The notes under the pieces were generated by a model, which was given only the letters and a program-made list of their open reading frames with translations, was not told where the DNA came from and made no database searches. A stretch of 32,000 nucleotides of DNA from the NCBI RefSeq assembly GCF_000189295.2, contig NC_016803.1, positions 3,660,001 through 3,692,000 of the forward strand, read 5' to 3'. Positions within the stretch are counted from its first letter, which is position 1. The number at the start of each line of letters is the position of its first letter. The translations under genes were made by a program, and so were the position numbers. Source of the stretch: Pseudodesulfovibrio mercurii. Lineage in GTDB: Bacteria; Desulfobacterota; Desulfovibrionia; Desulfovibrionales; Desulfovibrionaceae. Shown piece by piece: positions 1-32,000 of the stretch.

Positions 1-1
1 C

Positions 2-727
2 GAGCGCCGAAAGGCTCACGGCCTGCACTTTCTCGGCCTGGTCGGCCACGTGCTTCAGGACACCTATGCCCATTACGGGTTCTGCGGCATGGCGTCGGAC
101 CGCAACCGCATCGACCAGCGGACCCTGACGGTCCGGAACAAGGGGTCCTTCGAGGCCTGGGCCGAGGGGGTGTGCCGGACCTTCGAGGGGCGGTTCACCG
201 GTTCCGTGGCCGAGGAGACCCGGCTGGGGCACGCCTCGGTGGCCACCTTCCCGGACCTGCCGTACCTGAAGTGGGGATTCCGGTACAAGACCGCCCCGGA
301 GCTCTATCCGGGCTACGACCTGGAGGAACGGGACAATCCGGGGTCCTTTTACCTCGCCTGCACCCGGCTGCACGCCCTGTTCCGGGCCTACCGCAACGGC
401 TTGCCGTCGATGGAGCAGAGCGACGGGCACGCCTCCTTCTCCCGGCAGACCTCGGGCGCCCTGCGTTCACTCCTGGGCCGGATCGAGCCCGAGCTGGCGG
501 CGCGCTGCGGCCTGTGGCGGGAGCGCATCGCGGACGGCTCGCTCTTCCCGGCCCTGCCCGAGGACCGGGACGTGGCCTACGACGACGCGCCGTGGCGGTT
601 CGCAGTCATGGAGAACAATGCGGGGGCGACCCTGACCCACGCCTACCTCTTCAACCGGGCGGCGCGGCGTTATCTGGACGCGGTCCTGACCGAGGTGCTG
701 CCGGGTGCGGACCTGCTCGTGGTCTAG
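2..727 (+). CDS. hypothetical protein, 5' end truncated by window edge (possible metal-dependent hydrolase-like H-x3-D-x3-H motif)
   Basis: The frame is open from nt 2 with no stop before the ORF-track GTG at 50. Codon usage is GC3-rich. The motif GHVLQDTYAHYGF spans the supposed start. The TAG stop at 725-727 overlaps the stop of the convergent gene. Confidence 0.6.
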   Translation, partial: ERRKAHGLHFLGLVGHVLQDTYAHYGFCGMASDRNRIDQRTLTVRNKGSFEAWAEGVCRTFEGRFTGSVAEETRLGHASVATFPDLPYLKWGFRYKTAPELYPGYDLEERDNPGSFYLACTRLHALFRAYRNGLPSMEQSDGHASFSRQTSGALRSLLGRIEPELAARCGLWRERIADGSLFPALPEDRDVAYDDAPWRFAVMENNAGATLTHAYLFNRAARRYLDAVLTEVLPGADLLVV

Positions 728-1950
728 TCGGCGGAGCGCGTGTCCACCAGGGCGTTGCGCTGGTAGGCGCGCAGGTCGAACTCGGGCAGGGCGGCCAGGA
801 AGTGGTCCATGATGCCGGAGACGATGTCCTCGTGCAGCTCCCAGGCCGTGTCGCTGGTGAAGCAGTAGATCTCGAGCGGCAGGCCGTCGTCGGCGTGGGG
901 CTGGAGCTGGCGCACGAGCAGGGTCATATCCTGGCGGATCTTGGGGTGGGCGCGCAGGTATTCCCGGGCGTAGTAGCGGAACAGGCCGATGTTGGTCATG
1001 CGCCGCCCGTTGAGCGGCGAGGACGGATCGGCCCCGGACGCGGCGTTGGCGGCGTCGATCTCCTTCTGGCGCATGATCATGAACGGGGCCAGGTGCTGGA
1101 CCTTCATCAACCGCTCCTTGAGGGCGGGGTCGGCGAAGCGGATGGACGACTGGTCGATCATGATGGCCCGCTTCATCCGGCGGCCGCCGCTTTGCGTCAT
1201 GCTCTCCCAGTTCTTGAACGGGGTGTCCAGGAACTTGAAGGTCGGGATGGCCGTGACGGTCATGTCCCAGTTCTGGACCTTGACCGTGTTCAGGGCGATG
1301 TCGATGACCGTGCCGTCCGCGTTCATGGCGGGCATCTCGATCCAGTCCCCGGCGTGGAGCAGGTCGTTGGCCGACATCTGGATGCCCGCCACCAGGGAGA
1401 GCAGGGTGTCGCGGAAGACCAGCATGAGCACCGCGGTCATGGCGCCGATGCCCGAGAGCAGGCCCCAGGGCGACTCGCCGAGCATGATGGCCACCACCGA
1501 GACCCCGCCGAGCATGTAGATGAACAGCTTGACGAGCTGCACGTACCCCTTGATGGGGCGGCGGTTGGAGACCTCGAAGGTCCGGTACAGTCCGGACAGG
1601 GCGTCCAGGAGTTTGGCCAGGATCAGGACCACGGCCACGGCCAGGTAGGCGTAGATCAGGTGGTCCAGGACCCCTTTGAGCCCGGAGAAGAATTCCAGCC
1701 CCCAGAAGAAGACCAGGGCCGGGGCCAGGAGCGCGGCCCTCGAGAAGAACCCGGCCTTGAGCAGGAAGTCGTCGAAGCTGTTGTTGGTCCGGTGGGCGAA
1801 GGCCCTGGCCCCGCGCACCAGCAGCGCCCGCGCCAGGAAGAAGGCGATCAGGCCGCCCGCGATCAGGAGGCCGGTCTTGGTCGCGAGGTCCAGGATCGGG
1901 TCCGAGTCGATGAGGGTGACGGGCAGGGTGAGGGACAGGTCGAGGTTCAC
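724..1950 (-). CDS. mechanosensitive ion channel (MscS family) protein
   Basis: N-terminal TM helices are followed by an MscS-type beta domain (GDWIEMPAMNADGTVIDIALNTVKVQNWDMTVTAIPT). I prefer the GTG at 1950, which is preceded by AAGGAG with a 9-nt spacer. The ORF-track ATG at 2064 would leave only 32 bp to the divergent gene. Confidence 0.85.
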   Translation of the reverse strand: MNLDLSLTLPVTLIDSDPILDLATKTGLLIAGGLIAFFLARALLVRGARAFAHRTNNSFDDFLLKAGFFSRAALLAPALVFFWGLEFFSGLKGVLDHLIYAYLAVAVVLILAKLLDALSGLYRTFEVSNRRPIKGYVQLVKLFIYMLGGVSVVAIMLGESPWGLLSGIGAMTAVLMLVFRDTLLSLVAGIQMSANDLLHAGDWIEMPAMNADGTVIDIALNTVKVQNWDMTVTAIPTFKFLDTPFKNWESMTQSGGRRMKRAIMIDQSSIRFADPALKERLMKVQHLAPFMIMRQKEIDAANAASGADPSSPLNGRRMTNIGLFRYYAREYLRAHPKIRQDMTLLVRQLQPHADDGLPLEIYCFTSDTAWELHEDIVSGIMDHFLAALPEFDLRAYQRNALVDTRSAD

Positions 1951-2096
1951 GGGGTGCGGCTCCTTGTGCGCGTGGTCTGCCCCGTTTCTAGCAGATTCCC
2001 CCCGCCTTGAGAACCGCCCGCAGGGGGGCGGACCCGGTTTGACAACGGGCGCGATGTCCTCCATGCTGGCCGGGAAAAAGTCCCGAGGAACGATAC

Positions 2097-3290
2097 ATGG
2101 GTTACTGGTTCATCATCGTCATGACCGTCTCCACCCTGCTGGTCCTGTACCTGGGGTGGCGGCTGATCAATCCGCTGCACATCGGCATCAAGCGCAAGCT
2201 GACGCTCTGGTTTCTGCTGGCCCTGCTCCTGTTCGGGCACCGGCTGACCTGGATGCTGCACCGCACCGACCGGGTCCAGCTGGTGGCCTGCGACTCCATC
2301 GACTGGATCGGGTTCACCTTTCTCGGGTTCATTTCCATCCTGGTGGTCTTCATGCTGGCCCGCGACATCCCGAGCCTGTTCGGGCGCACGGTCTCCGGCG
2401 TGAAGCGGTTGTTCGTCCGGCGCAGCCGGCGGCCCTATTTCATGGGTCCGGACCGAGACCGGCGGCGCTTCCTGCTGAACGCCTCCAACGGGCTCTTCCT
2501 GGCCGCGGCCCTGCCCATGGCGGGCTTCGGGGTGTACAACGCCCGGCGCAGGCCCACGGTCATCAAAAACGACCTGCCCGTGCCCGGACTGCCGGACGGC
2601 CTGGACGGCCTGACCATCGCCCAGATCTCGGACACGCACATCGGTCCGACCATCCGGGGCGGATGGGCGCGCAAGGTGGTGGACGAGGTCAACGGGCTCG
2701 AGCCCGACATCATCGTGCATACCGGCGACCTGGTGGACGGGGCCGTGGACGGGCTCAAGGCGGACGTGGAGCCCTTCGGCGACCTGCGCGCCCCGCACGG
2801 GGTGTGGTTCTGCACCGGCAACCACGAGTATTATTCCGGGGTCTTCGAGTGGCTCGCCGAGACGAGGCGGCTGGGCATGCGCCCGCTGATCAACGAGCAC
2901 GCGGTCATCGACACGGGCCGGGGCAGGCTGCTGCTGGGCGGGGTCACGGACCTGCGCATGGGCGGGTCCGTGCCGGGCCAGGCGTCCTCGCCGTCCAGGG
3001 CCATGGCGGGCGCTCCGCCGCACGACGTGTCCGTGCTCCTGGCTCACGAGCCCGATTCCGTGTACGGCGCGGCCGAGGCGGGCTTCGACATCCAGCTGTC
3101 CGGGCACACCCACGGCGGGCAGTACTTTCCGTACAACTACGTCATCCACCTCTTTCAGACCTTCGTGCGCGGTCTGTACGTGCACGAGGACACGCTGCTC
3201 TACGTGAACATGGGCACCGGCTACTGGGGCCCGCCCATGCGCATCGGCACCGCCCCGGAGATCACCCTGCACACCCTGCGACGGGCCTAG
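2097..3290 (+). CDS. membrane-anchored metallophosphoesterase (calcineurin-like, YkuE-type)
   Basis: Motifs DTHIG, TGDLVD, GNHEYY and GHTHGGQ are present. There are N-terminal hydrophobic helices. GAGGA lies 7 nt upstream of the ATG. Confidence 0.9.
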   Translation: MGYWFIIVMTVSTLLVLYLGWRLINPLHIGIKRKLTLWFLLALLLFGHRLTWMLHRTDRVQLVACDSIDWIGFTFLGFISILVVFMLARDIPSLFGRTVSGVKRLFVRRSRRPYFMGPDRDRRRFLLNASNGLFLAAALPMAGFGVYNARRRPTVIKNDLPVPGLPDGLDGLTIAQISDTHIGPTIRGGWARKVVDEVNGLEPDIIVHTGDLVDGAVDGLKADVEPFGDLRAPHGVWFCTGNHEYYSGVFEWLAETRRLGMRPLINEHAVIDTGRGRLLLGGVTDLRMGGSVPGQASSPSRAMAGAPPHDVSVLLAHEPDSVYGAAEAGFDIQLSGHTHGGQYFPYNYVIHLFQTFVRGLYVHEDTLLYVNMGTGYWGPPMRIGTAPEITLHTLRRA

Positions 3291-3394
3291 ACGAATCAGG
3301 GGGAAGGCCCCCGCGGCCTTTGCGAAGCGGATAGGGTCGCGCCGAAGGCGCCTTAGTGGGATGCAAGGGTGCGAACCCTTGCCCACCGGAGGCG

Positions 3395-3440
3395 AAGTCA
3401 CCCGTCCATCGCCGCGAAACGGCCTTCATGTCCTGATTTC
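3395..3440. repeat. intergenic repeat module C (AAGTCACCCGTCCATCGCCGCG...CTGATTTC)
   Basis: A 22-nt exact match to 22035-22056, with a similar tail. It lies in a gene-free mosaic of short hairpins at 3300-3440. Confidence 0.7.
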
Positions 3441-3453
3441 TCTCACTCTCGAC

Positions 3454-3491
3454 AAAAAAAGGGCCGACGCACGCAATGCGCGCGTCGGCCC
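3454..3491 (-). terminator. rho-independent terminator of the permease gene
   Basis: A 10-bp perfect stem (GGGCCGACGC at 3461-3470 with GCGTCGGCCC at 3482-3491). The A7 run at 3454-3460 is a T7 run on the minus strand. It lies 22 nt downstream of the stop at 3513. Confidence 0.75.
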
Positions 3492-3512
3492 GTTGCCGTT
3501 CGTGCCGTTCGA

Positions 3513-4862
3513 TCAGGCCCGTTCGCGTCGGCGGTTGCGCGGCCGGTCGCCGTGCATGAGCCACGCGCCCGCCACCAGGATGAGCAGGGACAGGACCAGG
3601 AAGTGCAGGAACATGGTCTTCTGGATGGCCCCCCAGATGATGTACAGGGAACCGGCCCCGGCCAGGCAGGGGCAGGCGTAGCGGTTGAAGGGGCCGAGGT
3701 CGGTGAAGGTCTTCATGACCCAGACGTAGAGGGAGATGTAGATGACGTAGAGGAAGGCGATGGGCAGCTCGGAGATGTCCATGAAGTTGCCCCACCAGCC
3801 CGCGAAGTTGCCGTACCAGACCAGGAGCCAGAAGCAGGAGAGGACGTAGCCGATGACCGCCGATAGGGTGGTGCTGTTGGTCAGGGGATTGACCTTGCTG
3901 AACAGGTCCGGGCGCGGGCCCAGGCCGCGCGAGGCGATGGAGAACATGCCGCGCGCCGAGCCCATGATCAGGCCGTTCAGGGTGCCCAGGCAGGAGATGA
4001 TCACGAAAACCGTGAGCAGGGTGCCACCCAGGCGGCCGAAGATGAGGGCGATGACCCGCACCGGGGCCGCGTCGCCCTCGGCCAGGACCTGCTCGTTGGT
4101 CAGCACGCCCGAGATGCCCAGGTAGTAGAGCATGTAGATGCAGACCACGGCGATGGTCCCGACCACCAGGGCGCGGGGCAGGGTGCGCCTGGCGTCCTTG
4201 AGCTCCGCGTTGATGACCGTGGCGATGATCCAGCCCTCGTAGGCGAAGGCCGTGGACAGGGTGGCCAGGGCCAGGCCGCCGCCTCCCTGGGACACGGTCC
4301 TGGCCGCGGTGGTGAAGTTTTCCATGGTCATGCCCGAGTGCATCCCGGTGATGGTCCCGACCACGGCCACCAGGGCCAGGGGGATGAGCTTGATGACGGT
4401 GGAGGCCACCTGCCACCGCCCGGCCAGGACCGGCGAGAAGTAGTTGAGCAGGAAGAAGGCCGTCAGGTAGCCCCAGGCCAGCGGCCACAGGGCGCCCTCC
4501 ACGCCCATCAGTCCCTGGGTGTAGTTGGCCGAGACCCAGGCCAGCACGGCCACCAGGGTGGGATAGTAGATGAAGGTCATGAACCAGGCCACCATGTATC
4601 CGGCGTTTTTGCCGTAGGCCTGTTCGAAGTAGTCCACCACGCCGTTGATCTTCTGGATGCGGGTGGCGATCTTGGAGAAGACGTAGGCGGTGACGACCAT
4701 GATCACGCCGCCGATGAGCCAGGCGGACAGGGCCGTGGGCAGGCTCCCGTTCGAGGCCTCGAGCACGTTGTCCGCCTTGAAGAATACGCCCGAGCCGATG
4801 ACGATGCCCACGACCATGGCGGTCGCGGTCCAGAATCCGTACTTTTTTTGTAGGTTGTTCAT
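3513..4862 (-). CDS. APC-family amino acid permease
   Basis: About 12 predicted TM helices. The N-terminus FWTATAMVVGIVIGSGVFFK is typical of amino acid/polyamine/organocation transporters. Confidence 0.85.
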   Translation of the reverse strand: MNNLQKKYGFWTATAMVVGIVIGSGVFFKADNVLEASNGSLPTALSAWLIGGVIMVVTAYVFSKIATRIQKINGVVDYFEQAYGKNAGYMVAWFMTFIYYPTLVAVLAWVSANYTQGLMGVEGALWPLAWGYLTAFFLLNYFSPVLAGRWQVASTVIKLIPLALVAVVGTITGMHSGMTMENFTTAARTVSQGGGGLALATLSTAFAYEGWIIATVINAELKDARRTLPRALVVGTIAVVCIYMLYYLGISGVLTNEQVLAEGDAAPVRVIALIFGRLGGTLLTVFVIISCLGTLNGLIMGSARGMFSIASRGLGPRPDLFSKVNPLTNSTTLSAVIGYVLSCFWLLVWYGNFAGWWGNFMDISELPIAFLYVIYISLYVWVMKTFTDLGPFNRYACPCLAGAGSLYIIWGAIQKTMFLHFLVLSLLILVAGAWLMHGDRPRNRRRERA

Positions 4863-5050
4863 GATGATATTGGGTCGCCCTGTAGGGCCGTATAGGGGGT
4901 TTGCGATAGCTGCCCGTCCTTCCCTTTGACCGCACCTCCTGCGGCGACGGGCCTTGGACCCATTACCGCCCCGGCCCGGTTACGTCCAGCCCTTTCCCGC
5001 ATCCGTTCGGCTCGACCGCGCACGGCCGGGCACGGCGCGCGCATTGTCGC

Positions 5051-5079
5051 TTGACTCCCAGGTCAACATGACCTAAATC
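5051..5079 (+). promoter_or_regulatory. candidate sigma-70 promoter of the GntR-family gene
   Basis: TTGACT (5051-5056), a 17-nt spacer, then TAAATC (5074-5079), immediately upstream of the palindromic operator. Confidence 0.4.
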
Positions 5080-5080
5080 C

Positions 5081-5097
5081 AATTGGTCCAACCAATT
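5081..5097. promoter_or_regulatory. PdhR/LldR-type GntR operator (AATTGGT-N3-ACCAATT)
   Basis: A perfect 7-3-7 inverted repeat, AATTGGTCCAACCAATT. It lies between the candidate -10 and the ATG at 5113 of the FadR-subfamily GntR regulator. Confidence 0.65.
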
Positions 5098-5112
5098 TTG
5101 CGAGGCGTATCC

Positions 5113-5826
5113 ATGGAAGCCAGACCAGTGAGCAGAAAGAGCATATCCGGCGAGATCGTCAGCCAGATCAGGGAGATGATCGATCACGGGCGGTTGCAGC
5201 CCGGCGACCGGCTGCCTGCCGAGCGCCGGCTGGCCGAGCAGTTCGGCGTGTCCCGCACCACGGTGCGCGAGGGCATCAAGATCCTGTCAGAGTCCGGGTT
5301 GCTGACCAGCCGCCAGGGCGCGGGGACCTTTGTCAGCCGTCCGGACGACGGGAACCGGGAGGGGGCGCTGATCGAGGCGGTCCTGGCCGGGAACTACGGC
5401 CTCCAGGACGTCTTCGAGGTGCGCAAGATGCTCGAGCCCGAGATCGCGGCCCTGGCCGCGCGCAACGGCTCTCCGGACGCCAAGACCCGGCTCGAGGCCA
5501 TCATCATGGAGCAGGAACAGGCCATTGCGGACGGCGAGAGCGGGGCGGGCATCGACCACCGCTTTCACCAGGCCCTGGCCGAGGCCTCGGGCAACCCTGT
5601 GTTGCGCGAAATGGTCACGGCCCTGCATGAGGGGTTCTCGCGCAGTCGGGCCGAGGAGGTCCAGTCGCCCCGGCGGGCCAAGGCCTCCCTGGCCGCCCAC
5701 CGGGCCATCGTGGAGGCCGTCAGGAACGGCCACGCCATGCAGGCCGAGCGGGCCATGCGGGAGCATCTCGACGAAGTGGAAAGAATCATCTTTGATAATC
5801 AAAGAGGAGTATACTCAAGGAGATAG
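5113..5826 (+). CDS. GntR-family transcriptional regulator, FadR/FCD subfamily (LldR/PdhR-like)
   Basis: Winged HTH sequence LPAERRLAEQFGVSRTTVREGIKILSESGLLTSRQGAGTFV plus a C-terminal FCD-like helical domain. I prefer the ATG at 5113 (GAGG 7 nt upstream) because the ORF-track TTG at 5083 lies inside the operator. Confidence 0.85.
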   Translation: MEARPVSRKSISGEIVSQIREMIDHGRLQPGDRLPAERRLAEQFGVSRTTVREGIKILSESGLLTSRQGAGTFVSRPDDGNREGALIEAVLAGNYGLQDVFEVRKMLEPEIAALAARNGSPDAKTRLEAIIMEQEQAIADGESGAGIDHRFHQALAEASGNPVLREMVTALHEGFSRSRAEEVQSPRRAKASLAAHRAIVEAVRNGHAMQAERAMREHLDEVERIIFDNQRGVYSRR

Positions 5827-5828
5827 CG

Positions 5829-6845
5829 ATGAAGGAAATCAAAGAGAAAGCACGAGAACTGATGAAGGGATTCTGCCGAGTGTGCAAGGTCTGCGACGGC
5901 AAGGCCTGCGCGGGCGAGGTGCCCGGCATGGGCGGCCTGGGCACGGGCGCGTCCTTCAAGGCCAACGTCGAGGCCCTGGAGGGCTTCCGTCTGAACATGC
6001 GTCTGCTGCACGACGCGGCCGAGCCCGACACCTCCACCACCCTGCTCGGCATCGACCTGTCCATGCCGGTCATGGCCGCGCCCATCGGCGGCGTGTCCTT
6101 CAACATGGGCGGCGGCGTGTCCGAGGAGGACTACATCGACGCCGTGATCGGCGGCTCCAGAGCGGCCGGGGTCATCGGCTGCACCGGCGACGGCGTGCCG
6201 CCCTTCATCCACGAGGCCGGGTTCGCGGCCATCGAGAAGAACGCGGGCCGGGGCATCCCGTTCATCAAGCCGTGGGAAGGCGAGGAGCTGAACGAGAAGC
6301 TCGAGAAGGCGCGCAAGACCGGCTGCACCGTGTTCGGCATGGACGTGGACGCGGCCGGGCTGATCACCCTGCGCCAGATGGGCCGCCCCGTGGCGCCCAA
6401 GCCCGTGTCCGAGCTGAAGAAGATCATCGACCTGGTGCACGGCTGGGGCGCGAAGTTCATCCTCAAGGGGATCATGACCCCGGATGAGGCCGAACTGGCC
6501 GTCAAGGCGGGCGCGGACGCCATCGTGGTCTCCAACCACGGCGGGCGCGTGCTCGACCACACCCCCGGCACGGCCGAGGCCCTGCCCGACGTGGCCGAAA
6601 AGGTCCACGGCAAGATCACCATCCTGGTGGACGGCGGCATCCGCACCGGCGCGGACGTGCTCAAGATGCTGGCGCTCGGGGCCGACGGCGTGCTCATCGG
6701 CCGCCCGGTGTCCGTGGCCGCCGTGGGCGGCCTGCAGGAAGGGGTCGAGAAGTACTACGCGACCATCAAGGCCCAGCTCTCCGGAGCCATGGTCCTGACC
6801 GGCTGCAAGGACATCGCCTCCATCGACGCCAACGTCCTGTTCTAA
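5829..6845 (+). CDS. FMN-dependent alpha-hydroxy acid dehydrogenase/oxidase family protein with N-terminal CxxCxxCx4C motif
   Basis: Contains VSNHGGRVLDH, DGGIRTGADVLKMLALGADGVLIGRP and N-terminal CRVCKVCDGKAC. An AAGGAG RBS is present. Confidence 0.85.
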   Translation: MKEIKEKARELMKGFCRVCKVCDGKACAGEVPGMGGLGTGASFKANVEALEGFRLNMRLLHDAAEPDTSTTLLGIDLSMPVMAAPIGGVSFNMGGGVSEEDYIDAVIGGSRAAGVIGCTGDGVPPFIHEAGFAAIEKNAGRGIPFIKPWEGEELNEKLEKARKTGCTVFGMDVDAAGLITLRQMGRPVAPKPVSELKKIIDLVHGWGAKFILKGIMTPDEAELAVKAGADAIVVSNHGGRVLDHTPGTAEALPDVAEKVHGKITILVDGGIRTGADVLKMLALGADGVLIGRPVSVAAVGGLQEGVEKYYATIKAQLSGAMVLTGCKDIASIDANVLF

Positions 6846-6856
6846 AGGAGCCTCGC

Positions 6857-7657
6857 GTGATCACCACCTACATACTCTACGTCTGCCTTGGGGCGGTGGC
6901 CGGGGTCCTGGCCGGGCTGCTCGGCATCGGCGGGGGCCTGGTCATCGTGCCCATGCTCAACTTCGCCTTCGAGTGGCAGCACTTCCCGATGGAGCACATC
7001 CAGCACATCGCCCTGGGCACCTCCATGGCCACGATCATCTTCACCTCCATCTCCAGCATGCGCGCCCACCACAAGCGCGGGGCCATCAACTACACCGCCT
7101 TCTGGCGGCTGGCTCCGGGCATCATCATCGGCACCTACCTGGGGTCGTGGATCGCCTCCCTGCTGTCCACCACGTTCTTGAAGATCTTCTTCGGTCTGTT
7201 CCTGTATTACGTGGCCACCCAGATGCTCCTGAACATCAAGCCCAAGGCCGCCCACGAGCTGCCCGGCAAGGCCGGGACCTTTGCGGCGGGCAGCGGCATC
7301 GGCGTGTTCTCGGCCCTGGTCGGCATCGGCGGCGGCACCCTGACCGTGCCGTTCCTGTCCTGGTGCAACCTGACCATGCACGCGGCCATCGCCACGGCGG
7401 CGGCCGTGGGGCTGCCCATCGCCCTGGCGGGCACCACCGGGTACATCGTCAACGGCTGGTCCGTGCAGGGCATTCCCGGCCCGCACATCGGTTATGTGTA
7501 CATTCCGGCCCTGCTCGGCATCATCGTGACCAGCACCCTGACCGCGCCCTTCGGGGCCAAGCTGGCCCACAGCCTGCCCGTGACCAAGCTCAAGAAGATC
7601 TTCGCGATCCTCCTCTTCCTCGTCGGCACCCGCATGCTGTATAAAGCATTCATGTAG
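6857..7657 (+). CDS. TauE/SafE-family (DUF81) anion exporter membrane protein
   Basis: Polytopic membrane protein with duplicated GIGGG(L/T) motifs (LLGIGGGLVIVPML and LVGIGGGTLTVPFL). GTG start with AAGGAG 6 nt upstream. Confidence 0.8.
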   Translation: MITTYILYVCLGAVAGVLAGLLGIGGGLVIVPMLNFAFEWQHFPMEHIQHIALGTSMATIIFTSISSMRAHHKRGAINYTAFWRLAPGIIIGTYLGSWIASLLSTTFLKIFFGLFLYYVATQMLLNIKPKAAHELPGKAGTFAAGSGIGVFSALVGIGGGTLTVPFLSWCNLTMHAAIATAAAVGLPIALAGTTGYIVNGWSVQGIPGPHIGYVYIPALLGIIVTSTLTAPFGAKLAHSLPVTKLKKIFAILLFLVGTRMLYKAFM

Positions 7658-7664
7658 AACGGCG

Positions 7665-7788
7665 GGCGGCTTGCGATAGCGGGCCGCCTGCACATTTTTC
7701 GTGGGCCTGTCTGACCGCAGCGTAGCCTAGCTACGTGAGGATCAGACAGGTCCACGAAAAATGCACATTCGACCCCCTCTCCCAAGCC
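7665..7788. repeat. family-A long palindromic repeat, copy A1
   Basis: Outer arms GGCGGCTTGCGATAGCGGGCCGCCTGCACATTTTT and its imperfect complement. The 22-bp inner stem (7693-7714 with 7742-7763) has one G-T pair. The 27-nt loop is CCGCAGCGTAGCCTAGCTACGTGAGGA. Confidence 0.85.
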
Positions 7789-7860
7789 TATTCCGGGCGC
7801 GGGGGAGAGAGCCGTTGTCGGGTGCTGCGCACCCGAATCACTCCAGGGTGGAAGAAGAGA

Positions 7861-7884
7861 GGACTGCGGGGCGGTCCTTTTTTT
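7861..7884 (+). terminator. probable intrinsic terminator after the TauE gene
   Basis: A short GC hairpin (GGACTGCGGGGCGGTCC) followed by T7. It resembles the hairpin-plus-T-run modules at 31638-31663 and 31846-31871. Confidence 0.5.
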
Positions 7885-7900
7885 GTGGGTGAGATCGGGG

Positions 7901-8224
7901 TTAGAGGCCGTGTTCGTGCTGGTGGGCGTCGAGGACGTTGTCCACGTGGATGAGTTTTTCCTCGATTTTGCCGGGCTTGATGGTGTAGCGGGTCACGGTC
8001 CAGTCGAGCTGGTCGATGAACTCCACGTGGCCGTAGCCGTTTTCGGGCAACAGGTCGCGCACGGCCTCGATGAAGTCGTCGATGAGGATGTACTTGCCCT
8101 CGTGGTCAACGCGCAGGACGTCGCCGTCGTAGGCCACCTGCTCGAAGGGGCAGATGTCCTTGATCTTGTCGAACATCTCCTGGTTCACGCGGTGAAAATC
8201 GCCGTACACGCGGACATCTTCCAT
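7901..8224 (-). CDS. small acidic hypothetical protein (107 aa)
   Basis: GC3-biased codon usage with a GGGAGAAAG RBS. It is the last gene of the lpxB-GT2 co-oriented string. I do not recognise a family. Confidence 0.65.
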   Translation of the reverse strand: MEDVRVYGDFHRVNQEMFDKIKDICPFEQVAYDGDVLRVDHEGKYILIDDFIEAVRDLLPENGYGHVEFIDQLDWTVTRYTIKPGKIEEKLIHVDNVLDAHQHEHGL

Positions 8225-8254
8225 GGTCTTTCTCCCTCGGGGAACGGGCGGGGC

Positions 8255-9943
8255 TCAGGCGCCGAGGCCCAGGCGGTCGGCCAGGGCGCGGGCCTTTTGT
8301 TCGAGGTCGGTCCACAGGCGCGTCCGGTTCTCCCAGCCCAGGCGGGCCAGTTCCTCATCCGAGTACTTGGTGTTCAATTTCAGTTTGTTGCCCATGACCA
8401 TGCCGATCTGGCGGGCGGTCTGGGACTTGGCCAGGGACGAGTGCTGCACGTGGCGCACGGCCAGGCCGCCCACGTACAGGGCCGGGGTGTTGTCCAGCCC
8501 CGCCCGCAGGTCGCGGTCCAGGTCGTCGAACTGGGACGGGGTGTAGCGCAGGTCGAAGCCGCCCGTGCGTTCGATGGAGGCCAGGCTCACCAGGTGGCAG
8601 CAGCCGGACACGGACAGACAGGGGCGGGTGTAGGTGAACAGCCCGGTGTCCGGGCCGCCCGCGCAGTTGTCGTAGAGCGGCACCCGGTTGGGCAGGGTGT
8701 CCGGGACCGGCTCGGACGGCGGCGCGGGGATCATGTTGTAGTCCGCCGATTGCAGGCCGAAGGGCGGCACGGCGGCGGTGATCCGGCAGCCCACGCTGCC
8801 GATGTCGTCGCGGCCCGCCACCGGGCCGAGCAGCCGCCGCAGCCAGTCGCCGGGCAGGACCACGTCGTCGTCCAGGAAGGCGGCCCATTTGGTCCCGCGC
8901 ACCTCGGGCAGGGACAGGAGCCAGTTGCGCGCGGCGGGCGCGCCCACGTTGACCGGCAGGGTCTCCACGTGGAAGCGGTCCGCGCCGAACTGCCGGGCCG
9001 CCCTGGCCAGGACCCGGTCCGTGTGGTCCGTGGACCCGTTGTTCAGGGCGAAGACGCGGGCCGGGCCGATGTCGCTGGCGTGCAGGGAATCCAGGGTCGC
9101 GGCCAGGAGGTCCGCCTTGTTCCAGGAGTAGACCAGCACGGCCGCCTCGGCGCACGCCTCGGGCGCGGCCACGGGCGCGGGGAAAAAGATGTCGTGGAGC
9201 TTCAGAGTCAGGTTGACGTGCCACGGGACGGCCTGCCACAGCCCGGCCAAAGCCCCCTTGGCCTCGCCCTTGCGGCCCATGCGCAGCAGGGTCTCGCCGC
9301 CCGCATAGGCCCGCCACAGTCCCCAGGTGGCCGGGTCCAGCGCCTCGATGACCGGCAGGGCCTCCTCGGGCGGCAGGCAGTGGAAGGCCCGGTCCGCCTC
9401 AAACCGCGCCCGCAGGGGCAGGGTGGCCTCGGTCCACTTGACCATGTCCAGGGCGGCCATGGCGATCTCCGGTCTGCCCAGGAGCAGGAGGTCCCGCCAG
9501 ACGTGCTCCAGCCAGCCCAGACCCTTGGCCGGGTCGCCGAGGACCACGGCCAGGAAGCGCAGGATCAGGCTGCGGTCGTCCTGGCGGGCCAGGGCGTACC
9601 AGGCGTCCGTGGCCTCGCCCTCCGCGGGCCGCTCAAGGTCGGCGGCCAGGACCATGAGCCGGGTCAGGGCGCGGTCCGCCTTGAGCCCGAGGTTGACGCC
9701 CCGGACCGCCCAGCGGGCCACGTCCGGGGCCAGCGGGTAGGTCTGCATGCCCCACAGGGCCATGCCCACGGCCACGTTGCGGCAGCCGGGGTTGTCCTCG
9801 CTCAGGATGAACAGCCCCTGGAGCAGCCTGGGCAGCGCCTCGGCCTGGCCCATGCCCAGGTGCCAGCCGGACAGGTGGCGCGGGAAGGCGGGCTCGATGG
9901 GCGCGCAGGGCGGCAGGGTGCGGGGGAAGGCGAAGTGGTTCAT
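8255..9943 (-). CDS. family 2 glycosyltransferase with N-terminal helical-repeat region
   Basis: GT2 core: VLVYSWNKADLLAATLDSL, ALNNGSTDHT, PVNVGAPAARN and AFLDDDVVLP (the DxD region). Confidence 0.8.
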   Translation of the reverse strand: MNHFAFPRTLPPCAPIEPAFPRHLSGWHLGMGQAEALPRLLQGLFILSEDNPGCRNVAVGMALWGMQTYPLAPDVARWAVRGVNLGLKADRALTRLMVLAADLERPAEGEATDAWYALARQDDRSLILRFLAVVLGDPAKGLGWLEHVWRDLLLLGRPEIAMAALDMVKWTEATLPLRARFEADRAFHCLPPEEALPVIEALDPATWGLWRAYAGGETLLRMGRKGEAKGALAGLWQAVPWHVNLTLKLHDIFFPAPVAAPEACAEAAVLVYSWNKADLLAATLDSLHASDIGPARVFALNNGSTDHTDRVLARAARQFGADRFHVETLPVNVGAPAARNWLLSLPEVRGTKWAAFLDDDVVLPGDWLRRLLGPVAGRDDIGSVGCRITAAVPPFGLQSADYNMIPAPPSEPVPDTLPNRVPLYDNCAGGPDTGLFTYTRPCLSVSGCCHLVSLASIERTGGFDLRYTPSQFDDLDRDLRAGLDNTPALYVGGLAVRHVQHSSLAKSQTARQIGMVMGNKLKLNTKYSDEELARLGWENRTRLWTDLEQKARALADRLGLGA

Positions 9944-9982
9944 GATTCTTGCCGAGTTGCGGAAATTCCGGTTCCGGGCCGG

Positions 9983-11122
9983 TCAGCAGGCCGGCCCTTC
10001 GAGGTCGTCGAGGATGATGCGCGCGGCCCGGCCGGGCGCGCCGGGGTCGCCGACCATGGTGCGCAGGACCTTGAGGCCGTCCTTGACCTCGCCGTAGGCC
10101 GCCGGGTCGTCCAGCCAGGCCCCGGCCGTGCGGGCCAGGTTCTCGGCCGAGGCGTCCCGGCCGATGAACTCGGGATATATCTCGCGTCCCAGGATGAGGT
10201 TGGGCAGGGAGATGTACTTGACGTTGATGAGCAGTCTGCCGACCAGCTCGGACAGGGGCGAGACCTTGTAGGCCACCAGTACCGGGGTGCCGATGAGGGC
10301 GGTCTCCAGGGTCACGGTGCCCGAGGCGGCCATGATGAACCGGCAGGAGCGGAAGGTCTCGTAGCGCTCGTCCGGGGAGACGAAGGACACCGGGATGTCG
10401 GTGGGCCACAGGGAGCGCAGCAGCGCCTCGTCCATGCCCGGCGCGCGGACCAGCACGTATTCCAGGTCCGGATGGTCCACGGCCAGCCGCCGGGCCGCGT
10501 CCGCGAAGACCGGCAGCAGGGAGGTCACCTCCCTGGTTCGGCTGCCCGGCAGCAGCCCGATGCGGTTCCCGCGCACGGCCATGGCGTCCAGCCGGTCGAG
10601 CGGCAGCACGTCCATGAGCGGGTGGCCCACATAGGCCACGTCCATGCCGTATTTGGCGTAGAAATCCTTCTCGAAGGGCAGGATGCAGATGACCTTGCGG
10701 ACGAATTCGCGCAGGAAGTTCGCCCGGCCCGAGCGCCAGGCCCATATCTGCGGGCTGATGTAGTAGTAGACCGGGATGCCGAGCTTCCTGGCCATGCGCG
10801 CGATGCGGAAATTGAACTCCGGGCAGTCCACCAGGACGATGGCCCTGGGCCGGAGGGCCGCCAGCTCCTTCTTGATGATTCCGAGCAGCTTGAGGATGCG
10901 CGGCAGGCCGCCGAGGATCTCGGTGATGCCCACCAGGGATATCTCGCGCATGGAGTGGCGCGGCACGAACCCCTCCCGCTCCATGGCCGGGCCGCCCATG
11001 CCGGTGAAGGACACGTCCGGGTCCATGGCCCGGAACGCCTTCATCAGCTCCGCGCCGTGCAGGTCGCCCGAGGCCTCGCCCACGCTGAACCAGATGGGGC
11101 CGGATGGATTGCCAGTGCTCAT
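9983..11122 (-). CDS. lpxB: lipid-A-disaccharide synthase
   Basis: Full-length similarity to LpxB from memory: GEASGDLHGAELM, YYISPQIWAWR, PFEKDFYAKYG, LLPGSR, ASGTVTLE and YISLPNLILGRE. Confidence 0.9.
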   Translation of the reverse strand: MSTGNPSGPIWFSVGEASGDLHGAELMKAFRAMDPDVSFTGMGGPAMEREGFVPRHSMREISLVGITEILGGLPRILKLLGIIKKELAALRPRAIVLVDCPEFNFRIARMARKLGIPVYYYISPQIWAWRSGRANFLREFVRKVICILPFEKDFYAKYGMDVAYVGHPLMDVLPLDRLDAMAVRGNRIGLLPGSRTREVTSLLPVFADAARRLAVDHPDLEYVLVRAPGMDEALLRSLWPTDIPVSFVSPDERYETFRSCRFIMAASGTVTLETALIGTPVLVAYKVSPLSELVGRLLINVKYISLPNLILGREIYPEFIGRDASAENLARTAGAWLDDPAAYGEVKDGLKVLRTMVGDPGAPGRAARIILDDLEGPAC

Positions 11123-11252
11123 GCACAGTCAGTAGCCCATGTCCCGCCCGGCCGCAAGACGAACCGGTCCGCACCTCTCGCCGGGGTTGCCATGGCCGCC
11201 GTTGCCCTGTACTAGACACTCGCAACGTGAACTCCAGAACGAGGATACACAC

Positions 11253-12176
11253 ATGTTGAAAGTCGGAGTGGTCGGACTGGGCCGCATGGGCGGCATCCAC
11301 CTGCGCAACTATACGGAAATGCCGGGCGTGGAAGTGGTCGGCGTGGTCGACGTGGACGCCAAGGCGCGCGAGGCCGTGGCCGCCCGGTTCGGCGTGCGGA
11401 CCTTCGCCACCCTGGACGAGCTGCTCGCCTTCGAGCCGGACGCCGTGTCCGTCTGCGTGCCCACCTTCCTGCACCACGAGGCGGGCATGCGCCTGCTCGA
11501 CCGGGGCGTGGCCGCGATCATCGAGAAGCCCCTGGCCGCCACGGCCGCCGAGGGCGAGGAACTGGTGGCCAAGTCCCGCGAAAAGGGCGTGCCCCTCATG
11601 GTCGGCCACGTGGAGCGCTTCAACCCGTCCATCGAGCGGGTCAAGTCCCTGCTCGGCGACGACGTCATCTCCGTGCATATCGAGCGCGTCAGCCCGTACC
11701 CGGTGCGCATCCAGGACGTGGGCGTCATCAAGGACCTCGGGTCCCACGACATCGACCTGATCCGCTACCTGACCGGCTCGGACATCAAGGCCGTGCACGC
11801 GGTGGCCTCGGCCTCCTTCGGCAAGCACGAGGACTCCGCCCTCATCGCCGCCGAGATGGAAAACGGCGTCCTGGCCCAGATCACCACCAACTGGGTGACC
11901 CCGTTCCGGAGCCGCAAGATCAGCGTGGCCTGCAAGTCCAAGTTCGTGGTCGCCGACCTCATCGCCCAGAGCGTCACGGAATACTCGCCCTTCTCCGAGA
12001 CCGACAAGACCTACTCCGTGCGCGAATGGCCGGTCGTGGCCCGCGAACCCATCAAGGCCGAACTGACCGCCTTCCTCGACGCCCTGCGCAACAACACCCC
12101 GGTCCCCATCACCGGCGAAGACGGCCTCGAAGTCCTCAAAACCTTCGAACGCATCTTCGCGGGCCTGAACAAATAA
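11253..12176 (+). CDS. Gfo/Idh/MocA-family NAD-dependent oxidoreductase (possible UDP-sugar 3-dehydrogenase)
   Basis: Contains VGVVGLGRMGGIH (Rossmann), the EKP motif and GHVERFNP. I prefer the ATG at 11253. The ORF-track start at 11139 adds a non-homologous Arg/Pro-rich extension. Confidence 0.85.
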   Translation: MLKVGVVGLGRMGGIHLRNYTEMPGVEVVGVVDVDAKAREAVAARFGVRTFATLDELLAFEPDAVSVCVPTFLHHEAGMRLLDRGVAAIIEKPLAATAAEGEELVAKSREKGVPLMVGHVERFNPSIERVKSLLGDDVISVHIERVSPYPVRIQDVGVIKDLGSHDIDLIRYLTGSDIKAVHAVASASFGKHEDSALIAAEMENGVLAQITTNWVTPFRSRKISVACKSKFVVADLIAQSVTEYSPFSETDKTYSVREWPVVAREPIKAELTAFLDALRNNTPVPITGEDGLEVLKTFERIFAGLNK

Positions 12177-12180
12177 ATTC

Positions 12181-12250
12181 GCCTCCGGCGGCCGGGGGAA
12201 GGGGAAGGAAAACCCTTTGAAAAGGGCTTTCCTCCCTTCCCCGGACCCCC
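12181..12250. repeat. repeat module E (GCCTCCGGCGGC plus G/C-run hairpin)
   Basis: The reverse complement resembles 31925-31980: the shared GCCGCCGGAGGC plus a long GGGG...CCCC hairpin with a TTTGAAAA-type loop. Confidence 0.6.
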
Positions 12251-12415
12251 ATCCCCTTCCTTTCCTAAATTTTGTATCGCCGTTTCGCGGGGCAATTCAC
12301 AACAAAAAGGCCTCCGACCCACCCCTGGGTCAAAGGCATTCCTTCTTCATTCTTCTGGAGCGCTTCGGATGCGCAGCATCCGACAGTGGCTCTCTTACCG
12401 CGCTGGCACTAGGCT

Positions 12416-12500
12416 TTGATTCGCCCCGTCCTGGGGCTCACCCCTTCGGGGTGTTGCGGAAAGACCGCAACGTCCAAATCCGCTGTCCTGGGGATTTGTC
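12416..12500. repeat. repeat module B, inverted copy
   Basis: The reverse complement matches 21952-22036 except for one nt and a completely different central hairpin. Confidence 0.85.
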
Positions 12501-12668
12501 GAGAGTGGGTCGGCTGTGCATTTTCTTCCGGCCGCGACAACCGCAGTGTGCATCAGTTCTTAGGCCGAGCTTGCTCGGTCTTAGAGATGACGACAGCAGC
12601 GATAGCCGGCTACGTGAGGATTGGCGCGGCCGGAAAAAATGTGCAGATGGCCCGCTATCGGAAGCCGC
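12500..12668. repeat. family-A long palindromic repeat, copy A2 (inverted, with ~50-nt loop insertion)
   Basis: Outer arms CGAGAGTGGGTCGGCTGTGCATTTT and AAAAAATGTGCAGATGGCCCGCTATCGGAAGCCGC. The inner stem pairs 12519-12540 with 12621-12641. The loop keeps CCGCAG...CTACGTGAGGA. Confidence 0.8.
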
Positions 12669-12707
12669 TCCCCGTCCTGCATCCACCCTCCGCCAGCGGA
12701 AGCCGGA

Positions 12708-13340
12708 TTATGACTTGGCCACCTCACCCTCAACGGTGATGTAATCAATTATTTCGGTCAACCCGTTGATCTCCGCCGCAATGGCGAGGGCCGCCGTCTT
12801 CTGGCTGTAGTCTCGGGTCCGGCCGATGAGGATGGCGTGGCTGCGCACGACCTCCACGCGCAGGTCCGTGCCCTGGAGGCGTTTGGTCTCGCCGAACCGC
12901 TCGGCCAGCTCCCTGGTCAGCAGTTCGTCGCGGGCCGCGTCGCGGGCGGCCGCCCTGGCCGGGGGCGCGGGGTAGAACTTGCAGGTGATGGTCCGGATGC
13001 CCTGGACCGTGGCCGCCGTGCGGATGGCGTAGTCGGCCTGGGTGCGGCTGCGCACCTGGCCGATGAGATATGCCCTGGAGTCGATGACGTGGGCCGACAG
13101 ATGCAGGTCGTTGAGCTCCAGCCGCTCGCGCAGGCGGCGCTCCAGCTGGGTGTCGTGGACGATGCCCAGAGCCCCGCCCTCCACGTTGTCTCGCGGCAGG
13201 TAGTCGTCGGCCATGACCACGGCGTCGTAGCCGGTCATGGCCCCGCCCGCCACCTGGACCGCGGGGTACAGCGCGCATCCGGCGAGGAGCGCGGAAAGGA
13301 GGACGGCCAGCGCCGCCAGGCACGCTTTTTCGGGCATCAT
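12708..13340 (-). CDS. BON-domain lipoprotein (OsmY/DolP-like)
   Basis: Signal peptide with lipobox LLAGC. Two BON-like repeats (LSAHVIDSRAYLIGQVRS and LRVEVVRSHAILIGRTRD). Confidence 0.8.
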   Translation of the reverse strand: MMPEKACLAALAVLLSALLAGCALYPAVQVAGGAMTGYDAVVMADDYLPRDNVEGGALGIVHDTQLERRLRERLELNDLHLSAHVIDSRAYLIGQVRSRTQADYAIRTAATVQGIRTITCKFYPAPPARAAARDAARDELLTRELAERFGETKRLQGTDLRVEVVRSHAILIGRTRDYSQKTAALAIAAEINGLTEIIDYITVEGEVAKS

Positions 13341-13407
13341 TGACCCTGGAGTATAGTGAAAGGTCTAGATAATGTCTAACACTATCGCGACGGTCAGTCC
13401 CTCACGG

Positions 13408-15027
13408 TCAGCCCTTGATGGCCAGGATGTGGACCAGGCCCGCGATGGACTGCCGGTCCACCACGTGGAATTCAGGCAGCTTGTCCTCGATGTCCCGCCA
13501 GTGGCTCTCGCGCATGACCAGGACGACCTTGTCGTGCTTGGCCATTTCCTCCATGAGCTGCGCGTAGTTGTCGTACTCGGGGTAATCGTGGTCGGCGTAC
13601 CAGGTGTAGATGCCGGAGTAGACCCTGGCCGAGAAGGGCGCGTAGCCGCGCTCGATGTAGTCCTTGAGGACCAGGGCCTGGCGCTTGGGGCTCATGGCGT
13701 CGTCCAGGGAGGGTGCGGCCAGCAGGCCCACGGGGTGGATCCACAGGATCATGGCCAGGGCGCAGGTCAGGAGCGCGGCGCGGAACCCTTCGGCGCGCAC
13801 GGTCACGATGGCCCCGCCGCCGAGGACGAGCACGGCCGCGCAGATGCCCATGCCGTGCACGGGCACGGGCAGGGGGATGAGGTCGCCGACCAGGAGCAGG
13901 GCCGCGCCCACCACGATCCACAGGCCGCCCACCAGGGTCCACAGCCGCCGGGCGCGGACCTCGCTCATGGTCCGCAGGTCGTCGGCGATGAGGATGGCCA
14001 GCGGCGGGAACATGGGCAGGACGTAGATGAAGACCTTGCCGGACAGGCTCGAAAGGAAAATGAAGGTGGCGAGGAACATGATCCACAGGAAGGTCCTGGC
14101 ACCGGCCTGGCGGCGTCCGCCCCACAGCTCGCCCCAGAAGGACAGGGACAGGAGGCGGCGCAGCGGGGCCGCGAACACGGCCAGGGTCCACGGCAGCCAG
14201 GCCAGGGGGAAGGCCGCGAAGTACCACCACCAGGATTCCTTGTGGTGGAAGGTGTGGGTGGCCCGCTCCAGGATCTGCTTGCCGAGCACGGTGTCGATCA
14301 GGAAGCGCGGACCCTCGGCCAGGATCACGCCCGCCACCCAGGCGGCGAGCATGGTCAGCATGACCAGCAGTCCGAGCCCGGTGCGCCGGGAGAAGAGCCG
14401 CTTGAGTTCGCCCTTGAAGGCCAGGAACAGGGCGACGTTCATCAGGGGAAAGAGGAAGCCGAGCGGCCCCTTGACCAGGGTGGCGGCCCCGGCCAGGGCG
14501 AATCCCCAGACCGGCCACCAGCCTTCGGTCCTGTCGGTGTAGGCCCGGTAGAAGGCGGCGTGGCTCAGGATGATCAGGCCCGCGAACATGAGGTCCATGC
14601 GCGAGTAGTGCAGCAGGGCCGCGACCATGAAGGTGGAGATCAGGATCAGGGAGGAGGCGAGCGAGGTGGTCCGGTCGAACTTGAGGGTCCGGGCCAGGGC
14701 GTAGGCCGCGAACAGGAAGAACAGGCCGGAGCAGGCCGCGCCCGCGAAGAACACGGCGGGCGGGTCGAGCGGCGTGAGCTTGTCGATGAGCCAGAGGAAC
14801 CAGAAGTAGACCGGCGGCTTGTCCGGGTATGCCTGGCCGTTCAGGGCCAGGACCATCCACTTGCCGCCCTGGGCCAGGTTCCGGTAGGCGTCGGCGTAGC
14901 GGACCTCGTCCGAGAACCACAGGGCGCGGTTGTTCAGGGTGAACCAAGTCTGGGCCAGGACGGCCAGGGTCATGGTCAGCCAGGGATGGTTTTCGAGCCG
15001 GGTCCAGATGGTGCGGGCGACGCTCAT
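13408..15027 (-). CDS. ArnT-like (GT39/GT83) undecaprenyl-phosphate-sugar:lipid A glycosyltransferase family protein
   Basis: Polytopic membrane protein. The N-terminal motif SDEVRYADAYRNL followed by YPDKPPVYFW is typical of ArnT/PMT-type transferases. Confidence 0.8.
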   Translation of the reverse strand: MSVARTIWTRLENHPWLTMTLAVLAQTWFTLNNRALWFSDEVRYADAYRNLAQGGKWMVLALNGQAYPDKPPVYFWFLWLIDKLTPLDPPAVFFAGAACSGLFFLFAAYALARTLKFDRTTSLASSLILISTFMVAALLHYSRMDLMFAGLIILSHAAFYRAYTDRTEGWWPVWGFALAGAATLVKGPLGFLFPLMNVALFLAFKGELKRLFSRRTGLGLLVMLTMLAAWVAGVILAEGPRFLIDTVLGKQILERATHTFHHKESWWWYFAAFPLAWLPWTLAVFAAPLRRLLSLSFWGELWGGRRQAGARTFLWIMFLATFIFLSSLSGKVFIYVLPMFPPLAILIADDLRTMSEVRARRLWTLVGGLWIVVGAALLLVGDLIPLPVPVHGMGICAAVLVLGGGAIVTVRAEGFRAALLTCALAMILWIHPVGLLAAPSLDDAMSPKRQALVLKDYIERGYAPFSARVYSGIYTWYADHDYPEYDNYAQLMEEMAKHDKVVLVMRESHWRDIEDKLPEFHVVDRQSIAGLVHILAIKG

Positions 15028-15028
15028 G

Positions 15029-15649
15029 TCATGATCTCCTGAAAAGCGAGGAATCGGCGATGATCACGGCGGCGAAACCGCCCACGCTGCCGAGCAGCCA
15101 GCCGAAGAAGACGTCCGTGGGATGGTGCCAGCCGAGGTAGACCCGCGAGAAGCCCACCAGGGCCAGGAACAGGCCGAGAAGCAGGGGCACGGCCGCGCGC
15201 GCTGCGCGCAGGGCCAGGGGCAGGGTCCAGCCGGTGATCTCGGTGGTGTGGCCCGAGGGCAGGGCCTCCTGGGCGGCGCGGCCGGACAGCGGCTCGTACC
15301 AGCCGCCCTGGCCGGGCCGGGGTCTGCCGATGAGATATTTGGTGAAGTGCACGGCCAGTCCGGCCACCACCCCCTGGACCACCAGCAGGACGAGGACGAA
15401 GCGCAGCCGTTCGCGGTTGCCGGACCGCCAGGCGGTCAGGAGCATGCCCGCGTAGAAGACGTAGAACAGGGGGTTGCACCAATCCGTGACCAGGCGCAGG
15501 AAGGTCTTGAGCCCGGCGTGGGCCGCGCGGTGATCCTTGAAGAACGCGGCCACCTCCCGCTCGCTCCCGAACCCGAACCAGAGCAGGCCGAGGACGATGA
15601 GCAGGGGCGCGGAATAGAGCGCCCAGTGTTTCAGGGAAGTGCAGCGCAT
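15029..15649 (-). CDS. PAP2-family phosphatase (lipid A or undecaprenyl-PP phosphatase-like)
   Basis: Acid phosphatase motifs KYLIGRPRP, PSGH and SRVYLGWHHPTDV. Its stop lies 1 nt from the start of the ArnT-like gene. Confidence 0.85.
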   Translation of the reverse strand: MRCTSLKHWALYSAPLLIVLGLLWFGFGSEREVAAFFKDHRAAHAGLKTFLRLVTDWCNPLFYVFYAGMLLTAWRSGNRERLRFVLVLLVVQGVVAGLAVHFTKYLIGRPRPGQGGWYEPLSGRAAQEALPSGHTTEITGWTLPLALRAARAAVPLLLGLFLALVGFSRVYLGWHHPTDVFFGWLLGSVGGFAAVIIADSSLFRRS

Positions 15650-15699
15650 GCGGGTTTATAAGCCATCGGGAGGAGCCAGGCAAGCCGGGCGCGGCGCGC

Positions 15700-15897
15700 C
15701 TAGGACTCGCCGTCCCCGTTGGAGGGGTAGGGCTCGTGGGTGTACCGGGCCCAGACCTCGGGGCTCGCCTTGAGTTCCTTGAGGATGTCGGTCAGGGACT
15801 TGCCTTCCTGTTTCCAGTACTTGTCGGCGTTGTCCGAGCACTCGAAGGGGATGACCAGGGTGCCGTCCTCGGTCAGAAAGGGTTTCTTCTCGTCCAT
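15700..15897 (-). CDS. small hypothetical protein (65 aa)
   Basis: GC3-biased codon usage. It sits between the Maf-like and PAP2 genes on the same strand. I do not recognise a family. Confidence 0.55.
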   Translation of the reverse strand: MDEKKPFLTEDGTLVIPFECSDNADKYWKQEGKSLTDILKELKASPEVWARYTHEPYPSNGDGES

Positions 15898-15996
15898 GGC
15901 GGGGCACTATTTCACGGAACCGCCGCAAAGACAAGCACCCCGTGATTTTTAACGGATCGTCCGTGTTTGCGGGAGGTTGGCGTGTTGTGTGCGGAA

Positions 15997-17766
15997 TCAG
16001 GCCACGGCCTGCTCGTCCTCGGCAAGGCAGACCTTGCGGTCGATTTCGCGGACCTTGCGCAGGACGTTTTTGGCGATGCGCTTGAACTCGCCCAGGTCCC
16101 CGGCCTCGAAGGCGGACTTGGCCCTGGTCAGCCCGGCCAGGTCCACGATCTCGTTGAACAGGTACGGGCCGTAGAGCGGGTCCTGCTTGACGAACAGCTC
16201 CACTCGGGTCAGGGCTGCGTGGATTTCCTTCTGGTTGGCCTTGAGATTTTTGAACAGCTTGGCGAGGTGCTTTTCCATGTTGCGCAGGGAGGTGGTCCAG
16301 CGGGGCGAGCGCGGCTCCATGCGCAGGGGCGGGGTGCCCCGGCGGCAGGCCGCCAGATCGCGCAGGAAGCCTTCCACCGCGCCGGGGGCCGAGGCCAGGA
16401 TGCCCTTGTCGTAGGCCGTATCCACGTCCACCACGGTGGCGCCCTCGATGACAGCGCCGCCGCCGTAGAGGTTGAAGACGGGAAATTCGGACCGCTTGAG
16501 GTCCTCCTCCAGCTCGCGCTTGGCGGTCATGTATTGCAGGGTGGTCAGGATTTCCTCGCCGTCCAGGTTGCGCGTGGTCTGGTGCCAGGACCGGCGGTGC
16601 AGGTCGGTGGTGTGGTTGTGGTGGCCGCCCGAGTGGGACCGGCCGTTGATCCAGGCGTAGTCCTGCCCGGCCAGGAGCAGGTGGGAGACCCCGCAGTAGC
16701 GCAGGAATCGCGACAGGGTCACCGAGACGTTGCCGCCCGCGTCGAGCACCAGGTCCCGTTCCTTGAGCACGTAGGTGCCCACGCCGCCCACGGTCCACAG
16801 GGGCAGGGTCGGGCCGGGGTAGCGCTTGAGGACCATGGGGTCGATCTTGGTGGAGTAGACGAGAGGCACGTCCTGAACGAAGTCCGGGTCCAGCCGCTCG
16901 AAGACCTTGAGCATGGTCGCGTCGTAGTCGATGGCCGCGCACAGGTGGGGCTTGATGCCCAGGTTCTGCAGGGAGGGCACGGTCTGGAGGGCGCAGGTGT
17001 AGAGCACGTGGCCCGTCTTGGCCTTGAGCAGCGGGGCCATGGTCTCGAGCGACGGGCCCGCGCCGAGGATGACCGCGCCCACGCCCGCACCCTTGCCCTC
17101 CATGGACTTGAGGCTGCCGTCGCGCATGGCCTTGGCGAAGTTGTCGATCTCGTTCTTGACCATGACGTCCTGGCGGTGGCGCAGGGTGGACAGCTCCAGG
17201 GAGAAGTTTTCGAGCTTGTGGCGCAGCCAGGTGGACCAGCGGGCGTATTCCGGGCCGAGCTGGCGGCTGGGGATGTCGCTCTTGAGGTGAATCTGGCCGT
17301 AGATGAACTGGAGGTCCAGGTTGCGGACCACCTCGGACAGGAAGCGCTCGTCCGGGACCATCAGGTGGAATTTCTTTCTCTCGAAGAACGGGCGGTAGTC
17401 GGTCTGGCCCAGGCAGGCCAGGAGCATCTCGGAGCGCGGCTCCAGGAGCATGACCTTGTGCGTGTCCGGGGTGTGGGTCAGGACGTGGTTGACCCCGTAG
17501 CCGAGGTTGCAGCCGACGATGAATGTGGCCGAGGTGACCGCCTTTTCCGGGTGGACCCAGTTGGCGTAGAGCCCCTGGGGCGGCAGGGAGGCGAACATTC
17601 CCTTGCCGTTGTCCATCTCCCAGTCGAGGAGCCCGGCCTCGTTGGGGAAGAGCCGCGTCTTGAGCTTGTCCTCGTTGAACGGGCGGGAGGAGAGCCACTG
17701 GAAGATGGGATTCCCGGTGCGTTGCAGGTATTCGATGTTGTCCTTTAGGAACGGATACGGATTCAT
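15997..17766 (-). CDS. DUF115 / MptE-like, motility-accessory-factor (Maf)-like putative glycosyltransferase
   Basis: Contains AVILGAGPSLETMAPLLK, the region around LLLAGQDYAW, and Maf-like length and architecture. I prefer the ATG at 17766 (MNPYPFLKDNIEYL) over the ORF-track start at 17817. Confidence 0.75.
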   Translation of the reverse strand: MNPYPFLKDNIEYLQRTGNPIFQWLSSRPFNEDKLKTRLFPNEAGLLDWEMDNGKGMFASLPPQGLYANWVHPEKAVTSATFIVGCNLGYGVNHVLTHTPDTHKVMLLEPRSEMLLACLGQTDYRPFFERKKFHLMVPDERFLSEVVRNLDLQFIYGQIHLKSDIPSRQLGPEYARWSTWLRHKLENFSLELSTLRHRQDVMVKNEIDNFAKAMRDGSLKSMEGKGAGVGAVILGAGPSLETMAPLLKAKTGHVLYTCALQTVPSLQNLGIKPHLCAAIDYDATMLKVFERLDPDFVQDVPLVYSTKIDPMVLKRYPGPTLPLWTVGGVGTYVLKERDLVLDAGGNVSVTLSRFLRYCGVSHLLLAGQDYAWINGRSHSGGHHNHTTDLHRRSWHQTTRNLDGEEILTTLQYMTAKRELEEDLKRSEFPVFNLYGGGAVIEGATVVDVDTAYDKGILASAPGAVEGFLRDLAACRRGTPPLRMEPRSPRWTTSLRNMEKHLAKLFKNLKANQKEIHAALTRVELFVKQDPLYGPYLFNEIVDLAGLTRAKSAFEAGDLGEFKRIAKNVLRKVREIDRKVCLAEDEQAVA

Positions 17767-17905
17767 GGCGCGGCCTCGCATGCTCAAAAAATGGACGGTT
17801 CCGCCGGGAAAATGCACTTTGCATGCCAGTTGCGCCGGGGCTGTTTTTGCCCTAGGGTGCGGGCATTGATCCAGAACCCAAGCCGCATGATTTCAGGGCG
17901 CTACG

Positions 17906-20185
17906 ATGAACAAGAACCTGCTTGAGCTGATCGGCAATACGCCGCTGGTGGAGATTCGCCACCTCAACCCCAATCCCAACGTCAGGATTTTGGCCAAGAT
18001 CGAGAGCCAGAACCCCGGCGGGTCCATCAAGGACCGCGTGGCCGCCGCCATGATTGAGGCCGCCGAGCGATCGGGCGAGCTGACCAGGGACAAGATCATC
18101 ATCGAGGCCACCTCGGGCAACACCGGGGTCGGGCTGGCCATGGTCGCGGCCATCAAGGGGTACCGCATCAAGCTGCTCATGCCCGAGACGGCGAGCGAGG
18201 AGCGCAAGATGATCATGGCCGCCTACGGGGCGGAGCTGGAGCTGACGCCGGGCCACCTGGCCACGGACGGGGCCATCGAGCAGGCCTACCGCTACGCCCG
18301 CGAGGAGCCGGACAAGTACGTGCTCATGGACCAGTACAACAACCCGGCCTCCATCCAGGCGCACTACATGGGCACCGGGCTGGAAATCTGGGACCAGACC
18401 GGCGGCGCGGTGACGCACTGCGTCATGACGCTCGGCACCTCGGGCACGGCCATGGGCATCGCGAAACGGCTGCACGAGATGGGCAAGGTCTACGTGGCCG
18501 CGGTGGAGCCCTACGCGGGTCACAAGATTCAGGGCCTCAAGAACATGCTCGAATCCTACCCGCCGGGCATCTACGACAAGACCGCCCTGGACGAGGTCCT
18601 GCACGTGGAGGACGAGGACGCCTTCGAGAACTGCCGCAGGCTGGCGCGCGAGGAGGGCATCTTCGCGGGCATGAGCTCGGGCGCGGCGCTGGGCGGAGCG
18701 TTGCAGATGGCCGAGCGGCTGGACAAGGGGCTGATCGTAGTCATCTTCCCGGACTCGGGCGAGCGCTACCTGTCCACCCACCTCTACCGGCGGCAGTCGG
18801 GCAGCGGGGTGACGATTTTCGACATGGCCACGGGCGCGGACAAGATGCTCAACACCGGCGCGGGCCTTTGCGCGTACACCATGGGCCCGAGCCTGGACAA
18901 CCCGGACGGCCTGGACTCCTGGCGGCGGCTGGTGCTGCTCGACGTGTTCCTCCGCCACCTGGCCGGGCGCGGGGTCAAGGCCTCGGGCGTGGCCGGGCTG
19001 ACCGACATGGACGACCGCACCCTGGCGGCCGCCCGCGAGGCGGACACGGACCGGGCCTCCCTGGCCGAGTCGCGGCGCGAAGACATCCTGGCGCGCGGCC
19101 GGGCTATGGGGTTGTCCGATGAACTGAAATTTCCCCTGTCCTCGGCCAGCAACGAGACCGCGCTTTCCCTGTGCCGCAAGCTCCTGGGCAAGGGGCTGGC
19201 CTACGAGAAGCTGCGCAGCGTCTACTTCGACGTGTTCCGCGACAAGCGGTACGGCGAGATCGGCACCGTGGACATGGACAAGGTCTCGGGCGGCCGCACC
19301 GTGGACCTGGACGCCTACGTCAAGGACAACCCGCTGGATTTCACCTTGCTCAAGCGCGCCTCGCTCATGGACCTGAAGCGCGGCGAGGTCCTGGAGACCC
19401 AGTGGGGCAACGTGCGGCCGAGCTGGTTTTTGCAGCACGCGGCCATGGCGCTCGACGAGCTGCCGCGCACGGACGTGATGATCGGTTCGGACAAGCACCG
19501 CTTCCCGCACCTGGAGAACCTGCGGGCCATCTGGTCCACGGCCGGGCGCGAGGTCCAGGCGTGGACCGCCTGCCAGCAGACCTCGGACGCCGAGGGCGAG
19601 ACCCTGGCCACGGTGGCCGAAACCCTCGGCGGGTTCCGCGCGGCCCGGCTGTGGCTCCTGTCCGCCGCCCCGCGCAAGCCGCTCTGCGCCTCGGCCGACA
19701 ACCTGGCCATGTGGGCGCGCAACTGGCGGCGCATCCAGGAGGGCGCGGTGGCCCTGACCCTGGCGCTCGACGCGCGCGGCGACACGGTCTCGACCGACGT
19801 GGAGCAGGCGGTCTTCGACCTCAAGGCGGCCTTCCGCACGGCCATGGACGACGGCCTCAAGCTGCACCATTTCTGGCCCGCCCTGTTCCGGTTCATCAAG
19901 CAGGTCAACCAGTGGGCCGGGGACGACCGGCTGACCGGCGCGGCCGCCCGGGCCTGCCTGGACGAACTCAAGGCCATGGACGCCATCCTGGCCATCCTCG
20001 ACCCCGCCCAGATGCCCGTGCCCCTGTCCGACCTGCCCGTCCCGGTCCAGGGCTTGGTGGCCGACCGCCAGAAGGCGCGCGAGGCAAAGGACTTCGCCCT
20101 GTCCGACGAACTGCGCGACAAGATCGCCGCCGCCGGATTCCGGGTGGAAGACACAGGCGGCGCGCCGAGAGTCTTCAACACCTAG
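17906..20185 (+). CDS. fusion protein: CysK/CysM-type PLP-dependent cysteine synthase (aa 1-295) plus degenerate cysteinyl-tRNA synthetase-like domain (aa ~301-759)
   Basis: The N-terminal half has GGSIKDR (PLP lysine codon at 18029-18031), TSGNTG and GTSGT. The C-terminal half is collinear with CysRS (LTDMDDRTL, KDNPLDFTLLK, GSDKHRFPHLEN and a C-terminal RQKAREAKDF...FRVEDT region). It lacks HIGH, KMSKS and the Zn-ligand cysteines. Confidence 0.8.
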   Translation: MNKNLLELIGNTPLVEIRHLNPNPNVRILAKIESQNPGGSIKDRVAAAMIEAAERSGELTRDKIIIEATSGNTGVGLAMVAAIKGYRIKLLMPETASEERKMIMAAYGAELELTPGHLATDGAIEQAYRYAREEPDKYVLMDQYNNPASIQAHYMGTGLEIWDQTGGAVTHCVMTLGTSGTAMGIAKRLHEMGKVYVAAVEPYAGHKIQGLKNMLESYPPGIYDKTALDEVLHVEDEDAFENCRRLAREEGIFAGMSSGAALGGALQMAERLDKGLIVVIFPDSGERYLSTHLYRRQSGSGVTIFDMATGADKMLNTGAGLCAYTMGPSLDNPDGLDSWRRLVLLDVFLRHLAGRGVKASGVAGLTDMDDRTLAAAREADTDRASLAESRREDILARGRAMGLSDELKFPLSSASNETALSLCRKLLGKGLAYEKLRSVYFDVFRDKRYGEIGTVDMDKVSGGRTVDLDAYVKDNPLDFTLLKRASLMDLKRGEVLETQWGNVRPSWFLQHAAMALDELPRTDVMIGSDKHRFPHLENLRAIWSTAGREVQAWTACQQTSDAEGETLATVAETLGGFRAARLWLLSAAPRKPLCASADNLAMWARNWRRIQEGAVALTLALDARGDTVSTDVEQAVFDLKAAFRTAMDDGLKLHHFWPALFRFIKQVNQWAGDDRLTGAAARACLDELKAMDAILAILDPAQMPVPLSDLPVPVQGLVADRQKAREAKDFALSDELRDKIAAAGFRVEDTGGAPRVFNT

Positions 20186-20212
20186 AAATCCTGCACGATA
20201 CGAGAATAAAAA

Positions 20213-20238
20213 GGGCCGCCCCCAGGGTGGCCCTTTTT
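20213..20238 (+). terminator. rho-independent terminator
   Basis: Stem GGGCCGCC with GGTGGCCC (one G-T pair), loop CCCAG, then T5. It lies 28 nt after the stop at 20185. Confidence 0.7.
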
Positions 20239-20285
20239 GCATTTTGCCGGTACGGTGGCGGTAGAAATACGGAGGTCTTCATCCC

Positions 20286-20468
20286 ATGGCAGTGAACACG
20301 GACAGCATCCAGTCGGCAATGCCCCTCCTGAAGCAGAAGGGCGTCTCGGAAGACTACATCCTGGCCTACATCGTGGCCCTCGAATCCGCCGGAGCCGGCA
20401 ACGAAAACCCCTCCAGCGTCTTCAACACCATGCTCCGGGCATTGGCGGAGGCCAAGCCGTCCTCGTGA
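20286..20468 (+). CDS. small hypothetical protein (60 aa)
   Basis: GGAGG lies 9 nt upstream of the ATG. Composition is native GC-rich with GC3 bias. I do not recognise a family. Confidence 0.5.
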   Translation: MAVNTDSIQSAMPLLKQKGVSEDYILAYIVALESAGAGNENPSSVFNTMLRALAEAKPSS

Positions 20469-20519
20469 GTCCCGTGGAGTAGACGGCTAATGGTCGGGAT
20501 TCCTAGGCTGCTCGAACTC

Positions 20520-21350
20520 AACTCGATTTGATTTTGTGTCTTCCGTCGGGCCAACAATACAGAAGTATTTTGTCGGAAGAGCTGCAGTGGGGAAAAGGGA
20601 ATGCGATTACCAGCTGCATAATGGAGACTCTTAATGCAGTTAGCTTCTTCTCTTATTTATTTCGGATATCCGCGTTAAATTTTTTAACTATAGCAGCAGC
20701 CATTTTCCGTAGTTCTTTGGCGTGACATTTTTTGTACTTCAGACCGGAACCGCAAGGACAAGAACAGCCTGGCCCATTACCAATCTCAATAAGTTCTTCA
20801 AGGCTTTCTTTCCACTCATATATCCATTCTAGAATATCTGCATCTATATCTTCGAATGTTCTGACACGTTGGAATGAATTTTCTCCATAATTAGTAAAAT
20901 GATACAACGCATTGTTAATTAAGATATAATCATCGATTAGTCTGTTGTTGGATAAATTTTTCCTGATGTTATTAACTTGTTTATCGTTGTATCCATTATT
21001 TTTATCATGAAGGAATAAAATTTTATTCTCTCCACTGCGATTAGGTGTGATATCTATCCAATCACCTTGCTCAGATTCCCATATAGAGTGAAATTCAGCT
21101 TCAATAAAAAGATTCGGTATCATCCATATTTTCCAACCATAAAGGATATTCCCGCCATCTTGTTCAATTTTTTTTTGAACATTGGGAAAGCATTCATCAA
21201 GCAAAGAATATTTTTCTTTTTGTATAGATAAATATACTAGTGGTCCAGTTGATATTTCGGAGCAAAAGTCTTTGACTTCTTCCGTTATATTCGGAGGTAC
21301 GATTTCCATGATTTATTTCTTCACTGACGACTAATATTGATTCTGTGGAT
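20520..21350. mobile_element. AT-rich island (about one-third G+C) carrying one gene; probable horizontally acquired insertion
   Basis: Composition shifts abruptly against roughly two-thirds G+C flanks. The right edge abuts the stop codon (21354) of a native membrane-protein gene. No recombinase or clear terminal repeats were seen. Confidence 0.45.
20653..21309 (-). CDS. hypothetical protein with C-terminal SEC-C metal-binding motif
   Basis: A 218-aa ORF with AT-rich codon usage. The sequence GCSCPCGSGLKYKKCH is encoded at 20722-20769. I do not recognise the N-terminal ~180 aa. Confidence 0.7.
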   Translation of the reverse strand: MEIVPPNITEEVKDFCSEISTGPLVYLSIQKEKYSLLDECFPNVQKKIEQDGGNILYGWKIWMIPNLFIEAEFHSIWESEQGDWIDITPNRSGENKILFLHDKNNGYNDKQVNNIRKNLSNNRLIDDYILINNALYHFTNYGENSFQRVRTFEDIDADILEWIYEWKESLEELIEIGNGPGCSCPCGSGLKYKKCHAKELRKMAAAIVKKFNADIRNK

Positions 21351-21353
21351 TTC

Positions 21354-21815
21354 TTACCGCAACCAATACAACACCCACAAGATTACCGGCATGCCGATGT
21401 CCGCGAAGAACACGGGCCCGGCGTTGCCGGGTTTTTTGTTGCCGCCTACGCGGAGGTCGCGGGCGTGGACGGTGAAGGCGCCGACCAGGAAGCAGGTGGC
21501 GAAGAGGATGGTGGCCAGCCAGAAGCCGTCGCGCAGGGGGGAGTGGCGGAGGAAAAAGGCGAGGACGCCGCAGACGCCCAGGGCGAGGTTGGTGAAGGCG
21601 ATTTCCTTCTGGAAGGGGCTGCCCGGCCGCCAGCCGATGTAGGCGGCGACCTCGTCGGATTTGTAGTAGTGGCCGAGGAAGGCCCAGAGCGCGCCCAGGC
21701 CGACCTGGACCCCGAGGAGCCAGGCCAGGAGGGTGGCGAAAAAGGGCGCGCCGGTGAAGAGCATGTTGAGGAGGGCCAGGACGACGGCGGCAGCGGCCAG
21801 GTAGAAGACGAACAT
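21354..21815 (-). CDS. hypothetical integral membrane protein (~4-5 TM helices)
   Basis: Hydrophobic segments throughout, with native GC-rich codon usage. Confidence 0.7.
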   Translation of the reverse strand: MFVFYLAAAAVVLALLNMLFTGAPFFATLLAWLLGVQVGLGALWAFLGHYYKSDEVAAYIGWRPGSPFQKEIAFTNLALGVCGVLAFFLRHSPLRDGFWLATILFATCFLVGAFTVHARDLRVGGNKKPGNAGPVFFADIGMPVILWVLYWLR

Positions 21816-21951
21816 GTTTCGCTCCCTTGGTTCGGGTGACGGTCGGGTGGAGACCTTACGGCACGCTATATCGAAAAGCCCGAGCCGTCAAAACCCCGAA
21901 CATCCTTCCTCGGCTACCCCCTTTGCGCCGCAAGCCCCTGTCCGCCGTAGG

Positions 21952-22036
21952 CGACAAATCCGCAGGACAGCGGATTTGGACCGCGCCTGACAAGGCGCGA
22001 CCCCGAAGGGGTGAGCCCCAGGACGGGGCGAATCAA
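21952..22036. repeat. repeat module B, direct copy
   Basis: The sequence is CGACAAATCCGCAGGACAGCGGATTTGGAC, then hairpin CGCGCC-TGACAA-GGCGCG, then CCCCGAAGGGGTGAGCCCCAGGACGGGGCGAATCAA. It matches the reverse complement of 12416-12500 outside the central hairpin. Confidence 0.85.
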
Positions 22037-22079
22037 GTCACCCGTCCATCGCCGCGCAGCGGCTTCAACATCTGATTTC
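22035..22079. repeat. repeat module C
   Basis: A 22-nt exact match to 3395-3416, with a related tail ending in CTGATTTC. Confidence 0.7.
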
Positions 22080-22163
22080 ATCAACAATGCGATTGCCCAC
22101 ACAAAAAGGGAGCCGTCCCCCTCCCGGAACGGCTCCCTTGTACGGTGCGGCATGGTGCGTCGC

Positions 22164-23294
22164 TCAGTCAAAGAGATACAGGAATTTCGCGTAGCCTTCG
22201 GCGGCCATTTCATCCTTTGGGATGAAGCGCAGGGCGGCGGAGTTCAGGCAGTAGCGCAGGCCGGTGGGCGCGGGGCCGTCGTTGAACACGTGGCCCAGGT
22301 GCGAGTCGCCTCCTTTGCTCCGCACTTCGGTGCGCGCGGCGAAGAGGGAGCGGTCCTCCCTTTCAACCAGGTTTTCCGGGACCAGGGGGCGGGTGAAGCT
22401 CGGCCAGCCCGAGCCGGAATCGAACTTGTCCGTGCTGGCGAAGAGCGGTTCGCCGCTGACCACGTCCACGTAGATGCCGTCCGCGTGGTTGTCCCAGTAG
22501 CGGTTGTTGAAGGGCGGTTCCGTGCCTTCGCGCTGGGTCACGTCGTACTGGAGCGGGGTGAGCGTGCGCTTGAGGACGTCCGGGGCGGGCTTGAGGAAGG
22601 GCTCGGGGGCCGGGGGTTCGGTTTGGGCGCGGGCCGTCTTGACCACAGCCTCGGCCTCTTCGCCCCAGTGCTCGGCCGTGAACCGGTCGCGGCCCGAGAA
22701 GTGGCGGTAGGTCTTGTAGCGCACGGGATTGAACCGGCAGTAGTTCTGGTGGTAGCCCTCGGCCGGGTAGAAGGTGGTGAATTCGACGACGGCGGTGACC
22801 ACCGGGCCATCGAACCGGCCGGATTCGTCCAGGGCCTTTTTCGAGGCTTCGGCCACGGCGCGTTGGGCCTTGTCGTGGTAGAAGATGGCCGAGGTGTACT
22901 GGAACCCCCGGTCTCCGAAGGAGCCGCCGCCGTCCGTGGGGTCGAAGTGGCGCCAGTAGTGGTCGAGAATCTGGGCGTAGCCGATGCGCGCAGGGTCGAA
23001 GGTCACCTGGACCGCCTCGCGGTGGCCCGTGGTCCCGCTTGAGACCTGTTCGTAGGTGGGATCGGGTTCGCTGCCGCCCGCATAGCCCGAGACGACCTTG
23101 ATCACGCCGGGCAGCTTCTGCATGTCCGCCTCCACGCACCAGAAACAACCGCCCGCCAGGGTGGCCGTCTCGAAGTGGGTATTGCCGTTGTCAGCCATGG
23201 CCTGTTCCTCCGATGTCGAAAACAGGGTCGATCCGATTCCTGCGGCCAGGAGCACGGCTCCGGCCAGGACGATGAGCGCGGGTTTGCGGAACAT
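22164..23294 (-). CDS. msrAB: secreted bifunctional methionine sulfoxide reductase MsrA/MsrB
   Basis: Contains MsrA GGCFWCVE, MsrB GWPSF and RYCLNS, and an N-terminal signal-like [19 protein letters not shown]. The ATG at 23294 has a GGAGG RBS. The ORF-track start at 23753 adds a Pro-rich artefact. Confidence 0.9.
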
Positions 23295-23337
23295 GGGATC
23301 GCCTCCGTTTTCGCTAATAGTAGCTGTTATCGGAAGA

Positions 23338-23365
23338 TATATAGACATGAACCGGACCAAGTCAA
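23338..23365 (-). promoter_or_regulatory. candidate sigma-70 promoter of msrAB
   Basis: On the minus strand: TTGACT (23360-23365), a 16-nt spacer, then TATATA (23338-23343). It lies in a local AT-rich patch about 45 nt upstream of the ATG. Confidence 0.5.
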
Positions 23366-23370
23366 TGGTC

Positions 23371-23600
23371 TGAGCGGGCGGCGGCAGGGGATGCGGCGGT
23401 GGTGGTTGGGGGGGGCGACAAGGGGGCGATGGAGGGTGCGACCTGGCGGTGAAGGGGCTTCGGGGACGGTGAGGCGGGTCTGATGGTGTGAGGGCGGGGG
23501 CGGTGTGGGGGAAGTGACGGGGGGAAGGTGGTGCGGGCTTGTGAGGGGCTGCGCGGGAGCCCGTGAAGGGCGCGCGGGGGCGTGCTGGGGGGTGCGCGTA
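23371..23600 (+). repeat. strand-asymmetric G-rich tract with quasi-periodic GTGA(A/G/C)GG motif
   Basis: About 20 runs of three or more G on the plus strand and few C. GTGA starts at 23449, 23469, 23488, 23514, 23541 and 23563. Confidence 0.7.
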
Positions 23601-23775
23601 GTTCGGGCGGGGCGCGGGAAAAACGGCCATTCGGTATTTTTTGCCGGAAAAGGGTGGATTTTTGATTTGTTTTGGGGCAAGTGGCATTGCTTCGCGGCCC
23701 CGTGATGTGCATAGTACCCGTGTCGGGCCGTAGGCCGCGACCGAATTTCGCATTCAATCACAGCAAGGAGAGACC

Positions 23776-24324
23776 ATGCCCAACCAGAATTACGTTCTTT
23801 TCAGCGGCGGCGCCCAGGGTGCCGAGAATCAGTTCGGCAAGCTCGCCGAGTACCACGGCCTGTCCGAGGTGAACTTCACCTTCGAAGGCCACCGCATCGA
23901 GCGCACCCGCGGCGTGCGGGTCCTGACCGACGAGGAACTGACCCAGAAGGACGTCAGCCTGACCTACGTGTCCAGGCTCCTGAACCGCAAGTTCACCAAC
24001 GCGGAAAAGATGCGCAAGGTCCTGCAGACCATCATGTGGCAGGTGGACGCCAGCCAGCAGATCTTCGTGGTCGGCACCATCCTGGACGACGGCACGGTCA
24101 AGGGCGGCACCGGCTGGGGTGCGGAGTTCGCCAAGATCTGCAACAAGGAGCTGTTCGTCTTCGACCAGGCCAAGGATGCATGGTCCACCTGGGAGCACGG
24201 CGCGTGGGTCGCGGTGGACGCCCCCAAGATCACCGCCGGCCACTTCACCGGCACCGGCACCCGCTTCCTTGAGGAAAACGGCAAGAAGGCGCTGGAGGAT
24301 TTGTTCTCCCGTTCCTTCAAATAG
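23776..24324 (+). CDS. hypothetical protein, possible SLOG-like (LOG/DprA/YpsA-type) Rossmann fold
   Basis: N-terminal VLFSGGAQGAENQFGKLA and C-terminal FTGTGTRFLEENG resemble the two glycine-rich loops of SLOG-superfamily proteins. AAGGAGAG RBS and native GC content. Confidence 0.6.
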   Translation: MPNQNYVLFSGGAQGAENQFGKLAEYHGLSEVNFTFEGHRIERTRGVRVLTDEELTQKDVSLTYVSRLLNRKFTNAEKMRKVLQTIMWQVDASQQIFVVGTILDDGTVKGGTGWGAEFAKICNKELFVFDQAKDAWSTWEHGAWVAVDAPKITAGHFTGTGTRFLEENGKKALEDLFSRSFK

Positions 24325-24344
24325 CGTTTTCGCACGACGGATAT

Positions 24345-24384
24345 AAAAGGCGGCCCGGATCACATCCGGGCCGCCTTTTTTCGT
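24345..24384. terminator. bidirectional terminator hairpin, left copy of 40-bp direct repeat
   Basis: Sequence AAAAGGCGGCCCGGATCACATCCGGGCCGCCTTTTTTCGT. It forms a perfect 15-bp stem (24345-24359 with 24365-24379) with loop TCACA. It lies 21 nt after the stop at 24324. Confidence 0.85.
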
Positions 24385-25082
24385 TGCATGTTGTCAAAGT
24401 AAATTGCATATAAAGAAAATGAGTATAGATAGTATTGACAGAAACAGGTTGCGTGATCTTTATCACGAGTTCGATCAATTTTTGGCTTCTATTCATGGTC
24501 TTTATTTAGATGCGTGCATAGGGTTTCGTCTAATAAATGTGAACCTTGATGAGAAACAGTCAGAATTAATAAAACTGATGGGAGGAAAAAGTTCTGGACT
24601 TCTAAGCTTACTCAATTTTTCTCATGAGAAATTCTATGGGGGAGAGTTTGCAGCATCTGGACTACATAGACCAAAAGTAGCAGATATTCGTGAGAGGACT
24701 GAAGAGAATGGTCGCAATGCAAATCTTGTAGGTGGAATGTGTGTGATTTCTTTATATGAGCATTGGGATGCGTATTTGCAAAATGAAATTGCAATAGCGA
24801 TTGGTCTGTCGAACAAGGATGATTTGAAGCATGATTTTTGGGGTGATATGCGAGATTTGAGGAATTATATAGTCCATCACGGAAGAAGAAATAGGAAAAA
24901 ATTGAAAAAAATGAAGCTATTGACTATGTGGCGTGATGATGGCGTTGTGGAGATCAATAATGAAGTAATAGCAATCATATTTAGACATTGCTTTCGGTTT
25001 AGAAATGAAATTCATACAATAAGTTTACCGCCACGACCAACTTTGCGTATCCCTTATTCCTGGAAGTAGTTAACAGGATATG
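24385..25082. mobile_element. AT-rich single-gene cassette bounded by the duplicated terminator
   Basis: About 700 bp at roughly 35% G+C, lying between identical 40-mers at 24345-24384 and 25083-25122. It carries one ORF and no recombinase gene. Confidence 0.6.
24419..25069 (+). CDS. hypothetical protein, candidate HEPN-type RNase (RNxxxH motif)
   Basis: The motif MRDLRNYIVHHG has its R codon at 24860-24862 and its H codon at 24875-24877. The protein looks largely helical and is followed by a basic stretch, RRNRKKLKKMK. The start is either the ATG at 24419 or the ORF-track TTG at 24404. Confidence 0.65.
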   Translation: MSIDSIDRNRLRDLYHEFDQFLASIHGLYLDACIGFRLINVNLDEKQSELIKLMGGKSSGLLSLLNFSHEKFYGGEFAASGLHRPKVADIRERTEENGRNANLVGGMCVISLYEHWDAYLQNEIAIAIGLSNKDDLKHDFWGDMRDLRNYIVHHGRRNRKKLKKMKLLTMWRDDGVVEINNEVIAIIFRHCFRFRNEIHTISLPPRPTLRIPYSWK

Positions 25083-25122
25083 AAAAGGCGGCCCGGATCA
25101 CATCCGGGCCGCCTTTTTTCGT
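25083..25122. terminator. bidirectional terminator hairpin, right copy of 40-bp direct repeat
   Basis: Identical 40-mer to 24345-24384. It lies 18 nt beyond the stop (25140) of the minus-strand sigma-54 activator gene. Confidence 0.85.
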
Positions 25123-25139
25123 ATCGTTTCCAGCCGAAG

Positions 25140-26723
25140 CTAGACTTCGAGCTTCTTCTTGGGCTTTTTCTTGGTCTGCGAGTACTTCTTCACGTCGATG
25201 TTGTACTTCTTCACCTTGTAGTTGACGATCCGGTAGGACACGCGCAGGTCGCGGGCCGATTGCAGCATGTTGCCGCCGGTCTTCTTGAGCGAGTCGATGA
25301 GCAGCTCCTGCTCGAACTTGGCCACGGCCTCGCCGAAGGAGAGGTTGGTGCCCGTGGCCGAACTCTCGGCCGACTGCAGGGTCGGCGGCAGATGGTAGGT
25401 GCGGATGACCTGCTCCTCGCAGAGCAGGACCGCGCGCTCCATGCAGTTCTTCAGCTCGCGCACGTTTCCTGGCCAGTGGTACATGACCAGCAGCTCGATG
25501 GCGGGCGTGGAGATGCGCTTGACCTCCTTGCCGTATTCGTCGGTGAATTCGGCCAGGAAGTGTTCCGCGAGAGGCAGGATGTCCTCTCGCCGCTCCTTGA
25601 GGGGCGGTATGAAGATGGGGAAGACGTTGATGCGGTAGTACAGGTCCTCGCGGAACAGCCCCTTTTCCAGCAGCTCCTCGAGCGGCTGGTGGGTGGCGCA
25701 GATGAGGCGCACGTCCACGGTGATGGTCTGTTCGGAACCGACCCGCTGGATCTCTTTTTCCTGGATGGCCCGCAGCACCTTGGCCTGGGCGTCCATGGAC
25801 AGCTCGCCGATCTCGTCCAGGAACAGGGTGCCCTGGTCCGCCACCTCGAACAGGCCGCGCTTGGTCTGGAAGGCACCGGTGAAGGCGCCCTTCTGGTGGC
25901 CGAACAGCTCGGACTCGATGAGTTCGCTGGGCAGGGCCGCGCAGTTCAGCTTGATGAGCGGCTTGTCCGCCCGTGGGCTGGCCTGGTGGATGGCCTCGGC
26001 CAGGAGCTCCTTGCCGGTGCCGGACTCGCCGCGCAGCAACGCCGTGGCCCGGCTCGGGGCCACCTGGGTGGACTGGCGCAGGACCAGGCGCATGGCCTTG
26101 GAGGCGGCCACGAAGTCCTTGGGCGGGGTGGTGTCGGCTCCCCCGGCCATGAGGCCCTGGGAGAGCAGGTGGTTCTGGGTGGCCATCTCCTCCTGGAGCT
26201 GGGCCACGTGCCCGGCGATGATGCCCGCCACCACCTCGAGGAAGTCGCGGTGGGCGGCCATGTCGTCGGCAGGGATGAGCGGCACGTCCACGGACAGGGC
26301 CCCGATGACCTCGGACTCGTCCGAGCGCAGGTTGATGACCGGGACGCAGATGAAGCCGAGCTTGCGGAGCTCCTCCGGGCTGCGGCCGAAGGCCTTGTTC
26401 AGGAACTCGGGATCGTCTGACATGCGCGGCACGCTGATGGACTGGCCCGAGTCGAAGACCCGCCCGATGATGCCCCGGCCCGGCGAGTAGGTCACGTCGT
26501 CGGACTGGGCCGGGCTGTACGTCAGCGAGAGCTTCAGGTTCTCGGTCTTGGGGTCCATGATGACCATGAACGCCCGGACGTATTCCATATCCAGGGCCAG
26601 GGTCTTCAGGAGCGCGTTGAGCGATTCCTCGAGGGTCGTTTCCTTCCTCAAGGTCTCCTGAATGGTCCTCAGCGTGTGCAGGTAGCTGAGATCCCCGGAG
26701 TGGTCCTGTGTGTTGGTTGCCAT
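25140..26723 (-). CDS. sigma-54-dependent transcriptional activator with N-terminal GAF domain (NifA-like architecture)
   Basis: AAA+ motifs GESGTGKE and GAFTGA, plus DEIGEL, WPGNVRELKN and a C-terminal Fis-type HTH. Its start lies 10 nt downstream of the iorB stop. Confidence 0.9.
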   Translation of the reverse strand: MATNTQDHSGDLSYLHTLRTIQETLRKETTLEESLNALLKTLALDMEYVRAFMVIMDPKTENLKLSLTYSPAQSDDVTYSPGRGIIGRVFDSGQSISVPRMSDDPEFLNKAFGRSPEELRKLGFICVPVINLRSDESEVIGALSVDVPLIPADDMAAHRDFLEVVAGIIAGHVAQLQEEMATQNHLLSQGLMAGGADTTPPKDFVAASKAMRLVLRQSTQVAPSRATALLRGESGTGKELLAEAIHQASPRADKPLIKLNCAALPSELIESELFGHQKGAFTGAFQTKRGLFEVADQGTLFLDEIGELSMDAQAKVLRAIQEKEIQRVGSEQTITVDVRLICATHQPLEELLEKGLFREDLYYRINVFPIFIPPLKERREDILPLAEHFLAEFTDEYGKEVKRISTPAIELLVMYHWPGNVRELKNCMERAVLLCEEQVIRTYHLPPTLQSAESSATGTNLSFGEAVAKFEQELLIDSLKKTGGNMLQSARDLRVSYRIVNYKVKKYNIDVKKYSQTKKKPKKKLEV

Positions 26724-26733
26724 TGTACTTTCT

Positions 26734-27330
26734 CTAGGAGTTCAGGGCCTTGACGCCGAGCTCCAGGGCTTTGAGGTTCACGGCCTGAATCTTGGCGGGC
26801 ATGTTCGCCTTGATGGCGGCCTCCAGGGCCTCGGGGCCGAAGGGCAGTTCGCCCGCCGCGCACAGGGCGCCGAGCATGGCCACGTTGCCTGCCTGCACCG
26901 CGCCCGCCTCCAGGCCGATGGACTGGTTGGCCATGAAGTACGCCTTGCTCGTGCAGGTGGACACGGCCTTCTTGATGTCGTCGATGGTCGGGCAGTCCTG
27001 TTTGCCCATGGCCACGGACAGGGGCGGCATGTACTCGGTGGACGAGACCACCAGGCCGCCCTGGCGCAGGTAGGGCAGGGCGCGCATGGTCTCCATGGGC
27101 TCGAACCCGAGGAGGATGTCGGCCTCGCCGAGACCGATCTTGGGCGACTTGCAGCCGATGAGCACGGTGGACTCGACCACGCCGCCGCGCTGGGCCATGC
27201 CGTGGATTTCGCCGGAGGTCACGGTCAGGCCCTGGCTGAGGACGGTCTTGGCCAGCAGGGTGGTGGCGGTCAGGGTGCCCTGGCCGCCCACGCCGGTCAT
27301 GAATATGCGGATTTTCTTGGTATCGGCCAT
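26734..27330 (-). CDS. iorB: indolepyruvate:ferredoxin oxidoreductase subunit beta
   Basis: MTGVGGQGTLTATTLLAK, a 2-oxoacid:ferredoxin oxidoreductase gamma-type domain. Directly follows iorA. I prefer the ATG at 27330. Confidence 0.85.
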   Translation of the reverse strand: MADTKKIRIFMTGVGGQGTLTATTLLAKTVLSQGLTVTSGEIHGMAQRGGVVESTVLIGCKSPKIGLGEADILLGFEPMETMRALPYLRQGGLVVSSTEYMPPLSVAMGKQDCPTIDDIKKAVSTCTSKAYFMANQSIGLEAGAVQAGNVAMLGALCAAGELPFGPEALEAAIKANMPAKIQAVNLKALELGVKALNS

Positions 27331-27332
27331 GG

Positions 27333-29165
27333 TTAGCCTCTCTTCTTGGCTTTGATGTGTCCGCAGACCTGGAGGCAGAGCATGCAGCCGTTGCACAGGA
27401 TCGGATTGACGGCGGCCTTGCCGCCTTCCTTGTACATGGCCGGGCAGGCCAACTTGTCCAGGCAGTCGAACCGGCCGGTGCAGGACTCGGCCACATAGGC
27501 CACCTGCGGGGCGACCTTCTTGTAGACCCGGCGGGTGTAGAGCGGGCAGGGCTCCTTGGCGATGAGCACGCGCACGCCGGTCATGTCCTTCAGCTCTTCC
27601 ATGGCGGCCATGGTCTTCTTCTGGTTGAACGGGTTGACCGTGCGCACCTCGGTGACGCCCAGGCCGCGCACGGCGGTCTCGATGTCCAGGGGATGGTCGT
27701 TGTCGCCGATGACCGTCTTGTCCACGCCCGGGTTGGGCTGGTGGCCGGTCATGGCCGTGGTCCGGTTGTCCAGGACGATGATGAGGATGTCATGGCTGTT
27801 GAAGACCGCGTTGGCCACGCCGGTCAGGCCGGAATGGAAGAAGGTCGAGTCGCCGATGAAGCCGACCACGGTCCGGCCGGTGGCCTTGGCCATGCCGCTG
27901 CCCGCCGAGATGGACGAGCCCATGCACAGCAGGAAGTCGGCGGTCTGCAGGGGGGGCAGCAGGCCGAGAGTGTAGCAGCCGATGTCCGAGGAGTAGATGG
28001 CGTCGTCGCCGAAGACCTTGCGCGCGGCGAAATAGGTGCCGCGGTGCGGGCAGCCCGCGCAGAGGTTCGGCGGACGGCCCGGCAGGTCGGGCAGGGAACA
28101 TTCGCAGGTGGGCACCGGCCCCTGGCCGAGGCCCTCGCGGATGACGTTCTCGACCATGGTCACGGTGAACTCGTCGTTGCGCGGGAGCACGTCCTTGCCC
28201 TTGATCTCGATGTCGAGCTTGTGCTTCTGGGCCAGGACGCGGAGGTCGTTCTCCAGGACCGGTTCCAGCTCCTCGACCACCAGGACCGTGTCCACGGACT
28301 TGAGGAAGTCGAGGCACTTGTTCTCGGGCAGGGGGTGGGAGAAGCCCAGCTCCAGGATGGTGACCTGGTCGGCCAACCCCGCGTTGTCCAGGGCGTCGGC
28401 CACGTAGGCGCGGGAGATGCCCGAGCAGGCGATGCCGTATTTGCCGCTGCCGGAAACGGTGTTGTACGGGGAGTTCTCGGACTCCTCCTGCAGGGCGGCC
28501 ATGCGCTCCATGAGGCGGACGTGCATGGGCCGGGAAAATGCCGGGATGGGCACGTTGTGGGACGGATTGCGGGTGAAGCCGGCGGGCTTGCCCGGGTCCG
28601 GGGCCGGACCGAAGGTGACCGCGCCGCGCAGGTGGTTCACGCGGGTGGTGGTGCGCAGGAGCAGAGGCGCACTGTGCTTTTTCGAAAGGAGCAGGCCGTC
28701 GCGGGCCATGTCCTTGGCCTCCTGGGCCGAGGCGGGCTCGAAGACCGGCATGCCGCCGAGGCGGGCGTAGATGCGGTTGTCCTGCTCGTTCTGGCTGGAA
28801 TGGCAACCGGGGTCGTCGGCGGACAGGAGCATCAGCCCGCCGGGAGCGCCCACGTAGCACAGGGTCATGAGCGGATCGGCGGCCACGTTCACGCCCACGT
28901 GCTTCATGGTGCACATGGCCATGGCGCCGCCCAGGGTCGCGCCTCCGGCCACCTCGAGGGCGACCTTTTCATTGACCGAGTATTCGAAGTAGTACTTGCC
29001 TTCGGGCGAGATGCGGTAGAGCGTGTCGGGCACCTCGCTGGACGGGGTGCCGGGGTAGCAGGTTACCACCTGGATGCCCGCCTCCACGGCGCCGCGCACG
29101 ATGGCTTCGTTGCCGAGGAGCAGCTGGGTGACGCCGGGGGTGTCACCCAAGAGCGGATTTGCCAT
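27333..29165 (-). CDS. iorA: indolepyruvate:ferredoxin oxidoreductase subunit alpha
   Basis: Contains LLLGNEAIVRGAVEAGIQVVTCYPGTPSSEV, a TPP-binding region GDSTFFHSG, and a C-terminal CxxCxxC ferredoxin-like motif. Confidence 0.9.
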   Translation of the reverse strand: MANPLLGDTPGVTQLLLGNEAIVRGAVEAGIQVVTCYPGTPSSEVPDTLYRISPEGKYYFEYSVNEKVALEVAGGATLGGAMAMCTMKHVGVNVAADPLMTLCYVGAPGGLMLLSADDPGCHSSQNEQDNRIYARLGGMPVFEPASAQEAKDMARDGLLLSKKHSAPLLLRTTTRVNHLRGAVTFGPAPDPGKPAGFTRNPSHNVPIPAFSRPMHVRLMERMAALQEESENSPYNTVSGSGKYGIACSGISRAYVADALDNAGLADQVTILELGFSHPLPENKCLDFLKSVDTVLVVEELEPVLENDLRVLAQKHKLDIEIKGKDVLPRNDEFTVTMVENVIREGLGQGPVPTCECSLPDLPGRPPNLCAGCPHRGTYFAARKVFGDDAIYSSDIGCYTLGLLPPLQTADFLLCMGSSISAGSGMAKATGRTVVGFIGDSTFFHSGLTGVANAVFNSHDILIIVLDNRTTAMTGHQPNPGVDKTVIGDNDHPLDIETAVRGLGVTEVRTVNPFNQKKTMAAMEELKDMTGVRVLIAKEPCPLYTRRVYKKVAPQVAYVAESCTGRFDCLDKLACPAMYKEGGKAAVNPILCNGCMLCLQVCGHIKAKKRG

Positions 29166-29220
29166 GTTGCCTCTCCTGCGGCCGGGCGTGAACGTCCGGC
29201 CTTTCTATTTGATGATTCGG

Positions 29221-29874
29221 TTAGTTCATTTCCAACTGGGAGATCTTGTACTCGATGTAGGCCTTGTCGCCGACGTTCTCGCCGTCCAGCTTCTTGTAGG
29301 CGGCCAGGGCCTCGGCCTTGTCGCCCGCGGCCTCGGCGGCCAGGGCGAGCTGCCGGTAGACCGGCACGGTGTAGGCGGCGGAGGCCAGCCCGGCCAGCTC
29401 CTTCATCTCCTTGAGGGCCTCGGCGCCATTGCCTGCCAGGGCCATGGCCTTGGCGCGGCCCAGGCGGGCGACGAACTGCATCTCGCCCTCGGTCAGGCCG
29501 ACCAGGTCTTCCCAGTAGGCCTGGGCCTTGGCGTAGTCGCCCAGGGACATGGCCGTCTGGGCGGCCTCGAGGATGACGGCGGGCTTGACCGAGGCTGTCA
29601 CGTCCTGGCGCAGGGCCTCGAGCTTGGCCAGCCGGTCCGCGCCCACGGTGGTGACCATGATGTCGCCAAGGGCGGCCTGGGCGTTGGCCTCGGCCCGGGC
29701 GGCCCAGGCCTTGTAGCCCGCGTAGGCCACGGTCACGGCCAGGATGGCGCAGACCGCGAGGATCAGCTGCTTGCGGTACTTGAAGGCGGCTTCGAGGATG
29801 GGGTGCAGGGATTGGGGCGTGCGCGACTCGATGTCGGCCAGCACGTCGGGTTGAACGGGATTGGTTGCAGCCAT
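29221..29874 (-). CDS. membrane-anchored TPR-like protein (YfgM-like)
   Basis: A single N-terminal TM helix (LILAVCAILAVTVAYAGY) followed by Ala-rich helical repeats. I prefer the ATG at 29874, which has a GGAGG upstream. Confidence 0.65.
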   Translation of the reverse strand: MAATNPVQPDVLADIESRTPQSLHPILEAAFKYRKQLILAVCAILAVTVAYAGYKAWAARAEANAQAALGDIMVTTVGADRLAKLEALRQDVTASVKPAVILEAAQTAMSLGDYAKAQAYWEDLVGLTEGEMQFVARLGRAKAMALAGNGAEALKEMKELAGLASAAYTVPVYRQLALAAEAAGDKAEALAAYKKLDGENVGDKAYIEYKISQLEMN

Positions 29875-29979
29875 GGGATTTTCATGCCTCCATGAGGGTG
29901 ATTTTCGTGGGTGACGGGCCGGGAAGCAAGGCCCGGCAACGCAGAGGGCTTGATAAGCAAAATTGTAAAAAAGGTCAAA

Positions 29980-30010
29980 GGCTATTTTGGCGCGAAAAGG
30001 CAAAATAGCC
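29980..30010. promoter_or_regulatory. perfect 10-bp inverted repeat in a long divergent intergenic region
   Basis: GGCTATTTTG (29980-29989), an 11-nt spacer, then CAAAATAGCC (30001-30010). Confidence 0.3.
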
Positions 30011-30208
30011 AAAAACAGCGCTAGTAATCAAGCCGTTGCCGGAGCCGATAACAAAAAATGTAAATCCTTCGGCAATGGCCGGTCCAAAGTGTATTCGGTT
30101 CGTCAACGGGGGAATTGACTTCGGACCCCGGCGGAGGTTAGCAAATTGGGCCTGCCGGAACTGAATTTCCTTCGGTTGCGGCCATGACATTTTTCAAGGA
30201 GTGCGAGG

Positions 30209-31468
30209 ATGGACATACGCGAACAGATGGTGGAGATGGGCAAGCGGGCCAAGGCGGCCGCGCGGCGGCTTTCGGCGGCATCGGGCAAGGCCAAGCGGGA
30301 CGCCCTGCTGATCCTGGCCGACCTGCTGGAGGCCGAGTCTCCGGCCATTGCCGAGGCCAACAAGCTCGACCTCGACGCCGCGGCCGAGCGCGGCCTGGAC
30401 AAGGCCCGCGTGCAGCGGCTGACCATCAGCGACAAGGTGCTCAAGTCCATGGTCAACGGGTGCCGCGAGGTGGCGGCCATGGCCGACCCCGTGGGCGAGA
30501 TCGAGTCCATGGTCAAGCGGCCCAACGGCATGCTCGTGGGCCGCATGCGCGTGCCGCTCGGCGTGGTGGCCATGATCTACGAGTCCCGGCCCAACGCCAC
30601 GGTGGACGCGGGCATCCTCTGCCTCAAGGCGGGCAACGCGGTCATCCTGCGCGGCGGCAGCGAGGCCTTCCACTCCAACAAGTGCCTGGCGGAGCTGATG
30701 CACACGGCCCTGGAGCGGGCCGGGCTGCCCCGCGACGCGGTCCAGGTGCCGCCGACCACGGACCGCGCGGCCGTGACCGAACTGCTCAAGCTCGAAGAGT
30801 ACATCGACGTGGTCATCCCACGCGGCGGCGAGGGCCTCATCCGGGCCGTGACCAGCCAGGCGACCATGCCCGTGCTCAAGCACTACAAGGGAGTGTGCCA
30901 GATCTTCGCTGACGCCTCCTGCGACATCGACAAGGCCGTGCCGATTATCGAGAACGCCAAGATGCAGTACCCCAGCGGCTGCAACGCCGTGGAGTGCCTG
31001 CTAATCCATGAGGACGTGGCCGGGGCCCTGCTGCCCAGGGTGGCGGCGGCCATGGGCCCCAAGGGCGTGCAGTTTAGGGCCTGCCCCAGGTCCCTGCCCC
31101 TGCTCGGCGAGTTCGCCCGGCCCGCCGTGGACGCGGACTGGGGCTACGAGTTCCTGGACCTGATCCTGGCCGTCCGGGTGGTCCGGGACCTGGACGAGGC
31201 CATGGACTACATCGCGGCCCACGGCTCCAACCACACGGAGTCCATCCTGTCCGAGGACTACGCCAACTGCATGCGCTTCATTCGCGAGGTGGACGCCTCA
31301 CTGGTGGTGGCCAACGCGACCACGCGCTTCAACGACGGGGCGCAGCTCGGCCTGGGCGCGGAAATCGGCATCTCCACCTCCAAGCTGCACGCCTATGGCC
31401 CCATGGGCATCAAGGAGCTGACCAGCGCGAAGTTCGTCCTCCTGGGCGAAGGCCAAATTCGGGAGTAG
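30209..31468 (+). CDS. proA: glutamate-5-semialdehyde dehydrogenase (gamma-glutamyl phosphate reductase)
   Basis: Full-length ProA-like sequence: ANKLDL, YESRPNATVDA, the region around NAVECLLIH, and HGSNHTESI. Confidence 0.9.
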   Translation: MDIREQMVEMGKRAKAAARRLSAASGKAKRDALLILADLLEAESPAIAEANKLDLDAAAERGLDKARVQRLTISDKVLKSMVNGCREVAAMADPVGEIESMVKRPNGMLVGRMRVPLGVVAMIYESRPNATVDAGILCLKAGNAVILRGGSEAFHSNKCLAELMHTALERAGLPRDAVQVPPTTDRAAVTELLKLEEYIDVVIPRGGEGLIRAVTSQATMPVLKHYKGVCQIFADASCDIDKAVPIIENAKMQYPSGCNAVECLLIHEDVAGALLPRVAAAMGPKGVQFRACPRSLPLLGEFARPAVDADWGYEFLDLILAVRVVRDLDEAMDYIAAHGSNHTESILSEDYANCMRFIREVDASLVVANATTRFNDGAQLGLGAEIGISTSKLHAYGPMGIKELTSAKFVLLGEGQIRE

Positions 31469-31469
31469 T

Positions 31470-31594
31470 GGCGGCTTCCGAGAGCGGGCCATCCGCACAT
31501 TTTCTCCTGGGGGGCTTTCATCCTCACGTAGACGGCTACGCTGCGGTGAAAGCCCCCCAGGAGAAAATGCACGGCTGACCCACTCTCGAAAGCC
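31470..31594. repeat. family-A long palindromic repeat, copy A3
   Basis: A perfect 23-bp inner stem (31498-31520 with 31547-31569). The loop TCCTCACGTAGACGGCTACGCTGCGG is the reverse complement of the A1 loop, while the outer arms keep the A1 orientation. Confidence 0.85.
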
Positions 31595-31663
31595 TCGCTC
31601 CGTGCGGGCGCGGGGGGTTGAAAAAATTGAAAGAAATGGACCGTCCTTCGGGGCGGTTTTTTT
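31593..31663 (+). repeat. repeat module D1 ending in an intrinsic-terminator hairpin (31638-31663)
   Basis: The sequence is CCTCGCTCCGTGCGGGCGCGGGG, an A-rich linker, then GACCGTCCTTCGGGGCGGT followed by T7. It is 71 nt long and paralogous to 31801-31871. Confidence 0.65.
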
Positions 31664-31741
31664 CATTCTCACGTATGCCGCAATACGCTGCGGTGAAAGC
31701 CCCCTGGAATAAAATGCACGGCTGACCCACTCTCGAAAGCC
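31664..31741. repeat. family-A repeat, half copy A4 (loop plus right arm)
   Basis: The sequence is TCTCACGTATGCCGCAATACGCTGCGG, then TGAAAGCCCCCTGGAATAAAATGCAC, then GGCTGACCCACTCTCGAAAGCC. The right outer arm is identical to that of A3. Confidence 0.75.
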
Positions 31742-31800
31742 TATTCCGAGCGCGGAGGAGGAAGAGGACGCCAGCGCGGTGACAAAAGCGGGATTGTCGG

Positions 31801-31871
31801 CCTCGCTCCGTGCGGGCGCGGGGATGAAGAAAAGAGAATGGAATAGACCGTCCTTCGGGGCGGTTTTTTTT
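31801..31871 (+). repeat. repeat module D2 ending in an intrinsic-terminator hairpin (31846-31871)
   Basis: It has the same 23-nt head and the same hairpin plus T8 tail as D1. Confidence 0.65.
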
Positions 31872-31924
31872 GCGCCCTTTTCCGCACCACGGACCCGAGC
31901 GAAGCGAGCGACAAAAAGTTTGGA

Positions 31925-31980
31925 AGGGGGGTCCAGGGGGGGAACTTTTTCAAAAGTTTCCCCCCTGGCCGCCGGAGGCA
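31925..31980. repeat. repeat module E, inverted copy
   Basis: Hairpin CAGGGGGGGAACTTTT-TC-AAAAGTTTCCCCCCTG followed by GCCGCCGGAGGC, which is the reverse complement of 12182-12193. Confidence 0.6.
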
Positions 31981-32000
31981 TGCCTTTCCTCCCCCGCCCG

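Follow-up and report, generated by a model that had tools for sequence, protein, structure and literature searches.

A 759-residue protein of Pseudodesulfovibrio mercurii was found to join a CysM-type cysteine synthase to a full-length module derived from class I cysteinyl-tRNA synthetase (CysRS), in which the catalytic motifs have been lost while the fusion itself is obligate among complete loci and both of its halves are held by purifying selection. We propose that an active synthase is combined here with a neofunctionalised, tRNA-Cys-binding pseudo-synthetase, an explanation to which we give an even chance of being right as a whole. The window, that is, the whole stretch of DNA analysed, comprised 32,000 nucleotides (GCF_000189295.2, contig NC_016803.1, positions 3,660,001-3,692,000 of the forward strand), and window coordinates are used throughout. 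The gene, its surroundings and the features of its first half were located as follows:

15997-17817, minus strand: MptE-like gene, the upstream divergent neighbour
17818-17905, no strand: divergent intergenic region of 88 bp between the MptE-like gene and the fusion gene
17906-20185, plus strand: whole cysteine synthase/pseudo-CysRS fusion gene from the ORF list, 759 aa and stop, with an ATG start and the stop codon at 20183-20185
17924-18754, plus strand: PLP-dependent cysteine synthase domain, aa 7-283 (Pfam PALP, PF00291)
18017-18037, plus strand: GGSIKDR, aligned to the CysM GSVKDR motif
18029-18031, plus strand: AAG codon of K42, the PLP Schiff-base lysine within GGSIKDR, invariant in all fusions
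18110-18127, plus strand: TSGNTG substrate (Asn) loop, aa 69-74, invariant
18434-18448, plus strand: GTSGT, Gly-rich PLP-phosphate loop, aa 177-181
18521-18547, plus strand: HKIQGLKNM loop
18668-18688, plus strand: GMSSGAA motif, aa 255-261, whose serine faces the PLP pyridine nitrogen in CysK/CysM

The sequence-only reading had described one 759-aa frame joining two domains at 17906-20185, which the ORF list and Pfam bore out exactly; every motif string that it had quoted was present in the translation, and the K42 codon lay where it had been placed. The frame had a gene-like codon composition (GC1/2/3 of 0.66/0.45/0.95) and its orthologues were full-length, with 56-92% identity. A stop or frameshift near 18800, considered beforehand as something that might split the frame into two genes, was not found, and the same single frame was present in 76 independent genomes. 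The promoter presumably lies within the 88-bp intergenic region, in which no sigma-70 consensus, riboswitch or T-box was detected.

The first half proved to be the intact CysK/CysM-type PLP enzyme that had been read from the letters. Pfam PALP matched residues 7-283 (E=1.2e-68, 232 bits against a cutoff of 35), and the CysM-like fold extended to about residue 295. The best PDB match, aligned end to end, was E. coli CysM (2bhs, E=2e-78), and the AF2 model superposed on CysM with a TM of 0.91 (Foldseek). Over its whole length this half was about 45-50% identical to CysM/O-acetylserine sulfhydrylase B of E. coli and Salmonella (2bhs, 2jc3), and none of the PLP and substrate loops was missing. The score exceeded the cutoff of the NCBIfam cysKM model TIGR01136 (352.9 against 344.15 bits) and fell below those of the strict CysM equivalog TIGR01138 (350.8 against 394.2) and the CysK equivalog TIGR01139 (311.3 against 350.95), so that by profile scores this half is nearer to CysM than to CysK, yet assigned to neither equivalog. 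K42, TSGNTG, GTSGT and GMSSGAA were invariant across all 122 aligned fusions (120 retrieved relatives, P0286 and the P. mercurii protein), as were H206, Q209, G210, L211, K212 and N213 of the HKIQGLKNM loop, K212 standing where E. coli CysM has R210. AF2 confidence was low at residues 203-218, which is consistent with a mobile loop. Together with that lysine, the difference from CysM and CysK lies in an added C-terminal module of 460 aa. Judging from these invariant residues, the PLP half is very probably active as a cysteine synthase.

The second half and the linker leading to it carried the following features:

18791-18871, plus strand: variable inter-domain linker of ~27 aa, aa 296-322
18872-19534, plus strand: CysRS-like Rossmann fold with CP insertion, aa 323-543 (Pfam tRNA-synt_1e)
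18881-18883, plus strand: M326 at the position of zinc ligand C28, which is lost (M/I/V/F/P across the clade)
18908-18919, plus strand: GLDS (aa 335-338) at the position of HIGH, which is lost (GLDS, DPEx or ELGF in the clade)
18998-19024, plus strand: LTDMDDRTL
19016-19027, plus strand: RTLA at the position of the KIIK motif, with K73 lost
19199-19441, plus strand: CP block, aa 432-512, AYEKLRSVYFD ... TVDLDAYVKDNPLDFTLLKRA ... ETQWGNVRPSWFLQHA
19424-19438, plus strand: WFLQH, in which W205 is kept as W507 and H206, E208 and C209 are changed to F, Q and H511
19502-19522, plus strand: FPHLENL, in which H234 is kept as H535 and H235 and E238 are changed to L and L539
19583-19633, plus strand: poorly conserved remnant of the KMSKS loop region, SDAEGETLATVAETLGG
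19646-20029, plus strand: stem-contact fold and helical-bundle region, aa 581-708
20030-20161, plus strand: CysRS C-terminal anticodon-binding domain, aa 709-752 (Pfam CysS_C)
20066-20155, plus strand: C-terminal block beginning RQKAREAKDF

That this half is a collinear class I CysRS homologue, as had been proposed, was agreed by Pfam, PDB and Foldseek comparisons. A significant CysRS-family match, the absence of which had been named as fatal to the proposal, was obtained with tRNA-synt_1e (PF01406) at residues 323-543 (E=2.5e-21, 76.8 bits against a cutoff of 27), and CysS_C (PF23493) matched residues 709-752 (E=3.3e-6, 27.6 bits against 23). The C-terminal 459 aa were collinear end to end with the CysRS structures 3tqo (E=2.7e-28) and 1li5 (E=3.2e-26), the top Foldseek match was the tRNA-bound CysRS 1u0b_B (E=2.9e-20), and the full CysRS fold was present, with a catalytic core carrying the CP insertion, a helical bundle and a C-terminal anticodon domain. 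Compared with canonical CysRS (E. coli CysS; 1li5, 1li7, 1u0b), the fold is the same and collinear over about 450 residues, but identity is only about 24%, the catalytic motifs are lost and the module is joined to a PLP enzyme.

The loss of motifs was examined in one alignment that included about 85 canonical CysRS representatives. C28, HxGx, W205, C209, H234, E238 and KMSKS were present in nearly all of these controls, whereas the fusion had M, GLDS, W, H, H, L and no KMSKS at the respective positions. The zinc ligands of E. coli CysRS (1li5/1li7) we take to be C28, C209, H234 and E238; only one of the four (H535) was kept, the others being replaced by M326, H511 and L539, and the residue at the H511 position varied within the clade (H/M/Q/V/L/I). 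The pattern K[MLIFV][SAG][KRTS]S had no match in the fusion protein, and K266, M267 and K269 were deleted in 84-89% of the degenerate-clade members. Of 73 positions whose conservation reached 90% or more across 70 canonical CysRS, the fusion clade had lost 30 and kept 33, those lost including C28, H37/G39 (HIGH), T68, K73, H206, E208, C209, H235, E238 and K266/M267/K269/S270. Proper alignment thus did not recover the HIGH, KMSKS and zinc set whose disappearance had been claimed, and on this alignment the losses are real and not alignment artefacts. The claim was accurate for HIGH, for KMSKS and for three of the four zinc ligands; it needs amending in one detail of the zinc and cysteine site, since zinc ligand H234 (H535, within the FPHLEN string at 19484-19534) and the substrate-stacking W205 (W507) are invariant in the degenerate clade. 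Two of its strings were correct but slightly misplaced, GLDSWRRL lying at 18908-18931 (given as ~18905-18928) and EGETL at 19592-19606 (given as ~19580-19603).

Matches to the fusion family were found in at least 591 species genomes, the best 80 loci coming almost all from Desulfovibrionales. The fusion was single-frame in every untruncated locus of those 80 (76/76 complete loci), which came from independent genomes and MAGs with 35-90% identity, complete chromosomes included. The architecture is near-universal in Desulfovibrionales, with intact and intermediate relatives elsewhere, and the question of whether relatives carry the fusion or two genes was answered by a fusion in all complete loci and a split pair in another lineage. 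In this split form, a cysM 59% identical to the PLP domain and ending in the same ...GERYLSTSLY junction is followed, after its TGA and a 2-nt gap, by the ATG of an intact CysRS. The relatives outside the degenerate clade (e.g. P0134, P0286, P0343 and P0372) came from Desulfobacterales, other Thermodesulfobacteriota and Acidobacteriota MAGs; they are proteins of 757-801 aa, intact (P0134, P0286, which is MBL6975143.1, and P0142) or partly degenerate, named 'cysteine--tRNA ligase' by NCBI. They share with the P. mercurii fusion the architecture, the junction, the PLP-domain invariants and the CysRS-half signatures AYEKxRSxYFD and TVDLDxYxKDNPxDFTLxKR, and appear to be its evolutionary sisters or ancestors. 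Their zinc site is retained, and in some HxGx/KMSRS as well, whereas the P. mercurii clade has lost all of these: C28 and H234 were kept in 120/120 retrieved relatives and all four ligands in 114, the exceptions being Ser at C209 in six and Lys at E238 in one. HxGx and KMSRS were additionally kept in 12 of the 122 aligned fusions, TLGL occurred with KMSRS in 28, and HxGE with KKxDE/NE in place of KMSKS in 64; the partly degenerate intermediates of Desulfobacterales had the zinc site without HIGH and KMSKS. The fusions were nested in a neighbour-joining tree that carried no support values and one long branch. A series can be traced from these comparisons, leading from adjacent cysM-cysS genes through intact fusions and the partly degenerate forms of Desulfobacterales to the fully degenerate clade. 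In the literature searched, no paper on a CysM/dead-CysRS fusion was found, nor any characterised member among the intact or partly degenerate CysM-CysRS fusions.

Besides losing catalytic residues, the dead module has kept and gained others. The peak of conservation moved from the second Rossmann half in canonical CysRS (0.73) to the CP block in the degenerate clade (0.78), which is its most conserved region and is enriched in new invariant basic residues; its net charge shifted from -1.9 to +0.9. Clade-specific invariant residues numbered 26, and W583, M602, W603, N606, Q611 and W657 were newly invariant in the region of residues 581-708. Eleven of 16 canonical conserved basic positions were kept (K73, K266 and K269 are among the five lost) and 14 new ones were acquired, six of them within the CP block. 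In the anticodon domain, R721, R725, K728, D734, R737, G744, E748 and D749 correspond to E. coli R423, R427, K430, D436, R439, G446, E450 and D451, and R423, R427, K430, D436, R439, G446 and D451 were all kept, although such residues could be retained for folding alone. Both halves are held by purifying selection, with a dN/dS of about 0.19 in the C-terminal half (437 residues) against 0.13-0.15 in the PLP half. The linker was the fastest-evolving part (identity 19-85%, dN/dS 0.22-0.73), with AF2 pLDDT below 50 around it at residues 286-298. The AF2 model gave no usable inter-domain geometry (pTM 0.59), and its confidence was low at residues 434-476, precisely the most conserved stretch of the C-terminal half. 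By these measures the dead module has been remodelled and has not decayed. Remodelling under purifying selection implies some non-catalytic function, and the conservation of the module across an order despite the loss of its catalytic motifs makes a new non-catalytic job probable.

In the explanation that we favour, an ancestral cysM-cysS gene pair would have become, by fusion, a single enzyme with two activities, cysteine synthesis followed by the charging of tRNA-Cys, and the lineage leading to Desulfovibrionales would have lost the ATP-binding motifs first and the zinc/cysteine site afterwards. The PLP half would be a CysM-type enzyme that uses sulfide or thiosulfate for beta-replacement on O-acetyl- or O-phospho-serine, and a flexible linker of ~27 aa joins it permanently to the full-length pseudo-synthetase derived from CysRS. 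With the ATP motifs and the zinc/cysteine site gone, the pseudo-synthetase should be unable to activate cysteine or aminoacylate tRNA, so Cys-tRNA should come from another enzyme; we infer a separate CysRS, along with activity of the PLP half and a binding or regulatory role for the dead one. As with other pseudo-synthetases, the dead module would bind something, most plausibly tRNA-Cys: its anticodon-binding domain and basic CP block may hold tRNA-Cys or another polyanionic partner, and such binding could tie cysteine synthesis to the tRNA-Cys pool, by coupling or as a scaffold, following the logic of HisZ and GCN2.

HisZ is the dead HisRS-like regulatory subunit of short-form ATP phosphoribosyltransferase and regulates histidine synthesis. 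It resembles the present module as a catalytically dead synthetase paralogue, under selection, attached to a biosynthetic enzyme of the cognate amino acid. HisZ is, however, a class II protein and a separate subunit, acts on the first enzyme of its pathway and senses histidine through an amino-acid site that it has kept, whereas the fusion is class I, covalently joined to the last pathway enzyme and devoid of the canonical cysteine/zinc site. As expected of a pseudo-synthetase, the fusion combined absent motifs with purifying selection in an obligate covalent arrangement (76/76 complete loci); the cognate amino-acid site was missing from the P. mercurii clade and retained in the Desulfobacterales intermediates. 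With this site gone, HisZ-like sensing of its own amino acid is unlikely for the degenerate clade. Of the roles that the sequence-only reading had listed (tRNA or partner binding, sensing, sulfur transfer), the evidence thus favours non-catalytic binding and speaks against a cysteine sensor that works by way of the canonical zinc site. The HisRS-like domain of GCN2 is likewise degenerate and does not aminoacylate; it binds uncharged tRNA and controls the fused kinase. That domain is eukaryotic, class II and kinase-fused, and its tRNA binding is demonstrated, whereas that of the fusion is inferred.

Several other explanations have to be weighed against a tRNA-Cys-binding module. An error of sequencing or assembly, or two neighbouring genes recently fused as a pseudogene, might be imagined from the cysM-cysS pair lying 2 nt apart in another lineage; it was ruled out by the same in-frame fusion in 76 independent genomes and MAGs, the matches in at least 591 species genomes and purifying selection, and its probability is negligible. 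Nor do we give real credence to a still working CysRS with unconventional motifs, despite the complete fold, the retained W205, H234 and anticodon domain and the label 'cysteinyl-tRNA synthetase' given to relatives by JGI pipelines, because ~70 canonical controls keep HIGH, KMSKS and all four zinc ligands, whereas the fusion clade has another sequence in place of HIGH, a deletion at KMSKS and variable residues at three of the zinc positions; moreover, the module reached 118.2 bits against the cutoff of 340 of the CysRS equivalog TIGR00435 (cysS), and NCBI names the protein only 'cysteine synthase'. A PLP beta-replacement enzyme joined to a module with a tRNA-Cys anticodon-domain signature could also suggest tRNA-dependent synthesis, the dead arm holding tRNA-Cys while the PLP domain converts O-phosphoseryl- or seryl-tRNA-Cys to Cys-tRNA-Cys, and multi-protein complexes for such synthesis are known (PMC5688128). 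This is very improbable: it requires SepRS or a mis-charging enzyme, of which there is no indication, and D. vulgaris is reported to lack SepCysS (PMC5764234); the ancestral and sister forms consist of an ordinary cysM and an active cysS and have no use for this route; the place for the 3' end is the acceptor-end pocket of the dead module and not the PLP site; the CysM free-substrate-binding loops are all intact; and the PLP domain is of CysM-like fold-type II, whereas SepCysS is of fold-type I.

A remodelled pocket might instead catalyse or assist a different sulfur reaction, one that needs no ATP, on the cysteine supplied by the synthase half, for example by forming a persulfide, transferring sulfur or ligating it to a thiol acceptor of low molecular weight. 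Though reshaped, this pocket is conserved (W507, H535, the new invariant Q510, V503 and R/D residues), and the hosts live in sulfide. CysRS has been reported to make Cys-SSH as a side activity (Akaike et al. 2017, as cited in PMC6401616), and the mycothiol cysteine ligase MshC is a CysRS paralogue whose fold is re-used outside translation, off the tRNA (PMC2922099). Foldseek matched the C-terminal half to MshC with a TM of 0.73-0.76, but it failed the MshC equivalog TIGR03447 (39.5 against a cutoff of 485.1). MshC is an ATP-dependent ligase that keeps HIGH, KMSKS and zinc, whereas the fusion lacks HIGH, KMSKS and an intact zinc site. Akaike et al. reportedly mapped the persulfide activity of CysRS to the KIIK and KMSKS lysines, and these positions are RTLA and a deletion in the fusion. 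With the residues tied to both activities all gone, and no newly invariant cysteine or other nucleophile in the pocket, such chemistry seems to us improbable. The dead module could, alternatively, be a structural relic that has no ligand of its own and is kept only because the synthase half, long part of a fusion, grew dependent on it for folding, solubility or oligomerisation. A variable linker, two domains that model as separate bodies and no conserved operon partner or regulatory RNA to indicate a function would all suit a relic, and the retained canonical G29, P30, D48, Y135, F232, P233 and others could be structural. Nevertheless, a relic leaves unexplained the 26 new invariant residues, the conservation peak in a surface-rich CP block that gained basic residues and the selective retention of every conserved basic or acidic anticodon-domain residue; ballast would hardly be constrained to a dN/dS of about 0.19 across 437 residues, and standalone CysM enzymes fold without any CysRS-like module. 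We consider it unlikely, though deserving of attention.

A sharper form of the favoured explanation, in which the module binds tRNA-Cys, can be drawn by analogy with the GCN2 domain: the dead arm may be a tRNA-Cys sensor by which the adjacent CysM active site is turned on or off. The C-terminal domain would read the GCA anticodon, the acceptor arm would dock on the basic CP block, and bound uncharged (or charged) tRNA-Cys would throw the switch. We put this forward tentatively, as an unlikely possibility. If true, it would let the charging status of tRNA act back directly on amino-acid synthesis at the level of the enzyme, an arrangement suited to sulfate reducers, in which sulfide is never limiting and cysteine overproduction needs another restraint; the succession of operon, active fusion, loss of ATP motifs with the zinc site kept and loss of all motifs would then be a stepwise conversion of enzyme to sensor. 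Assembly of a cysteine-synthesis enzyme with a tRNA-binding protein is seen in the CysK:CdiA-CT:tRNA complex (PDB 8zyc) and in the SepRS-SepCysE-SepCysS transsulfursome (PMC5688128). Both are non-covalent and contain no dead CysRS, the partners being unrelated: a toxin tRNase in the former and, in the latter, a SepRS of class II alongside a PLP enzyme of fold-type I.

The window, a chromosome segment of 66% GC, is syntenic with Pseudodesulfovibrio karagichevae and with a genome deposited as Desulfovibrio caledoniensis, at 88-89% nucleotide identity. The fusion gene has a codon-position GC like that of the window's real genes, and Pfam places three domains in its product:

17906-20185, + strand: fusion gene, 759 aa
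Residues 7-283 of the fusion protein: PALP domain (E=1.2e-68)
Residues 323-543 of the fusion protein: class I CysRS catalytic domain (E=2.5e-21)
Residues 709-752 of the fusion protein: CysRS C-terminal anticodon-binding domain (E=3.3e-6)

With PALP, the CysRS core and the anticodon domain all matched, and domain calls and motif alignments in agreement, the fusion and the core interpretation of the sequence-only reading, which had described a CysK/CysM enzyme joined to a degenerate CysRS, proved genuine. No Pfam or NCBIfam model covers the fusion or the degenerate domain. By NCBIfam, the N-terminal half belongs to the cysKM subfamily (352.9 against a curated cutoff of 344.15) and lies below the strict CysM and CysK equivalog cutoffs; the C-terminal half scored 118 bits with the cysS equivalog, whose cutoff is 340. 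The CysM proteins of E. coli and Salmonella aligned end to end with residues 1-300 (E=2e-78), the PLP half has all its motifs, namely K42 (the PLP lysine), the loops TSGNTG and GTSGT (the latter the phosphate loop) and GMSSGAA, and its AF2 model matched CysM closely (TM-score 0.91, target-normalised). The last 459 residues are collinear with CysRS structures (3tqo, E=2.7e-28; 1li5, E=3.2e-26). Modelled alone with AF2, the C-terminal half reached a pLDDT of 83.5 and a pTM of 0.85, and its best PDB match was 1u0b, the E. coli CysRS-tRNA-Cys complex (E=2.9e-20), followed by further CysRS structures (TM up to 0.81), then MshC and, more distantly, MetRS. A variable linker of 27 residues joins the halves. 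The full-length AF2 model was confident for the domains, with a pTM of only 0.59, no usable inter-domain geometry and low confidence at residues 434-476.

The catalytic signatures were compared with those of canonical CysRS, about 85 representatives from a library of 1.84 billion proteins, using the numbering of an E. coli reference sequence confirmed to be identical to PDB 1li5_A. C28, HxGx, W205, C209, H234, E238 and KMSKS occur in nearly all the canonical enzymes. At the HxGx position the window protein reads GLDS and KMSKS is absent, so that this alignment recovers neither of the two motifs whose loss had been claimed from sequence alone. The claim that the zinc and cysteine-binding residues were replaced stood for C28, C209 and E238, which became M, H and L, but not for H234 and W205, which are retained. 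In a stricter comparison, 70 canonical CysRS were set against 63 sequences of the window's clade, and positions were scored as conserved when at least 90% identical in the canonical set. Among the 73 positions so defined, 30 were lost in the clade, 33 kept and 10 partly kept. The lost ones include C28, T31, V32, Y33, H37, G39, N66, T68, K73, W184, W194, G201, G204, H206, E208, C209, S210, H224, H235, E238, Q241, H256 and N273, together with K266, M267, K269 and S270, the last four lying where the alignment of the 63 clade sequences has a deletion. Since 30 of the 73 conserved positions are lost and 33 kept, we conclude that the clade preserves the fold but no longer has the ATP-binding signatures or the zinc/cysteine site. 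Cysteine sensing via the canonical site was rejected for the window's clade because three of the four CysRS zinc ligands, whose identity we take as established by the 1li5/1li7 structures, are lost and variable; with the canonical site gone, classical cysteine sensing is unlikely. An MshC-like ligase and a CARS-type persulfide synthase were both down-weighted, as motifs needed for their activity are absent from the fusion protein. Motif loss also implies that genomes with the degenerate fusion would need a separate CysRS. Our literature look-ups documented no cysS for a Desulfovibrio genome, and a search with P0152, a GC-rich canonical CysRS, returned relatives in Zixibacteria and Acidobacteriota, not in Desulfovibrionales.

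The fusion is widespread and its existence genuine. Full-length orthologues with 56-92% identity were found in Pseudodesulfovibrio, Salidesulfovibrio, Humidesulfovibrio, Paucidesulfovibrio, Maridesulfovibrio and Desulfovibrio, all named simply 'cysteine synthase' by NCBI, and when each species was searched through a single genome, at least 591 species encoded the degenerate domain. Pseudodesulfovibrio sediminis and Desulfovibrio ferrophilus (WP_126381224.1) are examples of complete genomes with the degenerate fusion. The 80 best loci belong to Desulfovibrionaceae, Desulfomicrobium, Desulfohalobiaceae and Desulfonatronovibrio, apart from a couple of outlying MAGs. In every one of these loci that was not cut by a contig end (76 loci) the PLP domain lies upstream in the same reading frame, so the ORF is not split into two genes, and no standalone degenerate domain was seen among the 80. 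A second CysRS-like ORF beside the fusion in one locus was rejected as a palindromic assembly artefact: the public MAG contig CAZBER010000122.1 (locus L074, 2274-6549) carries the identical fusion protein twice in inverted orientation, a hairpin and not a paralogue.

The evolutionary history of the fusion is traceable. In a profile search, scores graded between the window's clade and ordinary CysRS, and the proteins in between form a series. At one end stand standalone, motif-intact CysRS such as P0147, which has HIGT, KMARS and all zinc ligands and already bears the subclade signatures AYEKxRSVYFD and TVDLDxYxKDNPxDFTLxKR. Directly upstream of P0147 lies a cysM (296 aa; 59% identity to the PLP domain of the window protein) that ends in the same ...GERYLSTSLY junction and is separated from the P0147 ATG by TGA and 2 nt. 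Whether relatives are fused or separate thus has a double answer, fused genes in the degenerate clade and adjacent cysM and CysRS genes in the following locus:

L081, 5108-7455: split-gene form, cysM of 296 aa ending ...GERYLSTSLYPS-TGA, then 2 nt and the start codon (ATG) of a CysRS with intact motifs, in the same subclade

One stop-loss or frameshift event at this junction would be enough to produce the fusion again. Intact fusions follow (P0134, P0142 and P0286), then fusions that lost HIGH and KMSKS with an intact zinc site (P0132 and P0163), and others in which C209 has additionally become Ser (P0129, P0130 and P0271). In a neighbour-joining tree without support values the stages nested in the order split, intact, zinc-only, C209S and fully degenerate, with the dead clade, including the window protein, as a single long branch; this order must be regarded as provisional. 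Searching with a profile built on the intact and intermediate forms brought up another 120 fusions (757-801 aa) from Desulfobacterales, Desulfococcaceae, other Thermodesulfobacteriota and Acidobacteriota MAGs, named 'cysteine--tRNA ligase' by NCBI. When these were aligned with P0286 and the window protein (122 sequences), all four zinc ligands were kept in 114, HxGx and KMSRS occurred together in 12, TLGL with KMSRS in 28, and HxGE with KKxDE/NE in place of KMSKS in 64. As 114 of the 122 keep the ligands and 12 both motifs, the ATP motifs appear to have eroded before the zinc site, with the window's clade as the end point. The Desulfobacterales-type fusions with HxGE, KKxDE or KKxNE and intact zinc ligands (among P0305-P0404, e.g. 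L083, 6001-8277) may not be ligases and could be cysteine-binding pseudo-synthetases. Another protein of the same architecture, P0149 (MFW6014224.1, from a Nanoarchaeota MAG), pairs cysteine synthase with a CysRS of fully canonical type (768 aa; HIGN, KMSKS and all zinc ligands); it groups with canonical CysRS in the neighbour-joining tree and apparently represents a second, independent origin. The living intermediates are unusually complete (adjacent genes, active fusion, ATP motifs lost with the zinc site kept, fully dead), and through this family the passage from enzyme to non-catalytic module can be tested directly, with biochemical work and with ancestral reconstruction.

Compared with its two nearest orthologues (dS 0.2-0.4), the window protein has a dN/dS of 0.13-0.15 in the PLP half, about 0.19 in the CysRS-like half and 0.22-0.27 in the linker, which shows the dead half to be clearly under constraint. 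The distribution of conservation has also shifted. In canonical CysRS conservation peaks in the second Rossmann half, the seat of the active site (mean top-residue frequency 0.73), whereas in the window's clade it peaks in residues 432-512, the CP insertion block (0.78), and is lowest in the KMSKS region (0.42). The clade has 26 invariant positions that are not invariant in canonical CysRS, among them R341, R437, R445, R484, K491, V503, Q510, W543, W583, W603 and W657. Such constraint points to a functional module that has been remodelled rather than to a relic in decay, and we consider a purely structural relic a minority possibility. All near-invariant residues of the anticodon domain are kept (E. 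coli R423, R427, K430, D436, R439, G446 and D451, corresponding to R721, R725, K728, D734, R737, G744 and D749 in the window protein); work on the CysRS-tRNA complex names R427 among the anticodon-domain residues. Eleven of the 16 canonical conserved Lys/Arg positions persist, the five lost including K73 and the two KMSKS lysines, and 14 new conserved basic positions have arisen. The CP block has six of these, and its mean net charge moves from -1.9 in canonical enzymes to +0.9 in the clade. This pattern would fit a polyanion-binding surface that was kept or even enhanced, with tRNA-Cys as the obvious candidate.

We favour, with middling confidence, an active CysM carrying a non-catalytic pseudo-synthetase that probably binds tRNA-Cys, the function of the C-terminal half being judged from conservation; this half would then act as a regulatory or scaffolding module. 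New ATP-independent sulfur chemistry in the remodelled half seems rather unlikely. We regard tRNA-dependent cysteine synthesis of the SepCysS kind as very improbable, SepCysS being reported absent from D. vulgaris (PMC5764234). Residual aminoacylation by a protein devoid of HIGH and KMSKS is essentially excluded, and so, even more firmly, is an artefact.

The fusion is an uncharacterised pseudo-synthetase. No cysteine synthase-CysRS fusion was described in the literature searched, an absence that is no proof of its being undescribed, and no CysRS-derived pseudo-synthetase was described there either. HisZ and the HisRS-like domain of GCN2 are established precedents for the logic of a dead synthetase, and to our knowledge metabolism-regulating pseudo-synthetases amount to a few cases such as these. 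If regulatory, the fusion would add a class I, CysRS-derived member covalently joined to the maker of its former substrate, and conserved throughout a sulfate-reducing order of ecological importance, in 591 species genomes or more. The CysK:CdiA:tRNA complex (PDB 8zyc), in which cysteine synthase is assembled with a tRNA-binding partner, is a further precedent for the logic. The inconsistent protein labels, 'cysteine synthase' for the window's clade and 'cysteine--tRNA ligase' for its KMSKS-less relatives, could lead metabolic reconstructions of Desulfobacterota, and inventories of their aaRS, astray.

The fusion gene appears monocistronic, between these features:

15997-17817, - strand: MptE/Maf-like gene, about 600 aa, flagellin-glycosylation-like, divergent and 88 bp upstream of the fusion gene
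20238-21352: strain-variable islet of 1.1 kb directly downstream of the fusion gene, about 50% GC against about 66% for the genome
20653-21309, - strand: SEC-C-motif ORF inside the islet

All-vs-all ORF clustering gave the divergent MptE/Maf-like gene as the sole recurrent neighbour, at 41 of the 80 loci, all in Desulfovibrionaceae, an adjacency that is probably lineage synteny carrying no functional hint. The arrangement with a shared 88-bp presumed promoter region is conserved, and PAP2 and PMT_2 glycosyltransferase genes lie beyond the MptE-like gene. The neighbourhood provides no functional lead, because no cysE, cysK or cysS lies near the fusion at the 80 loci, nothing in the window reached the Rfam gathering score (neither riboswitch nor T-box was found), tRNA genes are absent from the window, and the region upstream of the fusion gene showed no sigma-70-like promoter. 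Synteny with the two closest genomes holds on both sides of the islet; in those genomes an unrelated 1.3-1.5 kb takes its place.

Elsewhere in the window we noted the following:

3513-4862, - strand: amino-acid permease, adjoining the next cluster
5083-7657: GntR/FCD regulator, FMN-dependent alpha-hydroxy-acid dehydrogenase and TauE/SafE sulfite exporter
22164-23753, - strand: MsrA-MsrB fusion, PMSR domain from residue 196
23776-24324: 182-aa ORF without a Pfam match, adjoining the 221-aa ORF
24404-25069, + strand: TTG-start ORF, 221 aa

The cluster at 5083-7657 is possibly a module for organosulfonate or hydroxy-acid utilisation. The 221-aa ORF lies in a second low-GC stretch (24000-25100, 46% GC). 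The longest-ORF call of the MsrA-MsrB gene places a proline-rich N-terminal extension of about 190 aa ahead of PMSR; probably the true start is internal, or a signal/anchor region is present.

Follow-up and report, generated by a model that had tools for sequence, protein, structure and literature searches.

We propose, with a probability of roughly 0.6, that a foreign cassette made up of a promoter and one open reading frame (ORF) entered a native bidirectional terminator of Pseudodesulfovibrio mercurii and duplicated the whole terminator, as an insertion with long target duplication. The locus lies in a 32-kb stretch of P. mercurii DNA, referred to here as the window; the genome is called ND132 below, and the loci compared with it are given by L numbers.

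RESULTS

Two identical hairpins flank an AT-rich insert

The 40-mer AAAAGGCGGCCCGGATCACATCCGGGCCGCCTTTTTTCGT occurs in two exact copies on the plus strand of the 32-kb window, at positions 24345 to 24384 and 25083 to 25122, with 0 mismatches; in a shuffled-sequence control, 0 of 100 shuffles had any match. Directly 5' of the copies stand GGATAT (24339 to 24344) and GGATATG (25076 to 25082), and the full direct repeat is 46/47 bp long with one 1-nt indel. Both the identical pair and the shared GGATAT with its indel had been noted in the original prediction, and both held up. That prediction had also placed a hairpin with a 15-bp stem in each copy. The hairpin is there, but the stem length was slightly off: we found a core stem of 12 G+C-rich bp, or 16 bp with the A4/T4 pairs, and a loop of 3 nt, with a predicted free energy of -36.8 kcal/mol (z = -7.2).

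The left terminator copy (24339 to 24384, no strand assigned) reads GGATAT, A4, the 12-bp GC stem, the loop CAC, the return stem, T6, and CGT. Native DNA borders it on the left and the AT-rich insert on the right. The right terminator copy (25076 to 25122, likewise without a strand) consists of GGATATG and the 40-mer, and the sequence to its right can be aligned with the empty sites described below for L005 and L006. A terminator scan of the window reported neither 40-mer hairpin, because the T run is taken up by pairing with the A run.

Searching for the hairpin pattern in 241 million metagenome records gave 10 matches, all single-copy and 9 of them in unrelated contexts, and a scan of a viral collection gave 0 matches. 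The copy number of the hairpin is two in the 32-kb window and one in each 10-kb orthologous locus. Within the DNA covered by these searches, the hairpin is thus not dispersed, which speaks against a common genome-wide terminator or a REP/BIME-like palindrome.

The two copies enclose 691 bp (24385 to 25075, plus strand) with a G+C content of 0.34 to 0.39, versus 0.60 to 0.72 outside, which bears out the compositional break that had been claimed. This insert holds a promoter-like signal and, as anticipated, one ORF (24419 to 25069, 216 amino acids [aa]), with no terminator of its own. The promoter-like signal, read from the sequence, is TTGCAT, 17 nt, and CATATA, at 24384 to 24412 on the plus strand. 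It ends 6 nt before the ATG, a predicted position that suggests a leaderless cassette mRNA. The same layout is repeated in the other three cassette alleles described below. A scan tool proposed an alternative, overlapping promoter, TTGTCA-18-GAAAAT, at 24391 to 24420.

No terminal inverted repeats were found at the ends of the insert, and none of the 20 ORFs of the 32-kb window has a recombinase or transposase domain. The cassette had been described as having no integrase or transposase, and our results agree with this; its sole ORF is HEPN-like. An insertion sequence or MITE was rejected on the same grounds (no transposase, no terminal inverted repeats, a HEPN-like sole ORF). We also searched for tRNA genes and found none, and there was no Rfam match. 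This led us to reject a tRNA-linked att element, for which the window offers neither a tRNA nor a tyrosine or serine recombinase, and a known RNA family at the hairpin. A second AT-rich islet in the window (20238 to 21353) has no flanking repeat, either there or in relatives.

The hairpin is single in relatives without the cassette

Two convergent native genes flank the repeats. The upstream gene (23776 to 24324, plus strand, GC3 of 0.91) is an ORF of 182 aa that is conserved across Pseudodesulfovibrio, with orthologues in 9 genomes at 76 to 95% identity and a homologous hairpin after each. It had been labeled SLOG-like; the label was not borne out, as the protein has no significant match in Pfam or NCBIfam. 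The convergent gene (25140 to 26723, minus strand) encodes a sigma-54-dependent activator with GAF, AAA+, and HTH_8 domains in Pfam (Sigma54_activat, E = 4.7e-70). The convergent gene ends were read correctly, with the upstream stop at 24324 and the activator stop at 25140.

We compared the orthologous locus in related genomes. In four relatives, L005 (Desulfovibrio caledoniensis), L006 (P. karagichevae), L007 (a MAG), and L015 (a metagenome contig), the site is empty, and a single homologous hairpin lies between the same convergent genes. The stop-to-stop distance is 58 to 75 bp in these four, versus 815 bp in ND132, and the flanks of the empty sites align up to the repeat borders. By flanking sequence, the nearest relatives of ND132 have empty sites. 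These are the single-terminator sites that the original prediction had led us to expect; the alternative, that every relative has two terminators around a GC-normal gene, did not apply. The presence of one hairpin in four empty sites indicates that the terminator is native and was later duplicated, in support of the earlier claim that an ancestral terminator was duplicated when foreign DNA integrated. Furthermore, the hairpin accompanies the upstream 182-aa gene across the genus with compensatory changes in the stem. Therefore, the hairpin is native and not element-borne.

Diverged cassette alleles occupy the same site in other lineages

L002 to L004 carry a cassette allele that is 56% identical, again between duplicated hairpins. 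Here the duplication has a perfect 34-nt hairpin and a length of about 34 to 37 bp, versus 46/47 bp in ND132, and in both lineages it covers the complete hairpin. The two L004 copies differ by 1 mismatch. The hairpin loop is G in L002 to L004 and CAC in ND132, and G is also the loop of the single hairpin of L006. Thus, the L002 to L004 loop matches that of L006 and differs from that of ND132, which indicates that the duplication copies each lineage's own terminator.

Cassette alleles are also found beside the same sigma-54 gene in L001 and L032, where they lack the duplicated hairpin and sit between unrelated hairpins. Of all the alleles, the one in L032, a member of the L009-like clade, diverges most (40 to 43%). 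The sigma-54 activator gene is the constant neighbor, with the cassette directly 3' of it in 4/4 occupied lineages, and all close alleles known (at least 40% identity) adjoin this gene and come from one genus. We found no close allele elsewhere in phage, plasmid, and viral collections (tblastn and a viral-contig scan) or in 5.8 billion proteins. Because no close allele was found outside the genus, an external AT-rich donor pool is something that we infer and did not observe.

To what extent have the cassette and its flanks diverged? Between cassette alleles, 51 to 54% of same-amino-acid codons differ, and the NG86 dS is above 2 or undefined, with synonymous sites saturated. In the sigma-54 gene, the fraction of differing codons is 0.04 to 0.12 within ND132, L002, L005, and L006. 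The dS of the flanks is 0.18 to 0.25 for most pairs; the 0.58 for ND132-L002 is based on just 70 codons in the upstream gene. GC3 is 0.31 to 0.36 in the four cassette alleles versus 0.84 to 0.94 in the flanking genes. Taken together, the saturated dS of the cassette, the low dS of the flanks, and the low GC3 of the cassette argue against simple vertical descent. Going by this synonymous divergence, the split between cassette alleles long predates that of the hosts.

We also looked for import of the flanks through sliding identity and comparison of the 5' and 3' halves. Every pair showed higher divergence over the final ~200 nt of the upstream gene than over its 5' part. For L001, the 3' stretch is nearer to L010 than to L007, while the 5' part is nearest to L007. 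The 3' half was the faster one in all pairs, and the signal is weak and no larger than the usual difference in rate between 3' and 5' parts.

The cargo is a predicted HEPN-superfamily protein

The cargo gene, DND132_3293 (24419 to 25069, plus strand, GC3 of 0.31), encodes a solitary all-alpha protein of 216 aa from a RiboL-PSP-HEPN-related family, and its product is a 100% match to an NCBI protein of P. mercurii. An exact-sequence look-up of two window proteins returned no record. The family comprises 722 representative proteins. PF18735 (RiboL-PSP-HEPN) is matched by 13 of 33 family members, with a best E value of 1.6e-5, and DND132_3293 itself reaches E = 0.15 to HEPN_Apea over residues 137 to 166, which does not reach any Pfam threshold. 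The HEPN catalytic motif predicted here, Rx4H, reads R148-N-Y-I-V-H153 and is encoded at 24860 to 24877 on the plus strand; R148 and H153 show no variation in two family alignments, one with 40 members and one with 33. An AlphaFold2 model of DND132_3293 is all-helical with a pLDDT of 92.3 when the input is 33 sequences (38.7 with 3 sequences only). From the motif, the weak profile hits, and the all-alpha model, we predict that the cargo is a HEPN-superfamily protein, a putative RNase of the toxin or defense type.

Other searches with the cargo were negative. Foldseek of the model against PDB and BFVD gave no match with E < 0.5, an HMM search of PDB sequences yielded nothing usable, and PADLOC and NCBIfam gave no match. 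No partner gene, for example one for an MNT antitoxin, accompanies the cargo gene, and the cargo has no nuclease or methylase domains. The cargo family looks foreign in 4/4 G+C-rich hosts examined and does not in two AT-rich hosts. A long flanking duplication was rejected as a general feature of the protein family, since it is absent in the distant contexts L026, L029, L033, L035, and L036. In L024, the exception among six distant contexts, the gene belongs to a small-gene array whose intergenic spaces share a repeated motif.

DISCUSSION

How might the cassette have entered the terminator? In the proposed pathway, the 691-bp cassette would have entered the single bidirectional terminator common to the 182-aa gene and the sigma-54 activator gene, and the insertion would have duplicated the whole terminator, all 46/47 bp of it, so that both native genes would retain a terminator. 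The left copy would end the upstream gene and insulate the cassette from read-through, and the right copy would supply the terminator that the cassette is missing while also ending the convergent activator gene. For the joining itself, the two strands may have been cut at opposite sides of the hairpin. Such cutting would be easiest if the palindrome extruded as a cruciform and thereby brought its two bases together; the foreign DNA would then be joined and the gaps filled in. The enzyme may act in trans or may be a host repair activity. The site would thus be a recurrent hotspot, polymorphic for presence and absence, with diverged alleles received in four or more Pseudodesulfovibrio lineages. 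Two of these, ND132 and L002 to L004, would have had their resident lineage-specific hairpin duplicated. The direct repeats would offer a simple route of loss by recombination or slippage, restoring the single-terminator site. Gene conversion could also explain the perfect identity of the repeat copies.

Direct repeats around a small insert, with single-copy empty sites, would also be expected if the hairpin were an att site. A circular cassette with one hairpin would then integrate reversibly by a single crossover, through a trans-acting site-specific recombinase or through RecA over 35 to 46 bp of homology, and leave attL/attR-like ends. The need for homology to this terminator would fit the fidelity to one locus in one genus, and a 46-bp repeat is sufficient, as 46 bp is enough for RecA-dependent recombination. 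However, a crossover between hairpins with different loops would give unlike loops, and both lineages show identical copies with their own loop. The L001 and L032 cassettes between unrelated hairpins, the lack of a recombinase gene in the 32-kb window, and our failure to find a free, plasmid-borne, or phage-borne form also speak against a crossover, which we regard as unlikely. It is hardly credible that the cassette is of the integron type or a CALIN (an attC cluster without an integrase) and that the hairpins are attC sites. A single gene between palindromic repeats without an integrase has this appearance, and the distant homologue L024 lies in a small-gene array with a repeated motif. However, the ND132 hairpin is a perfect intrinsic terminator with an A run and a T run, and it is already single in the empty sites; therefore, it is part of the target and not of the cassette. 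In addition, there are no GTTRRRY core sites at the junctions and no extrahelical bases, the cassette has its own promoter, the window has no intI gene, and only two hairpins are present instead of an attC array.

Two histories in which insertion was rare were also considered. In one of them, an old single or rare insertion gave rise to the repeat, and the alleles have since circulated by transformation or transduction followed by homologous recombination in the flanks. Locus fidelity, deep allelic divergence, and presence/absence polymorphism fit this history, and the 3' stretch of the L001 upstream gene, nearer to L010 than to L007, hints at mosaicism. Nevertheless, that signal is weak and does not exceed the normal 3'/5' rate difference. 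Residence for long enough to saturate synonymous sites in a genus of 62 to 66% G+C should have raised GC3, which is still 0.31 to 0.36, and imported hairpins would not be expected to match the loop of the recipient clade, yet the L002 loop equals that of L006. We therefore find circulation through the flanks doubtful. The other history is a single ancient insertion with strictly vertical descent, in which the cassette evolves fast and is repeatedly lost between the repeats while gene conversion keeps the hairpins identical. The cassette tree agrees roughly with the host tree, L032 being the most divergent, the direct repeats are an easy route of loss, and the mismatch in L004 shows that the copies can drift. 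Still, this history is very improbable. The ND132-L002 dS is saturated in the cassette versus ~0.2 in the flanks, an at least five-fold excess; at least four to six independent precise losses would be needed, also in the repeat-less clades L007, L009, and L010; conversion would have to act across a 738-bp gap in two lineages; and the low GC3 would be left unexplained.

Repeated independent insertion at one site would need site-specific targeting. It is conceivable, although we consider it unlikely, that a recombinase-free cassette mobilized in trans targets the cruciform-forming terminator 3' of one sigma-54 gene, that the hairpin is duplicated each time, and that the alleles come from an unsampled AT-rich reservoir. 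If this were true, integration would be guided by structure and would differ from that of integrons, IS200/IS605, IS110, and tyrosine-recombinase islands. The cassette would be a tractable model for insertions with long target duplication, and the target hairpin would lend the element both a terminator and insulation.

For insertion with long target duplication, the explanation that we prefer, we know of no established mechanism after ~25 years of genome comparisons. Previously it was linked to restriction-modification genes, and the proposal was that the nucleases they encode cut the DNA. The ND132 locus, in a strain that can be cultivated, is a small, clean example with cargo of a non-nuclease type, a target defined as exactly one terminator hairpin, and natural empty sites. 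That at least two lineages show the same outcome, each on its own hairpin variant and with one hairpin as the target, points to DNA structure (a cruciform or hairpin) and not the cargo as the determinant. The locus also suggests that convergent genes can accommodate a foreign, potentially toxic gene between them with the termination of both neighbors undisturbed, and it adds an uncharacterized family of 722 HEPN-related representatives to be considered. Altogether, it fits a rarely documented route in which a gene enters by terminator duplication without a visible mobility enzyme.

Comparison with known systems

The minimal mobile elements of Neisseria are variable cassettes between conserved genes that are swapped by flanking homologous recombination. 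They share with the ND132 site a fixed position with variable or no content and the lack of a mobility gene. However, a duplicated terminator is not what defines them, and the contents of the ND132 site are alleles of one gene family. Integron cassettes, like the ND132 cassette, are single-gene units between palindromes, often with no integrase nearby. In contrast, attC is an imperfect palindrome with core sites that belongs to the cassette, and the cassettes are usually promoterless, whereas in ND132 the palindrome is the perfect terminator of the host and the cassette has its own promoter. With RiboL-PSP-HEPN (PF18735) and HEPN toxins, the cargo shares the Rx4H motif, an all-alpha fold of ~200 aa, and an accessory, foreign-looking distribution. 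Unlike the HEPN toxins of toxin-antitoxin and abortive infection systems, it falls below the Pfam threshold and has no MNT partner and no matching solved or viral structure.

A long target duplication of variable length is shared with IS1630. Calcutt and colleagues reportedly found in 1999 that this element targets terminator-like inverted repeats and duplicates them in full. IS1630 (IS30 family, Mycoplasma fermentans) is given a target duplication of 19 to 26 bp in the legend to Fig. 1 of PMC2853133, so that the ND132 duplication is about twice as long. Furthermore, IS1630 has a transposase and terminal inverted repeats, and the ND132 insert has neither.

The closest likeness is to insertion with long target duplication itself, which is credited to Nobusato et al. 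2000 through its citation as ref. 37 in Furuta, Abe and Kobayashi 2010 (NAR 38:2428; PMC2853133). Single-gene insertion of the ND132 kind had been called unusual. The arrangement is real, but it is not without precedent, since restriction-modification genes have entered genomes with target duplications of >30 bp (PMC2853133). That screen covered restriction-modification systems in inserts of <20 kb with no linked integrase, transposase, or prophage. The targets were >30 bp, unique in the genome, and single in the empty genome, and after insertion they flanked the insert as near-perfect direct repeats. Repeats of 46 and 47 bp are among the examples, the duplication length varies between events, there is no transposase or integrase, and the insert is often lower in G+C; DNA breakage by the restriction-modification cargo itself was proposed to be involved (PMC2853133). 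ND132 likewise shows presence/absence polymorphism, a repeat of >30 bp (46/47 bp), no mobility gene, and an insert of <20 kb that is low in G+C, with a single target in the empty genome. It differs in its cargo, a predicted RNase-type HEPN protein instead of a restriction-modification system. It differs also in its target, which is precisely one complete bidirectional terminator hairpin, and in that four lineages have this one site filled with diverged alleles of a single cassette.

A native terminator duplicated around foreign DNA

In P. mercurii ND132, the gene for a 182-aa protein stops at 24324 and the convergent sigma-54 activator gene (Sigma54_activat, E 4.7e-70) stops at 25140. We found the same 40-mer twice between these stops, at 24345-24384 and 25083-25122, with 0 mismatches; there is no further copy in the window, and 0 of 100 shuffles match. 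With the shared 5' extension (GGATAT on the left, GGATATG on the right), the direct repeat reaches 46/47 bp, including one indel. Each copy folds as a hairpin made of A4, a 12-bp G+C stem, the loop CAC, the return stem, and T6 (16 bp with the A·T pairs counted), and its predicted free energy is -36.8 kcal/mol (z = -7.2). The G+C content is 0.34 to 0.39 between the copies versus 0.60 to 0.72 outside. The repeat, the convergent gene ends, and the compositional break therefore stand as described in the original prediction. Its "SLOG-like" label for the 182-aa gene was not confirmed, as there was no significant Pfam or NCBIfam match.

That prediction had explained the arrangement as foreign DNA that duplicated one ancestral terminator, and its proposed test was to look in relatives for an empty site with a single terminator. 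Such sites exist. A one-genome-per-species scan with the 182-aa protein yielded nine Pseudodesulfovibrio loci, three of which (L005, D. caledoniensis; L006, P. karagichevae; L007, a metagenome-assembled genome [MAG]) are empty and have one hairpin, with 58 to 75 bp between the convergent stop codons. A fourth empty site, L015, came from a metagenome scan. The hairpin lies 3' of the 182-aa gene in 9/9 genomes; its stem changes are compensatory, and its loop differs by lineage. It stays with this gene also where the neighbor is not the sigma-54 gene. Because it is kept with compensatory changes in nine genomes, the hairpin is the native terminator. Since it is native and single at empty sites, the arrangement in ND132 arose by insertion with duplication of the terminator, which supports the predicted origin.

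We then searched for copies with a degenerate pattern covering all hairpin loop variants. In 241 million metagenome records it matched 10 single-copy places, of which 9 belong to unrelated organisms, and it had 0 matches in viral contigs. There is one copy per orthologous locus and two in the 32-kb window. Thus, the hairpin is not dispersed as far as could be tested in the window, orthologous loci, metagenome records, and viral contigs.

The foreign DNA (24385-25075) opens with a -35-like TTGCAT, and this hexamer overlaps the left repeat by one base, the last of that repeat. There follow 17 nt, CATATA, 6 nt, and the ATG of the cargo open reading frame (ORF) (24419-25069, plus strand), whose product has 100% identity to the Pseudodesulfovibrio mercurii hypothetical protein DND132_3293; the insert ends 6 nt past the stop codon. 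The other three known alleles have an equal layout (-35, 17 to 18 nt, -10, 6 to 7 nt, ATG) and no Shine-Dalgarno sequence. A promoter scan of the ND132 cassette also predicted an overlapping alternative promoter. This layout suggests that the unit would be a promoter plus a leaderless ORF with no terminator of its own, one being provided by the duplicated target. No terminal inverted repeats were found at the insert ends, and no tRNA or Rfam family was found with the insert.

Occupancy of the same site in other lineages

A word-based search followed by a full HMM search found only three close relatives of the cassette protein among 5.8 billion proteins, all encoded directly 3' of the same sigma-54 gene. 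P0003 (L002-L004; 56% identity to ND132) is flanked by a perfect 34-nt duplicated hairpin with the loop G, not CAC, an exact match to the single hairpin of P. karagichevae; in L004, one mismatch separates the two copies. P0002 (L001; 54% identity) is flanked by two unrelated hairpins. P0004 (L032; 40 to 43% identity) has no repeat; on one side of it is the sigma-54 stop and on the other the start of a 538-aa gene (L032 1-495). In one clade, this GC-normal gene fills the space between the 182-aa and sigma-54 genes, and it is there without a cassette at L009 6241-7854 and L010 5604-7220 (minus strand).

Age of the alleles and route of spread

Over the 5' part of the 182-aa gene, ND132, L005, and L006 share 95.6 to 96.8% identity, followed by L015 (92%), L001 and L007 (87%), and L009 and L010 (80 to 84%). 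By this clean host grouping, the nearest relatives of ND132 have empty sites. Flank dS within the ND132/L002/L005/L006 group is 0.17 to 0.25 for most pairs; the ND132-L002 upstream-gene value of 0.58 was measured over only 70 codons. Every pair of cassette alleles has a dS that is >2 or undefined, with a dN of 0.42 to 0.59. Codons for the same amino acid differ at 4 to 12% in the sigma-54 gene versus 51 to 54% in the cassette alleles, which is the saturation expectation. Therefore, the alleles predate the host split by a large factor, and this counts against simple vertical descent. Descent supplemented by gene conversion is quite improbable. GC3 is 0.31 to 0.36 in 4/4 alleles versus 0.84 to 0.94 in neighboring genes, a contrast that is difficult to square with prolonged residence in the genus.

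No cassette homologues were found in phage, plasmid, or viral collections, and every close allele is at one locus, which together count against an external origin. Because low GC3 and old alleles clash with this lack of an external source, spread among congeners is a serious rival: one founding insertion would have been passed on through flanking homologous recombination. We consider this unlikely.

Between the empty sites and ND132, a single native terminator became two copies around foreign DNA, and such duplication was seen on two different hairpin variants. Under insertion with target duplication, strands would be cut on opposite sides of the palindrome, plausibly after extrusion of a cruciform, at whose base those two sides adjoin. 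The foreign DNA would then be joined and the gaps filled by an enzyme in trans or by host repair, and the direct repeats could later permit cassette loss by recombination or slippage. A crossover inside the hairpin, att-type or RecA mediated, might also leave a copy on each side, and we regard it as just as doubtful as spread from a single founding event. The ND132 and L002-L004 duplications differ in length, and each spans one complete hairpin. The original prediction noted that the cassette has no integrase or transposase, and no recombinase gene was found among 20 ORFs of the window.

The cargo protein

The motif FWGD-x-R-x-LR-x4-H is common to the three close proteins. Searching 1.84 billion representatives with a profile returned 722 relatives, mostly of ~200 aa (269 at E <= 1e-10). 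R93, W116, R148, and H153 are invariant in both a 40-member and a 33-member alignment, D143 in the latter, and G35 and N100 in the former. RiboL-PSP-HEPN (PF18735) was matched by 13/33 relatives (best E 1.6e-5), Swt1-like HEPN and MAE_28990-like HEPN by single members, and Apea-like HEPN weakly by the ND132 cargo itself (E 0.15). AlphaFold2, given 33 sequences, produced a confident all-helical model (pLDDT 92.3). Model and profile searches found no match in PDB or BFVD, nor did the cargo match PADLOC or NCBIfam. With moderate confidence, we predict that the cargo is a divergent member of the HEPN superfamily and probably acts as an RNase toxin or defense effector.

Distant relatives are likewise solitary genes, one of them among toxin-antitoxin genes. 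Their G+C content is below that of the host in 4/4 G+C-rich hosts examined (0.44 versus 0.64, 0.54 versus 0.67 to 0.74, 0.37 versus 0.47, and 0.52 versus 0.57 to 0.60) and is not lower in two AT-rich hosts. In the AT-rich genome of L024 (4548-10420), the gene for P0156 (32% identity) is part of a series of small accessory genes on one strand (adenylyltransferase, methyltransferases, HTH protein, acetyltransferase) with five copies of TTGACTTATACTGTCAGAAATT between genes. This arrangement may represent either a cassette array or a promoter/operator common to the genes. In L029, P0167 (Planctomycetes MAG) follows pheS at the expected place of pheT, bracketed by a 17-nt inverted repeat, AACCACGAAT(T)AAACAC (4975-4995 and about 5735-5755).

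Other variable spots nearby

A second AT-rich islet (20238-21353; G+C 0.34, GC3 0.28) directly follows a terminator (20208-20238). Its ORF (20653-21309, minus strand) encodes 218 aa with a C-terminal SEC-C motif (PF02810, E 4.4e-6), over whose residues there are weak PADLOC "E2" matches. This spot holds different DNA in relatives, which makes it a second variable hotspot; a search for flanking direct repeats found none. At this position, L001 (2400-5600) has DNA of lower G+C content over ~3 kb, which carries an IS1595-family transposase and an RHS/YD-repeat gene fragment and includes two copies, at 4573 and 5565, of a 39-nt direct repeat.

An intergenic element of about 125 to 170 nt recurs at 7666-7790 (plus), 12501-12668 (minus), and L001 9432-9570, the last directly left of the cassette. 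Its conserved ends (GCGGCTTGCGATAGCGG..CTGCACATTTTT and AGAAAATGCACAGCCGACCCACTCTC) make up a long inverted repeat on either side of a variable middle, and it has no Rfam family match. Between the msrAB-like and 182-aa genes, 23325-23600 has a strong G skew (GC skew up to 0.6) and does not align with L005 or L006. ORF 22164-23753 extends over it with a long, proline-rich N-terminal part that probably does not truly encode protein. In every genome pair, the 182-aa gene diverges 2 to 3 times faster over its last ~200 nt (24125-24324) than over its 5' part. In L001, this 3' stretch is nearer to that of L010 than to that of L007, the closest relative of L001 over the 5' part. This pattern may reflect recombination beside the insertion site.

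Comparison with known systems

Three element classes were rejected, each lacking at least one tested defining feature: integron attC (the hairpin is native to empty sites), IS/MITE (no terminal inverted repeats at the insert ends), and att/tRNA island (no tRNA, and no recombinase gene in the window). A REP element is also disfavored within the DNA searched, where the hairpin is not dispersed. IS1630 reportedly duplicates terminator-like inverted repeats whole, as Calcutt and colleagues are said to have described in 1999, and would by analogy be the nearest mechanistic parallel to the ND132 insertion. Its target duplications are 19 to 26 bp (PMC2853133). The nearest match in the literature is insertion with long target duplication, which involves no mobility gene and a unique target of >30 bp that is single in a relative and becomes direct repeats; among published cases are repeats of 46 and 47 bp and inserts of low G+C content (PMC2853133). 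Restriction-modification genes were the cargo in that report, and the way such insertions arise is unexplained (PMC2853133). The ND132 locus has this structure, with repeat uniqueness judged within the window and orthologous loci, but its cargo differs in not being restriction-modification. We classify it as a new case within a known type of insertion that still lacks a mechanistic explanation; its useful features are a target defined by its structure, empty sites that occur naturally, and repeated occupancy.

Follow-up and report, generated by a model that had tools for sequence, protein, structure and literature searches.

DND132_3293 of Pseudodesulfovibrio mercurii represents an undescribed protein family, probably of HEPN-like ribonucleases, with a conserved arginine-histidine motif

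The gene DND132_3293 of Pseudodesulfovibrio mercurii ND132, which lies in the 32,000-nucleotide stretch of DNA analysed here (the window), encodes a member of an undescribed protein family that no curated model covers. The family is probably a new HEPN-like RNase family. In the explanation that we prefer, and to which we give an even chance of being right, DND132_3293 is a horizontally acquired lone gene whose C-terminal module of ~105 residues is a divergent HEPN endoribonuclease with a role in conflict. A sequence-only reading of this DNA had proposed a HEPN RNase toxin or abortive-infection (Abi) gene; the conservation of the motif and the stand-alone state of the gene speak for that proposal, whereas neither a profile match at threshold nor a structural match to HEPN proteins was obtained.

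The gene and its family

The open reading frame can start at TTG 24404 or at ATG 24419 and has its stop codon at 25067-25069, giving a product of 221 or 216 aa. The frame is real: the 216-aa form (coding sequence 24419-25069 with the stop, forward strand) is 100% identical to the NCBI hypothetical protein DND132_3293 of P. mercurii ND132. A literature search for DND132_3293 gave no match. The foreign composition ascribed to the gene is evident from a GC content of 0.37 at 24501-25000 against about 0.65 in the flanks, and the cassette forms a 37% GC island in a surrounding genome of 66% GC. The product could not be named from its sequence, and no Pfam, NCBIfam or PADLOC family matches it at threshold. 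Its only PADLOC-DB 2.0 match is to PbeC (E 0.016), a weak match judged not meaningful; weak matches to the NCBIfam model SigV in five members of the family (best E 0.0057) were likewise set aside as not meaningful.

A profile search retrieved 722 cluster representatives at E<=1e-3, of which 269 reached <=1e-10, and the members are ~200 aa long; a word-indexed search with the family alignment gave nine proteins only. Conservation was counted in an alignment of 156 sequences, 151 of them in the motif columns, and a smaller alignment comprised 82 sequences.

The motif on which the original proposal rested, R148-N-Y-I-V-H153 (24860-24877, forward strand; R148 at 24860-24862, H153 at 24875-24877), has the form Rx4H and contains the predicted catalytic arginine and histidine. 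It lies ~70% along the protein and not near the C-terminus, as had been thought. The motif alone is without weight, because Rx4-6H was found in 94% of 20,000 shuffles of DND132_3293 (Rx4H in 60%, RNxxxH in 5.6%), which bears out the caution expressed earlier that so short a motif can arise by chance; the protein itself holds three Rx4-6H matches, at R10, R148 and R193. What exceeds chance is not the presence of the motif but the conservation of R148 and H153 across relatives: the homologues keep both, R148 in 151/151 and H153 in 148/151, with the spacing fixed at 4. The arginine is followed most often by N (65 of the 151 sequences), then by H (30), R (23), I (11) and Q (9); the polar N and H together make up 95/151, and DND132_3293 has N149.

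In the 82-sequence alignment, W116, R148 and H153 are the only invariant columns, and in the larger alignment, too, these three alone are essentially invariant (W116 in 156/156). This tryptophan belongs to the segment W116-D117-A-Y-L-Q121 (24764-24781, forward strand), in the long helix that precedes the motif helix. Position 117, in the middle of helix 99-127, is acidic in 146/156 sequences (E 123, D 23), and position 121 is R in 153/156, with Q (codon CAA) solely in the ND132 allele; an equivalent of R121 is retained in distant plasmid relatives. The near-invariant columns are D31, R93, G98, N100, E/D117, R121 and D143. Read from the alignment, this pattern of conserved residues looks enzyme-like.

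The protein divides into two parts. The N-terminal half (residues 1-95; 24419-24703, forward strand), delimited by AlphaFold secondary structure and conservation, consists of a 46-residue helix (8-53) that bears the conserved YLD31..G35F and, after it, an irregular stretch containing H83 and R93. This half is peculiar to the family: the distant plasmid relatives lack it, matching family positions ~78/105 to 206 only. The C-terminal core module (residues 99-205; 24713-25033, forward strand), a putative HEPN-like catalytic domain with helices 99-127, 139-153, 156-163 and 181-202, is shared with plasmid proteins of K. pneumoniae and Mycolicibacterium. DND132_3293 does contain the basic stretch RRNRKKLKKMK that had been pointed out, along with MRDLRNYIVHHG; this long basic run is specific to the ND132 allele, and the family consensus at that place is GIAKKEVKKCKILKWF.

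Resemblance to HEPN domains

In HEPN domains, as described by Anantharaman et al. 2013 (PMC3710099), the Rx4-6H motif lies where a helix ends, at its C-terminal side, and a loop comes next; further hallmarks are a polar residue after the R and, one helix upstream, an acidic residue. The DND132_3293 family fits these hallmarks, with its motif at a helix end, a polar residue after the arginine and the upstream acidic position 117. The protein had been expected to be mostly helical, and its AlphaFold model is all-helical, with a pLDDT of 95.4; helix 139-153 ends with H153. Prediction from three close homologues alone gave a pLDDT of 38.7 and became confident only with 82 distant relatives. The all-helical fold and the motif at a helix end are compatible with a HEPN-like helical model that brings the R and the H together, but Foldseek found no HEPN structure. 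Searches against the PDB and BFVD returned generic helical bundles and nothing better than E 0.65, which in the PDB belonged to a non-HEPN helical protein; 4nqf, the sole HEPN entry in the list, came at rank 50 (E 4.4, TM 0.19-0.25).

The profile evidence is likewise two-sided. No HEPN-clan profile was matched at its curated cut-off, the best HEPN-model scores of the members tested being 13-18 bits against cut-offs of 24-28, but sub-threshold HEPN matches recur, to eight Pfam HEPN families and three PADLOC HEPN models. The Pfam families matched by at least three of the 82 members are RiboL-PSP (22), Swt1 (6) and Cthe_2314 (3), all of them HEPN families, TPR repeat models, with their matches from two fused proteins, being set aside. 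KEN, Apea and DUF6548 are matched by two members each and AbiU2, Abi_2 and STY4199 by single members, and PADLOC gives weak Cas13a, CARF_HEPN and RTasHEPN matches among family members. For RiboL-PSP (PF18735), the best E value among the 82 members is 2e-4 and the listed scores are 12.6-15.2 bits; its gathering cut-off of 28.4 bits is reached by no member tested, and DND132_3293 itself does not match the model. A Marinobacterium member (P0041) carries the UniRef name “RiboL-PSP-HEPN domain-containing protein”.

Every weak HEPN-profile match falls within the core module, and the matches are collinear, helix 99-127 pairing with N-terminal and the motif helix with C-terminal profile positions. The family consensus gave no HEPN match against Pfam. 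When PDB sequences were searched with hmmsearch, the whole-family profile gave no match, and the C-terminal module alone matched apolipoprotein E and designed repeat proteins only; aligned by hhalign with one DUF3644 (HEPN) protein, the core module obtained a probability of 0.5%, which is uninformative.

It should be asked whether these likenesses could reflect no more than a short convergent helix motif. In that case the protein would be an all-helical enzyme or nucleic-acid binder of non-HEPN type, for example a phosphodiesterase, a nucleotide-modifying enzyme or a DNA-targeting activity, with its R...H pair placed within a different, larger active site. Such a reading accommodates the failure to reach a threshold profile match, or any HEPN structural match despite a confident model, and the weak Pfam matches span only 30-70 residues. 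It would also account for the conserved set D31, H83, R93, N100, R121 and D143, near-invariant polar residues that exceed the minimal HEPN site and with which the chemistry could differ. We nevertheless regard it as unlikely: nearly all of the recurrent weak matches are to HEPN models, at least nine of them independent and with no other clan represented, the place of the motif and its polar and acidic companions agree with the HEPN description, and Foldseek is weak on simple helical bundles.

A terminator-flanked slot with divergent alleles

The cassette lies between the two copies of a perfect 40-nt direct repeat (100% identity), of which the window holds no others. The left copy (24345-24384, forward strand) serves the upstream gene, which encodes a conserved 182-aa protein, as its native intrinsic terminator; the right copy (25083-25122, forward strand), a duplicate of this terminator hairpin, closes the cassette 17 nt ahead of the stop of a convergent sigma-54 activator gene, the downstream neighbour. 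The repeat consists of a GC-rich hairpin, a perfect 16-bp palindrome identical to the host gene's terminator, and then a T-run, with a predicted fold of -32 kcal/mol (z = -7). A homologous single hairpin lies 3' of the 182-aa gene in two loci without cargo (L005 and L006), and three others (L002-L004) show the same repeat-flanked architecture. When metagenomes were scanned with the hairpin 16-mer, 120 terminators came back, all of them unrelated, and the slot yielded no additional allele. An integron gene cassette was considered and rejected on sequence inspection, the junctions (CGT/TGCATG and CGT/ATCG) being without the attC core GTTRRRY.

The AT-rich 5' leader of the cassette (24385-24418, forward strand), as read from its sequence, contains -35/-10-like boxes (TTGCAT ... 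TATAAA) that end 4 nt 5' of the ATG, and no Shine-Dalgarno sequence. A TATA-like box stands immediately 5' of the ATG in all three alleles, and a promoter consensus scan gave a single weak site, at or below chance expectation. The leader may be a promoter, possibly with a leaderless mRNA.

The three divergent alleles occupy one chromosomal slot. Simple vertical orthology is rejected because the dS of the cargo is >2 while that of the flanks is about 0.5. The dN of the cargo, 0.44, exceeds that of the flanks (0.06-0.11), and the dN/dS of the cargo is about 0.2-0.3 with saturated dS. The cargo evolves fast under constraint, and alleles of this gene of foreign composition have been replaced at the slot.

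This constraint, with dN/dS between alleles well under 1 (dS saturated), bears on a second alternative, namely that the ND132 copy is a decaying or attenuated remnant, formerly active in defence or as a toxin, that R121Q would have neutralised and that is now passively carried without a present function. The substitution, found in ND132 alone of the 156 sequences, may have attenuated the enzyme, and Q121 may even leave the copy inactive; a lone toxin-like gene with weak promoter evidence and no antitoxin would also suit a remnant. We find this account improbable, since the frame is intact and full-length and all other near-invariant residues are kept.

Partners and genomic contexts

That the gene stands alone was confirmed: the three cassette alleles have no other ORF in common, and across the contexts no neighbour family recurs. 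No MNT antitoxin gene adjoins DND132_3293, as had been noted from the sequence, or any relative examined. The upstream 182-aa gene was considered as an antitoxin and rejected because it is conserved in hundreds of cargo-free genomes (>400 loci without cargo).

The surroundings of the ND132 cassette are not a defence island. The contexts of other members, which are of the kind seen in genetic conflict, come from about 12 loci and are given without a statistical background. One member lies directly 3' of a type II restriction endonuclease and methyltransferase (L100) and another shares its island with an integrase and a type II R-M system (L101); others adjoin an IetA-like AAA ATPase (L087; E 3e-36) or an NYN/OST-HTH nuclease (L085). 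A Chryseobacterium prophage carries one member ~5 kb from a Bro-N/BstA_C protein, and two members are fused to TPR repeats. Among the distant plasmid relatives, one lies between IS110 copies and a second beside a DUF3644 (EC042_2821-type HEPN) gene, with a CHAT-domain gene ~2.6 kb upstream. Members are frequently found in tight operons in which the upstream or downstream gene varies. A scan of IMG/VR with the family alignment found no relative, and tblastn found nothing with the ND132 protein in plasmid and phage collections or with member P0054 in sequenced phages. The SEC-C protein encoded in the window was also compared with that of L101, and homology was rejected, the likeness being confined to the SEC-C motif.

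HEPN toxins are frequently paired, as in HepT-MntA and RnlA-RnlB (Anantharaman et al. 2013, PMC3710099), and members often adjoin a variable gene in a tight operon; that DND132_3293 is the toxin of such a pair, its antitoxin missed as an antisense or 5'-UTR RNA (type I/III-like) or as a protein encoded elsewhere, is nevertheless very improbable given that the cargo is the only conserved ORF of the cassettes, that Rfam models found no match in the window, and that the relatives share neither a neighbour family nor an MNT gene.

Proposed function and comparison with known systems

On the preferred explanation, a horizontally acquired HEPN-type gene, the core module would most likely be a divergent, metal-independent endoribonuclease domain, and its closest known group among HEPN proteins would be the Abi2/Swt1/RiboL-PSP branch. 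R148 and H153, both at the end of the third helix of the core, would form the RNA-cleaving site together with N149 and the acid at position 117, which lies one helix earlier; the active form would probably be a homodimer, by analogy with characterised HEPN RNases. The N-terminal half, with its long helix, D31, H83, R93 and N100, might dimerise, sense or restrain the enzyme; in other genomes, TPR proteins or ATPases, fused or adjacent, may do the sensing instead. The biological role would most likely be in genetic conflict, where the protein might respond to phage attack by growth arrest or abortive infection or might be a toxin of the addiction type, and a defence or toxin role for DND132_3293 is plausible. 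The ND132 gene would then be a lone insert beside the terminator of a housekeeping-like gene.

Known HEPN systems resemble the family in part. RiboL-PSP-HEPN proteins (PF18735, Abi2/Swt1 group), the commonest weak match, are likewise bacterial and all-helical with a conserved Rx4-6H, but the DND132_3293 family is without their L-PSP endoribonuclease fusion and ParB operon and has its own N-terminal half of ~95 residues, together with W116, R121, R93 and N100. AbiD/AbiF (Abi_2) and AbiU2 are also stand-alone HEPN proteins without a dedicated antitoxin, often located within R-M operons or next to them, a setting like that of the members in L100 and L101; they are larger, however, with Pfam profiles of ~185-195 positions and other N-terminal regions, and give no significant match. 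We know of no phage-resistance phenotype for the DND132_3293 family. HepT, of the HEPN/MNT type II/VII toxin-antitoxin system HepT-MntA, is a small HEPN RNase toxin whose Rx4H site is formed in the dimer, but it shows no sequence match and is accompanied by the MNT nucleotidyltransferase. The integron-cassette HEPN protein of PDB 3jrt, absent from the Foldseek matches, is similar as a lone HEPN gene in a promoter-poor cassette with hairpin-forming repeats, whereas the repeats here are a duplicated host terminator and lack the GTTRRRY core and the imperfections of an attC stem. Cas13, Csm6 and Csx1 share an RNxxxH-type motif with the family, and the weak PADLOC matches include Cas13a and CARF_HEPN; these CRISPR effectors are large and multidomain, and their CARF or crRNA-binding domains have no counterpart in the family.

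A bolder joint reading, which we hold to be improbable as a whole, combines a new kind of terminator-targeted mobile unit without a recombinase with a new RNase family in which the active site reaches further than the HEPN dyad. The minimal mobile unit would be a single gene, delivered in trans 3' of an intrinsic terminator hairpin, and the hairpin would be duplicated upon insertion, as is a CRISPR repeat around a new spacer. Insertion of this kind would account for the three deeply diverged alleles in one slot, each between the hairpins of its own host. The extended active site would add D31, R93, N100, R121 and D143 to the HEPN dyad, and the RNase family would serve antiphage defence with sensor and effector united in a single protein.

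Implications

The duplicated-terminator cassette, with its deeply diverged slot alleles, poses the puzzle of how a single gene moves without a recombinase of its own. ND132 is a genetically tractable model mercury methylator in which the gene is open to direct deletion or expression, and its natural R121Q variant offers a ready test of a near-invariant residue. Pfam, NCBIfam and PADLOC currently hold no model for the DND132_3293 family; if the prediction holds, the family would be a compact (~200 aa) and widespread addition to the HEPN RNases, useful for the annotation of defence islands and prophage accessory genes, and would provide a small single-protein RNase for study.

The Cargo Gene and Its Conserved Residues

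The cargo gene of the cassette, on the chromosome of Pseudodesulfovibrio mercurii ND132, is DND132_3293 (24419-25069, plus strand), registered at NCBI as a hypothetical protein with 100% full-length identity to the product of 24419-25066 (+). Its open reading frame (ORF) can start at TTG 24404 or ATG 24419 and stops at 25067-25069, and NCBI and both close homologues agree on the 216-aa form that begins with ATG. The sequence-only reading had proposed a stand-alone HEPN ribonuclease toxin or abortive-infection protein on the strength of an RNxxxH motif, and its description is correct on the MRDLRNYIVHHG peptide, the basic run RRNRKKLKKMK, and the codons of R (24860-24862) and H (24875-24877). 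Among 20,000 shuffles of the cargo protein, Rx4-6H is present in 94%, Rx4H in 60%, and RNxxxH in 5.6%, and the actual sequence contains Rx4-6H three times, at R10, R148, and R193 (numbered in the 216-aa protein). In other words, the R148...H153 motif alone is no better than chance, and the evidence lies in its conservation among relatives.

A word-indexed search returned no more than two homologues (54-56% identical). With the cargo protein and these two close homologues as a three-sequence query, an exhaustive profile search gave 722 cluster representatives at E ≤ 1e-3, of which 269 reach ≤ 1e-10 and 11 reach ≤ 1e-30; for the most part they are single-domain proteins of 185-240 aa. The only invariant columns in an 82-sequence alignment are W116, R148, and H153. 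When 156 sequences were aligned to the family HMM, W116 was found in 156/156, R148 in 151/151, and H153 in 148/151 (with K in the remaining three), followed by R93 (152/156), G98 (151/156), N100 (148/156), E/D117 (146/156), R121 (153/156), D143 (142/151), and D31 (138/143). The relatives do not share the matches at R10 and R193. R148...H153 thus forms the centre of a conserved constellation of residues like that of an enzyme.

In ND132 alone, position 121 is Q (codon CAA, 24779-24781), where both close homologues and the plasmid relatives have R; all the other near-invariant residues are kept in the ND132 copy. The R121Q change may leave this copy attenuated, which would be one way in which a lone toxin-like gene could be tolerated.

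The plasmid relatives, found by tblastn with the family consensus, are distant. They match the family HMM with E-values of 1e-23 to 4e-27, restricted to family positions from about 78 or 105 to 206, and their N-termini are unrelated to those of the family. A K. pneumoniae IncF plasmid (L226, 3520-8078) encodes one of them, of 246 aa, in a lone gene between two IS110 transposase copies; another, of 369 aa, is encoded on a Mycolicibacterium arabiense plasmid (L227, 1-5528). Because these relatives match there only, the putative catalytic module is the C-terminal stretch of about 105 residues, in which a helix with W-[ED]-x-x-Y-R is followed by one with G-D-L-R-x-L-R-x-S-I-x-H-N. The remaining N-terminal half (about 95 residues) is a family-specific addition, with its own conserved D31, H83, and R93. 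TPR arrays are fused C-terminally in two members, and a TPR-S sensor model is weakly matched by one of these two.

Relationship to HEPN Proteins

The family is covered by no curated library. The cargo protein has a single Pfam match, to HEPN_Apea (E 0.15; residues 137-166 on profile positions 80-110 of 136), and none in NCBIfam. Its sole PADLOC match, to PbeC, was judged meaningless.

When the 82 members were scanned singly against Pfam at a relaxed threshold, all the families matched by at least three of them were HEPN families, TPR repeat models on the two fused proteins aside: HEPN_RiboL-PSP in 22/82 (best E 2e-4), HEPN_Swt1 in 6/82, and HEPN_Cthe2314 in 3/82. Ribonuc_2-5A (the KEN domain), HEPN_Apea, and DUF6548 are matched by two members each, further members bring HEPN_AbiU2, Abi_2, and HEPN_STY4199, and PADLOC gives weak matches of family members to Cas13a, several CARF_HEPN models, and RTasHEPN. 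The mapping is collinear: the helix at 99-127 falls on N-terminal profile positions (RiboL-PSP 17-72 of 191) and the motif helix on C-terminal ones (RiboL-PSP 103-169; Apea 80-110 of 136), and the Swt1 match (39-103 of 115) covers both. One member, from Marinobacterium alkalitolerans, is labelled “RiboL-PSP-HEPN domain-containing protein” in UniRef and has no match in the Pfam copy used here. None of these matches in the scanned members reaches its gathering threshold. The family consensus sequence matches no HEPN model, and PDB sequence profile searches with the whole family and with the core module (residues 99-205) separately were negative.

The AlphaFold2 model built from the 82-sequence alignment has a pLDDT of 95.4 and a pTM of 0.88 (pLDDT 38.7 with the three-sequence alignment only) and is all-helical, with helices at 8-53, 69-73, 87-94, 99-127, 139-153, 156-163, and 181-202. 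H153 ends the helix 139-153, and E/D117 lies mid-way along the long helix preceding it. For HEPN domains, Anantharaman et al. (PMC3710099) place the motif at a helix end and describe a polar residue next to its R as well as a conserved acidic residue on helix 2; here the motif R is followed by N or H in 95/151 sequences. In alignment and model, the family fits the HEPN description on these three points, namely the motif at a helix end, the polar residue after R, and the upstream acidic residue. Against this stand the negative PDB profile searches and a Foldseek search of the model against the PDB and BFVD, which gave no significant match (best E 0.65), with 4nqf, at rank 50, as the only HEPN entry.

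That R and H are so well conserved speaks strongly for a catalytic site of the HEPN type, and membership of the family in the HEPN superfamily is probable. The HEPN proposal is partly supported: R and H are conserved and the gene is a lone one, its confirmation by profile and fold is incomplete, and RNase activity, toxicity, and a role in defence are hypothetical.

Partner Genes and Genomic Context

The gene stands alone, as first suggested: the three cassette alleles share no second conserved ORF, no neighbour family is common to the ten other loci compared, each of which has exactly one family gene, and the window contains no Rfam match. A HEPN/MNT pair was rejected for the cargo. The 182-aa gene upstream (23776-24324, +) is conserved in more than 400 loci in Desulfovibrionaceae, Acidobacteriota, and other taxa; because nearly all of these lack the cargo, it is ruled out as a dedicated partner. 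Its product, 60-80% identical across its loci, has the glycine-rich motifs FSGGAQGAE and GGTGWGAEFA and belongs to no Pfam or NCBIfam family.

Neighbours of the family gene were assigned from Pfam and PADLOC. At locus L100, a type II REase (NspV-like) and MTase immediately precede the family gene; at L101, the island that holds it also contains a type II MTase and REase, an HTH protein, and an rve-type integrase. The family gene adjoins a 705-aa WHD-AAA protein (IetA match, E 3e-36), after a TPR-like protein, at L087/L088, follows an NYN + OST-HTH nuclease by 30 bp at L085, overlaps a 527-aa gene without assigned function upstream of a DUF4258 gene at L102, is a lone insert among housekeeping genes at L103, and follows a 396-aa gene without assigned function at L098. 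In Chryseobacterium indologenes (L225, CP074372.1, 3187-9606) it is part of a prophage, where an imuB/dnaE2 error-prone polymerase pair immediately precedes it and a Bro-N/BstA_C protein is encoded about 5 kb away; BstA is a prophage abortive-infection protein. The relative on the Mycolicibacterium plasmid adjoins a DUF3644 gene, and a CHAT-domain gene lies about 2.6 kb upstream. DUF3644 overlaps the EC042_2821 HEPN family, and many HEPN families occur as single genes or in varying fusions within R-M and other conflict loci (PMC3710099). The contexts here show this pattern, over about a dozen loci taken without background statistics.

The Slot and Its Duplicated Terminator

On either side of the cassette (24385-25082) stands a perfect 40-nt direct repeat (24345-24384 and 25083-25122), a strong hairpin with a T-run (-32 to -37 kcal/mol, z about -7 to -8), found in the window in these two copies only. 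The left hairpin adjoins the 3' side of the 182-aa gene, the cassette follows immediately 3' of it, and the second, identical copy stands at its end. In the slot between the 182-aa gene and a convergent sigma-54 activator, a cargo homologue is also present in two other Pseudodesulfovibrio-like sources. In the ENA contig L001 (cargo 54% identical, flanking proteins 81% and 91%), the two hairpins differ from each other; in three JGI contigs, L002-L004 (cargo 55% identical), the hairpin is duplicated on both sides in its own sequence variant (L002, 236-272 and 947-980). In the cargo-free L005 (about 4560-4607) and L006 (about 4550-4597), just one homologous hairpin directly follows the 182-aa gene; the hairpin is therefore that host gene's own terminator and the right copy a duplication. 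The slots of L005 and L006 hold an unrelated high-GC gene of 537-549 aa without assigned function (minus strand; L005, 5241-6854; L006, 4607-6256), and the slot of L007 is an empty 260-bp spacer.

Between ND132 and L001, dS is 0.52-0.54 for the flanking genes and about 2.4 (saturated) for the cargo, with a dN of 0.44 and a dN/dS of about 0.2-0.3; the cargo alleles therefore long predate the divergence of their hosts. Either insertion or replacement at the slot has happened more than once, or an ancient polymorphism has been exchanged by recombination. No recombinase, IS ends, or attC core was found at the cassette. An integron cassette, which would have an attC core, is rejected, and the “integron cassette HEPN” (PDB 3jrt) is a conceptual parallel only. 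These observations suggest that cargo has repeatedly entered this one slot or been replaced there; the cassette itself carries no recombinase.

GC content is 0.37 in 24501-25000 and about 0.65 around it, and GC3 is 0.31 in the cargo gene versus 0.91-0.94 in the two flanking genes. Family-bearing contigs mostly have 34-42% GC (two have 51-54%), and the named members belong to Bacteroidota (Chryseobacterium, Ferruginibacter) and Marinobacterium, which fits a low-GC donor of the ND132 cassette.

A second low-GC island (0.38-0.42; 20500-21340), about 3 kb from the cassette, has no flanking repeat. Its 218-aa ORF (20653-21309, minus strand) has one recognisable feature, a SEC-C metal-binding motif at the C-terminus (Pfam E 4e-6), and no relative among the loci compared; it resembles a further foreign orphan. 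The corresponding region of L001 (746-4785), between a CysS-like gene and msrAB, contains low-GC DNA that encodes an IS1595-type transposase and an RHS/YD-shell protein, and is a second variable region of the neighbourhood.

Comparison with Known Systems

By analogy, the closest functional counterparts of the family would be the stand-alone Abi-type HEPNs (AbiD/AbiF, AbiU2) and, in the same branch, the RiboL-PSP and Swt1-like bacterial HEPNs. The cargo falls below the thresholds of these Pfam families and so is a member of none. We class the DND132_3293 proteins as a new family of a known kind, on a presumptive HEPN-like fold. It reads as another divergent HEPN-like family, with added interest in its small size, its complete lack of annotation, its duplicated-terminator cassette, and a natural R121Q variant that sits in a tractable organism, ND132.
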